Shown: positions 1-41,128 of the stretch, one piece after another | How the letters are laid out: each line of letters opens with the position of its first letter | Position numbering within the stretch: position 1 is the first letter of the stretch | Translations under genes and position numbers: made by a program | Virus record (IMG/VR): IMGVR_UViG_2718217884_000003 | Coordinates: 1-41,128 of that record | From: a virus | Lineage: Duplodnaviria > Heunggongvirae > Uroviricota > Caudoviricetes | Strand: one strand, 5' to 3' | Length of the DNA: 41,128 nt | The notes under the pieces: model-generated | Database searches by the model: none | Seen by the model: only the letters and a program-made list of their open reading frames with translations | Told to the model about the DNA's origin: nothing

Positions 1-8325: not shown

Positions 8326-8402
8326 GTTGACCTCAACTTATTTCGATTCTCCATCACCCTTAATCCGCCGCCCCATGTGTTTGTTGTGATCCGTTGCTGG
8401 CC

Positions 8403-9119
<717 letters not shown>

Positions 9120-9126
9120 TTAAATC

Positions 9127-9192
9127 TATCACCGCAAGGGATAAATATCTAACACCGTGCGTGTTGACTATTTTACCTCTAGCGGTGATAAT
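9127..9192. promoter_or_regulatory. OR3 (9127..9143), OR2 (9150..9166), OR1 (9174..9190) with divergent pRM/pR
   Basis: Operator sequences match canonical lambda OR3 and OR2; OR1 matches except one base; pR -35 TTGACT (9164..9169), -10 GATAAT (9187..9192). Confidence 0.9.
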
Positions 9193-9207
9193 GGTTGCAT
9201 GTACTAA

Positions 9208-9417
<210 letters not shown>

Positions 9418-9424
9418 GTAACAC

Positions 9425-9470
9425 CGCTCTTTTCACAATGGACATTCGTCCTACGTCGCTGACAAAGCGA
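9425..9470 (+). promoter_or_regulatory. nutR (boxA-like CGCTCTT, boxB hairpin TCGCTGACAAAGCGA)
   Basis: boxA-like motif at 9425..9431 and boxB stem-loop at 9456..9470 with the same loop as nutL. Confidence 0.55.
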
Positions 9471-9554
9471 GCCCCAAGATATCTGACCAACTAAGGCCAT
9501 ATGCGTTTCCACGCATACCTTTCAACTAACTATTCACTATTGGAAAATTAACAA

Positions 9555-9851
9555 ATGACACAAGCAAGTTACAGCAAGCCAACACAGCGAGAAATTGATC
9601 GCGCAGAAACAGATTTACTCATCAACCTGTCAACGCTTACCCAGCGCGGTCTGGCAAAGATGATTGGCTGTCATGAATCGAAGATAAGCAGAACGGACTG
9701 GAGATTTATTGCTTCGGTCTTGTGTGCTTTCGGAATGGCATCAGACATCAGTCCGATTAGCAGGGCTTTTAAGTATGCATTGGATGAAATCACAAAGAAA
9801 AAATCCCCGGCTGCCACCGAGGATTTTAAGCAAATTGATATGCAATTCTGA
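9555..9851 (+). CDS. cII: CII-like transcriptional activator
   Basis: 98-aa ORF; HTH segment and C-terminus (KKKSPAATEDFKQIDMQF) resemble lambda CII; position between cro and the O-like gene. Confidence 0.75.
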   Translation: MTQASYSKPTQREIDRAETDLLINLSTLTQRGLAKMIGCHESKISRTDWRFIASVLCAFGMASDISPISRAFKYALDEITKKKSPAATEDFKQIDMQF

Positions 9852-9883
9852 GGGAATTACTGGATCAATCCACAGGGGTAATT

Positions 9884-10045
9884 ATGACAAAACGTCGTAA
9901 GAAATACCAGGAAAAAGAAGAGATTCGACACCCTGATTCACCTGAGGGATTAGTGGTAGCCGCAGCAAATAACAGGGCGTTCGCAGAGCGCCTTGTTGGT
10001 GTTTACAGACTAGCCAAAGCAGGAGTGAAACATGGGCGTCGTTAA
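9884..10045 (+). CDS. Possible small basic ORF between cII and the replication gene
   Basis: 53-aa ORF found manually (MTKRRKKYQEKEEIRHPDSPEG...); weak RBS; overlaps O-like start by 14 nt. Confidence 0.25.
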   Translation: MTKRRKKYQEKEEIRHPDSPEGLVVAAANNRAFAERLVGVYRLAKAGVKHGRR

Positions 10046-10853
10046 GTTAGCTGATTACAGGCCTCAACTGGAGGTCGTGGAGCATCGCGTGGCAGATACC
10101 GAAGATGGTTTCATGCGCGTTGCTAACGAGATTACCGACAGTCTGCTGATGGCTGATTTAACCGTCCGGCAGATGAAGGTGATGCTCGCTATCATGCGCA
10201 AGACATACGGATTCAATAAGCCGATGGATCGACTCACAAACACGCAGATAGCAGCCATGACAGGTATTCATCACACTCATGTTTGCGCTGCCAAGCGCCA
10301 GCTTATTGAGCGTAAATTCCTCATTGCTGATGGCGTGAAAATCGGAGTGAACAAGGTGGTTTCTCAGTGGATTAGCCAGGACAGCTTAACATTAGCTAAA
10401 ACAGCTAATAAAACATTAGCCAAGTCGGCTAATGGGTATAAGCCAAGTCAGCTAAACACAAAAGACAATATACAAAAGACAATAAATACAAATACCCCCT
10501 TACCCCCTAACGGGGGCGGCGATGGGCAGGTTAAACCTGAACGTCGCAAGGCAGAACGAATCGACTACGAATCCTTCCTGAACGCCTACAACACCGAAGT
10601 CGGTGACAGACTTCCTCATGCTGTTGCGGTCAACGAGAAACGCAAACGCCGCCTGAAGAAAATCATCCCGCAACTGAAAACGCCAAACGTGGACGGTTTC
10701 AGAGCGTATGTCAGGGCGTTTGTGCATCAGGCCAAGCCGTTTTACTTCGGAGACAACGACACGGGCTGGACAGCTGATTTTGATTACCTGCTGAGGGAAG
10801 ATTCGTTAACGGGAGTTCGGGAAGGGAAGTTTGCAGACAGGGGGATTGCATGA
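10032..10853 (+). CDS. Replication initiator, phage O-like N-terminal domain (P22 gp18-type)
   Basis: N-terminal region ([35 protein letters not shown]) typical of the O N-terminal domain; RBS AGGAG; stop overlaps helicase start. Confidence 0.8.
10370..10495. repeat. Candidate replication origin: iteron-like repeats plus A/T-rich tract inside the O-like gene
   Basis: Recurring TTAGC-containing units (acattagc x2, gccaagtc x2) then direct repeat acaaaagacaata x2 in an A-rich tract; analogous to lambda ori inside O. Confidence 0.45.
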
Positions 10854-12226
10854 AACAGGATATCGAAGCGAGCGTTATCGGTGGCCTGCTGATTGGTGGA
10901 TTAACACCAACTGCCAGTGACGTTCTGGCAACGCTGGAGCCGGAAGCGTTTTCAATTCCGCTCTACCGGAAAGCCTTCGAGGTTATCCGGAAGCAGGCGA
11001 GAAACAGAAACCTAATCGACGCGCTGATGGTTGCCGAGGCGTGCGGAGAGGAGCATTTCACGTCAATCCTGATGACCAGCAAAAACTGCCCGAGTGCCGC
11101 AAACCTGAAGGGATATGCCGGAATGGTCGCGGATAACTATCACCGCCGTCTGGTGCTGGAAATCATGGATGAAATGCGTGAACCAATTCAGAGCGGAACC
11201 ATCGATACATCGAGTCAGGCGATGGACGAGCTTGTAAAGCGTCTCTCAGCCATCAGAAAGCCCCGTGACGAGGTAAAACCTGTACGGTTAGGGGAAATCA
11301 TTACTGACTACACTGACACGCTTGACAGGCGTCTGAGGAACGGAGAAGAGTCAGATACCCTGAAGACCGGAATCGAAGAACTTGATGCCATCACCGGAGG
11401 GATGAACGCGGAAGACCTGGTGATAATCGCTGCTCGTCCTGGTATGGGGAAAACCGAACTGGCGCTGAAGATTGCCGAAGGCGTTGCAAGCCGCGTTATT
11501 CCTGGTTCTGACGTCCGACGCGGGGTATTGATTTTCTCAATGGAAATGAGCGCATTGCAGATTGCAGAGCGAAGCATTGCCAACGCCGGGAGGATGTCGG
11601 TTAGCGTACTGCGAAATCCTGCATCGATGGATGACGAAGGCTGGGCGCGTGTTGCTAACGGCATGAGTCAGCTTGCAGATTTGGATGTATGGGTAGTCGA
11701 TGCCTCGCGGTTATCGGTCGAAGAAATACGCTCAATCGCAGAACGACACAAACAGGAAAATCCAAACCTGTCACTCATCATGGCGGATTATCTTGGCCTG
11801 ATTGAGAAGCCGAAAGCAGACCGCAACGACCTCGCAATTGCTCACATCTCAGGAAGCCTGAAGGCGATGGCGAAAGACCTGAAAACACCGGTTATTTCCC
11901 TGAGTCAGCTTTCACGCGATGTTGAGAAGCGACCAAACAAACGCCCGACAAACGCAGATTTGCGTGATTCAGGAAGCATTGAACAGGACGCAGACTCAAT
12001 CATCATGCTCTATCGGGAAGCTGTATATGACGAGAACAGTAGCGCCGCGCCATTTGCTGAAATCATTGTGACGAAAAACCGTTTTGGCTCACTTGGTACG
12101 GTTTACCAGCGGTTCTGCAACGGACACTTTGTTGCATGTGACCAGGATGAAGCCAGACAGATTTGCACAGCATCAAATGCACCTGCTGCGCGTGGCAGAC
12201 GATATGCACAAGGGGCTGACGTATGA
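10850..12226 (+). CDS. Replicative DNA helicase, DnaB family (P22 gp12-type)
   Basis: 458-aa ORF with Walker A ARPGMGKT and the conserved DnaB C-terminal domain. Confidence 0.9.
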
Positions 12227-12251
12227 CCATCTACATCACTGAGCTAATAAC

Positions 12252-12284
12252 AGGCCTGCTGGTAATCGCAGGCCTTTTTATTTG
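12252..12284 (+). terminator. Rho-independent terminator (tR2-like)
   Basis: 8-bp stem AGGCCTGC / GCAGGCCT with loop, followed by TTTTTATTT; between helicase and ninB. Confidence 0.7.
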
Positions 12285-12299
12285 GGGGAGAGGGAAGTC

Positions 12300-12740
12300 A
12301 TGAAAAAACTAACCTTTGAAATTCGATCTCCAGCACATCAGCAAAATGCTATTCACGCGGTACAGCAAATTCTTCCAGACCCAACCAAACCAATCGTAGT
12401 AACCATTCAGGAACGCAACCGCAGCTTAGACCAGAATCGAAAGCTTTGGGCTTGCCTTGGTGACGTCTCTCGTCAGGTTGAATGGCATGGTCGCTGGCTG
12501 GATGCAGAAAGCTGGAAGTGTGTGTTTACCGCAGCATTAAAGCAGCAGGATGTTGTTCCTAACCTTGCCGGGAATGGCTTTGTGGTAATAGGCCAGTCAA
12601 CCAGCAGGATGCGTGTAAACGAATTTGCGGAGCTATTAGAGCTTATACAGGCATTCGGTACAGAGCGTGCCGTTAAGTGGTCAGACGAAGCGCGACTGGC
12701 TCTCGAATGGAAAGCGCGATGGGGAGATCGGGCTGCATGA
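12300..12740 (+). CDS. ninB: NinB (Orf family recombination mediator)
   Basis: MKKLTFEIRSPAHQQNAIHAVQQIL... matching lambda NinB; ATG at 12300 with RBS GGAGAGGG (the track ORF begins at an upstream TTG). Confidence 0.9.
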   Translation: MKKLTFEIRSPAHQQNAIHAVQQILPDPTKPIVVTIQERNRSLDQNRKLWACLGDVSRQVEWHGRWLDAESWKCVFTAALKQQDVVPNLAGNGFVVIGQSTSRMRVNEFAELLELIQAFGTERAVKWSDEARLALEWKARWGDRAA

Positions 12741-13264
12741 CTATCAAATCAAATACGCCAGCACACGACAAGGACTGCTGGCAAACGCCGCTTTGGCTTT
12801 TTGATGCACTGGATATTGAGTTTGGATTCTGGCTGGATTCGGCAGCGAGCGACAAAAATGCTCTGTGCGCTCACTGGTTAACTGAGGCCGACGACGCGCT
12901 AAATTCTGAGTGGGTAAGCCACGGTGCAATCTGGAATAACCCACCGTATAGCAATATCAGGCCGTGGGTGGAAAAAGCCGCTGAGCAGTGCATACAACAG
13001 CGACAGACGGTAGTGATGCTTGTGCCAGAGGATATGTCAGTCGGATGGTTCAGCAAGGCTCTGGAGAGTGTCGACGAAGTTCGCATTATCACTGATGGAC
13101 GGATTAATTTTATCGAACCATCGACAGGGCTGGAGAAGAAGGGAAACAGCAAAGGCTCCATGCTGCTGATTTGGCGACCGTTCATCAGTCCTCGACGGAT
13201 GTTTACTACCGTATCCAAAGCGGCATTGATGGCGATCGGGCAGGGCGTCAGGAGGGCGGCATGA
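12737..13264 (+). CDS. DNA N6-adenine methyltransferase (phage Dam-type)
   Basis: Motif IV NPPY (IWNNPPYS); ATGA overlap with ninB stop; occupies the ninC position. Confidence 0.8.
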
Positions 13265-13437
13265 GACGACAGCGACGAAGTATCACCGACATCATCTGTG
13301 AAAACTGCAAATACCTTCCAACGAAACGCTCCAGAAATAAACGCAAGGCAATCCCAAAAGAATCTGACGTAAAAACCTTCAACTACACGGCTCACCTGTG
13401 GGATATCCGGTGGCTAAGACATCGTGCGAGGAAATGA
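13261..13437 (+). CDS. ninE: NinE
   Basis: [52 protein letters not shown]... matching lambda NinE; ATGA overlap with upstream stop. Confidence 0.8.
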
Positions 13438-13439
13438 CA

Positions 13440-13817
13440 ATGGATTATTCACAGTTAAGTGATTTTGAAATTAACGTGGCGGTATTCGAAGCCATTCATA
13501 ACGGATCACCGGATTACAAAGAAGGTGAGAATGGCGATATGGTGTTTGTCTCATTTGAGGGAGACATTGTAAACGGAGACGCAGTTGAAGTAGAAGTTGA
13601 GCGCGGATCCTTTAACCCATGCGCAAACCCAGCAGACGCATGGCCGATTATCACTGAAAACAACATCAGCATAATTTTAGACAATCCCTCAATGCCGTGC
13701 GCCACAGACAACGCAAGGGACTTGTTTGATGATGCCTTACCGAATGTTGGTGTCGCATATGACAATCCACTCCGTGCCGCCATGATTGTCTTTCTCATGA
13801 TGCGGAGAATCCAATAA
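13440..13817 (+). CDS. Hypothetical nin-region protein
   Basis: About 125-aa acidic ORF between ninE and ninF (alternative ATG at 13434); GAGG upstream; TAATG overlap with ninF. Confidence 0.55.
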   Translation: MDYSQLSDFEINVAVFEAIHNGSPDYKEGENGDMVFVSFEGDIVNGDAVEVEVERGSFNPCANPADAWPIITENNISIILDNPSMPCATDNARDLFDDALPNVGVAYDNPLRAAMIVFLMMRRIQ

Positions 13818-13993
13818 TGCTTAGCCCATCCCAATCCCTTCAATACCAGAAAGAAAGCGTCGAGCGAGCTTTAACGTGCGCTAACTGCGGTCAGAAGCTG
13901 CATGTGCTGGAAGTTCACGTGTGTGAGCACTGCTGCGCAGAACTGATGAGCGATCCGAATAGCTCGATGCACGAGGAAGAAGACGATGGCTAA
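13817..13993 (+). CDS. ninF: NinF
   Basis: Manually translated 58-aa [47 protein letters not shown]... matching lambda NinF; below track cutoff. Confidence 0.8.
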
Positions 13994-14597
13994 ACCAGCG
14001 CGAAGACGATGTAAAAACGATGAATGTCGGGAATGGTTTCACCCTGCATTCGCCAATCAGTGGTGGTGCTCTCCAGAGTGTGGAACCAAGATAGCACTCG
14101 AACGACGAAGCAAAGAACGCGAAAAAGCGGAAAATGCAGCAGAGAAGAAACGACGACGAGAGGAGCAGAAACAGAAAGATAAACTTAAGATTCGAAAACT
14201 CGCCTTAAAGCCCCGCAGTTACTGGATTAAACAAGCCCAACAAGCCGTAAACGCCTTCATCAGAGAAAGAGACCGCGACTTACCATGTATCTCGTGCGGA
14301 ACGCTCACGTCTGCTCAGTGGGATGCCGGACATTACCGGACAACTTCTGCGGCACCTCAACTCCGATTTGATGAACGCAATATTCACAAGCAATGCGTGG
14401 TGTGCAACCAGCATAAAAGCGGAAATCTCGTTCCCTATCGCGTCGAACTGATTAACCGAATCGGGCAGGAAGCAGTAGACGAAATCGAATCAAACCATAA
14501 CCGCCATCGCTGGACTATCGAAGAGTGCAAGGCGATCAAGGCAGAGTACCAACAGAAACTCAAAGACCTGCGAAATAGCAGAAGTGAGGCCGCATGA
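13986..14597 (+). CDS. ninG: NinG / Rap recombination-associated endonuclease
   Basis: 203-aa ORF with Cys-rich N-terminus and the [11 protein letters not shown] motif typical of NinG/Rap. Confidence 0.9.
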
Positions 14598-14800
14598 CGT
14601 TCTCAGTAAAAACCATTCCAGACATGCTCGTTGAAGCATACGGAAACCAGACAGAAGTAGCACGCAGACTGAAATGTAGTCGCGGTACGGTCAGAAAATA
14701 CGTTGATGATAAAGACGGGAAAATGCACGCCATCGTCAACGACGTTCTCATGGTTCATCGCGGATGGAGTGAAAGAGATGCGCTATTACGAAAAAATTGA
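14594..14800 (+). CDS. ninH: NinH
   Basis: 68-aa [40 protein letters not shown]... matching lambda NinH. Confidence 0.85.
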
Positions 14801-15449
14801 TGGCAGCAAATACCGAAATATTTGGGTAGTTGGCGATCTGCACGGATGCTACACGAACCTGATGAACAAACTGGATACGATTGGATTCGACAACAAAAAA
14901 GACCTGCTTATCTCGGTGGGCGATTTGGTCGATCGCGGTACAGAGAACGTCGAATGCCTGGAATTAATCACATTCCCCTGGTTCAGAGCTGTACGTGGAA
15001 ACCATGAGCAAATGATGATTGATGGCTTATCAGAGCGCGGAAACGTCAATCACTGGATGCTTAATGGCGGTGGCTGGTTCTTTAATCTCGATTACGACAA
15101 AGAAATTCTGGCTAAAGCTCTTGCCCATAAAGCAGATGAACTTCCGTTAATCATCGAACTGGTGAGCAAAGATAAAAAATATGTCATCTGCCACGCCGAT
15201 TATCCTTGTGACGAATATGAGTTTGGAAAGCCAGTTGATCATCAGCAGGTAATCTGGAACCGCGAACGAATCAGCAACTCACAAGACGGGATCGTGAAAG
15301 AAATCAAAGGCGCGGACATGTTCATCTTTGGTCATACGCCAGCAGTGAAACCACTCAAATTTGCCAACCAGATGTATATCGATACCGGCGCAGTGTTCTG
15401 CGGAAACCTCACATTGATTCAGGCACAGGGAGAAGGCGCGTGGGCATAA
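14778..15449 (+). CDS. ninI: Ser/Thr protein phosphatase (NinI)
   Basis: Metallophosphatase motifs GDLHG, GDLVDRG, GNHE; start at [23 protein letters not shown]. Confidence 0.9.
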
Positions 15450-15958
15450 GAGAACTAAACCTCACCAAAGAACAGCATGAGTGGCTGAATGGCTGGCTTG
15501 AACTGTGGGGCGCATGGGTTTATTCAGGCCGTCTGGAAAAGCGCATGAGCAGCGTAATAGCGAAGTTCATGGAGAGCGTAGAGCCGGGAAGAGTTATGAC
15601 AAGGCCAATGTGTAATGATGATGATGGAATGTTGATTTCTCAGGTCGTCGATTCCGTCATGTACATTGATAAGAAAGCCTTTGGCATCCTCCTCAGCTAC
15701 TACGCTCATGGTTCATCTAAGCGAGCAATTGCATCCTACTATCACGCGACTGCAAAGCCACGCAAGATGTGTGGACGTGGTGGCGAGGGATGGAGAAAAC
15801 CTTCAATGGCAACCTGTAGAAACGAAATTGACGACATCCTGAAAGCGTCGTTATTTGTTTTGTACCAGCCAATGCAAAATGCTTTCAAAATGCGTAAACG
15901 TGTTGAGAAAGTTAAGCATGTTGCTGTTAAAGGCCTTGACATGCAATTATCCATTTAG
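15440..15958 (+). CDS. Q: Late-gene antiterminator Q (QuuD / phage-82-type family, not lambda-type)
   Basis: GTG start; motifs [18 protein letters not shown] and LLSYYAHG as in the Phage_antitermQ family; position between ninI and the late promoter. Confidence 0.7.
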
Positions 15959-15965
15959 CCATAAT
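15936..15965 (+). promoter_or_regulatory. Candidate late promoter pR' overlapping the 3' end of Q
   Basis: -35 TTGACA (15936..15941), 17-18 nt spacer, -10 CATAAT (about 15960..15965). Confidence 0.5.
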
Positions 15966-15975
15966 TAGAAGGTAA

Positions 15976-16018
15976 GCTGCCGTTAGTGACTCTTAAGTTG
16001 CAACGGTGGCTTTTTTTT
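15976..16018 (+). terminator. Candidate tR'-like intrinsic terminator
   Basis: 9-bp stem (two G-U pairs) with a large loop, followed by eight T's, immediately downstream of the pR' candidate. Confidence 0.45.
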
Positions 16019-16022
16019 ATTT

Positions 16023-16097
16023 GGGTCAGTCGTATAAAGGTCATTACGGAAGGCTGTTAACCTTCTTATCGTGGTTCGAGTCCACGCTGTCCCGCCA
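16023..16097 (+). tRNA. tRNA-Asn (anticodon GTT), phage-encoded
   Basis: Hand-folded cloverleaf: 7-bp acceptor (one T-T mismatch), 3-bp D-stem, anticodon loop CTGTTAA, T-loop TTCGAGT, encoded CCA end. Confidence 0.55.
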
Positions 16098-16102
16098 AAC
16101 AT

Positions 16103-16178
16103 GCTGGTTTAGCTCCAATGGTAGAGCAGTCGCCTTGTAAGCGAATGGGTAGCGGTTCAAGTCCGTTAACCAGCACCA
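16103..16178 (+). tRNA. tRNA-Thr (anticodon TGT), phage-encoded
   Basis: Hand-folded cloverleaf: perfect 7-bp acceptor, D-arm GCTC/GAGC, anticodon loop CTTGTAA, T-loop TTCAAGT, encoded CCA end. Confidence 0.65.
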
Positions 16179-16420
16179 TAACTGAGCCGTAGCCACTGAC
16201 TATCCTGAATTCATCAGTGATAGTTACGCTGCGGCCTTCTACACATGATCTTCGTGAAAGCGGGTGGCAGGAGGTTGCGCTAACAACCTCATGCCGTTTT
16301 GCCCGTGCATATCGGTCACGAACAAATCTGATTACTAAACACAGTAGCCTGGATTTGTTCTATCAGTAATCGACCTTATTCCTAATTAAATAGAGCAAAT
16401 CCCCTTATTGGGGGTAAGAC

Positions 16421-16744
16421 ATGAAGATGCCAGAAAAACATGACCTGTTAGCCGCCATTCTCGCGGCAAAGGAACAAGGCATCGGGGCAATCCTTGCGTT
16501 TGCAATGGCGTACCTTCGCGGCAGATATAATGGCGGTGCGTTTACAAAAACAGTAATCGACGCAACGATGTGCGCCATTATCGCCTGGTTCATTCGTGAC
16601 CTTCTCGACTTCGCCGGACTAAGTAGCAATCTCGCTTATATAACGAGCGTGTTCATCGGCTACATCGGTACTGACTCGATTGGTTCGCTTATCAAACGCT
16701 TCGCTGCTAAAAAAGCCGGAGTAGAAGATGGTGGAAATCAATAA
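16421..16744 (+). CDS. S: Holin S (class I, dual-start holin/antiholin)
   Basis: [34 protein letters not shown]... near-identical to lambda S107/S105 as recalled; upstream leader matches lambda. Confidence 0.95.
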
Positions 16745-17204
16745 TCAACGTAAGGCGTTCCTCGATATGCTGGCGTGGTCAGAGGGAACTGATAACGGAC
16801 GGCAGAAAACCAGAAATCATGGTTATGACGTCATTGTAGGCGGAGAGCTATTCACTGATTACTCAGATCACCCTCGCAAACTTGTCACGCTAAACCCCAA
16901 ACTCAAATCAACAGCAGCCGGACGTTACCAGCTTCTTTCCCGTTGGTGGGACGCCTACCGTAAGCAGCTTGGCCTGAAAGACTTCTCTCCTAAAAGCCAG
17001 GATGCTGTTGCATTGCAGCAGATTAAGGAGCGTGGCGCTTTGCCGATGATTGATCGCGGTGATATTCGTCAGGCTATCGACCGTTGCAGCAATATCTGGG
17101 CTTCACTGCCGGGCGCTGGTTATGGTCAGTTCGAGCATAAGGCTGACAGCCTGATTGCAAAATTCAAAGAAGCAGGCGGAACGGTCAGAGAGATTGATGT
17201 ATGA
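16728..17204 (+). CDS. R: Endolysin R (lytic transglycosylase)
   Basis: 158-aa protein near-identical to lambda R as recalled. Confidence 0.95.
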
Positions 17205-17668
17205 GTAGAGTAACCGCGATTATCTCCGCTCTGGTTATCTGCATCATCGTCTGCCTGTCATGGGCTGTTAATCATTATCGTGATAACGCCATCGCCTATA
17301 AAGAACAGCGTGATAAAAAAGTCAGTGAGCTGAAGCAGGCGACCGCCACCATCGCTGACATGCAGCAGCGTCAGCGTGATGTTGCTGCGCTCGATGCAAA
17401 GTACTCGAGAGAATTAGCCAATGCGAAAGCTGAAAATGATGCTCTTCGGCGCAAGCTTGATAATGGTGGCAGGGTGCTCGTCAAAGGAAAATGCCCTGTG
17501 CCATCCTCAGCCGAAACCTCCAGCGCCTCCGGCATGGGCAATGATGCCACCGTCGAACTCTCTCCAGTTGCTGGACGAAACGTTCTCGGTATCCGGGACG
17601 GAATTATCCGCGACCAAACAGCATTGAGAACGCTTCAGGAATACATCAGGACGCAATGCCTTCGATGA
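17201..17668 (+). CDS. Rz: Spanin inner-membrane subunit Rz
   Basis: N-terminal TM helix, coiled-coil body, lambda Rz-like; directly follows R. Confidence 0.85.
17421..17627 (+). CDS. Rz1: Spanin outer-membrane lipoprotein Rz1 (embedded in Rz, +1 frame)
   Basis: Lipobox MVAGC followed by a Pro-rich segment; true start may be the ATG at 17436 or 17439. Confidence 0.7.
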
Positions 17669-17919
17669 TAGCGATAATTTTACTCATCATCCTTCACATC
17701 TGGCTCTGTAGACAGGGTGGTGCTCACTTCTGGAGTGAATCCAGATTAAACATCTCATTGCTGATGCTTGAAGTTGAGCATCTGGCGCGCGGTAAGGGGC
17801 TGCGTTGAGATAAGTGCCTGTTCATTACAAAGCTATATCTAATGGAACCTGAAATAATTTGTCATTGTCATGACAAGAAAATTCATTAATGATGAGCTCT
17901 CATTATACGGGAGGTAGAT

Positions 17920-18168
17920 ATGGCATTTCGTTATTTTGAACTTACCGAAAATATTCCTTTTGAGGATGAAAGAGAGCTTCACATACAGTTCAAACACCAC
18001 TTAGAACATGTTGTAAAGGCGTTATTTATGCCGGGAACACATGAAAAGCATTTAATTGTTGAAGGCCGGGATGACGAATCGATAACACAGATATTTGGTG
18101 GGCATGATGAAAAGTTTATGCATCTTTATCACATCGATGAATATGTAAAACGTGAAGACTTAATCTAA
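17920..18168 (+). CDS. Hypothetical acidic His-rich protein
   Basis: 82-aa ORF with strong RBS GGAGGT; AT-rich island; followed by a weak hairpin. Confidence 0.55.
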   Translation: MAFRYFELTENIPFEDERELHIQFKHHLEHVVKALFMPGTHEKHLIVEGRDDESITQIFGGHDEKFMHLYHIDEYVKREDLI

Positions 18169-18558
18169 CCTCCTGCGGCTGTTTTTATTGCCATCACAAA
18201 AGCCATTCCTTGCAGAATGGCTTTGATAATGGCTTATACCCTACACGGGATAACTTAACTGATATCCCCACAAGCGGATAAAGAGGCTCTCAATGTCCGA
18301 CATCTACATCATCAAACTGAATACGAATGACGGCGGCGAGTAAACGGGCAAGATGTCACGACGTCAGCCTGAGCTGGTTAATGGCTTTGTGCCGCTGGCG
18401 ACCTAGACGGGAGGGGGGCGTACTTCGCTCCTGCTGATGTCAAGTACGTGTAGTTCACGCCAATATCGGTAGGTGACGATAGAACTGTGGAATAGACATG
18501 GCATTATCCTGGACGTGTAAATGTTCAATCGGAAATGCCATGCTGGTCAGTTGGTTGC

Positions 18559-18777
18559 TTAGACCTTCTTATAAGAGATAGATCTTCCGAATGGTGGATA
18601 TATAGAAGTTGAATCTTTAATTTCATAAGTGGCCACTACATTTCCCGCAGCGTCCAACTCACGGTAAAGGTATTCATCGGTATCCTGACCTTTTCGAGCT
18701 CCTTTCCAGTTAGAAGAGACAAGCTCAAGTGTATGGTCATCTGGAATGCCGATTTTCTGTTTGTATTCATCACTCAT
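18559..18777 (-). CDS. Hypothetical small protein, opposite strand to late genes
   Basis: 72-aa ORF with RBS AAGGA; divergent from the terminase small-subunit gene 22 bp away. Confidence 0.55.
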   Translation of the reverse strand: MSDEYKQKIGIPDDHTLELVSSNWKGARKGQDTDEYLYRELDAAGNVVATYEIKDSTSIYPPFGRSISYKKV

Positions 18778-18799
18778 GTGAAATCCTTAAAGGTAATTT

Positions 18800-19351
18800 A
18801 TGGCACTCACCGACAAGCAAGAAATGTTCTGTCGCGAGTACCTCATCGATTTAAACGCCACGCAAGCGGCTATTCGGGCGGGGTACAGCGCAAAGACAGC
18901 TAACCGTACCGCATCCGAAAACCTGTCAAAACCTGACATCAAGTTAAGAATCGCCGAACTGAAAGCGCAACGCAATGATCTTGTTGGTATTAATGCAGAA
19001 TATGTACTTAATCGCCTTATTGAAATCGACCAGATGGATGTGCTTGACATTCTCCTGCAAAACGGTGAGCTAAAACCCATCAAAGACTGGCCTAAGGTAT
19101 GGCGCACAACGCTATCAGGAATGGATGTCGTGGAGATGGTATCCGCAGATAGCGCCGCACTTCTGAAGAAAATCAAATGGCCTGATAAGGTTAAAAACCT
19201 TGAGTTGCTTGGGCGTCATGTTTCTGTTCAGGCGTTTAAAGACAACGTCAAAAATGAAGTGACTGGCGCTGATGGAGGACCAGTCAGAACAGAAATTACC
19301 AACTTAACGCCGGAGCAGGCTGCAGAGGCGTATAGAAAAATGATGGGCTAA
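18800..19351 (+). CDS. Terminase small subunit
   Basis: N-terminal motif [32 protein letters not shown] typical of the Terminase_2 small-subunit family. Confidence 0.8.
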
Positions 19352-19353
19352 GT

Positions 19354-20976
19354 ATGCCGTTACCATTCCCCTTCGATTTTAAACATCCTGATTACCAGAT
19401 GGTTTTTGAATGGCGGATGGAACGCCTACAGCGCATTCGCCAGAACCCTGAAATATTGCCAGCACTAAAACAGTTTTACCGAACCAACCCGGCTCAGTTC
19501 ATCATCGACTGGGGCATGACAACGGATCCGCGTAATATTGATTATGGCCTGCCGGTGACCATTCCGTTTTTACTCTTCCCTAAGCAGGAGGAGTGGATCC
19601 ACTGGATTATGGAACGCTGGGGCAATAGGGAGAATGGTATTACCGAAAAATCCCGTGAAATGGGGCTCAGTTGGACCGCGATCGGACTGGCCTGCTCGCT
19701 TTGTCTCTTCAACAAAGAAATGGTTATCGGTTTCGGCTCCCGTAAAGAGGAATACGTCGACAGCACTGGTGACCCGAAAGCATTGTTCTGGAAGGCGCGC
19801 AAGTTCGTGGAAACACTACCTGTAGAGTTTCGCGGTTCGTGGAGCGAGAAGAAGCACGCGCCATATATGCGTGTTGAGTTTCCTGATACTGGTGCCGTTA
19901 TCAAAGGCGAGGCTGGCGATAATATTGGTCGTGGTGACCGTACCACGCTTTATCTGGTTGATGAGGCTGCATTCCTTCAGCGTCCTCTGCTGATTGATGC
20001 GGCGTTGTCACAAACGACGCGTTGCCGTATTGACCTGAGTTCAGTTAATGGCATGGCGAACCCGTTCGCGCAGAAGCGTCACGGCGGGAAGATACCGGTA
20101 TTCACATTCCACTGGCGGGATGATCCTCGCAAGGATGAAGAGTGGTATCGCAGGGAATGCGAGAAAATCGATAATCCGGTGGTGGTGGCACAGGAACTTG
20201 ATCTGAACTACAGCGCATCTGCGGAAGGCGTCCTGATCCCGTCCGACTGGGTACAGGCTGCCGTCGACGCGCATATCAAACTTGGTATTCAGCCAACGGG
20301 CAAGCGACTGGGCGCGATGGACGTCGCCGACGAAGGCCGGGACAAAAACGCCTTTTCGACCCGTCACGGCTTCCTCCTGGAGAACGTGCGGGAATGGTCC
20401 GGCGTGGGCAGCGACATTTACCAGTCCGTTGAGAAGGTCTTCGGCTTTTGCGAACAGGACAACCTCGAAGAATTTCGCTTCGACGAGGACGGCCTGGGCG
20501 CTGGCGTTCGCGGCGATGCACGCGCCATCAACGAACTGCGTAACGCTGCGCGCCGACCGTCAATACTCGCCACACCGTTTCGCGGTAGCGGCGCGGTGTT
20601 TGATCCGGACGACGAAGCGGTGCGCGGCGACAACGGACAGGCCGCCCGCCTGAACAAGGACTTCTTTGCTAACGCCAAGGCCCAGAGCTGGTGGCAATTA
20701 CGCAAGCTTTTCCAGAACACCTATCGCGCCGTGGTTGAGGGAATGGCCTACAACCCGGACGAAATTATCTCAATCAGCAGCGCCATGGCGAGCAAAGACA
20801 AACTCATCATCGAGCTGTCGCAACCGACCTATTCCATTAACGGTGTGGGGAAAATCGTTGTTGATAAACAGCCTGACGGCACCAAGTCGCCGAACCTCGC
20901 CGACTCGGTGATGATCAGCTACGCGCCAATGAATTCAGCCCTGAACATCTGGGAGCTGCTAGGGAGACAGGCCTGA
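19354..20976 (+). CDS. Terminase large subunit
   Basis: 540-aa ORF with ATPase-like N-terminal region and nuclease-like C-terminal acidic motifs; stop overlaps portal start. Confidence 0.85.
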
Positions 20977-22445
20977 TGGCACGAAACAAGCAAGCCTCTC
21001 AGCGAACGGCGCAGGCCACCGCTGATGGCTATGAAAACTTTGTCGCCCGCGTGGGGATGCAGACGCCTAACCAGCATTCAGCATCGACCTACCGGGCAAA
21101 CTTCACCAGCCGCAACCGCATGCTGGTGGAATGGTCATATCGCGGATCGTGGGTTATCGGCGAAGCGGTCGACGCTATCCCGGACGATATGACCCGGAAA
21201 GGCATTCGCATCACTTCGGAGATTGACGCCAAAGACCGTGGCACCCTGGAAGCGCAGCTGGATGAGTTGCAGATCTGGGATGCGCTGAACGACGTGCTGA
21301 AATGGTCGCGTCTCTACGGCGGCGCGGTGGGCTTCATCATGATTGAGGGGCAGGCACCAATGACCCCGTTGCGGCTCGAAACCATTGGAGAAGGCAAGTT
21401 TAAGGGCATTCTCCCGCTCGACCGCTGGATGATTAACCCGGTGCTGACCCGCCGCATTAAAGATATGGGGCCGGACCTCGGCAAGCCTGAGTTTTACGAC
21501 GTGGTGACCACTGCAACGGGCATCCCGGCCTGGCGCATCCATCACAGCCGCCTGATTCGCTTCGACGGGGTGACGCTGCCATTCCAGCAGAAGATGACCG
21601 AAAACGAATGGGGAATGTCGGTTGTAGAGCGTATCTGGGATCGGCTTACTGCGTTCGATAGCGCTACTGTCGGCGCGGCGCAGCTGGTCTATAAAGCGCA
21701 TCTGCGTACCTATAGCGTGGAGAAGTTGCGCGAGCTTATCGCGCTTGGAGGCCCGGCGTTCGAAGCGTTGCTGAAGAACATCGGCCTGATCCGCCAGTTC
21801 CAGAGCAATGAAGGTATGACGCTCATGGACTCGCGGGATAAGTTCGAAACCCACCAGTACAGCTTTAGTGGTCTGGATGACATTCTTTCGCAGTTTGCTG
21901 AGCAGATCAGCGGTGCCGTTGGTATCCCGCTGGTACGCCTGTTCGGTCAATCCCCGAAAGGCTTCTCTACTGGTGATGCAGACCTCGCCAACTATTACGA
22001 CCGGGTGAGCTCATTGCAGGAGCGCCGCTTACGGCTGCCGATGCGCCGGATACTGGACATTATGCACCGCTCGGAACTCGGAAAGCCGCTGCCGGACGAT
22101 TTCACGTTTGAGTTTAACCCGCTATGGCAAATGTCAGACGTTGACCGATCAACGGTGGCCGTAAACACCACCAACGCGATCAGTACCGCGCTGGGCGACG
22201 GATTGATGACGCGTAAGGCGGCGATGACCGACCTGCGCGAAAACTCTGACGTCACCGGCATCGGGGCATCCATTACCGACGAGGATATCGAGAATGCCGA
22301 AGACGAAGCGCCGCCAGGCATCGGCGAACTTGGCGACAAACCGCCAGAGCCGCCAGGCGGAGATCCGATATCGAACGAGCCTACGGCAGATAGCGCGGGC
22401 GGTCGGGGATATCGTAAATGGTCGCTACGATGGTTCAAACGATAG
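20976..22445 (+). CDS. Portal protein
   Basis: 489-aa ORF directly after the large terminase; acidic Pro/Gly-rich C-terminal tail. Confidence 0.8.
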   Translation: MARNKQASQRTAQATADGYENFVARVGMQTPNQHSASTYRANFTSRNRMLVEWSYRGSWVIGEAVDAIPDDMTRKGIRITSEIDAKDRGTLEAQLDELQIWDALNDVLKWSRLYGGAVGFIMIEGQAPMTPLRLETIGEGKFKGILPLDRWMINPVLTRRIKDMGPDLGKPEFYDVVTTATGIPAWRIHHSRLIRFDGVTLPFQQKMTENEWGMSVVERIWDRLTAFDSATVGAAQLVYKAHLRTYSVEKLRELIALGGPAFEALLKNIGLIRQFQSNEGMTLMDSRDKFETHQYSFSGLDDILSQFAEQISGAVGIPLVRLFGQSPKGFSTGDADLANYYDRVSSLQERRLRLPMRRILDIMHRSELGKPLPDDFTFEFNPLWQMSDVDRSTVAVNTTNAISTALGDGLMTRKAAMTDLRENSDVTGIGASITDEDIENAEDEAPPGIGELGDKPPEPPGGDPISNEPTADSAGGRGYRKWSLRWFKR

Positions 22446-23067
22446 CGTCACCGAAATAATGGATGCGCTGGAGCGCTACAGCGAAATCATCACCCCCTGG
22501 GCGACTAAGGTTGCTGAGAGCTTCACCGCCGACATTGCGCGCCAGAATGAAAAGCAGTGGCGTCAGCACAGTCGGAACATCAGCGCAGAACTACGCAACA
22601 TGGTCGACCGCGCCCCGGTAGGCCAGGTGATGAAATCCATCGTCGCCGAGCAAATTAAGTACATCAAATCTCTGCCTCTTGAGGCCGCCGATCGGGTGTA
22701 TGACATTCAGAACAAGGCCATCGAGGCTGTAGTAACTGGTGGCCGCGCTGAGCCATTCGCGAAAGAGATAGCTGCTTCCGGTGACGTGTCACGCTCACGA
22801 GCGAACCTTATCGCCCGGACTGAGCTTGGGCGCGCAACCGGTGCATTGGATCAGGCGCGTGCGCTGTCAATCGGCTCGAATGGTTATATCTGGCGTACAG
22901 CCGAAGATGGCGACGTCCGGCATTCTCATCGGGAGATGGAAGGTAAGTTTGTCGAATGGGGCCGACCTCCAACGCTTGACGGTATGACCGGTCACGCTGG
23001 TGAGCTGCCGAACTGCCGCTGTTACAAAGAAATCGTCTTCCCCAACCCTCATTCTTATCTCGCCTGA
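22294..23067 (+). CDS. Head morphogenesis protein (Mu F / SPP1 gp7-like)
   Basis: C-terminal region with conserved ...RTELGRATG...GDVRHSHREMEG... resembling the Phage_Mu_F family; start uncertain, the ATG at 22294 implies a 152-nt out-of-frame overlap with portal. Confidence 0.7.
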   Translation: MPKTKRRQASANLATNRQSRQAEIRYRTSLRQIARAVGDIVNGRYDGSNDSVTEIMDALERYSEIITPWATKVAESFTADIARQNEKQWRQHSRNISAELRNMVDRAPVGQVMKSIVAEQIKYIKSLPLEAADRVYDIQNKAIEAVVTGGRAEPFAKEIAASGDVSRSRANLIARTELGRATGALDQARALSIGSNGYIWRTAEDGDVRHSHREMEGKFVEWGRPPTLDGMTGHAGELPNCRCYKEIVFPNPHSYLA

Positions 23068-23081
23068 ATCGCAGGTAAACC

Positions 23082-24314
23082 ATGAAATATTTTTTCAATA
23101 CCCGGCTGGGGGAAACCCGCTATCAGCTGGCTGACGGCTCGCTGTTGTGTAAAGACGTGCCGATAGGTCGAACGGGTAAGCAGCTCTACGGCGCTGCCGA
23201 TCTGCCAAACCTCAAACCCGACAAGCTCGGTGAGATAGTCGTAACGCGTTCTCCTGAGCAGGTATTCCATCCGGCCACGCTCGCCTCATTCGAAGGGATG
23301 AGCATCACGATCCTGCATCCTGAAGATGAAAACGGGAATGTGCGGCTGGTAAATCCCGAGAACTGGAAAGAGCTTGCGGTCGGGCATCTTCAGAACGTTC
23401 GGCGCGGGACTGGTGACCAGTCTGATTTGATGCTGGCAGACCTTATCGTCAAAGACGAAAGCGCCATTCAGCTTATCGAAGATGGTCTGCGCGAAGTGTC
23501 GTGCGGCTATGACGCGGAGTACGAGCAGACCGAGCCAGGTAAAGCCGAGCAGGTCGATATTACCGGAAACCATGTGGCTCTTGTCCCTAAAGGCAGAGCC
23601 GGAAATCGTTGTGCAATTGGAGACAGAGACACAATGGCAAATCAAAAGAAAAGCTGGTGGACCCGCATGCGCACGGCCATCAAAACGGGTGACGCTGACA
23701 CCATGAACGAACTGCTGGACTCTGCGCCAGCGGCGGTAACGGGTGACGAAGGGGATCTGCCGAGCGGCGTTAACCTCAACATTAACCTTTCACCGCAGCA
23801 ACCATTGCCGGACAAAAAGCCGGAAATGGGCGGAGATCCAACCGGCGACGGCGAGGACGATATCAAAACCTTGCTCAAAGCCCTGCTGGCTAAGCTCGAA
23901 GGAACTGCGACGGGCGATAACGACAATAAGCCTGACGAAAAAGACAAAAAAGATCCGACCGGCGACGGCGAGGACGACGAAGAGGAAACCACGATTACCG
24001 GTGACTCTGCCTATCGTGCCGAGGTTATCGTCCCGGGTATCGATCTGAGCCGTAAGGTGAAACCGACCGCGTTCAAACGTGATGTGCTGGCTGCCGCTGA
24101 CAAAACACTGGTTCGCCAGGTTGTCGGTGATGCGGATATCCGCAAATTGCCCAAGCAATCGGTAGATATGGCGTTTAACGCTGTGTCAGAGATTGCCAAA
24201 GGGCGAAACACCCGCAGCACCACGGGCGATGCACAACGTCCAAATATGGGCATGACCAGCATCGCTTCCCTGAACAAACAAAACGCCGACTTCTGGTCTA
24301 ACCGCAAAGGATAA
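23082..24314 (+). CDS. Scaffold-like protein (DUF2213-like) with acidic repeat region
   Basis: 410-aa ORF; conserved N-terminal domain, internal acidic repeats DPTGDGEDD, C-terminal basic segment. Confidence 0.6.
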   Translation: MKYFFNTRLGETRYQLADGSLLCKDVPIGRTGKQLYGAADLPNLKPDKLGEIVVTRSPEQVFHPATLASFEGMSITILHPEDENGNVRLVNPENWKELAVGHLQNVRRGTGDQSDLMLADLIVKDESAIQLIEDGLREVSCGYDAEYEQTEPGKAEQVDITGNHVALVPKGRAGNRCAIGDRDTMANQKKSWWTRMRTAIKTGDADTMNELLDSAPAAVTGDEGDLPSGVNLNINLSPQQPLPDKKPEMGGDPTGDGEDDIKTLLKALLAKLEGTATGDNDNKPDEKDKKDPTGDGEDDEEETTITGDSAYRAEVIVPGIDLSRKVKPTAFKRDVLAAADKTLVRQVVGDADIRKLPKQSVDMAFNAVSEIAKGRNTRSTTGDAQRPNMGMTSIASLNKQNADFWSNRKG

Positions 24315-24318
24315 TCCA

Positions 24319-24822
24319 ATGACTGCATATCTGTACCGGATGCCTGTTGGCATTGCCGGGGCTATCTCTCGCCCGCAGGACTTAACCGTCGAACCGGTGA
24401 TCCTTAAATCCGCTAACGCCTTCGCTGCCTATGGTCTGGCTGGCAAATATGACGCTGACGGCTTTTTCGTGCCGCTGGCGGACGGTGACACCGCCGACAA
24501 GGTGAAGGGGATCTACGTTCGTCCGTATCCGACCACATCGCAGCCAGACATGGTTCGCCAGGTGGGGACGGATAAGAACTTCCCGGGTGACGCCATGAAG
24601 CGTGGCTACATGACCGTTAATCTCGGTTCTGATTTTGATGCCAGCACCATCAAAAAAGGCGACCCGGTATACGTTGTCGTCTCCACTGATGAATCCATAA
24701 AAGTGCCGCTGGGCGGCTTCATGTCCACGTCCGTCAGTGGCAAAAACGTGGCGCTGACCAACGCCGAATTCACAGGGGCCGGTGACGCTAACGGCAATGT
24801 AGAAATCTCCTGGAAGATTTAA
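24319..24822 (+). CDS. Putative head structural / decoration protein
   Basis: 167-aa ORF immediately upstream of the major capsid gene. Confidence 0.5.
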   Translation: MTAYLYRMPVGIAGAISRPQDLTVEPVILKSANAFAAYGLAGKYDADGFFVPLADGDTADKVKGIYVRPYPTTSQPDMVRQVGTDKNFPGDAMKRGYMTVNLGSDFDASTIKKGDPVYVVVSTDESIKVPLGGFMSTSVSGKNVALTNAEFTGAGDANGNVEISWKI

Positions 24823-24833
24823 GGAACAGACAA

Positions 24834-25775
24834 ATGATTACTTTTGATCAGGCAACCGTAGATAGCTCCGGTGCCTTTCTCATCGGGGAGCTGGAGCGAC
24901 TCGACCAGACGCTGAACCTGCCTCTGGTGGGGTACACCTGGACCCGAGATATTCAACTGCGTGAAGACGTGTCTATCGCAGATGACATTTCCAGCTGGAC
25001 GAATACCAGCTTCGCCGCTGCGGGTACTGGTGCAAATCCGAATGGTAAAAACTGGGTAGGCAAAGACTCCACCGCTATTGCTGGCGTGAACGTGGATATC
25101 AGCAAAGACGGCAATCCACTGAACCTCTGGGGTATGGAACTGGGCTGGACCGTTGTAGAGCTGGCAGCTGCTCAGCAGGTAGGCCGCCCGATTGATACCC
25201 AGAAGTACGACGGGATGCAGCTCAAATGGCAGATGGACAACGACGAGCAGGTTTACATCGGTGATGACGCACTCGGCCTGAAAGGTCTGGCAAACCTCGT
25301 CGGTGTGACGCTGAACAACGCGCCGAAGACCTGGGCGAACTCAACCAACGACGAGATCCTCGATAGCGTGAACAGCATTCTGTCTAATGCCTGGGCAGCA
25401 TCCGGTTATTCCATCGTGCCTTCTGATCTGCGCATTCCGCCAGAGCAGTATTCACTGCTGGCGAGCCGTAAGGTTTCCGAAGCGGGTAACCAGTCACTGC
25501 TGACCTATCTGGCTGTGAACACTATCGCTTTCCACCAGAACGGCGTTCCGCTTGAAATCAAAGCGGTCAAATGGCTGAAAGGGCGTGGGGTTGGCGGTAA
25601 AGACCGTATGATCGCCTACACCAACGACAAGAAATACGTGCGCTATCCGCTGGTGCCGTTGCAGAGCGTTCCTGTCCAGTATCGCGGTCTGTATCAGATT
25701 GCGACCTACTACGGCAAGCTCGGTGCGGTTGAGCCAGTGTACAAAGAAACCCTGTCCTACGTGGACGGTATCTGA
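24834..25775 (+). CDS. Major capsid protein
   Basis: 313-aa ORF in capsid position with strong RBS; composition typical of phage major capsid proteins. Confidence 0.75.
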   Translation: MITFDQATVDSSGAFLIGELERLDQTLNLPLVGYTWTRDIQLREDVSIADDISSWTNTSFAAAGTGANPNGKNWVGKDSTAIAGVNVDISKDGNPLNLWGMELGWTVVELAAAQQVGRPIDTQKYDGMQLKWQMDNDEQVYIGDDALGLKGLANLVGVTLNNAPKTWANSTNDEILDSVNSILSNAWAASGYSIVPSDLRIPPEQYSLLASRKVSEAGNQSLLTYLAVNTIAFHQNGVPLEIKAVKWLKGRGVGGKDRMIAYTNDKKYVRYPLVPLQSVPVQYRGLYQIATYYGKLGAVEPVYKETLSYVDGI

Positions 25776-25816
25776 TAACCAGAACGGCCCCGAAAGGGGC
25801 CAGAAGGGAACTGAAA

Positions 25817-26206
25817 ATGGCGAAAGAAAAGCTGGTTACCATCCATGTTCACACCCCGTTTACGCTGACGCTCGGCGATCAGTCAAAAAGGGAGTTTGGC
25901 CGGGGACGGCATAACGTACCGGAAGAGGTCGCGTCGCACTGGTTCACCCAGGCGCACTCCGAGCTTTCCGAAAGCGTGATTAGCGACACCGATGATCTGC
26001 AACCCATTATCGACAGCCTGCAAGCTCAGATTGCCGACAAAGATAAGCAGATTATCGATAAAGATCAGTTGATTGCCGATCTGCGAGAAGCGCTGCTCAA
26101 GCTGCAAGAGCAGAACGACAGCCTGCAAGCGCAGATTGCTGCCGCCCAGACTGGCGGTAATGGGGCGAAAGATGCCAAAGAATCAAAGCCTGCCAACAGT
26201 AAGTGA
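25817..26206 (+). CDS. Hypothetical head-associated protein with C-terminal coiled coil
   Basis: 129-aa ORF; RBS GAAGGG; heptad-like [40 protein letters not shown]. Confidence 0.5.
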
Positions 26207-26579
26207 TTTTCGGCGCGACTTTCCACAGTTTGCTGACCCTGCCAAATATCCCGAAGCACAAATCCAGTTTCGTCTGAATCTGGCTGATGTGCTGCTGAGC
26301 GAAAACGTCACCGGCAAAGAGTTGTTTCCGTACTTTGTCGAGTTGTTCGTGGCTCACTACATGACGCTCTGGGCGGCAGATAGCCGGGCAATGCTCGTCG
26401 GCGGCCCGAGTGGCTCAACCAATGGTGTTCAGTCCTCCAAGTCCGTTGACAAGGTAAGCGTCAGCTATGACACCAGCGCGACGCTAAACCCTGACGCAGG
26501 CTTCTGGAATAACACCCGATATGGCGCTGAATTTTATCAGCTGATCACGATGTTCGGTGCGGGCGGTCGCCAGCTATGA
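26172..26579 (+). CDS. Putative head-tail connector / adaptor protein
   Basis: ORF from internal ATG (26172; alternative 26160); stop overlaps next gene. Confidence 0.5.
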
Positions 26580-27130
26580 GTTTCAAAAGTGGTGTAACAA
26601 CGAGGGTTGATAACGCTCAGGTCATTCTGGATGCGCTCCGGTCGCTAACCAAAAAGGATGTGCTGGTGGGCATCCCGGAAGAAGACAGCGAGCGTGAGGA
26701 TGTTCCGTTTGGTAATGCCGGGATCGGTTACGTCAACGAATACGGCTCACCAGCGCAAAACATACCCCCACGCCCGCACCTGATCCCCGGCGTTAAATCC
26801 GTAGAGGAACAGACGGTGCCGCAGCTCAAAGCAGCGGCGCAGGCTGCGCTTGATGGAAATGCGGCGGGTGCGGAAAGAGCGCTTAACCGCGCCGGAACGC
26901 TGGCCGCGAATGGTGTCAGGCGTTACATGACCATTACCGGCTTTACACCGCTTGCTGATAGCACCGTTGAAGCACGCGCACGCCGTGGGCGCAAAGGGGC
27001 AAAAGAGGAACTTGCGCGGCGCGCTGCTGGTGAGTCTCCTGGAACCGATCTGGTGAAACCGCTAATCGACACCGGGCAATATCGCAGAGCTATTACCCAT
27101 ATTGTGAGGGATAAAGATGCCGACTCTTGA
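26576..27130 (+). CDS. Putative head-tail joining protein
   Basis: 184-aa ORF, translationally coupled in the structural operon. Confidence 0.5.
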
Positions 27131-27506
27131 TGTAACAGACGTGCTTTTTGACCCCGATTTTTGCGACTTCAACCTGTGGGTAACGCGTCGCGCGCAAACG
27201 GTGGACGATGACGGGATCGGCAGCGACAGCGAAGTTAAAACGCAGTTTGCCGGGGTTGTTACTGTTGACCGCTCCCTGGAAAACCGCCGCATGCAGGCCG
27301 GGCAGGTTATCAGCGGCGCGATTCTCATCGTGACAACTGAGCGGCTGACGCAGGGGCAGACTGGCCGTGATGCCGATATCGTGACGTATCAGAACCGTGA
27401 TTATCGCGTGACATTCGTCGACCCGTATACGGCTTACGGTGCTGGCTTCGTCCAGGCTCATTGTGAATTACTGCCGTTTGATGGGGGAACTCCCATTGAG
27501 CAATAA
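27117..27506 (+). CDS. Hypothetical virion protein
   Basis: 129-aa ORF in structural operon. Confidence 0.5.
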   Translation: MPTLDVTDVLFDPDFCDFNLWVTRRAQTVDDDGIGSDSEVKTQFAGVVTVDRSLENRRMQAGQVISGAILIVTTERLTQGQTGRDADIVTYQNRDYRVTFVDPYTAYGAGFVQAHCELLPFDGGTPIEQ

Positions 27507-28044
27507 CACCAGCACAGAGCGCGGCTGGCTGATACCAACCAGTGGCGATCCGGATTATGACGAAGCGCTCGACAGGCTGCTAAGCCAGTGGATGCGCAAT
27601 GTTTCCGGCTTGCCGTCTGGAATGGTTCGTCCGCGCTGGCAGAAAAATCAGCCGCCACAGCCACCCGTTGAAACGAACTGGTGCGCGTTTGGCGTTACCG
27701 GGTTGCTCATTGATAACAACCCTGCATTCACCAATCAGACCGACGAGGGCGCTCAGCTCTGGCGGCATGAAACGTTCGAGTGCATGGCGTCGTTCTATGG
27801 CCCGGCTGGTATGTCTTATGCGTCCCGTTTTCGCGATGGCATATCTGTCCCGCAAAACAATGCTGAGCTGAACGCGCTTGGTTTGTCTCTGGGCGACTAT
27901 ACCGGTCTGACCCCTTTCCCCGAACTTATCAACCAGCAATGGGTTCGCCGCTACGACATGACGGTGCGCCTGCGCCGGAAGGTCGTGCGCGAGTACGGCA
28001 TTAAATCGCTGGTGGAAGCGCCAGTCACCTTTTTTGGAGAATAA
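27481..28044 (+). CDS. Hypothetical virion protein
   Basis: ORF preceding tail sheath gene; start uncertain (ATG 27481 or GTG 27439), no clear RBS. Confidence 0.45.
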   Translation: MGELPLSNNTSTERGWLIPTSGDPDYDEALDRLLSQWMRNVSGLPSGMVRPRWQKNQPPQPPVETNWCAFGVTGLLIDNNPAFTNQTDEGAQLWRHETFECMASFYGPAGMSYASRFRDGISVPQNNAELNALGLSLGDYTGLTPFPELINQQWVRRYDMTVRLRRKVVREYGIKSLVEAPVTFFGE

Positions 28045-28047
28045 ACT

Positions 28048-29208
28048 ATGACGCAGGGCTTACCTGTATCCAACGTTGTAAACGTTGATGTGATCATCTC
28101 GCCGAAAGCGGCTACTGGTCGTAACTTCGGCGCGCTGCTGATCCTCGGTTCTTCCACTGTCATTCCGGTGCAGGAGCGCGTTCGCCTTTATGCGTCCGTT
28201 GAGGACATTGGCGAGGACTTCGGAGTCGACAGCCCGGAATATGAAGCGGCGCAGGTTTTCTTCAGCCAGTCGCCGAAGCCGACGCAGGTTTATGTTGGCC
28301 GCTGGGCGAAGACGCTGACCTCTTCCGAAGGTGGAAGCGTGGAAACCATCGTGCAAGCTGTTAATGCCTGCCTGCAGTATACCAACTGGTATGGGCTGGT
28401 TGTCGCTGATGATGTTGCTGATGGCGATGATGTGCTTGATGCTGACGACGTGATTGAGGTTGCTAAACTCATCGAAGCGTCCAGCCTGAGCCGCATTTTC
28501 GGGGTAACGTCAGCCGACGCTGAGATCATCAGCACGACTTCGACGACCGATGTTGCGTCTAAATTAAAGGCCGGTAAGTATACCCGTACCTTTATTCAAT
28601 ATTCCACCAGCAGCCCTTATGCGGCGGTTTCAGCTTTCGGTCGCGCGTTTACTGTCAATTTCAACGGCAGCAATACTACCATTACCCTGAAATTCAAACA
28701 GGAACCGAGCGTAACCTACGAAACGCTGACGGTAGGACAGGCGGCGGCTGTGGATGCGAAGAATGCGAACGTGTTCGTGTACTACGCCAACGACACGGCG
28801 ATCCTGCAACAGGGTGTCATGGCGAACGGTGACTTCTTCGACGAGCGCCACGGGCTCGACTGGTTGCAGAACTACGTTCAGACCAACCTCTATAACCTGC
28901 TTTACACCAGCACCACCAAAATTCCGCAGACTGATGCCGGTGTGACCCGTCTGCTTTCCAACGTTGAACAGTCCATGGATCAGTCCGTCACGAATGGTCT
29001 GGTAGCGGCTGGCGTGTGGAATGGTGGCCCTATCGGACAGCTGAATTCCGGCGATACGCTGACCAAAGGCTATTACGTGTATGCGCAACCGCTGTCCGAA
29101 CAGGCGCAGGCCGACCGCGAAGCGCGCAAAGCACCGTTAATTCAGGTGGCCTGTAAGCTGGCTGGCGCAGTTCATTATGCCGATGTGCAGATCAACGTGG
29201 TTCGCTAA
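28048..29208 (+). CDS. Tail sheath protein (contractile tail)
   Basis: 386-aa ORF followed by tube and chaperone genes in canonical myovirus order. Confidence 0.7.
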
Positions 29209-29218
29209 GGAGCGATAA

Positions 29219-29659
29219 ATGGCAACTTATTCTTTTCTCGATGTAACCGCGTCGCTCACCGGGCCGACCGGCGTTATCGATCTTGGTCAGGGTTCTGCGA
29301 ACTCTGAGGAAGGTATCACCCAGACCATGGGCGGCAACAAGAACACTATGACCATCGGTGCCGATGGCGAAGTGATGCACAGCCTGCACGCCGATAAGTC
29401 AGGCACCATTACGGTGACGCTGCTGAAAACCTCCCCGGTGAACAAGAAGCTGTCTCTGGCGTATAACGCGCAAAGCCAGTCCTCTGCCACCTGGGGCAAT
29501 AACGTGATCGTCATTCGCAACACGGCATCGGGTGATATTTCTACTGCGCGTTCGTGCGCATTCCAGAAACAGCCTGATTTCAATAACGCCAAAGAGGGCG
29601 GGACTGTTTCCTGGGTGTTCGACTGCGGCAAGATTGACCAGCTGCTCGGGGAGTTTTAA
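29219..29659 (+). CDS. Tail tube protein
   Basis: 146-aa ORF immediately after sheath; strong RBS. Confidence 0.7.
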   Translation: MATYSFLDVTASLTGPTGVIDLGQGSANSEEGITQTMGGNKNTMTIGADGEVMHSLHADKSGTITVTLLKTSPVNKKLSLAYNAQSQSSATWGNNVIVIRNTASGDISTARSCAFQKQPDFNNAKEGGTVSWVFDCGKIDQLLGEF

Positions 29660-29662
29660 CGC

Positions 29663-39477: not shown

Positions 39478-39955
39478 CTTTAGGATTTGCAGAAAGGGAG
39501 GTGTAAACAAATACCTGCGCATGAAAACGGAACTAGTCCAGATGTGATGTTTGTGGTGATCACATACATCATCAACGATGCTCGTTATGGTGAGTTTGAT
39601 GACTACCCGCTGAAGTGAAAATTGTGTTGTGTACCAAATTGCGTACCAAACTAAAATCACAAATCATGAAATCCTTGTTCATGGCGGTTCTCAGGGGTGT
39701 TGCGCGTAATCGTGAAACAAAAAGGTAGATTGTTGCTTACCGTCATTCATCATTAGGTTAAATCCGTTATTTCTGCTGTCTGCCAGAGTATCAAATATCA
39801 CCGTGCTAATCAGCTTTAGCGCCACAATTTGGCAGCGAGTGGCAACAGATCATGTCAGATAAAAATGAGAGGGTAGTCACATTTTCTTGCACTTTATTCC
39901 AGCCAGTTCATAAGTATTTCCGTAAAAAGAACAGCTATTTGAAACTCCTGAGGGT

Positions 39956-41128
39956 TTGCTGTTGAAACGCCGTCTTATTATTGCTGCTTCTTTGTTCGTT
40001 TTTAACTTATCGTCTGGTTTTGCGGCGGAAAACATTCCTTTTTCACCTCAGCCTCCAGAGATTCATGCCGGGTCCTGGGTATTGATGGATTACACCACCG
40101 GTCAGATCCTCACCGCGGGTAATGAGCATCAACAGCGCAATCCCGCCAGCCTGACAAAGCTGATGACGGGTTATGTCGTGGATCGCGCTATCGATAGTCA
40201 TCGCATTACGCCAGACGATATTGTCACCGTGGGGCGCGATGCGTGGGCGAAAGATAATCCGGTGTTTGTCGGTTCTTCACTGATGTTTTTGAAAGAGGGC
40301 GATCGCGTATCGGTACGTGATTTAAGCCGTGGTTTAATTGTGGATTCCGGAAATGACGCTTGTGTTGCTCTGGCTGACTATATTGCCGGTGGGCAACGGC
40401 AGTTTGTTGAAATGATGAACAACTATGCCGAGAAGCTGCATCTCAAGGATACGCATTTTGAAACAGTGCATGGTCTGGATGCACCTGGCCAGCATAGCTC
40501 GGCTTATGATTTAGCTGTGCTTTCTCGTGCTATCATCCACGGCGAGCCCGAGTTTTATCATATGTACAGTGAGAAAAGCCTCACCTGGAACGGTATCACC
40601 CAGCAAAACCGTAACGGGTTATTGTGGGATAAGACCATGAATGTTGACGGCCTGAAAACGGGCCATACTTCTGGTGCCGGGTTTAATCTTATTGCTTCGG
40701 CTGTAGACGGGCAGCGTCGCCTCATTGCAGTGGTAATGGGTGCTGACAGCGCAAAAGGTCGTGAGGAAGAGGCAAAAAAATTACTGCGTTGGGGGCAACA
40801 AAACTTTACTACGGTGCAAATTTTGCACCGTAGGAAAAAGGTCGGTACGGAACGCATCTGGTATGGTGATAAAGAAAATATCGCCCTGGGAACGGAACAA
40901 GAGTTCTGGATGGTGCTACCGAAAGCCGAAATTCCACATATCAAAGCCAAATATACCCTTGATGGTAAAGAACTCACCGCGCCAATTAGCGCCCATCAGC
41001 GGGTAGGGGAAATTGAACTTTACGACCGTGATAAACAGGTGGCGCACTGGCCGCTGGTTACCCTGGAATCTGTCGGGGAAGGCAGCATGTTTTCTCGCCT
41101 GAGTGATTATTTCCACCATAAGGCCTGA
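39956..41128 (+). CDS. dacD: D-alanyl-D-alanine carboxypeptidase DacD (PBP6b), host chromosomal gene
   Basis: Signal peptide then PBP5/6 family motifs (SLTK, SGN, KTG); TTG start at 39956 or 39962; stop at window end. Confidence 0.9.
   Translation: MLLKRRLIIAASLFVFNLSSGFAAENIPFSPQPPEIHAGSWVLMDYTTGQILTAGNEHQQRNPASLTKLMTGYVVDRAIDSHRITPDDIVTVGRDAWAKDNPVFVGSSLMFLKEGDRVSVRDLSRGLIVDSGNDACVALADYIAGGQRQFVEMMNNYAEKLHLKDTHFETVHGLDAPGQHSSAYDLAVLSRAIIHGEPEFYHMYSEKSLTWNGITQQNRNGLLWDKTMNVDGLKTGHTSGAGFNLIASAVDGQRRLIAVVMGADSAKGREEEAKKLLRWGQQNFTTVQILHRRKKVGTERIWYGDKENIALGTEQEFWMVLPKAEIPHIKAKYTLDGKELTAPISAHQRVGEIELYDRDKQVAHWPLVTLESVGEGSMFSRLSDYFHHKA

Follow-up and report, generated by a model that had tools for sequence, protein, structure and literature searches.

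Operators, promoters and regulators at the locus

The window, by which we mean the whole 41,128-nucleotide stretch of DNA analysed, contains an immunity region in which divergent cI and cro genes enclose a three-part right operator (OR) and a three-part left operator (OL) lies on the far side of cI. The features on which the analysis turns are as follows.

6829-6889, no strand: OL1 (6829-6845), OL2 (6853-6869) and OL3 (6873-6889), all identical to lambda (operator scan and alignment)
8403-9116, minus strand: cI repressor gene, 237 amino acids, 235 of 237 identical to lambda CI (protein comparison)
9123-9151, minus strand: promoter pRM, -10 at 9123-9128 and -35 at 9146-9151, identical to lambda (coordinates transferred from the mEp234 annotation, sequence identity by alignment)
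9127-9143, no strand: OR3, identical to lambda (operator scan and alignment)
9150-9166, no strand: OR2, identical to lambda (alignment)
9164-9192, plus strand: promoter pR, -35 TTGACT at 9164-9169, 17-bp spacer, -10 GATAAT at 9187-9192 (hexamer scan, 10 of 12 matches)
9174-9190, no strand: OR1, 17-bp CI/Cro operator, HK97-type allele TACCTCTAGCGGTGATA (alignment; the homologous mEp234, HK542 and CL707 records annotate oR1)
9181, plus strand: variant base A (G in lambda), OR1 position 8, innermost base pair of the non-consensus half-site, -18 in the pR spacer (alignment; half-site according to PMC2194778; -18 by counting from the hexamers)
9217-9417, plus strand: cro gene, 66 amino acids, 65 of 66 identical to lambda Cro, K39N (protein comparison)

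Alignment with the lambda reference J02459 pairs OR1 of the window (9174-9190, plus strand, TACCTCTAGCGGTGATA) with lambda 37998-38014 (TACCTCTGGCGGTGATA) and places the G to A difference at window 9181, equivalent to lambda 38005 and to position 8 of OR1. The site is a 17-bp pseudo-symmetric sequence sharing 16 of its 17 bases with lambda OR1, the consensus half TATCACCGC being fully identical, and over the 141 bp of OR that were aligned only two bases differ, this one and one in cI codon 3. An earlier note on this DNA had claimed a single-base OR1 difference, A for G at 9181, amid OR3, OR2 and OL1-3 sites identical to those of lambda, together with one or two substitutions in CI and Cro, and had named alignment to J02459 as the check; that alignment confirms the OR1 base, all five other sites are the same as in lambda, and the protein counts (CI 235/237, Cro 65/66) agree with the note. 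Four operator-like matches were found in the window, against 0.02 expected by chance.

OR1 overlaps the pR spacer and -10 hexamer, while OR2 and OR3 stand at lambda spacing between the divergent cI and cro genes. OL1 begins 2345 bp before OR1 (2407 bp in lambda), which sets the three-part OL at the distance of 2.3-2.4 kb needed for OL-OR looping. Mapping from the mEp234 annotation puts the probable pR start near 9199 and the leaderless cI start at 9116. Near the left operator the window departs from lambda at 6824 and 6826, between the putative start of pL (about 6820) and its -10 hexamer (6827-6832); both substitutions lie outside OL1 and are common to HK97 and mEp234.

The two CI substitutions are T3A and K71N counting from Met1, corresponding to T2A and K70N in the mature protein. 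The Lys3-Lys4-Lys5 arm (KKK motif) is intact in the window; these three lysines are the reported DNA contacts of the arm, and Thr2 is not among them. The codon of the Cro substitution K39N occupies window 9331-9333; this is a common natural allele, found in 30 of 117 IMG/VR loci, and its neighbour Arg38 is presumably a DNA-contacting residue. Identities of 235/237 and 65/66 argue for CI and Cro proteins of lambda specificity. Operator layout, promoters, OL and both proteins thus have the defining features of the lambda immunity group, of which the window is, as judged from its sequence, a member.

The prophage that carries the cassette

Between 8300 and 9500 the window shows 100% nucleotide identity to HK97, with mEp234 and HK106 at 99.7%. 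The window is nevertheless not HK97 itself, a possibility that we rejected since only about 9.6 kb can be aligned to that phage, chiefly the immunity and replication region, 5658-12254, at 98.9% identity. To this is joined a myovirus-like late module similar to Citrobacter phage Omnitron and SEN34-type phages; among the complete E. coli genomes of the collection, none matches the late region at more than about 97%. The window ends within host dacD (39956-41128). From its sequence, then, it is a mosaic prophage integrated beside dacD and carrying the HK97 version of the lambda immunity cassette. Its integration means that lysogeny was achieved by a phage with this operator.

A prophage of the same build occupies the same site in E. 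coli CUPF09 with a different repressor/cro cassette, which indicates that the immunity module has been swapped. In the interval from OL to cI, which rexB and rexA occupy in lambda (window 7073-8325), one open reading frame matches HK97 gp48 (7073-7723), a second of 135 amino acids (7711-8118) overlaps the HK97 gp49 region, and a hydrophobic frame of 51 amino acids (8170-8325, minus strand) lies just downstream of cI; other lambda-immunity phages have hicAB or other genes between OL and cI.

Natural distribution of the position 8 alleles

Adenine at OR1 position 8 is found in eight named phages (HK97, mEp234, HK106, CL707, PhiR5_2, HK542, HK244 and mEp332), and guanine in lambda, HK544, SfI, ev243, E26-Berryhill and ev099. 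A scan of IMG/VR over OR1 and its flanks gave 47 A against 29 G, and a shorter OR1 pattern gave at least 88 A, at least 42 G and at least 10 T among the matches listed. Anchoring the scan on OR2, which leaves the allele count unbiased for OR1, yielded 117 loci, 84 with A and 33 with G; across these 117 loci variation within OR1 is confined to position 8, the other 16 positions being invariant. Reference lambda therefore carries the minority form among wild lambda-immunity phages and prophages, and the window the common one. In 5,426 complete E. coli genomes, an exact 41-mer of the A form occurs in at least 87 and that of the G form in at least 122, these counts being lower bounds because an exact match misses loci with nearby variants.

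That position 8 should be the sole naturally varying position fits weak constraint on this base, and agrees with the biochemical energy map of the operator. The T-allele loci in IMG/VR (at least 10) keep the OR1 core but are clearly divergent in OR2, OR3 and the cro flanks, so that position 8 has three alleles (A, G and T) across related immunity groups. Variation is also seen just outside OR1: at pR discriminator positions -6 and -5, equivalent to window 9193-9194, G is replaced by A in 21 and 29 of the 117 IMG/VR loci, and HK542, HK244 and mEp332 likewise have A at the two bases just after the pR -10 hexamer, where the window has the lambda form. Such changes could outweigh the OR1 base in their effect on pR.

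The OR1 allele is associated with the residue at CI position 2, the 117 loci dividing into A/Ala 83, G/Thr 17, G/Ala 16 and A/Thr 1. Strict co-variation of the OR1 allele with CI T2A was rejected, as all four combinations exist, and no more than about 70 bp separate the OR1 base from cI codon 3, so physical linkage alone is enough to account for the association. Cro K39N occurs with the A allele in 29 of the 117 loci and with the G allele in one, and the full haplotype of the window (OR1 A; CI T2A and K70N; Cro K39N) is present in 28.

A scan of GTDB representative genomes gave 24 matches, all with G, which we discarded as a guide to how frequent the alleles are in nature because they are attributable to laboratory lambda cI857 ind1 DNA or vector contamination in non-enteric assemblies. 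These lambda pR/OR1 matches lie in unrelated species, among them Enterococcus, Marinobacter, Shewanella, Desulfovibrio piger, Helicobacter cinaedi and Mycobacterium parascrofulaceum; most of the 24 encode CI A67T and E118K (that is, cI857 ind1), and in several cro diverges past residue 23, as at a vector junction. They look like commercial lambda DNA, or contamination by lambda-derived vectors, in published assemblies. The phage record MW057783.1, 'Campylobacter phage CJLB-4' (48,361 bp), is 97.6% identical to lambda over cI-cro and has the exact lambda OR1 41-mer at lambda-like coordinates; despite the Campylobacter host given for it, its genome looks to be of lambda type.

Effect on the switch and relation to known systems

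The substitution data of Sarai and Takeda (1989), as far as they are tabulated in PMC2194778 (Table 3), assign a cost to CI of +0.4 kcal/mol for changing the equivalent G10-C32 base pair to A-T, +0.5 for T and +0.2 for C, on a scale that runs from -0.2 to 3.7 kcal/mol for the operator substitutions given there. The value for A was obtained by filter binding at low temperature with lambda CI, not with the T2A/K70N protein, and corresponds to an approximately two-fold change in Kd, among the smallest costs tabulated for the operator. Within the non-consensus half, G10 is the base pair that lies innermost, and on this half the CI arm is unresolved in the 1LMB crystal structure (PMC2194778). Of the substitutions at this position, only G32T and not G32A is represented among the pR mutants of Lagator et al. 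(2017, PMC5481185), whose measurements were left aside since the rows of the data file are numbered differently from the list of mutants. A three-site occupancy model, run with assumed affinity parameters, returned at most 1.9-fold more pR-open fraction for the A allele and a rise of about 1.5-fold in the CI dimer required for half repression, OR1 still being the strongest site.

Counted from the hexamers at 9164-9169 and 9187-9192, window 9181 is also position -18 of pR. Sigma-70 promoters prefer T>A>C>G at -18, a preference sensed through R451 of sigma-70, and G to A at this position increased the activity of other promoters to an extent that depended on the promoter (Singh et al. 2011, PMC3130263). 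The A allele might consequently make pR, which is strong already, slightly stronger.

Taken together, the distribution of the allele and its small tabulated cost suggest, with a probability that we put at roughly 0.87, that OR1 A is a standing natural HK97-type allele of the lambda immunity cassette, near-neutral in effect and not a new mutation. Under this reading the position 8 substitution would cost CI about 0.4 kcal/mol, or some two-fold in Kd, and OR1 would stay the strongest CI site at OR, with cooperative OR1-OR2 binding still repressing pR. With OR1 still strongest and repression cooperative, the switch should work essentially as in lambda. Adenine at -18 would combine a slightly stronger pR with slightly weaker repression, for an expected net shift of less than about two-fold. 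A small quantitative shift of the switch is possible, and the set-point of induction could be displaced to a measurable extent by the two-fold change at OR1 acting together with Cro K39N and any -18 effect; the magnitude in vivo, like the pR and Cro effects of the A allele, is one that we infer.

It is unlikely, in our estimation, that the A allele is instead a functional tuning variant, co-adapted with CI T2A/K70N and Cro K39N to give the switch a different set-point (for instance through easier induction or a stronger pR) and maintained by selection in wild populations together with the G form. The A and G forms are both frequent in nature, Ala stands at CI residue 2 in 83 of the 84 A-allele loci in which that residue is readable, Cro K39N keeps company almost exclusively with the A allele, and the CI effect would add up with a -18 change of the kind that raised activity at other promoters, all of which such tuning would lead one to expect. 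The association with CI residue 2, however, is explained by linkage over about 70 bp and is broken by the occurrence of all four combinations, Thr2 is not a DNA-contacting arm residue, and the three possible position 8 substitutions each cost no more than 0.5 kcal/mol in the tabulated data, which fits neutrality. A more ambitious form of this idea, to which we give slightly less credence still, is that the position 8/pR -18 polymorphism (A and G, with T in relatives further removed) serves under selection as a 'set-point dial', both forms kept by balancing selection and possibly co-adapted with Cro K39N. Were that so, A would slightly lower CI affinity and slightly raise pR, and laboratory lambda, with its minority G, would be harder to induce than the majority of wild lambda-immunity prophages.

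An operator-constitutive mutation of the virulence type, destabilising lysogeny, is very improbable. The base does sit in the highest-affinity CI site and overlaps pR, but a lambda vir-type OR1 mutation would be expected to bring a large loss of CI affinity, whereas the measured cost here is only +0.4 kcal/mol against up to 3.7 in the data tabulated in PMC2194778. Carriers of such a mutation, moreover, would be expected to fail to maintain stable lysogeny or to grow on immune lysogens; as read from genome sequences, at least 87 complete E. coli genomes have the A allele as prophage DNA, as does the window, whose prophage has an intact cI, and many temperate phages that carry it have an immunity region of lambda type annotated in GenBank. 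A sequencing or assembly error in the window, for which nothing specific speaks beyond the difference being a single base, is barely credible given the same base in independent sequences of many phages and genomes.

We therefore return to the standing natural allele as the preferred reading. The earlier note was right to place the base in a CI/Cro site overlapping pR; its further suggestion, that this base could alter the stability of the switch, is not supported where it implies a notable, destabilising deviation, since this is the HK97 and majority allele, at the sole varying position of OR1, at a cost of +0.4 kcal/mol and in an integrated prophage. An altered or unstable switch marked by OR1 A is accordingly not supported. 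The allele is also already known, having been public since deposition of the HK97 genome (AF069529) and being present in EF120456-EF120461 as well. It is of little import for discovery, its one use being as a reminder that reference lambda is atypical at OR1 position 8; switch models parameterised on lambda OR1 may be off by about 0.4 kcal/mol, on the tabulated value, for most wild relatives.

Compared with lambda itself, OR1 of the window has the same place in a three-part operator, with the same pR and pRM hexamers, the same OR2, OR3 and OL1-3, and CI and Cro proteins that are 99% identical. Apart from the one OR1 base, the two differ in the genes between OL and cI, where relatives of HK97 gp48 and gp49 stand in for rexA and rexB, and in N and cII, which are HK97-type alleles in the window. 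The sequence identity to lambda, and the 'immunity region' annotation in the records of phages with the same allele, suggest that the prophage would be homoimmune with lambda.

HK544, mEp332, HK244, HK542, CL707, mEp234 and HK106 are reportedly the wild lambda-immunity phages of Degnan et al. 2007. In the records of the wild lambda-immunity phages (EF120455-EF120461) the operators are annotated explicitly, and six of the seven, all but HK544, share the OR1 A allele. Their operators are otherwise almost identical, the exceptions being mEp332 (one base in OR2 and several in OL) and CL707 (one base in OR3); they differ from the window in the N and cII flanking alleles and in the genes between OL and cI. 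The closest counterpart is the immunity region of HK97 (AF069529/NC_002167), which shares with the window OR1 A, CI T2A/K70N and Cro K39N, while the rest of the two genomes differs, the late region of the window being myovirus-like.

What the first reader, a model, noticed from the sequence alone, without database searches (positions are those of the whole stretch)
9852..10045. Possible small basic ORF between cII and the replication initiator
A 53-aa ORF with a Lys/Arg-rich N-terminus starts 33 nt after the cII stop and overlaps the O-like start by 14 nt. It is below the track cutoff and has only a weak RBS, so it may be a genuine small regulator or simply the untranslated leader of the initiator gene.
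Basis: seen in the sequence. Interest (0 to 1): 0.2.

Follow-up and report, generated by a model that had tools for sequence, protein, structure and literature searches.

The report
Known small phage gene, HK97 gp53
The 53-codon reading frame is a real, strongly conserved small phage gene (identical to phage HK97 gp53, function still unknown), not an untranslated leader, and it is the first gene of those lambda-like replication cassettes that bring their own DNA helicase.

Summary
The ORF exists as described: 9884-10045, 53 aa, 32 nt after the cII-like stop, overlapping the initiator start by 14 nt. An ORF this long is not unusual by chance; the evidence is comparative. It is 100% identical to HK97 gp53 / Sf6 gp42 (PHROG 1331, no Pfam) and is annotated 'hypothetical protein' in about 100 phages and 560 of 5,426 complete E. 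coli genomes. In 179 of 179 complete loci the frame is intact (51-55 codons, in-frame indels only). Third-codon positions vary most and median dN/dS is 0.16, so it is a protein under purifying selection. The 'weak RBS' is a one-base variant (AGGGG) of the AGGAG site that serves lambda O, because its ATG lies in the conserved 33-bp lambdoid boundary that also carries the oop promoter -10 on the other strand. The same protein precedes unrelated initiators. In every locus where the gene after the initiator could be read, that gene is a phage helicase, never lambda P or a DnaC-like loader. P22 orf48 (DUF2740) is a non-homologous occupant of the same slot. The ORF also holds a conserved mRNA hairpin. 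Function remains unknown. My best guess is an accessory factor of helicase-type replication modules, translationally linked to the initiator. Already known; low-to-moderate interest.

The parts
9555..9851 (+). cII-like transcriptional activator gene (98 aa), upstream neighbour
   Evidence: PF05269 E 4e-33, PHROG 191; identical to HK97 gp52
9798..9873 (-). OOP-like antisense RNA (about 76 nt) overlapping the last ~54 nt of cII; the 5' end is placed by homology to lambda OOP, 11 nt upstream of the ORF's ATG
   Evidence: Aligns with lambda cII-end/oop/O-start. Folds into two hairpins, -30.2 kcal/mol, z -4.6. Intrinsic terminator found at 9827->9800 on the - strand. No Rfam family matched. Ends are inferred, not mapped.
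9859..9891 (.). 33-bp lambdoid 'boundary sequence' (ACTGGATCAATCCACAGGGGTAATTATGACAAA) holding the oop 5' end, the p_o -10 and the SD and ATG of the first replication-module cistron
   Evidence: Matches the consensus in PMC3349717 with one mismatch. Annotated as bsq5 in Sf6. About 200 of 299 phage records match only this part of the query.
9881..9889 (-). Putative p_o extended -10 (TGTCATAAT on the - strand); contains the reverse complement of the ORF's ATG
   Evidence: Read directly from the sequence. It is the same element as in lambda and P22, where the P22 record annotates the oop promoter over the start of orf48. The consensus scan did not call a full promoter.
9874..9878 (+). Shine-Dalgarno of the ORF (AGGGG; AGGAG in HK97 and most relatives)
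9884..10045 (+). 53-aa protein gene, HK97 gp53 / Sf6 gp42 / ES18 gp58 family (PHROG 1331)
   Evidence: PHROG 1331 E 1e-37, full length. 100% aa identity to HK97 gp53. Purifying selection and intact frame.
9975..9993 (+). Conserved sense-strand RNA hairpin inside the ORF (8-bp core GGGCGUUC-GCA-GAGCGCCU; extends to 13 bp, 9970-9998, in this window); encodes the invariant FAER motif
   Evidence: It is the only consensus structure RNAalifold finds in the ORF alignment. Compensatory pairs are present. 187 of 192 positions are paired, against 143-149 expected when synonymous codons are resampled. It folds in 22 of 25 representatives.
10021..10025 (+). Shine-Dalgarno (AGGAG) of the initiator gene, inside codons 46-48 of the ORF
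   Evidence: Sequence. Third-position variability is reduced in alignment columns 47-51, the KAGVK stretch. Conserved as GCAGGRGTGAAR.
10032..10853 (+). Replication initiator (273 aa, O-like N domain, P22 gp18-like); its first 10 codons ([10 protein letters not shown]) belong to the conserved cassette
   Evidence: PF04492, PHROG 345. 51% identical to P22 gp18. The cassette ends at about 10062.
10850..12226 (+). Phage DnaB-like replicative helicase (458 aa)
   Evidence: PF03796 and PF00772

Best explanation
SHOWN: 9884-10045 is a genuine protein-coding gene, the HK97 gp53 family. It encodes a 6-kDa basic protein (pI 10.7). The AlphaFold model (mean pLDDT 70) has a disordered Lys/Arg-rich N-terminal tail (residues 1-20) followed by two helices (21-29 and 31-49). 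It is read from the rightward early (pR) transcript, using the ribosome-binding site and ATG that serve gene O in lambda. That site lies inside the 33-bp lambdoid boundary sequence, which on the opposite strand carries the -10 of the oop promoter. Its last 14 nt overlap the start of the replication initiator (ATGGGCGTCGTTAA), and the initiator's own AGGAG lies within its codons 46-48. The gene plus the first 10 initiator codons (about 9859-10062) forms a portable cassette. Nearly identical copies of the cassette sit in front of unrelated initiator bodies. In every locus where the gene after the initiator could be read, that gene is a phage-encoded helicase, never a lambda-P or DnaC-type loader. 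INFERRED, about 0.3: the protein is a trans-acting accessory factor of helicase-type replication modules. It would be made together with the initiator through termination-reinitiation coupling. It would act on something common to all these modules (a host replication protein, nucleic acid, or the co-inherited N-terminal decapeptide of the initiator) rather than on the variable initiator or helicase bodies. Its exact activity is unknown.
For: Identity: PHROG 1331 at E 1e-37 over its full length. 100% aa identity to HK97 gp53, Sf6 gp42 and about 60 other phage records. Present in 560 of 5,426 complete E. coli genomes, called 'hypothetical protein' by PGAP.
Coding: 179 of 179 complete copies are intact, at 51-55 codons. 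Indels are in-frame only. Entropy by codon position is 0.52/0.37/1.17, pN/pS is 0.31 and median dN/dS is 0.16 (0.12 in the core). Invariant residues sit on freely varying third positions.
Start site: an SD is present in every locus, and the ATG aligns with the ATG of lambda O and of P22 orf48 (PMC3349717).
Coupling geometry: the overlap is 14 nt in 163 loci and 17 nt in 3, out of 166.
Cassette: gp53 at >=98% identity occurs with 2 cII clusters and at least 3 initiator clusters. The Sf6 initiator is 22% identical to the window's. The ES18 initiator is 94% identical to lambda O residues 19-157, with the N-terminus swapped. Breakpoints are shown.
Association: gp53 > initiator > DnaB-like or primase-helicase in 35 of 35 boundary-containing contigs and in 20 of 20 diverged loci. 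orf48 shows the same in 20 of 20. With no small ORF the order is O > lambda P (32) or O > IstB/DnaC-like (2).
Structure.
Against: There is no direct evidence of translation, such as Ribo-seq or mass spectrometry, and none of function. Nothing turned up in Pfam, NCBIfam, PADLOC, PDB sequence, PDB fold or BFVD searches, nor in the papers searched.
Lambda-type O works without such a gene, and P22-type modules use an unrelated ORF, so the protein is dispensable for the basic initiation mechanism.
The helicase association rests on few independent module types: about 5 with a small ORF against 2 without. It could therefore be historical linkage rather than function.
One identical protein paired with helicases only ~30% identical to each other, or not DnaB-like at all, argues against a specific helicase contact.
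The initiator has its own strong SD and no conserved structure masks it, so coupling may not be needed.
Two damaged copies exist: L158 without an ATG and L291 frameshifted.
Confidence: 0.75

Rival explanations
1. Translated leader only. The ORF would matter because ribosomes must traverse it to deliver or modulate translation of the overlapping initiator gene, as with tap-repA of plasmid R1 or repY-repZ of ColIb-P9, possibly under the influence of the adjacent OOP-like antisense RNA. The peptide itself would have no function.
For: The overlap with the initiator start is an invariant 14 nt. An antisense RNA ends 11 nt upstream of the ORF's ATG. A conserved hairpin lies inside the ORF. The identical ORF serves unrelated initiators.
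Against: A pure leader needs no particular amino-acid sequence, yet median dN/dS is 0.12-0.16 and many residues are invariant on saturated synonymous sites. The initiator has its own AGGAG at optimal spacing, and no conserved structure sequesters it. I know of no leader peptide of this kind that is this long or this conserved (from memory, not checked here).
Confidence: 0.08
2. Not a gene. On this view the open frame is a by-product of DNA/RNA-level constraints (p_o promoter, recombination 'boundary' linker, mRNA hairpin, initiator RBS) in the leader of the initiator gene. Its wide occurrence would reflect recent horizontal spread.
For: An ORF of this size is common by chance. Several overlapping nucleotide-level elements do exist. 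Copies among E. coli and Salmonella phages are >95% identical, so those copies alone say little.
Against: Homologues down to 57-62% aa identity in Serratia, Rahnella, Brenneria and Erwinia keep the start, frame, length and stop. Their substitutions are concentrated at third positions, and indels come in multiples of three. Nucleotide-level elements would conserve all three codon positions, and that pattern is seen only locally, in alignment columns 8-11, 30-38 and 47-51.
Confidence: 0.02
3. Autoregulatory RNA-binding protein. The arginine/lysine-rich N-terminal tail and helices of gp53 would bind the conserved hairpin within its own coding sequence. That would throttle translation of itself and of the coupled initiator, setting initiator dosage.
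For: The protein has a basic tail reminiscent of arginine-rich RNA-binding peptides. The sense-strand-specific hairpin is maintained by compensatory and synonymous choices, and it lies 39 nt upstream of the initiator ATG. The non-homologous orf48 in the same slot is also basic and also contains an 8-bp hairpin.
Against: This is purely inferential. The hairpin loop is only 3 nt and its third base varies. The N-terminal tail is the least constrained part of the protein, with median dN/dS 0.37 (pN/pS 0.47). Part of the hairpin follows automatically from the FAER codons, giving about 6 of 8 pairs expected. The orf48 hairpin could not be tested for covariation.
Confidence: 0.1

Closest known systems
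HK97 gp53 (AAF31131) / Sf6 gene 42 / ES18 gp58 / epsilon34 gp49; PHROG 1331, 'unknown function'
   Same: The protein sequence is identical to HK97 gp53 and Sf6 gp42. The position is the same, between the cII-like gene and the initiator, with the same 14-nt overlap.
   Different: Nothing of substance. The window differs from HK97 by one base in the 194 nt, G9877 in the Shine-Dalgarno.
P22 / HK022 orf48 (Pfam DUF2740, PHROG 1913)
   Same: It occupies the same slot and starts at the same ATG of the same 33-bp boundary. It is also small (48 aa), basic (pI 10.4), overlaps the initiator start (by 8 nt) and contains an 8-bp hairpin. It combines with the same three initiator types and, wherever the next gene could be read, precedes a phage helicase.
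   Different: No detectable homology: hhalign probability is 0.05% for the single sequence and 0.9% profile against profile. Only the first 11 residues are similar, and they are encoded by the shared p_o DNA. The initiator N-terminal peptide that travels with it is different (MSNLATV.../MSNISNL...).
Start of lambda gene O with the oop/p_o region (Hayes et al. 2012, PMC3349717; Clark et al. 2001 'sequence 5')
   Same: The SD, the ATG and the first two or three codons (ATGACAAA) are homologous. The oop 5' end, the p_o -10 and the OOP terminator inside the cII 3' end are all present.
   Different: In lambda the ATG opens O itself. Here it opens a separate 53-codon gene, and the initiator starts 148 nt further on in another frame. 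The papers note the 'orf' and that lambda lacks it, but assign no function.
Leader peptides coupled to plasmid replication initiators (R1 tap-repA with CopA; ColIb-P9 repY-repZ with Inc RNA); recalled from established literature, not checked here
   Same: There is a short ORF overlapping the start of a replication initiator gene, with an antisense RNA gene immediately upstream. This gives a plausible analogy for how expression of the two cistrons is linked.
   Different: The peptide here is longer and under strong purifying selection. The antisense RNA pairs with the upstream cII 3' end, not with the leader's ribosome-binding site. The initiator SD is not sequestered in a conserved structure.

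Membership tests
HK97 gp53 family (PHROG 1331) | Full-length sequence match to the family profile and to its named members | tested here: met
   PHROG 1331 E 1.4e-37, residues 1-53 against profile 1-53. 100% identity to HK97 gp53 and Sf6 gp42 by tblastn.
HK97 gp53 family (PHROG 1331) | Position immediately upstream of, and overlapping, the replication initiator gene, downstream of a cII-type or YdaT-type gene | tested here: met
   The overlap is 14 nt here and in 163 of 166 loci. The upstream gene is cII-like here.
HK97 gp53 family (PHROG 1331) | The family is a real protein (purifying selection on the frame) | tested here: met
   Median dN/dS 0.16, third-position entropy 1.17 against 0.52 and 0.37, and 179 of 179 frames intact.
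P22 orf48 / DUF2740 (PF10872) | Sequence homology to the DUF2740 profile | tested here: not met
   No Pfam hit for the ORF at E<=1. hhalign of A1 against the orf48 alignment A5 gives probability 0.9%.
P22 orf48 / DUF2740 (PF10872) | Same genomic slot and same start site | tested here: met
   The ATGs coincide in the boundary alignment. The P22 record places orf48 between c1/oop and gene 18.
Translational-coupling leader peptides of replication initiators (R1 tap, ColIb-P9 repY type) | Short ORF whose stop lies at or just after the initiator start codon | tested here: met
   The TAA lies 11 nt after the initiator ATG.
Translational-coupling leader peptides of replication initiators (R1 tap, ColIb-P9 repY type) | Peptide sequence itself unconstrained | tested here: not met
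   dN/dS 0.12-0.16; the invariant residues are listed (L23 A27 F33 A34 R36 R52).
Translational-coupling leader peptides of replication initiators (R1 tap, ColIb-P9 repY type) | Initiator RBS masked by a conserved mRNA structure that leader translation opens | tested here: not met
   RNAalifold on 20 diverged sequences predicts only the internal hairpin (columns 98-116) and nothing over the initiator SD or ATG. The window-only MFE pairing of the AUG is not conserved.
Translational-coupling leader peptides of replication initiators (R1 tap, ColIb-P9 repY type) | Initiator translation depends on leader translation | not testable with these tools
   Needs reporter fusions with leader start or stop mutants.
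Lambda OOP antisense RNA / p_o (flanking element inside the finding's coordinates) | About 77-nt leftward RNA with 5' hairpin and intrinsic terminator, overlapping the 3' end of cII, with the -10 CATAAT over the next gene's ATG | tested here: met
   Alignment to lambda. Terminator at 9827->9800. Two-hairpin fold, z -4.6. The terminator stem differs from lambda's by paired changes (read). Transcription itself was not tested, and Rfam has no model that matched.
Lambda CIII (small FtsH inhibitor that protects CII) | Sequence similarity to CIII | tested here: not met
The window has its own cIII-like ORF at 5295-5537 (-).

The most novel reading that the evidence does not exclude
gp53, and independently the unrelated orf48/DUF2740, would be a so-far-overlooked third component of lambdoid replication modules that encode their own helicase. 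It would be a tiny basic protein doing for these modules part of what lambda P or DnaC-type loaders do for host DnaB: helping to place or activate the phage helicase at the origin, or neutralising the host helicase system. It could act through the N-terminal decapeptide of the initiator that is always co-inherited with it. The conserved hairpin in its mRNA could tune the gp53:initiator ratio.
Probability: 0.15. Interest if true: 0.55.

Novelty: already known. Interest (0 to 1): 0.25.

Why it matters
The gene family is carried by about one in ten complete E. coli genomes, including Shiga-toxin phages, and by many Salmonella P22-like phages, yet no function has been assigned to it. It sits at the junction where lambdoid phages swap immunity and replication modules. 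It is physically interlocked with the oop promoter on one side and the replication initiator on the other. Knowing whether it helps phage-encoded helicases, sets initiator dosage or does something else would fill a gap in an otherwise well-understood paradigm. It could also bear on Stx-phage replication, and hence on toxin gene dosage. For the genome scan itself the result is mostly reassuring: a below-cutoff ORF that is a true gene and should be annotated.

Tried and rejected
1. Domain and family searches of the 53-aa protein found only PHROG 1331 'unknown function'. Pfam, NCBIfam and PADLOC gave nothing.
2. An exhaustive profile search of 1.84 billion representatives found only 24 small stand-alone relatives. 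There were no fusions to known domains.
3. The PDB sequence search gave nothing at E < 7. Foldseek of the AF2 model (pLDDT 70, two helices) against PDB and BFVD gave no hits. I did not use the third fold-search job because a two-helix model cannot give meaningful matches.
4. Homology to P22 orf48 was rejected, both with the single sequence and profile against profile. Homology to lambda CIII was rejected.
5. Rfam found no family in 9000-10600. OOP appears to have no matching Rfam model, so its identification rests on alignment to lambda.
6. The sigma-70 consensus scan found no promoter in 9400-10300. p_o is therefore inferred from homology and its extended -10 only.
7. A structure masking the initiator start appears in the window's own MFE but is not conserved, so it was dropped.
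8. Literature searches for a function or for ribosome-profiling evidence of gp53 or orf48 found only descriptive mentions.
9. I considered a gp53-initiator or gp53-helicase complex prediction. The structure tool takes single chains from the window only, so this was not attempted.

Full report
OBSERVATION. The window is a lambdoid phage. Positions 3315-17317 match HK97 at 98.2%. Around the finding the + strand reads cro (9217-9417), a cII-like gene (9555-9851, PF05269), the 53-codon ORF (9884-10045), an O-like/P22 gp18-like initiator (10032-10853, PF04492, PHROG 345) and a DnaB-like helicase (10850-12226, PF03796). The protein [53 protein letters not shown] is basic (pI 10.7). An open frame of this length is not remarkable in itself. 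P(53 sense codons) is about 0.08, 4% of shuffles of the 194 nt give an ORF of at least 50 codons, and the window holds 97 six-frame ORFs of 53-80 aa.

IDENTITY. The ORF matches PHROG 1331 ('unknown function') over its whole length at E 1e-37. It has no hit in Pfam, NCBIfam, PADLOC or the PDB. By tblastn it is 100% identical to HK97 gp53, Sf6 gene 42 and some 60 other phage records. It is 94-98% identical to ES18 gp58, epsilon34 gp49 and g341c gp44, and 75-79% identical to copies in Cronobacter, Erwinia and Enterobacter phages. The 194-nt stretch occurs in 560 of 5,426 complete E. coli genomes, where PGAP calls it 'hypothetical protein'. An exhaustive profile search of 1.84 billion representative proteins finds only 24 relatives. 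All are about 50-aa stand-alone proteins, so the family is narrow and confined to prophages of Enterobacterales.

IS IT CODING? I collected 184 loci from phage records, GTDB genomes, IMG/VR and metagenomes. Of these, 179 hold a complete copy with an ATG, an SD-like motif and 51-55 codons. Four run off a contig end and one (L158) lacks the N-terminus. A further frameshifted copy (L291) turned up in a separate sample. There are 60 distinct DNA sequences and 42 distinct proteins, reaching down to 57% aa identity in Serratia, Rahnella and Brenneria. All indels are multiples of three. On 21 diverged sequences, entropy by codon position is 0.52, 0.37 and 1.17. pS is 0.61 against pN 0.19, and median dN/dS is 0.16 (0.12 in the core). 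Invariant residues such as E12, E13, P20, A27, F33, A34, E35, R36, G39 and A44 sit on freely varying third positions. This is the signature of a translated protein under purifying selection, so the 'untranslated leader' reading is rejected.

THE START SITE AND THE 'WEAK RBS'. Window 9859-9891 is the 33-bp conserved lambdoid 'boundary sequence', ACTGGATCaATCcACAGGAGTaATTATGaCAAA. It was described by Clark et al. 2001 and by Hayes et al. 2012 (PMC3349717) and is annotated as bsq5 in Sf6. Alignment with lambda, P22, Sf6, ES18, HK97 and an Erwinia phage shows that the ORF's ATG is the same ATG that opens gene O in lambda and orf48 in P22. The window carries AGGGG where HK97 and 96 other loci carry AGGAG. 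That G9877 is the only difference from HK97 in the 194 nt. The predicted anti-SD pairing is nearly unchanged, at -6.6 against -6.9 kcal/mol.

On the opposite strand the same boundary carries the 5' end of an OOP-like antisense RNA and an extended -10, TGTCATAAT, which contains the reverse complement of the ATG. The predicted RNA runs from 9873 to about 9798, folds into two hairpins (z -4.6) and ends at a terminator that the scan detects at 9827->9800. It overlaps about 54 nt of cII, as in lambda. Rfam has no matching model and the consensus promoter scan is negative, so this element is inferred from homology. Reduced third-position variation in codons 8-11 coincides with the stretch where the P22 record annotates the oop promoter, and with the only stretch where gp53 and orf48 resemble each other.

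MOSAIC CONTEXT. About 200 of the 299 phage records that match the query match only its first ~42 nt, which is the boundary. In those records the ATG opens lambda-type O or orf48 instead. The block of near-identity shared with Sf6, ES18 and others runs from 9859 to about 10062. It covers the boundary, gp53 and the first ten initiator codons, [10 protein letters not shown]. Copies of gp53 at >=98% identity sit behind two different cII clusters and in front of at least three initiator types. The Sf6-type initiator is 22% identical to the window's and does not reach PF04492. The ES18 initiator is 94% identical to lambda O residues 19-157, with only the N-terminus replaced. The overlap with the initiator start is 14 nt in 163 of 166 loci. 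The gene is therefore more conserved than either neighbour and travels as a small cassette of its own.

ASSOCIATION WITH HELICASE-ENCODING MODULES. I classified 119 IMG/VR contigs that hold the boundary sequence.
- gp53 > initiator (three types) > DnaB-like helicase or Toprim primase-helicase: 35 of the 35 where the third gene could be read.
- orf48 > the same initiator types > helicase: all 20 of the chains whose third gene matched a reference. One further orf48 locus (L247) has an HNH endonuclease gene after the initiator.
- No small ORF: O > lambda P in 32, and O > IstB/DnaC-like AAA+ loader in 2.
- A T5orf172 gene in the slot, followed by an initiator: 3, of which two show an IstB-like loader as the next gene and the third is cut off.
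All 20 diverged loci from genomes and phages also read gp53 > initiator > helicase. The rule 'small basic ORF with a phage helicase, none with a loader for host DnaB' had no clear exception in this sample. It rests, however, on only about five module types against two, so historical linkage is not excluded.

RELATION TO orf48. P22 orf48 is Pfam DUF2740. It is also small, basic (pI 10.4) and overlaps gene 18 by 8 nt. It is not homologous to gp53: hhalign probability is 0.05% and 0.9%. It is a positional analogue.

STRUCTURE. AlphaFold2 with the family alignment gives a disordered N-terminal tail (residues 1-20) and two helices (21-29 and 31-49), with mean pLDDT 70 (80-89 in the helical core). 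No fold matches were found.

A HAIRPIN INSIDE THE ORF. RNAalifold on 20 diverged sequences predicts a single consensus structure in the whole ORF. It is an 8-bp stem with a 3-nt loop at window 9975-9993, and it extends to 13 bp in this window. Pair counts show compensatory changes. One pair is G-C in 28, G-U in 16, C-G in 12, U-G in 3 and unpaired in 1 of 60 distinct sequences. That pair links the first base of an Ala/Pro/Ser codon to the synonymous third base of the invariant Arg codon. The many G-U pairs mean that only the sense RNA can form the structure. With the amino-acid sequence held fixed and synonymous codons resampled, 143-149 of 192 positions would pair in 24 representatives, whereas 187 do. 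The nominal P values ignore relatedness and are inflated. The hairpin appears in the MFE of 22 of 25 representatives, with a mean core energy of -7.3 kcal/mol. Its role is unknown. orf48 has an 8-bp hairpin at a comparable place, but there is too little diversity to test it.

MECHANISM.
Shown: this is a real gene, translated from the site that is the O start in lambda. It is interlocked with p_o/oop at its 5' end and with the initiator's SD and ATG at its 3' end. It is portable between initiators and restricted to helicase-encoding modules.
Inferred: the protein is a trans-acting accessory of such modules and is co-expressed with the initiator by termination-reinitiation. One identical protein serves initiators and helicases that are unrelated or only ~30% identical to one another. 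Its target is therefore more likely something common to them: a host replication protein, nucleic acid, or the co-inherited decapeptide of the initiator. I put about 0.3 on this specific role.
Rivals: translated leader only (0.08, contradicted by amino-acid conservation); not a gene (0.02); autoregulatory binding of its own hairpin (0.1, untested).

COMPARISON AND NOVELTY. The ORF is an already annotated family member, identical to HK97 gp53. The cII-oop-'orf'-O-P layout and the absence of the orf from lambda are in the literature (PMC3349717), without any function assigned. This analysis adds four things: a quantitative demonstration that the frame is under purifying selection, the correction of the 'weak RBS', the helicase-versus-loader association, and the embedded hairpin. 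Verdict: a true but already known gene of unknown function, of low-to-moderate interest.

Noticed in passing
window 9975-9993 (+), extended 9970-9998: A sense-strand RNA hairpin inside the ORF, over the invariant FAER codons. It is kept in diverged relatives by compensatory changes and by synonymous-codon choice (187 of 192 positions paired, against 143-149 expected). Its function is unknown.
   Followed up: partly
window 9798-9873 (-) and 9881-9889 (-): An OOP-like antisense RNA with an intrinsic terminator inside the 3' end of cII, and a putative extended -10 (TGTCATAAT) that contains the reverse complement of the ORF's start codon. It is homologous to lambda oop/p_o. No Rfam model matched.
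   Followed up: partly
window 10032-10062; loci L001, L004, L022 and others: Unrelated replication initiators that follow gp53 all begin with the same decapeptide, [10 protein letters not shown]. The ES18 initiator is lambda O (94% over residues 19-157) with only this N-terminus swapped in. From memory, V-V-K-L resembles the N-terminal ClpX recognition motif class of lambda O (T-A-K-I); this was not tested.
   Followed up: partly
119 IMG/VR loci L187-L305: Among contigs holding the 33-bp boundary, a small basic ORF (gp53 or orf48) preceded the initiator in all 55 modules where a phage helicase gene was read after it. No such ORF was present in modules with lambda P (32) or an IstB/DnaC-like loader (2). 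In three contigs a 214-aa T5orf172/MUG113 gene occupies the slot instead. One contig (L222) has a third kind of 47-aa ORF.
   Followed up: partly
L025 (P22 NC_002371.2) 1350-1496: RefSeq labels P22 orf48 'tail protein', following PHROG 1913. The gene lies in the early replication region and belongs to Pfam DUF2740, so the label looks like an annotation error that has been propagated.
   Followed up: partly
window 9877: There is a single-base difference from HK97 and the consensus within the Shine-Dalgarno and OOP 5'-flank (AGGGG instead of AGGAG). It is seen in only 3 of 179 loci. Predicted SD pairing is almost unchanged, and any effect on p_o or OOP is unknown.
   Followed up: partly
L003 (MAG 'Bacillota bacterium' JAEZIN010000021) and L006 ('Chryseobacterium sp. 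18061' CACSKA010000001): Copies of this enterobacterial prophage gene (100% and 83% aa identity over the tblastn match) occur in assemblies attributed to Bacillota and Chryseobacterium. Mis-binning or contamination is the most likely reason.
   Followed up: no
L158 and L291: Two damaged copies were found. L158 lacks the first 10 codons and has no ATG. L291 has a frameshift in the A-run GAAAAAGAAG that gives a 22-aa product. These could be real pseudogenes or homopolymer sequencing errors.
   Followed up: no
window 5295-5537 (-): A cIII-like ORF (MQYAIAGWPVAGCPSESLLERITRKLRDGWKRLIDVLNQPGVPKNG) ends 8 residues earlier than the lambda CIII sequence I recalled from memory. The phage therefore has its own CIII, and gp53 is not a substitute for it.
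   Followed up: no
window 9859-9873: The boundary contains a GATC (Dam) site and a stretch, CAATCCACA, with 7 of 9 matches to the DnaA-box consensus TTWTNCACA as I recall it. This was not evaluated against chance.
   Followed up: no

Follow-up and report, generated by a model that had tools for sequence, protein, structure and literature searches.

A phage 21-type late-gene regulatory cassette with tRNA-Asn and tRNA-Thr genes upstream of a lambda-type holin gene

What governs late transcription in a lambdoid phage whose lysis genes resemble those of lambda, and what is the role of two tRNA genes placed between its antiterminator gene and its holin gene? These questions are raised by a short segment of a viral DNA stretch of 41,128 nucleotides, referred to here as the window, which represents a lambdoid prophage or phage. 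From the combination of homology, RNA folding, and comparison with annotated phages, the segment is very probably the cassette that regulates the late genes in a lambdoid prophage of the phage 21 type, in which Q-dependent read-through would lead into the tRNAs and the late genes. All elements described below lie on the plus strand.

The assignment begins with the antiterminator gene itself (15440..15958), which encodes a protein of 172 amino acids placed by phmmer and Pfam in the Q21 family, phage L/Sf6 subtype. Residues 1-162 match the Q21 structures PDB 6JNX/6P18 with an E value of 3.1e-92 (phmmer), and the protein scores 90 bits against Pfam PF06530 (Phage_antitermQ), for which the cut-off is 26. 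Identity is 98% to Sf6 gp59, 97% to both L gp23 and the Q protein of HK75, and 85% to Q21. The differences from Q21 are unevenly distributed, as residues 1-94 are nearly the same (0 or 1 difference) and the changes cluster in residues 95-172, and the window protein carries 10 additional C-terminal residues. The divergent C-terminal part corresponds to the DNA-contacting segment, and the Q-binding element (QBE) of phage L differs from that of phage 21 correspondingly (PMC8022706). Judged from sequence, the cassette can be assigned to the phage 21 type and, within it, to the L/Sf6 specificity subtype of Q21. Because the C-terminal half of the window Q is 10 residues longer than that of Q21, the gene overlaps both the -35 hexamer and the QBE of the promoter that follows; the stop codon occupies 15956-15958, and the -35 hexamer and most of the QBE fall within the final 10 Q codons.

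A near-consensus promoter overlapping the 3' end of Q had been proposed in a first-pass annotation made from the nucleotide sequence, and it was found at 15936-15965, with the Q open reading frame ending at 15958. The -35 hexamer TTGACA (15936..15941), within the Q coding sequence, and the -10 hexamer CATAAT (15960..15965) align with the annotated -35 and -10 (AACACT) of the phage 21 late promoter pR', are separated by an 18-nt spacer, and match the consensus at 11 of 12 positions in a consensus scan. A script searching both strands of the 41-kb window for matches of at least 11/12 returned this promoter as the only one; the chance expectation from a first-order Markov model is 0.55 per window, with at least one such match in 40% of simulated windows, and the hexamer match by itself is not statistically significant. 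Since the hexamers alone are not significant, the pR' call was weighted by the location of the site, where Q ends, and by its agreement in the alignment with pR' as annotated in phage 21, and chance-model statistics were dropped as a basis for the assignment in favor of homology. In the alignment, the -35 hexamer TTGACA is invariant among phage 21, Sf6, BTP1, L, and HK75. The transcription start is placed, by homology to the start site of the phage 21 late promoter, at G15972, the seventh nucleotide past the -10 hexamer.

Between the two hexamers lies an 8-bp direct repeat positioned as the QBE is in phage 21, a likeness that concerns presence and position only. These tandem 8-bp subsites within the promoter spacer, AATTATCC/ATTTAGCC (15945..15960), form the putative QBE of the window. 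Compared with the QBE defined by experiment in phage 21, ATTGAGCA/AATGAGCA, 7 of 16 positions differ, and the -10 hexamer differs as well, whereas a single base separates the putative QBE from that of Sf6. Over 15936-15972, a script-scored alignment finds 16 of 37 positions different between the window and phage 21 and an exact match to both BTP1 and HK75. A note in the Sf6 record on the near-identity of its late promoter with that of phage 21 is too strong as far as the promoter core is concerned. An L-type QBE with the same sequence as in the window, AATTATCC/ATTTAGCC, has been proposed for phage L (PMC8022706), and this proposal, together with the co-divergence of the C-terminal half of Q, suggests that the Q of the window would bind at its putative QBE.

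Immediately downstream of the start site, the heptamer TAAGCTG (+2 to +8, 15973..15979) is identical to the sigma-dependent pause element (SDPE) annotated in phage 21 (OL657228). It is followed by what folding and homology identify as the intrinsic terminator tR' (15974..16018), composed of a hairpin at 15974-16012 and a run of eight U residues at 16011-16018, in agreement with the earlier description of a hairpin and T8 run after the promoter. The hairpin contains 17 pairs, one bulged A, and a 4-nt loop and has a folding energy of -20.2 kcal/mol (RNA from 15972 to 16019), compared with -9.0 +/- 2.2 kcal/mol for shuffled sequences, none of 200 of which was as stable (z = -5.05). A simple terminator scan missed this structure because the hairpin is bulged; folding revealed it clearly. 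A leader initiated at G15972 and terminated here would measure about 45-47 nt.

As the SDPE sits in the 5' arm of the hairpin, and as qut and the terminator overlap in the annotation of Sf6, it could be argued that the hairpin and U8 belong to the Q-loading (qut) site or form a stabilizing 5' hairpin, with late control exerted elsewhere. This reading is highly improbable. The sequence differs from the phage 21 terminator only in the length of the U-run (8 versus 7), the phage 21 element is annotated as a terminator in OL657228 with a literature reference (PMID 1704887), and tR' is annotated likewise in Sf6 and HK75. A 17-pair stem running directly into eight U residues is, moreover, the canonical form of an intrinsic terminator, and when 21PR' and 21tR' were placed in a reporter assay, Q together with GreB raised read-through about 10-fold (PMC6606751).

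With tR' read as a terminator, the cassette can be placed into the context of the phage 21 system, for which the mechanism of Q21 and the location of the QBE between the -35 and -10 hexamers have been established structurally and biochemically (Yin et al., 10.1101/651190; Shi et al., PMC6606751). In that system, polymerase that has initiated at pR' stalls at the -10-like element, two Q21 protomers on the direct-repeat QBE load onto the stalled complex, and one of them forms a ring or nozzle at the RNA-exit channel that admits single-stranded RNA only, so that terminator hairpins cannot form (10.1101/651190; PMC6606751); the text of the preprint by Yin et al. (10.1101/651190) contains no promoter sequence strings. 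What the window itself contributes is anatomy, homology, folds, and covariation, and the start site, the pause, the binding of Q, read-through, and the processing of the tRNAs are carried over from the work on phage 21, with which the pause element and the terminator agree throughout the alignment.

Following this model, the sigma-70 RNA polymerase of the host would initiate at pR', at about G15972, and would pause a few nucleotides further on, held by renewed contact of sigma with the -10-like element TAAGCTG at +2 to +8. If Q is absent, transcription would end at the hairpin and U8, and the leader of about 45-47 nt would be released. Once Q has accumulated, two of its protomers may occupy the tandem 8-bp element and from there load onto the polymerase while it is paused, where the Q nozzle on the RNA-exit channel would block hairpin formation and carry transcription past tR' through the two tRNA genes and the lambda-type leader to S-R-Rz and the virion genes. 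The tRNAs would then be released from the pR' transcript through RNase P cleavage at their 5' ends and trimming of their 3' ends to the encoded CCA, and could add to the capacity for decoding Asn and Thr codons.

Two tRNA genes with encoded CCA, as described in the first-pass annotation, were called by both ARAGORN and Rfam: tRNA-Asn with anticodon GTT (16023..16097) and tRNA-Thr with anticodon TGT (16103..16178). Neither was rejected by ARAGORN, and their Rfam scores of 55.3 and 61.5 bits, respectively, compare with a gathering score of 29 for the tRNA model RF00005. Across the whole window, ARAGORN found no tRNA besides these two, and an Rfam scan of 15300-16900 added one chance snoRNA match only. 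A single stem mismatch had been noted for each tRNA; this holds for tRNA-Thr (G27.A43), whereas tRNA-Asn contains two non-standard pairs (U4.U69 and U13.U22).

These non-standard pairs, along with a tRNA-like remnant in the corresponding place in HK75 and an aberrant second tRNA in phage L, might be taken to mean that the tRNAs are decayed pseudo-tRNAs or leftovers of an attachment site without function. Such an interpretation is barely credible for genes that are both of full length, score about 55-62 bits where 29 suffices, and lie far away from any integrase or attachment site. The tRNA-Asn is 100% identical in phage 21, Sf6, BTP1, and L, and the tRNA-Thr is 100% identical in phage 21, Sf6, and BTP1. 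Besides the encoded CCA, tRNA-Asn has G73 and tRNA-Thr has G1-C72 and C2-G71, which match identity elements for the respective E. coli synthetases. A Klebsiella lambdoid phage, in which Asn-Phe-Thr-Arg tRNAs lie between antiterminator and holin, has copies that are 89% (Asn) and 92% (Thr) identical, and these retain the U4.U69 and G27.A43 mismatches and show compensatory changes of stem pairs. When diverged homologues, among them those of the Klebsiella phage, N4, and the P1-like phage D6, are aligned, changes on both sides keep the pairing at 14 of 20 pairs in tRNA-Asn and at 9 of 21 in tRNA-Thr, in sets that are small (6 and 5 sequences, respectively) and include the host tRNAs of E. coli K-12. 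Taken together, several lines of sequence evidence indicate that both tRNAs are likely to be functional. The complete conservation of the tRNAs in phage 21, Sf6, and BTP1, for its part, carries no covariation information.

Other origins and roles for the pair were also considered. Recent capture from the host was ruled out, as identity to E. coli K-12 is only 58% (asnT) and 66% (thrU). The anticodon loops, CUGUUAA and CUUGUAA, do not differ from those of the host, which leaves evasion of anticodon nucleases through altered loops unsupported. A promoter of their own was ruled out as well, as tRNA-Asn follows the U-run at a distance of only 5 nt, and because there is no room for a separate promoter, the tRNAs would have to derive from the pR' read-through transcript.

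Among the closest points of reference for the cassette is phage 21 (OL657228), in which the order of elements is the same: -35, repeat, -10, start, SDPE, tR', tRNA-Asn, and tRNA-Thr, with the holin next in the record. From 15973 to 16178, all 205 of 205 aligned positions match, the U-run of the window being longer by one T (8 versus 7). In contrast, the lysis genes of phage 21 are the S21 pinholin and a SAR endolysin, and those of the window are lambda S/R/Rz. The late region of phage 21 was reportedly described by Guo, Kainz, and Roberts in 1991, as cited in the GenBank record.

Other close counterparts are found in the P22-like Shigella phage Sf6, Salmonella phage BTP1, and E. coli phage HF4s. 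The 1,051 bases around the cassette are 98% identical to Sf6 and to Escherichia phages CurroJimenez and HF4s, and their identity to several P22-like phages of Salmonella is 96%; for the core 256 bases, BTP1 reaches 99.2%. Over Q, pR', tR', and the tRNAs, Sf6, BTP1, and HF4s are 98-99% identical to the window. For Sf6, the identity continues through the lambda-type leader and S, and its record (AF547987) annotates gene 59 (phage 21 Q-like), P R', qut, t R', and a tRNA-Asn and a tRNA-Thr both noted as resembling phage 21, in this order, with genes 60/61 annotated after the tRNAs as homologues of lambda S107/S105. The virion genes set these phages apart: in Sf6, BTP1, and HF4s they are P22-like, whereas those of the window are of a myovirus type like SEN34 and not Sf6-like, matching Citrobacter phage Omnitron at 97.5% over 95% of 11 kb. 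The length of the U-run also differs. In phage L/ST64T, Q is 97% identical, the proposed QBE and tRNA-Asn are identical, and the terminator is the same except for the U-run length. Phage L differs by one base at 15970, just upstream of the start site, and by a holin of another type, and its second tRNA is an aberrant variant that is annotated as Leu(TAA) and not called by ARAGORN.

The comparison with lambda accounts for what could be retained of the first-pass annotation, which had likened the promoter and terminator to a pR'/tR' arrangement. The resemblance holds insofar as a Q-dependent late promoter is followed by a short terminated leader, and the shared logic includes a constitutive late promoter, a sigma-dependent pause close to the promoter, loading of Q at a DNA site within the promoter, and an intrinsic terminator that is read through; the elements themselves are nonetheless of the phage 21 type. 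The 6S leader of lambda is about 194 nt long and ends at tR'. Membership in the lambda-type pR'/6S RNA/tR' cassette was rejected on the basis of the Q21-type Q, the leader of 45-47 nt, and a lack of similarity before 16180, as no alignable similarity to lambda was found from Q to this position. Furthermore, lambda Q is unrelated to Q21 in both sequence and fold (PMC6606751).

In all its parts, the cassette is already known, being annotated in phages 21, Sf6, BTP1, and L, and it also occurs in hundreds of E. coli genomes. Of 5,426 complete genomes of this species, 830 contain some portion of the 256-base cassette, and 268 (about 5%) contain at least 80% of it; in these, the standard pipeline annotates the tRNAs and an "antiterminator Q family protein". 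As a textbook system, with the mechanism of Q21 solved structurally in 2019, it carries little weight as a discovery; its value lies in anchoring the annotation of the window, as it shows where the late operon begins and which specificity type of Q (L/Sf6 subtype) is present.

Codon usage bears on what the tRNAs may contribute. It had been suggested that the tRNAs supplement the codon supply of the late genes, for which an enrichment in ACA could be expected, and this was not borne out. Among 27 late open reading frames with 6,664 codons, ACA makes up 14% of Thr codons, as opposed to 30-33% in the early genes, and none of the 19 Thr codons in the gene for the major head protein (phrog_264) is ACA. 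The case for a codon-supply role in the late genes is accordingly weak, with ACA there at the host-average share and absent from the capsid gene. In all counted open reading frames, ACA occurs at about 12 per 1,000 codons; published ACA values are 7.1 in the Shigella host and 17.3 in SfI, printed as percentages in the paper (PMC3636060). The phage as a whole is thus ACA enriched, as published for SfI, and the enrichment resides in the early genes and not in the late genes cotranscribed with the tRNAs. For Asn, AAC accounts for 62% of the codons in the 27 late open reading frames. The late proteins are rich in both Thr (71 per 1,000 codons) and Asn (47 per 1,000), and added tRNA dosage for such proteins is a possible rationale for the pair.

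The concentration of ACA in the early genes could also be accommodated if the tRNAs served mainly the lysogen or early infection, with the constitutive pR' and a leaky tR' allowing stable tRNAs to accumulate as a product akin to lysogenic conversion; the short distance between the U-run and tRNA-Asn, with no separate promoter, would suit such a leak. Expression data from BTP1, whose cassette is 99% identical, point in the same direction: the RNA sequencing of the lysogen lists five protein-coding genes with TPM >100, with two tRNA genes excluded from that list (PMC7067206), which implies, and does not state, that the tRNAs are also highly expressed in lysogen cultures (PMC7067206). BTP1 is, however, spontaneously induced in 0.2% of cells (PMC7067206), and because part of the population is induced in this way, these data are no proof of expression in uninduced cells; tRNAs being stable, bulk RNA sequencing cannot separate leakage from the contribution of induced cells. 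Given also the position of the tRNAs behind a strong terminator, which favors late timing, and the Thr- and Asn-rich composition of the late proteins, a main role in the lysogen is unlikely, if worth keeping in mind. The preferred reading stays with tRNAs made chiefly through Q-dependent read-through, along with the late genes.

The history of the locus can be approached from its right-hand side, where the earlier description of a lambda-like segment between the tRNAs and S proved accurate. A lambda-type late leader (16180..16420) is about 96% identical to lambda from about 44945 to S and precedes the first late protein gene, the holin gene S of the lambda S107/S105 type (16421..16744; Pfam PF05106, 105 bits), and like this leader, the S/R/Rz genes are alike in sequence to those of lambda, which has no tRNAs. 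The leader is strongly structured over 16179-16320 (-59.4 kcal/mol, z -6.3). Homology to lambda starts directly past the CCA of tRNA-Thr, at 16180, which constitutes a mosaic junction, and phage 21 itself shares this right-hand junction over about 70 nt. Three module junctions are visible in the window, namely, at the +1 position of pR', past tRNA-Thr, and at the boundary between lysis and virion genes.

That the tRNAs represent an insertion into a lambda-like leader, as had been proposed, is correct to the extent that such a leader adjoins them. Comparison with HK75 argues for a different event. HK75 has the same Q, pR', and tR' but lacks the tRNAs, and some 200 nt of different sequence fill the slot; past the U-run, about 25 nt of lambda post-tR' sequence are followed by about 180 nt of its own, ending in a tRNA-like fragment of T-arm and acceptor (Rfam 20 bits, below threshold), before lambda-like sequence is rejoined at the same point as in lambda, ...CACAACCC|AAACTGAGCC. 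ARAGORN and Rfam found no hidden tRNAs in the same slot of lambda, and in that of HK75 they found no tRNA beyond the subthreshold 3' fragment. From these alignments, the slot after tR' holds alternative contents, so that the tRNA pair of the window is a replacement and not a clean insertion, having arrived with the phage 21-type module and now adjoining the lambda-type leader.

The Asn/Thr pair downstream of Q has been reported for SfI, Sf6, ST64T, PS3, and p21 (PMC3636060). Outside this arrangement, N4 has Asn-Ser-Thr tRNAs and the P1-like phage D6 has Asn-Thr, so that the linkage of Asn(GTT) and Thr(TGT) extends over lambdoid, N4-like, and P1-like phages. It could be speculated that the pair is a mobile tRNA cassette whose main benefit is other than codon supply for the late genes, arising either early or in the lysogen from leakage past the terminator from the constitutive pR' or, alternatively, from a lysis mRNA whose 5' end is reshaped by RNase P cleavage at the tRNAs, and that the slot after tR' is a recombination hot spot, although we regard this reading as distinctly unlikely. 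At such a hot spot, different lambdoid phages would carry different tRNA sets or remnants of them (HK75, possibly lambda). The tRNA cluster of Stx phages (ileZ-argN-argO type) occupies the same slot, directly past tR'; in the Stx2c phage 1717, a Q21-type Q and the same terminator are followed by the first 24 nt of this tRNA-Asn and then by three other tRNAs (CAT, TCG, and TCT, for rare Ile and Arg codons), which are followed by stx2c and not directly by the holin gene.

Compared with phage 21, the window changes abruptly at the start site of late transcription, where a mosaic boundary separates positions 15936-15972 from 15973-16178. Across the first of these segments, which holds the putative Q-binding element (QBE) and the -10, phage 21 differs from the window at 16 of 37 positions, whereas all 205 aligned positions of the second segment match. 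The C-terminal half of Q (residues 95-172) diverges from phage 21 in parallel with 15936-15972, and because these residues change in step with the QBE/-10 segment, the Q C-terminus and the QBE together look like a single exchangeable specificity unit. Also within the Q gene, on the minus strand at 15752-15765, TTGCGTGGCTTTGC fits the CII-binding pattern TTGYN6TTGY, and phage 21 has its annotated antisense promoter paQ at the same location; the pattern is not rarer than chance in the window, with 7 occurrences observed and 9.4 expected.

Variant tRNA contents are found in related phages. Q21-type Stx2c phages such as 1717 (L007:1601-1673) share with the window the pause element, the terminator, and the opening 24 nt of tRNA-Asn (16023-16097 in the window). 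In these phages, this tRNA-Asn start gives way to three other tRNAs, with anticodons CAT, TCG, and TCT, upstream of stx2c. As the switch to other tRNAs follows 24 nt of tRNA-Asn, the comparison indicates a recombination breakpoint inside the tRNA-Asn gene. In phage L, a gene carrying the annotation tRNA-Leu(TAA) (L006:867-938) has acceptor, D, and T arms in common with the window tRNA-Thr (16103-16178), but its anticodon arm differs from that of the window gene and is shortened. It scores 42 bits against Rfam with an irregular anticodon loop, receives no call from ARAGORN, and could have arisen as a derivative through damage or remodelling.

HK75 carries the same Q/pR'/tR' arrangement as the window, without the tRNAs. 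A tRNA-like fragment consisting of a T-arm and 3' acceptor is nonetheless detectable there (L005:1138-1196) as a below-threshold match of 20 bits to the tmRNA/tRNA clan, and its 3' limit coincides with the junction CACAACCC|AAACTGAGCC. As this junction is common to HK75 and lambda (about 1130-1150 of the lambda locus, L003), the lambda leader might itself hold a vestigial tRNA slot.

The lambda-like leader that separates tRNA-Thr from S in the window is predicted by RNA folding to be strongly structured over 16179-16320 (-59.4 kcal/mol, z -6.3). Its two long hairpins span approximately 16186-16235 and 16260-16306. The second is followed on its 3' side by GUUUUG and is terminator-like, although its U-run is weak. 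In phage L, a terminator is annotated at the equivalent position, 3' of the tRNAs.

Linkage of tRNA-Asn(GTT) and tRNA-Thr(TGT) recurs in unrelated phages: as Asn-Phe-Thr-Arg in the antiterminator-to-holin interval of a Klebsiella lambdoid phage (L010:401-720), as Asn-Ser-Thr in N4 (L011:37-286), and as Asn-Thr in the P1-like D6 (L012:125-278). The window tRNA-Thr is 83% identical to that of N4 and 76% identical to that of D6.

The virion module (18800-30000) shares 97.5% identity with that of Citrobacter phage Omnitron and 87-89% with those of E. coli vB_EcoM and Salmonella SEN34 phages, whereas the Q/tRNA/lysis region resembles Sf6. The window is therefore a mosaic in which myovirus-type structural genes are combined with regulatory and lysis genes of P22/Sf6 type. 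A low-GC patch, with 35% GC at 17850-18149, separates Rz from the small terminase (17656-18800) and might be a site for a moron or cargo; it includes two small ORFs with no assigned function, of 50 aa (17656-17808, phrog_11822) and 82 aa (17920-18168, phrog_35226).

Follow-up and report, generated by a model that had tools for sequence, protein, structure and literature searches.

What occupies the DNA between the spanin and head genes of this lambdoid E. coli prophage, and do the small genes found there do anything for phage or host? In the window analysed here (the whole 41,128-nt stretch of viral DNA), positions 17656-18799, from Rz to terS, are likely to be a variable accessory ("moron") slot. 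Such a slot is an ordinary, textbook kind of region, and by itself it leaves existing concepts unchanged. Judged from the sequence, it contains two uncharacterised small genes (ORF82 and ORF72), a dead gene and a conserved RNA hairpin. Promoter and terminator calls in the region are consensus matches throughout. The left part of the slot holds the following features:

17656-17808, plus strand: ORF of 50 aa whose N-terminus is hydrophobic; it overlaps the stop codon of Rz and is a homologue of Sf6 gene 65 and epsilon34 gp67.
17823-17846, plus strand: left boundary of the ORF82 cassette, where CATTACAAAGC...TAATGGA is a degraded copy of the hairpin A boundary element.
17865-17893, plus strand: putative sigma-70 promoter of ORF82, with -35 TTGTCA at 17865-70, a 17-nt spacer and -10 AATGAT at 17888-93.
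17920-18168, plus strand: ORF82, 82 aa, acidic and His-rich, with a modelled ferredoxin-like beta-alpha-beta fold; a phrog_35226 member and late-strand moron gene.

The initial annotation had called the region an accessory island, and comparison with other genomes bore this out: the region is mosaic, and its whole arrangement was found in only 2 of 5426 E. coli genomes. Sequence comparison resolved blocks at 17600-17841, 17633-18268 and 18166/18225-18850, each present in a different set of phages. The stretch after Rz is AT-rich, as had been described, with a GC content of 0.35-0.38 over 17800-18100 compared to 0.47-0.55 in the lysis genes; values were 0.40-0.43 over ORF72 and above 0.5 in terL. 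Other phages carry Rha, KilA-N, GIY-YIG or Sf6 gp66 in the same slot. In Ayreon, mEp460 and HK544 the 50-aa ORF is followed directly by a terminator and the hairpin, and the window has 343 extra nt (17832-18174) at this point. The insertion point was set by comparison with Ayreon and epsilon34, and likeness to these insertion-free phages stops after CATTACAAA at the left boundary. Other ORF82 loci retain an intact hairpin at the left cassette boundary.

As shown by these comparisons, the slot is made of independently exchangeable cassettes whose edges are short conserved sequences: CATTACAAA, the hairpin A ...GATAATGG element and the 5' end of terS. By the same comparison, the ORF82 cassette (17832-18174) has replaced 23 nt of the insertion-free phages, including the 5' arm of an intrinsic terminator, and a right-hand block at about 18225-18850, comprising the dead phrog_6581 gene and ORF72, travels with this type of terS. 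The junction sequences are clear, and they show the manner of cassette swapping in the slot.

The stretch immediately after Rz had been taken as empty. It carries an overlooked, conserved 50-aa membrane ORF, which matched phrog_11822 (E 1.7e-36) and is an annotated CDS in Sf6, epsilon34, Ayreon and RefSeq E. coli; against PADLOC-DB it gave no match at E<=1. Separately, tRNA-Asn and tRNA-Thr lie upstream, as in Sf6.

ORF82 was confirmed at 17920-18168 on the plus strand with an RBS, GGAGGT, at 17910-15, and its acidic, His-rich character was confirmed from the sequence, which contains 9 His and whose net charge is about -9. The protein matched the phrog_35226 profile over its full length (E 1e-55, residues 1-82 of 82), a family with no assigned function, and a tblastn search of 50,697 phage records returned no match, though the PHROG family exists. 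ORF82 is always found in this slot with late-strand orientation. The phage backbones that carry it number at least six (six lysis/terminase types), and its spread is narrow and patchy, with 33 clusters. For ORF82 and ORF72 together, PADLOC-DB defence profiles gave no match at E<=1, the PDB sequence search returned noise only, structure matches were to generic folds, and no literature was found under the protein accessions or PHROG ids.

Upstream of ORF82 a perfect 12-bp palindrome, TTGTCATGACAA, had been noted. The palindrome exists, at 17865-17876 and not 17866-17877 (one base off), with a direct TTGTCA repeat at 17859-17864, and it coincides with the -35 region of the candidate promoter TTGTCA-17-AATGAT (9/12 matches in the promoter scan). 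Promoter-like sites in the whole 1.6-kb scan were no commoner than in shuffled sequence. Among nine ORF82 loci spanning 65-99% protein identity, the -35 TTG.C, a gap-free 17-nt spacing and positions A2/A5/T6 of the -10 were invariant.

The dyad itself did not persist. A perfect palindrome lying exactly over the -35 hexamer, with a TTGTCA half-site adjacent, could be an operator at which a dimeric regulator, possibly ORF82 itself or a host factor, represses the overlapping promoter. The expectation that the palindrome would recur in homologous regions failed in all eight other ORF82 loci, which have TTGCCATGCTAC, TTGTCATGTTAC, TTGCCGTGTTAC and TTGCCACCACCT at the dyad position although their -35 and -10 elements are retained. 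Perfect 12-bp palindromes were also fewer than expected in the window (4, against 10.1 +/- 2.9 in shuffles), and the ORF82 model is ferredoxin-like, with no helix-turn-helix DNA-binding element. We therefore regard an operator as most improbable. A conserved operator was rejected: conservation is limited to TTG.C of the -35, A..AT of the -10 and the 17-nt distance between the two elements. The palindrome at 17865-17876 is best read as a -35 hexamer joined to its lineage-specific complement; the RNA fold of the ORF82 leader with the palindrome gave no structure signal (z -0.3).

With a promoter of this kind, ORF82 would have two sources of transcript: read-through of the late operon under Q antitermination, and initiation at a weak sigma-70 promoter of its own. 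More speculatively, this small acidic ferredoxin-like protein may be an inhibitor that acts by binding protein or nucleic acid.

Beyond ORF82 lies a 390-bp stretch, 18169-18558, for which the absence of any ORF over 60 aa was confirmed (the longest is <=41 aa). It had been proposed to hold an sRNA or a packaging site. We found in its place an RNA hairpin element of the late strand and a pseudogene of phrog_6581:

18175-18189, plus strand: terminator remnant GCGGCTGTTTTTATT, consisting of the 3' arm and T-run of an intrinsic terminator located behind the 50-aa ORF in relatives that lack the insertion.
18190-18283, plus strand: two-hairpin RNA element closing the moron slot, with hairpin A at 18190-18233 (5+10 bp) and hairpin B, GGGATA..TATCCC.
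18293-18472, plus strand: pseudogene of a ~72-aa phrog_6581 protein, retaining an RBS (AAGAGG, 18281-86) and ATG (18293), then TAA at 18341, TAG, a frameshift and TAG.

The counterpart of 18175-18189 in Ayreon and epsilon34 is AGCCTCGC-attc-GCGGGGCTTTTTATT, an annotated terminator. Folding gave no hairpin at these positions in the window, where the 5' arm of the terminator is, on alignment, replaced by the ORF82 cassette.

The adjoining two-hairpin element was found in 111 phage records, including Stx phages. Its fold z-scores were -5.3 (56 nt, plus strand) and -5.7 (85 nt, minus strand). The inner stem showed compensatory changes in 4 of 10 pairs with 99.6% of cells paired, a level reached by 0-1 of 500 shuffles, and its G.U pairs fit the plus strand only. 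Hairpin B is followed by UUUU (TTTT) in 10 of the 11 aligned phages; in the window, mutation has turned this run into CACAAG. None of the aligned phages has a U-run behind hairpin A. A scan of 17400-19000 identified no canonical terminator, and in Ayreon a feature overlapping the element is annotated as a terminator. Late operons of P22-like phages contain intra-operon terminators of unknown role (PMC8022706).

These features suggest that the two-hairpin element would act on the late-strand transcript. It is probably a terminator or processing signal that keeps moron transcripts out of the head genes as long as RNA polymerase lacks the Q modification. Because hairpin A lacks a U-run and that of hairpin B has been lost, termination at the element is doubtful in the window itself.

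Two observations could favour a trans-acting sRNA or a packaging (pac/cos) site in the 390-bp stretch: the hairpin at 18190-18233 is very stable, widely conserved and covarying, and the stretch lies immediately upstream of the terminase genes. The same element, however, precedes unrelated terminase types (P22-like, HK97-like, Stx and N15-like) and so cannot be a terminase-specific pac or cos site. For an RNA gene in 18169-18558 the best Rfam hit was mir-458, a spurious hairpin match scoring 24 bits where the gathering score is 59; a scan of 17500-19000 returned only spurious eukaryotic matches, and no promoter-like site was detected in 18169-18558. The stretch lacks conservation in phiES15, a phage with ORF72 and terS in common with the window, and the remainder of it is a recognisable dead protein gene. 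Constraint at the nucleotide level sits instead in terS, at 18800-18889. An sRNA or packaging site in the stretch is thus very unlikely. As a cis-acting element, the covarying hairpin may govern transcriptional read-through out of accessory genes into head genes; it is present in >100 lambdoid phage records and is not in Rfam.

The dead gene was recognised by tblastn against Enterobacter phage CobraSix, with 86% identity over 43 aa interrupted by in-frame stops; its intact homologue is phrog_6581 (E 1e-35). The reading frame is not intact, with three nonsense codons and a frameshift, and the first two stops are common to three other E. coli prophages. Some IMG/VR loci have apparently uninterrupted phrog_6581 copies at the same position. 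The 161-aa and 88-aa neighbours of ORF82 at loci L024/L025 were considered as an explanation of the window's noncoding stretch and rejected, since they showed no similarity.

The right edge of the slot is formed by ORF72 and the start of terS:

18559-18777, minus strand: ORF72, an antisense moron of 72 aa, divergent from terS; the model has one helix and an antiparallel sheet of four strands (cystatin/NTF2-like roll).
18784-18793, both strands: overlapping divergent Shine-Dalgarno sequences, TCCTTAAAGG, in the 22-bp gap, with TAAGGA serving ORF72 (minus) and AAAGG serving terS (plus).
18800-18889, plus strand: first 90 nt of terS, ultraconserved DNA and candidate pac or recombination-joint sequence, outside the interval covered by the initial annotation.

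The first 90 nt of terS showed 95-98% pairwise identity. Third-codon identity was 0.91 in the first 60 nt, compared to 0.40-0.56 downstream and 0.50 in ORF72. RNA folds at the terS start gave no structure signal (z -0.9 and -1.2). The segment is conserved where ORF72 is not adjacent, and an 88-nt relic of it occurs in one locus (L019). That the conservation reflects an ORF72 promoter was ruled out, as it persists where ORF72 lies elsewhere. TerS belongs to Terminase_2 (PF03592, E 7e-40), its residues 3-76 being homologous to SF6 G1P (3zqp, E 2e-11); TerL had no Pfam match. The 18800-18889 segment is a better packaging-site candidate than the 390-bp stretch, and this ultraconserved 90-nt start can be put forward as a candidate site for this type of terminase. 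The L019 relic indicates that the block could instead be a recombination joint.

ORF72 was confirmed at 18559-18777 on the minus strand, its start 22 bp from the terS ATG (18800). ACCT.TAAGGA is conserved in 11 loci, among which the length of the ORF72-terS gap is constant within 1 nt, and a 22-bp gap was seen in about 18 IMG/VR loci. Wherever the late genes are recognisable (27 of 29 IMG/VR loci), ORF72 is antisense to them. The promoter scan of the window detected no sigma-70-like site on the minus strand upstream of ORF72; at locus L007, where ORF72 is not beside terS, it is accompanied by a promoter-like site of its own (TTGAAA-17-TACATT, plus a TATAAT) and by a canonical terminator. In the window, a promoter within or close to the start of terS would drive ORF72 in the direction opposite to the late operon. 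Antisense transcription of this kind would therefore place its expression outside late growth, typically in the lysogen, as for lambda bor.

The wider family of ORF72 has distinctive genomic company. At 23 of 28 species loci a homologue lies behind a DUF2188 gene and immediately ahead of hsdM, within a Type I R-M cassette. A terminator-like hairpin stands between the homologue and hsdM. The cassette, which also includes a half-size HsdS-like gene, a Bro-N gene and hsdS, occurs across many gammaproteobacterial genera. DUF2188 has been linked to defence (bioRxiv 10.1101/2022.04.27.489752). In fusion proteins the family is joined with PIN_8, with a zinc ribbon or with a region weakly matching HEPN/DUF4145; in the PIN_8 and HEPN-like nuclease fusions, the ORF72-family part is the C-terminal domain. 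Relatives also lie beside Abi_C, HNH and SMODS/SLATT genes. A Foldseek search of ORF72 against BFVD gave no match at E<=0.001, and literature retrieved for PF18476/PIN_8 consisted of plant PIN8 papers only.

The constant 22-bp divergent junction, with overlapping Shine-Dalgarno sequences at about 18 loci whose TerS proteins are 66-99% identical, and the position of ORF72 against the ultraconserved terS segment would fit a gene tied to DNA packaging, for example as a regulator of terS expression or of pac recognition, and not a conflict or lysogenic-conversion gene. We consider this unlikely, because homologues also occur beside Rz, where they are distant from terS and have a promoter and terminator of their own, and in 23 species they lie in chromosomal R-M cassettes without a terminase. 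The terS conservation persists without ORF72, and in related phages the same position is held by other small antisense genes (DUF2158, DUF6953 and a 78-aa ORF).

Both ORFs are conserved under purifying selection, with dN/dS of 0.08-0.14 for ORF82 and pN of 0.05 versus pS of 0.80 for ORF72. This bears on the proposal that they are expressed but neutral passengers, selfish cassettes of no gain to phage or host. The patchy spread of ORF82, the occurrence of the exact combination in only two genomes and the decay of the adjacent phrog_6581 gene are all consistent with passengers. Selection that has remained strong over divergences saturating synonymous sites is not; nor are the conserved promoter geometry of ORF82 and the repeated appearance of ORF72 as a fused domain or as an operon partner of DUF2188 or a zinc ribbon. 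Neutrality thus seems improbable for these genes.

For ORF72, membership of the wider family in R-M cassettes and nuclease fusions suggests, more speculatively, a role in phage-host conflict. The protein may bind or modulate a nuclease or a restriction component, although the association with R-M cassettes could be hitch-hiking. A broader reading, which we offer tentatively and consider rather unlikely, combines two proposals: that ORF72 represents an undescribed conflict family of ~70-aa cystatin/NTF2-like domains, whose stand-alone copy, captured by temperate phages as an antisense moron, modulates or blocks restriction or nuclease immunity, and that 18190-18283 is an unrecognised, widespread cis-acting RNA of lambdoid late operons. 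Given the genomic company it keeps (Type I R-M, PIN, HEPN, Abi_C and DUF2188), ORF72 can reasonably be put forward as a candidate new modulator of immunity or anti-restriction factor.

Set against known systems, the slot resembles morons, a concept reportedly introduced by Hendrix and Juhala for HK97 and HK022: extra genes lie between blocks that are adjacent in relatives, their GC content is below that of the flanks, and ORF82 is accompanied by a promoter-like site of its own and, downstream, by a hairpin. It differs in that the downstream hairpins are not canonical intrinsic terminators in the window. Lambda bor is an example of a moron between Rz and the head genes, antisense to the late operon. 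ORF72 shares both its slot and its antisense orientation. Neither protein resembles Bor, as the initial annotation had noted: ORF82 and ORF72 had no Pfam match at E<=1 and no NCBIfam match, and neither has any cysteine, so no lipobox is possible.

Small accessory genes of Type I R-M and defence islands offer another comparison, the relatives of ORF72 forming a two-gene unit with DUF2188 upstream of hsdM and a PIN_8 fusion. The window's ORF72 differs in being solitary within a prophage, without a partner gene and outside the PADLOC defence families.

Similarity to the P22-like phages Sf6, HK620 and epsilon34 extends over the Rz end, the 50-aa ORF and the closing hairpin element, at 95-97% DNA identity and with the same slot logic; in these phages Rz is followed by gene 65, then by a variable gene and finally by a DUF2560 gene. 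Here the variable gene is ORF82 instead of Sf6 gp66, GIY-YIG or Rha, and the head module has an SF6/SPP1-type TerS and a Phage_portal_3 portal in place of the P22-type. In SPP1/SF6 the pac region spans the promoter and RBS of the small terminase gene and extends into its 5' coding sequence. The unexpected DNA-level constraint on the first 90 nt of terS, the part coding for the DNA-binding domain, matches the position of the SPP1 pac site (PMC6316719).

The interval between Rz and terS is an ordinary moron slot (a site of inserted accessory genes) in a lambdoid prophage of E. coli, and both ORF82 and ORF72 are real genes. The leads worth following are the restriction/nuclease link of the ORF72 family, a covarying hairpin element on the late strand and an ultraconserved terS start. 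The region is laid out as follows.

Upstream of the slot: Q antiterminator
16023-16178: tRNA-Asn(GTT) and tRNA-Thr(TGT), between Q and the holin
16421-16744: lambda-type holin
16728-17204: R lysozyme
17201-17668: Rz/Rz1 (PF03245 match)
17656-17808: 50-aa ORF overlapping the Rz stop, N-terminus hydrophobic (Sf6 gene 65, epsilon34 gp67)
17920-18168, + strand: ORF82, 82 aa
18190-18283, late strand: RNA element of two hairpins closing the accessory slot, also found in the compared loci L002, L003, L014 and L085-L091
18293-18472: dead phrog_6581 gene, AAGAGG ribosome-binding site and ATG kept
18559-18777, - strand: ORF72, 72 aa
18784-18793: near-palindrome TCCTTAAAGG, containing the overlapping Shine-Dalgarno sequences of the divergent ORF72 and terS
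18800-19351, + strand: terS, Terminase_2 small subunit (Pfam E 7e-40)
19354-20976: large terminase subunit, 540 aa, downstream of terS
Downstream of the large subunit: Phage_portal_3 portal (Pfam)

The tRNA-Asn/tRNA-Thr pair occupies the identical position in Sf6. E. coli QML220601 showed a matching arrangement in its RefSeq annotation at 99.3% identity, with the 50-aa, 82-aa and 72-aa ORFs each annotated 'hypothetical protein'. The 540-aa large subunit had no Pfam match at E<=0.01 and may represent a divergent terminase family; RefSeq labels some copies TerL. The 50-aa ORF, which the initial annotation overlooked, matched phrog_11822 (E 1.7e-36) and is kept in many phages. Its product may be a small membrane protein, appended to the lysis cassette.

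ORF82 and its GGAGGT ribosome-binding site were present as first described. The protein is a member of phrog_35226 (E 1e-55), and a search of 5.8 billion proteins returned only 33 clusters, nearly all from Enterobacterales. Comparison with three homologues gave dN/dS of 0.08-0.14, and the invariant residues included His21, His71, Glu15, Glu19, Asp51 and Glu74. The gene was located on the late strand between lysis genes and terminase in eight independent contexts, comprising six different holin/spanin/terminase family combinations, lambda Nu1/GpA among them.

The palindrome to which the initial annotation gave weight upstream of ORF82 is a perfect 12-bp dyad. It lies at 17865-17876, shifted leftward by one base from the position reported. 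The emphasis on it did not hold. Perfect 12-bp palindromes are nothing out of the ordinary: the window contains 4, compared to 10.1 ± 2.9 in shuffles. We aligned the upstream regions of nine ORF82 loci whose proteins are 65-99% identical. The TTG.C of TTGTCA (17865-70), AAAT.C in the spacer and A/A/T of AATGAT (17888-93) were invariant, with no gaps between them, and TTGTCA-17 nt-AATGAT was the only + strand promoter-like site in the scan (9/12). The second half of the palindrome varied (TGACAA in the window versus TGCTAC, TGTTAC, TGTTAC and CCACCT), which speaks against a role as operator. With the promoter positions invariant and the second half variable, the dyad is best read as a -35 hexamer plus a lineage-specific accident.

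The 390-bp stretch between ORF82 and ORF72 (18169-18558) does lack long ORFs, as claimed, but it is not empty: it holds an RNA element and a pseudogene. A scan of the stretch found no promoter-like sites. Positions 18175-18283 matched 111 phage records at ~90% identity, including P22-like, HK97-like, Stx (Sepvirinae) and N15-like phages, and the element was always 3' of the last accessory gene and 5' of the head genes. In a consensus of 11 aligned phages, hairpin A (5+10 bp; 18190-18233 in the window) showed compensatory changes in 4 of its 10 inner pairs, and 99.6% of cells were paired. These values were reached by 0-1 of 500 shuffles, and pairing collapsed to ~45% in slid controls. Several hairpin pairs are G.U on the + strand and would be A.C on the - strand, suggesting that the late-strand transcript folds into this structure as RNA. 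The window copy of hairpin A is very stable (fold z -5.3). Hairpin B has the consensus GGGATA..TATCCC followed by TTTT; its window copy has lost the T-run, with CACAAG replacing TTTTAA. An Rfam search covering the element returned no real family match.

The pseudogene aligns with a phrog_6581 protein (E 1e-35), gp73 of Enterobacter phage CobraSix; across 43 codons it shows 86% identity to the C-terminal 72 residues. Its frame is broken successively by TAA, TAG, a frameshift and another TAG. Three other E. coli prophages share the first two of these stops, so the gene was probably inactivated before the terS-linked module spread. In several IMG/VR loci the copy at this position seems uninterrupted.

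The accessory island was correctly spotted in the initial annotation, and by megablast its 1.25 kb divides into three exchangeable modules. The first (17600-17841; Rz end and 50-aa ORF) is common to P22-like and HK97-like phages, the second (17633-18268) occurs undivided in some E. coli prophages whose head genes are P22-type, and the third, from 18166 or 18225 to 18850, accompanies the window's terS type. Of 5426 complete E. coli genomes, only 2 have the whole combination. In other phages the equivalent slot holds Rha, KilA-N, GIY-YIG or Sf6 gp66, and phage Ayreon has no insertion there. Relative to Ayreon, the window has 343 nt (17832-18174) bearing ORF82 in exchange for 23 nt (taccaggatttagcctcgcattc), which in Ayreon make up the 5' arm plus the loop of a terminator annotated as intrinsic; the window keeps just the terminator's 3' arm and T-run (18175-18189). 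GC content falls to 0.35-0.38 across ORF82. The left junction (17823-17846; CATTACAAAGC..TAATGGA) is a decayed version of the hairpin intact at 18190-18233, and at other ORF82 loci the left hairpin is intact. The ORF82 cassette is thus flanked by repeats of boundary sequence, the footprint expected from cassette exchange by recombination.

ORF72 and its 22-bp gap to terS were likewise borne out. Among 29 IMG/VR loci with homologues, flanking late genes were identified in 27, and every recognisable late gene ran on the strand opposite to the homologue. The 22-bp spacing recurred in ~18 viral loci, constant within 1 nt, at TerS identities of 66-99%. In two phage loci (L007 and L008) the homologue abuts Rz and has its own promoter-like site, a TATAAT without mismatch and a terminator of canonical form, suggesting that ORF72 can be a complete antisense moron in itself. 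Other small antisense genes (DUF2158/YodC, DUF6953 and a 78-aa ORF) occur at this position in related phages.

Outside phages, one genome from each of 185,579 species was searched and 28 loci were found. In 23 of these the homologue (56-67% identical) was part of one conserved Type I restriction-modification cassette, ordered half-size HsdS-like gene, DUF2188, ORF72 homologue, hairpin, HsdM, Bro-N protein and HsdS (L029, L031-L050, L054 and L055, match at 4001-4210 in most); it was also seen in L006, L015 and L017. Three metagenome loci, inspected closely, had HsdR beyond HsdS. The cassette adjoins glmU and glmS in L006, and in L015 hsdS and hsdR are separated by inserted SLATT and SMODS genes. 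Across Vibrio, Pseudoalteromonas, Marinomonas, Acinetobacter, Pseudomonas, Colwellia and other genera, cassette HsdM was 91-100% identical to the reference copies, which suggests a mobile unit recently spreading among gammaproteobacterial genera. Only a few nucleotides separate the DUF2188 stop from the ORF72-homologue start, and dN/dS in this branch was 0.03-0.10. Burroughs and Aravind 2020 (as cited in bioRxiv 10.1101/2022.04.27.489752) connected DUF2188 with defence. In three representatives the ORF72 domain is fused C-terminally to a PIN_8 nuclease, and in L052 its fusion partner is a weak HEPN/DUF4145 match. In L051, its neighbours are HNH, zinc ribbon, Abi_C and HsdM; there, at 3790-4219, a 64-aa zinc-ribbon protein directly precedes the ORF72 homologue. 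This zinc ribbon is fused to the ORF72 domain in two representatives of ~125 aa from other organisms (P0097, P0110), suggesting that the two work together. Guilt by association suggests a conflict-related role for ORF72.

The first 90 nt of terS (18800-18889) were 95-98% identical in DNA across 11 loci; at the same loci silent-site divergence is saturated in ORF72 and the remainder of terS. Third-codon identity was 0.91 in the first 60 nt compared to 0.40-0.56 further in and 0.50 in ORF72. The block was equally conserved at loci without an adjacent ORF72, and an RNA-fold test of the 90 nt gave no signal. In an E. hormaechei prophage with a different terminase, an 88-nt terS relic (L019 2140-2226, L020 814-900), 91% identical to 18800-18887, lies in noncoding DNA upstream of the ORF82 homologue; it resembles the scar that module exchange at the terS 5' sequence would leave. 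The N-terminal part of TerS shows homology to the DNA-binding domain of SF6/SPP1 G1P, and the SPP1 pac site overlaps the ribosome-binding site and 5' coding sequence of the G1P gene (PMC6316719). Given this homology and the DNA-level constraint, 18800-18889 is most plausibly read, in analogy to SPP1, as a candidate pac site or recombination joint.

Follow-up and report, generated by a model that had tools for sequence, protein, structure and literature searches.

Two near-identical copies of an acidic motif flank a conserved helix in the scaffold part of a DUF2213 phage protease-scaffold protein

The gene for a putative head protease and scaffold of a tailed phage (Caudoviricetes; IMG/VR record IMGVR_UViG_2718217884_000003, 41,128 nucleotides, the whole of which is called the window below) contains two nearly identical copies of a 27-nt sequence, each encoding the acidic peptide DPTGDGEDD. 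Probably, although far from certainly, both copies represent an acidic T-G-D motif that is under selection and stands on either side of the one amphipathic helix conserved within the disordered linker of the protein's scaffold half, and the near-identity of their DNA makes the enclosed unit of motif, helix and spacer duplicable in frame. The repeat is real and non-random and was rightly read by a first-pass annotation of the window, but it is ordinary biology. Protease-scaffold fusions and short-direct-repeat polymorphisms are both known kinds of system, of which the window repeat is a fresh example. The positions of the features are listed in Table 1.

Table 1. Features of the protease-scaffold gene, in window coordinates
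Feature	Position	Strand	Basis or remarks
Protease-scaffold gene, 410 aa, DUF2213 / Pa193_gp24 family	23082..24314	+	ORF; PF09979; PHROGs
N-terminal putative protease domain, aa 1-181	23082..23624	+	assemblin / T4 gp21-type fold
Candidate catalytic residues	H79 23316-23318; S140 23499-23501; H164 23571-23573	+	D181 also invariant
Candidate internal translation start for a nested scaffold product	23619..23636	+	GGAGA 23619-23623, 10-nt spacer, ATG (M185) 23634-23636
Disordered acidic linker, aa 220-294	23739..23963	+	AlphaFold2 pLDDT below 50
Direct repeat copy 1	23834..23860	+	DPTGDGEDD codons 23835-23861, aa 252-260
117-nt (39-codon) unit duplicated in 449-aa alleles	23835..23951	+	L007, L008, L018-L021
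Central amphipathic helix DDIKTLLKALLAKL, aa 259-272	23856..23897	+	DSSP on AlphaFold2 model
Direct repeat copy 2	23951..23977	+	DPTGDGEDD codons 23952-23978, aa 291-299; linker/C-terminal domain boundary
C-terminal helical domain of scaffold part, aa 295-410	23964..24311	+	pLDDT 75-85

Direct reading of the sequence and a repeat search gave AGATCCAACCGGCGACGGCGAGGACGA for copy 1 and AGATCCGACCGGCGACGGCGAGGACGA for copy 2, which are identical at 26 of 27 nucleotides (consensus AGATCC[A/G]ACCGGCGACGGCGAGGACGA). The two copies start 117 nt, or 39 codons, apart and are in frame with the open reading frame. The 26-mer with one mismatch that had been annotated at 23835-23860 and 23952-23977 was correct, the repeat reaching one base further 5', and translation bears out the two copies of DPTGDGEDD. 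This 27-mer is the longest direct repeat of the whole window and lies well beyond chance: allowing up to one mismatch, 300 codon shuffles of the whole gene produced no direct repeat longer than 19 nt (0 of 300 reached 27 nt), and shuffles of the linker codons alone none longer than 15 nt. Seven of the nine repeat codons are identical between the copies, where codon usage predicts 3.9 (P about 0.04), so that homogenisation at the DNA level is at most a modest extra factor in the window gene. Two antisense open reading frames over the repeat (23642-23992 and 23790-24158) were considered and set aside, as they gave low-complexity translations only and had no support.

The gene product consists of a protease domain of the assemblin/T4 gp21 fold followed by a scaffold part. 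Residues 16-181 match PF09979 (DUF2213, now Pa193_gp24) with an E-value of 8.4e-42 and 143.4 bits, against a cut-off of 22, over positions 4-166 of the 167 in the profile; further matches were to PHROG 1961 and to PHROGs 12864 and 530 ('head maturation protease'). The N-terminal domain has the herpesvirus-protease fold of assemblins and T4 gp21, its activity being predicted. Across 40 sequences reaching down to 32% identity, H79, S140, H164 and D181 never vary, and the first three align with the invariant H71, S129 and H159 of the Pa193 family. A phmmer search of PDB sequences with the protein found no match even at an E-value of 10, and a Foldseek structure search gave nothing significant. 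The gene lies between a Mu-F-like head morphogenesis gene and the genes for a PF23982/PF22758 cement protein and a PF09950 major capsid protein, an order that is the same in relatives and in phage Pa193. The first-pass designation 'scaffold-like gene' is thus upheld by the PF09979 match, by this location and by the Pa193 homologue, a putative scaffolding protein found in the capsid; that annotation had overlooked that the N-terminal 181 residues form an assemblin-like protease domain. At the DNA level the gene is 99.6% identical to that of Citrobacter phage Omnitron and 92.6% identical to that of Salmonella phage SEN34 (Brunovirus). It is carried by 337 of 5,426 complete Escherichia coli genomes, and DUF2213 proteins were found in hundreds of phage genomes, including therapeutic Pseudomonas Pbunaviruses.

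An AlphaFold2 model built from the 40-sequence alignment was confident and beta-rich for residues 1-181. The annotated 'acidic linker' proved to be both acidic, with 22 Asp and Glu against 9 Lys and Arg over residues 220-300, and disordered by its pLDDT values. The pLDDT climbs from residue 295 into a helical C-terminal domain, the third region of the model, given as residues 295-377; helices were assigned at 308-316, 328-338, 341-348, 358-377 and 394-406, and P318, G319, L336 and F365 are invariant. At the boundary between protease and scaffold, a Met codon preceded by a purine-rich Shine-Dalgarno-like sequence was present in every lineage examined, including Pa193, and stand-alone products of 217-234 residues starting at this Met occur among database representatives clustered at 50% identity. 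This hints at initiation at Met185, which may yield a nested scaffold product as in lambda C/Nu3.

The central helix (residues 259-272) is the sole helix in residues 220-294. It sits between the repeat copies, copy 1 ending where it begins, and has a low pLDDT in the AlphaFold2 monomer. Its closest counterpart is in Pa193 gp24 (RefSeq H6S64_gp40), a putative scaffolding protein seen inside the capsid by cryo-EM, of which residues 286-326 form a helix-turn-helix pentamer beneath each five-fold vertex, with the acidic turn EMSGE (301-305) salt-bridged to capsid residues R295 and K293 (PMC11456595). That study is the only experimental information on the Pa193_gp24 family (PMC11456595). The two proteins share PF09979, a gene location upstream of cement and capsid genes, and a collinear C-terminal architecture. 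By pairwise BLASTP (E 0.003) residues 254-276 of the window protein, TGDGE-DDIKTLLKALLAKLEGTA, align with residues 303-326 of gp24, SGEGEVAELISQVKAILARLEGTA. Within this stretch KALLAKLEGTA of the window protein and KAILARLEGTA of the gp24 interior helix are identical at 9 of 11 residues, and both are preceded by an acidic [ST]-G-[DE]-G-E turn. Pa193 gp24 also repeats an acidic motif downstream (G-E-G-K-D).

The two proteins also differ. The N-terminal domains are only about 24% identical, and the full-protein profile-profile alignment covered this domain only, with an hhalign probability of 99.4%. A global hhalign of the C-terminal parts placed the motif on MSGEGE with a probability of just 5.9%, so that the homology there is statistically weak and so is the link to the Pa193 helix. 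Within the Pa193 family the sequence of the acidic turn varies, and gp24 is without the nine-residue duplicated motif. In gp24 a helix precedes the turn, whereas the segment upstream of copy 1 is proline-rich and not helical, and a true helix-turn-helix is therefore not predicted in the window protein. An alignment of the window capsid protein with that of Pa193 failed (E 0.15), the two being too diverged for the R295 and K293 contacts to be compared. From the sequence comparison, copy 1 may plausibly correspond to the capsid-contacting turn of Pa193 gp24.

Both motif sites were kept in all aligned homologues down to 75% identity. Over these homologues the consensus is [EKDG][PAVK]TGD[GS][ED]DD followed by the helix at site 1, and xPTGDGEDD followed by EEETTITGDSAY at site 2. 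In IMG/VR, 118 contigs contained the context of copy 1 and 80 of them were fetched. All 80 loci had two copies, with a spacing of 117 nt in 70, 105 nt in nine and 111 nt in one, and the helix between them was invariant except for two single substitutions. The two-site architecture is thus universal in the clade. Farther away, a relative with 39% identity in the scaffold part (L016) has KEPTGDED twice, the copies differing at six synonymous positions, and Hafnia phage yong1 has PTGDGED at both sites with five synonymous differences. Such matching peptides encoded by diverged DNA show that the peptide is selected at both sites. In Klebsiella phage GZ7 the peptide PGTGDAE[ED]E occurs twice, with 26 of 27 nucleotides identical, and in another family member (L017) KTKDAEGEE occurs three times with identical DNA. 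The conservation of the motif as a peptide across the family argues that it is no mere spacer.

The repeat had been expected to be a substrate for slippage or recombination and perhaps to vary between isolates, and a comparison of copy numbers across related prophages had been proposed. Such variation exists; it is rare and consists of gain only. Protein searches identified a 449-residue form with exactly 39 extra residues, that is, one extra 117-nt unit. About 15 contigs from E. coli, Salmonella, Citrobacter, Enterobacter and metagenomes carry members of its cluster, which comprises 10 distinct sequences. For comparison, 333 contigs carry the exact protein sequence of the window gene, whose cluster has 2,308 member sequences. 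In the six 449-residue carriers listed in Table 1, which lie in intact head modules, the middle motif copy is flanked on its 5' side like copy 2 (AAA AAA GAT CCG) and on its 3' side like copy 1 (GAT ATC AAA), a chimera that places the duplication junction inside the repeat. The extra unit thus equals the repeat spacing and its junction is chimeric, as in duplications between short direct repeats.

Within a single gene the two units are 0-4 nt apart, every difference falling in the repeat head, whereas between genes 34-145 nt differ. When the duplication is collapsed, L018 and L019 (both E. coli assemblies) become the window gene with a difference of 1 nt. L008 is 30 nt away, L020 has a SEN34-like background 119 nt from the window gene, and L021 is nearest to the L001 allele (23 nt), the exchange there having used only GAGGACGA. 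The 449-residue allele thus occurs in at least four genetic backgrounds, and the simplest reading of these sequences is that at least four independent repeat-mediated duplications took place. Substitutions between 449-residue proteins are paired, one per unit. A single old duplication, spread by recombination and followed by concerted evolution of the units, would be a less parsimonious origin. Further indels of the linker arose at homologies shorter than the repeat, in several cases between TGD codons, giving alleles of 392, 393 and 394 residues, and a separate perfect duplication of 120 nt gave one of 446 residues.

Losses were not encountered. Neither a one-copy (371-residue) nor a four-copy allele was present among the top 120 protein clusters, the complete E. 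coli genomes, IMG/VR or the JGI metagenomes. Queries with the three-copy and one-copy 117-nt junctions against the 5,426 complete E. coli genomes matched only ordinary two-copy genes in two pieces, and about 310-340 gene-bearing genomes in this set contained no copy-number variant. Exact-pattern scans found neither junction in IMG/VR, where 118 contigs served as positive control, nor in the JGI metagenomes, a scan that has no denominator. Proteins of 353-354 residues listed as members of the P0009 cluster were considered as deletion alleles and rejected; they are unrelated proteins, grouped by a clustering artefact. Slippage and annealing usually give deletions at least as readily as duplications, and from the lack of any observed deletion allele it would appear that the phage needs the helix unit.

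The motif DPTGDGEDD belongs to a larger array. The tripeptide TGD occurs eight times in the window protein, against 0.26 expected (maximum of 4 in 20,000 shuffles), and only four times in all other large open reading frames of the window together. Seven of the eight sites are in the scaffold part and one is in the protease domain. Both copies of DPTGDGEDD, together with the other T-G-D motifs, could be cleavage or recognition sites of the protein's own protease, of the form T-x-D with a cut after Asp. Cleavage there would cut the scaffold into small peptides and release the central helix, and the two sites would match because they co-evolve with the specificity of the enzyme. This fits the T4 gp21/assemblin fold of the N-terminal domain and the precedent of the T4, phiKZ and SPN3US proteases, which cut after an acidic residue in three-residue motifs at several scaffold sites (PMC5694885), and the authors of the Pa193 study suspect cleavage of gp24 (PMC11456595). 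In its favour are also the conservation of T-x-D at the seven scaffold sites down to 32% identity, a conserved P-T-[GA]-D-S island in the C-terminal tail of the portal protein, a tail that varies elsewhere, motif pairs that are matched within and specific to lineages, and one allele in which Gly is changed to Cys at two TGD sites together. However, the aligned S-G-E of Pa193 lies inside a continuous modelled fragment (residues 286-326) and is hence uncut there, a three-residue site leaves the identity over nine residues unexplained, and several TGDs directly precede predicted helices, as would fit helix capping. Searches of the literature for DUF2213 and for the cleavage motifs of prohead proteases yielded no cleavage, proteomic or biochemical data for any DUF2213 protease. 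We regard protease sites as possible but rather unlikely. A bolder version, more doubtful still and offered as a tentative proposal, is that the T-G-D array and the portal-tail island are the substrate code of DUF2213 prohead proteases cutting after Asp, that the DPTGDGEDD pair would excise a vertex-binding helix that is left in virions such as Pa193, and that the number of helix units (one in the 410-residue and two in the 449-residue allele) would be a naturally variable assembly parameter.

Three further explanations were weighed. In one, T-G-D acts as a helix N-cap, or as punctuation of a modular helical scaffold, and the nine-residue copies would be two caps whose acidic lead-ins are alike: both Thr and Asp are preferred residues at the N-terminal ends of helices, and the TGDs at residues 202, 254 and 306 stand 0-5 residues before the predicted helices 205-213, 259-272 and 308-316. 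Those at 220, 277 and 381, however, have no helix directly after them, and capping requires neither a conserved central Gly nor nine matched residues and does not explain the motif in the portal tail, which makes it improbable. The same low degree of belief applies to a repeat devoid of peptide-specific function, left in a low-complexity linker by a recent micro-duplication or gene conversion, where any acidic flexible spacer would suffice. In its favour, the linker is an indel hot spot, with alleles of 392, 393, 394 and 446 residues whose junctions lie at short homologies; moreover, a significant internal peptide repeat, unrelated in sequence, was present in the linker of 8 out of 36 diverse family members, and the DNA identity of the copies slightly exceeds the codon-usage expectation in the window and is near-complete or complete in GZ7 and L017. 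The presence of both sites in all 80 loci and in every aligned homologue of at least 75% identity speaks against it, as does the conservation of the core Thr and Asp far outside the clade, and the synonymous divergence in L016 and yong1, where the peptide is held, makes a purely neutral origin unlikely. That same divergence bears on the idea that the nucleic acid itself is the functional element, whether as a structured RNA, a recoding signal or a site on the DNA to which a protein binds. The one point in favour of this idea is how nearly the two copies match at the nucleotide level in the window, and the idea can hardly be right: the DNA is free to differ between lineages and between copies while the peptide stays, the repeat search found no inverted repeat at the DPTGDGEDD repeat, the repeat is in frame, and the antisense frames across it are of low complexity only.

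In the favoured reading, that of a selected motif on either side of the helix, copy 1 would form an acidic turn by which the helix is anchored to the basic interior surface of the capsid protein, like the turn of Pa193 gp24 at the five-fold vertices, and copy 2, at the entry to the C-terminal domain, would make the same contact or serve as a processing site. We infer that the motif functions either in capsid docking or as a protease site; the present data do not separate docking from protease recognition. Duplications would arise by replication slippage or single-strand annealing. The window encodes, at 4291-4995, a Rad52/22-family annealing protein and, elsewhere, a single-stranded DNA-binding protein (SSB), which are plausible agents. 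A deletion to one copy may go unseen because it would remove the helix, and cycles of gain and loss could now and then re-homogenise the DNA of the two copies.

Fused or nested protease-scaffold genes are familiar from lambda C/Nu3, Mu I/Z and P2 gpO, which like the window gene have an N-terminal protease and a C-terminal scaffold in one frame, but their proteases belong to other families. The conserved internal Met and Shine-Dalgarno-like sequence at the domain boundary of the window gene recall the nested lambda Nu3 and Mu Z products, internal initiation in the window gene being predicted from its sequence. The T4 gp21 protease (PDB 5JBL) with its substrate, the T4 scaffold gp22, and the herpesvirus assemblins show no detectable sequence similarity to the window protein, in which, in contrast to gp21 and gp22, protease and scaffold are one polypeptide. 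As for the repeat, polymorphisms at short direct repeats of about 10-30 nt likewise have their junction in the repeat and a unit equal to the spacing, and recur in different backgrounds. Simple-sequence contingency loci are different, as the window has two copies with 90 nt of unique sequence between them, the change is in frame, variants are rare and only the gain product was seen. A tandem array was also considered and rejected: TRF shows no array over the repeat, and its only rows, two weak ones of short period, lie in other parts of the linker.

The repeat alone is a small feature, useful mainly for the access that it gives to a widespread, little-studied head-assembly protein. The XM1 structure paper, for instance, lists the scaffold and the protease of that phage as unidentified, and the XM1 capsid and cement protein families are those of the window. 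The analysis points to motif-helix-motif as the functional core of the scaffold part, and natural one-helix and two-helix alleles are available for direct comparison. It also offers a testable guess at the motif that the DUF2213 prohead proteases, an uncharacterised family, recognise, and a clean natural case of short-homology duplication in which only the gain product appears to survive selection.

The linker of the protease-scaffold protein (aa 220-294 of the DUF2213 product) is an indel hot spot. In the comparison of linker indels, window positions 23685-23747 were compared with protein P0227, and the proteins P0020, P0021, P0025, P0027 and P0115 and the related locus L009 were also included. 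The 392-aa allele has lost 18 aa between the KTGD and VTGD codons, further linker alleles carry deletions of 16-18 aa between the helix (aa 259-272) and the second DPTGDGEDD copy (aa 291-299), and the 446-aa allele derives from a perfect 120-nt duplication, the junction of which shows TAA.CTC microhomology. At L007 (Enterobacter roggenkampii GCA_053964725.1) an integrase gene lies directly after the 449-aa gene, in place of the cement and capsid genes, and this truncated head module marks a prophage remnant. The 90%-identity cluster of P0009, a 406-aa DUF2213 protein, also contains proteins of 353-354 aa (MSQNWMRHFELQ...), which were considered as deletion alleles and rejected; they resemble the product of window ORF 33259-34323, are unrelated to the DUF2213 protein and appear to be a database clustering artefact.

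The Rad52/22-family protein and SSB encoded in the window (Table) are a plausible candidate agent of short-homology exchanges. A second direct repeat lies in frame in ORF 25817-26206, where it encodes DSLQAQIA twice; the 129-aa, coiled-coil-like product is encoded just 3' of the major capsid gene.

Table. Coordinates of features in the window
Feature	Position	Strand	Details
Rad52/22-family single-strand annealing protein	4291-4995	-	E 5e-26
SSB, adjoining the Rad52/22-family gene	3784-4287	-	
Portal motif EPTADS	22377-22394		portal aa 468-473
TGD codons, protease-scaffold gene	23409-24230		aa 110, 202, 220, 254, 277, 293, 306, 381
Internal Met185 with SD-like GGAGA 10 nt upstream	23619-23636		protease/scaffold boundary
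Second direct repeat	26011-26034 and 26116-26139		24-nt copies, 23 of 24 positions identical, 105-nt spacing

The 410-aa protein contains 8 T-G-D tripeptides where 0.26 would be expected; no more than 4 arose in any of 20,000 shuffles, and all other window ORFs of at least 120 aa taken together contain only 4. Seven scaffold sites keep T-x-D among relatives down to 32% identity. Among the 80 fetched IMG/VR loci (L022-L101), six have Gly replaced by Cys at two TGD sites together (ATCDN...DPTCDGEDD). A second allele, with Cys at the second TGD site only (PTCD), was found at three loci and at the three-copy locus L021, where PTCD is present in both duplicated copies. The Gly to Cys alleles are parallel changes at paired TGD sites. 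In the portal C-terminal tail, compared between the window, L005, L006 and L016, a P-T-[GA]-D-S island is retained within otherwise variable sequence, reading KPTGDS in L005 and L016 and TATQDS in L006. This island is similar to the scaffold motif, and both may share a recognition partner.

Met185 is conserved, signals equivalent to its SD-like GGAGA and Met are found in all lineages, Pa193 included, and databases hold stand-alone products of 217-234 aa that start at the equivalent boundary. Together these observations suggest that the scaffold part is also encoded as a nested gene within the protease-scaffold ORF, a putative arrangement like that of lambda C/Nu3.

In the structural description of Vibrio phage XM1 the scaffold gene was stated to be unidentified, and the protease candidate put forward is an unrelated protein (PMC10457771). 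Since XM1 and the window share the cement (PF23982) and capsid families, a DUF2213 protein in the XM1 head module would be the obvious candidate for the missing scaffold/protease role.
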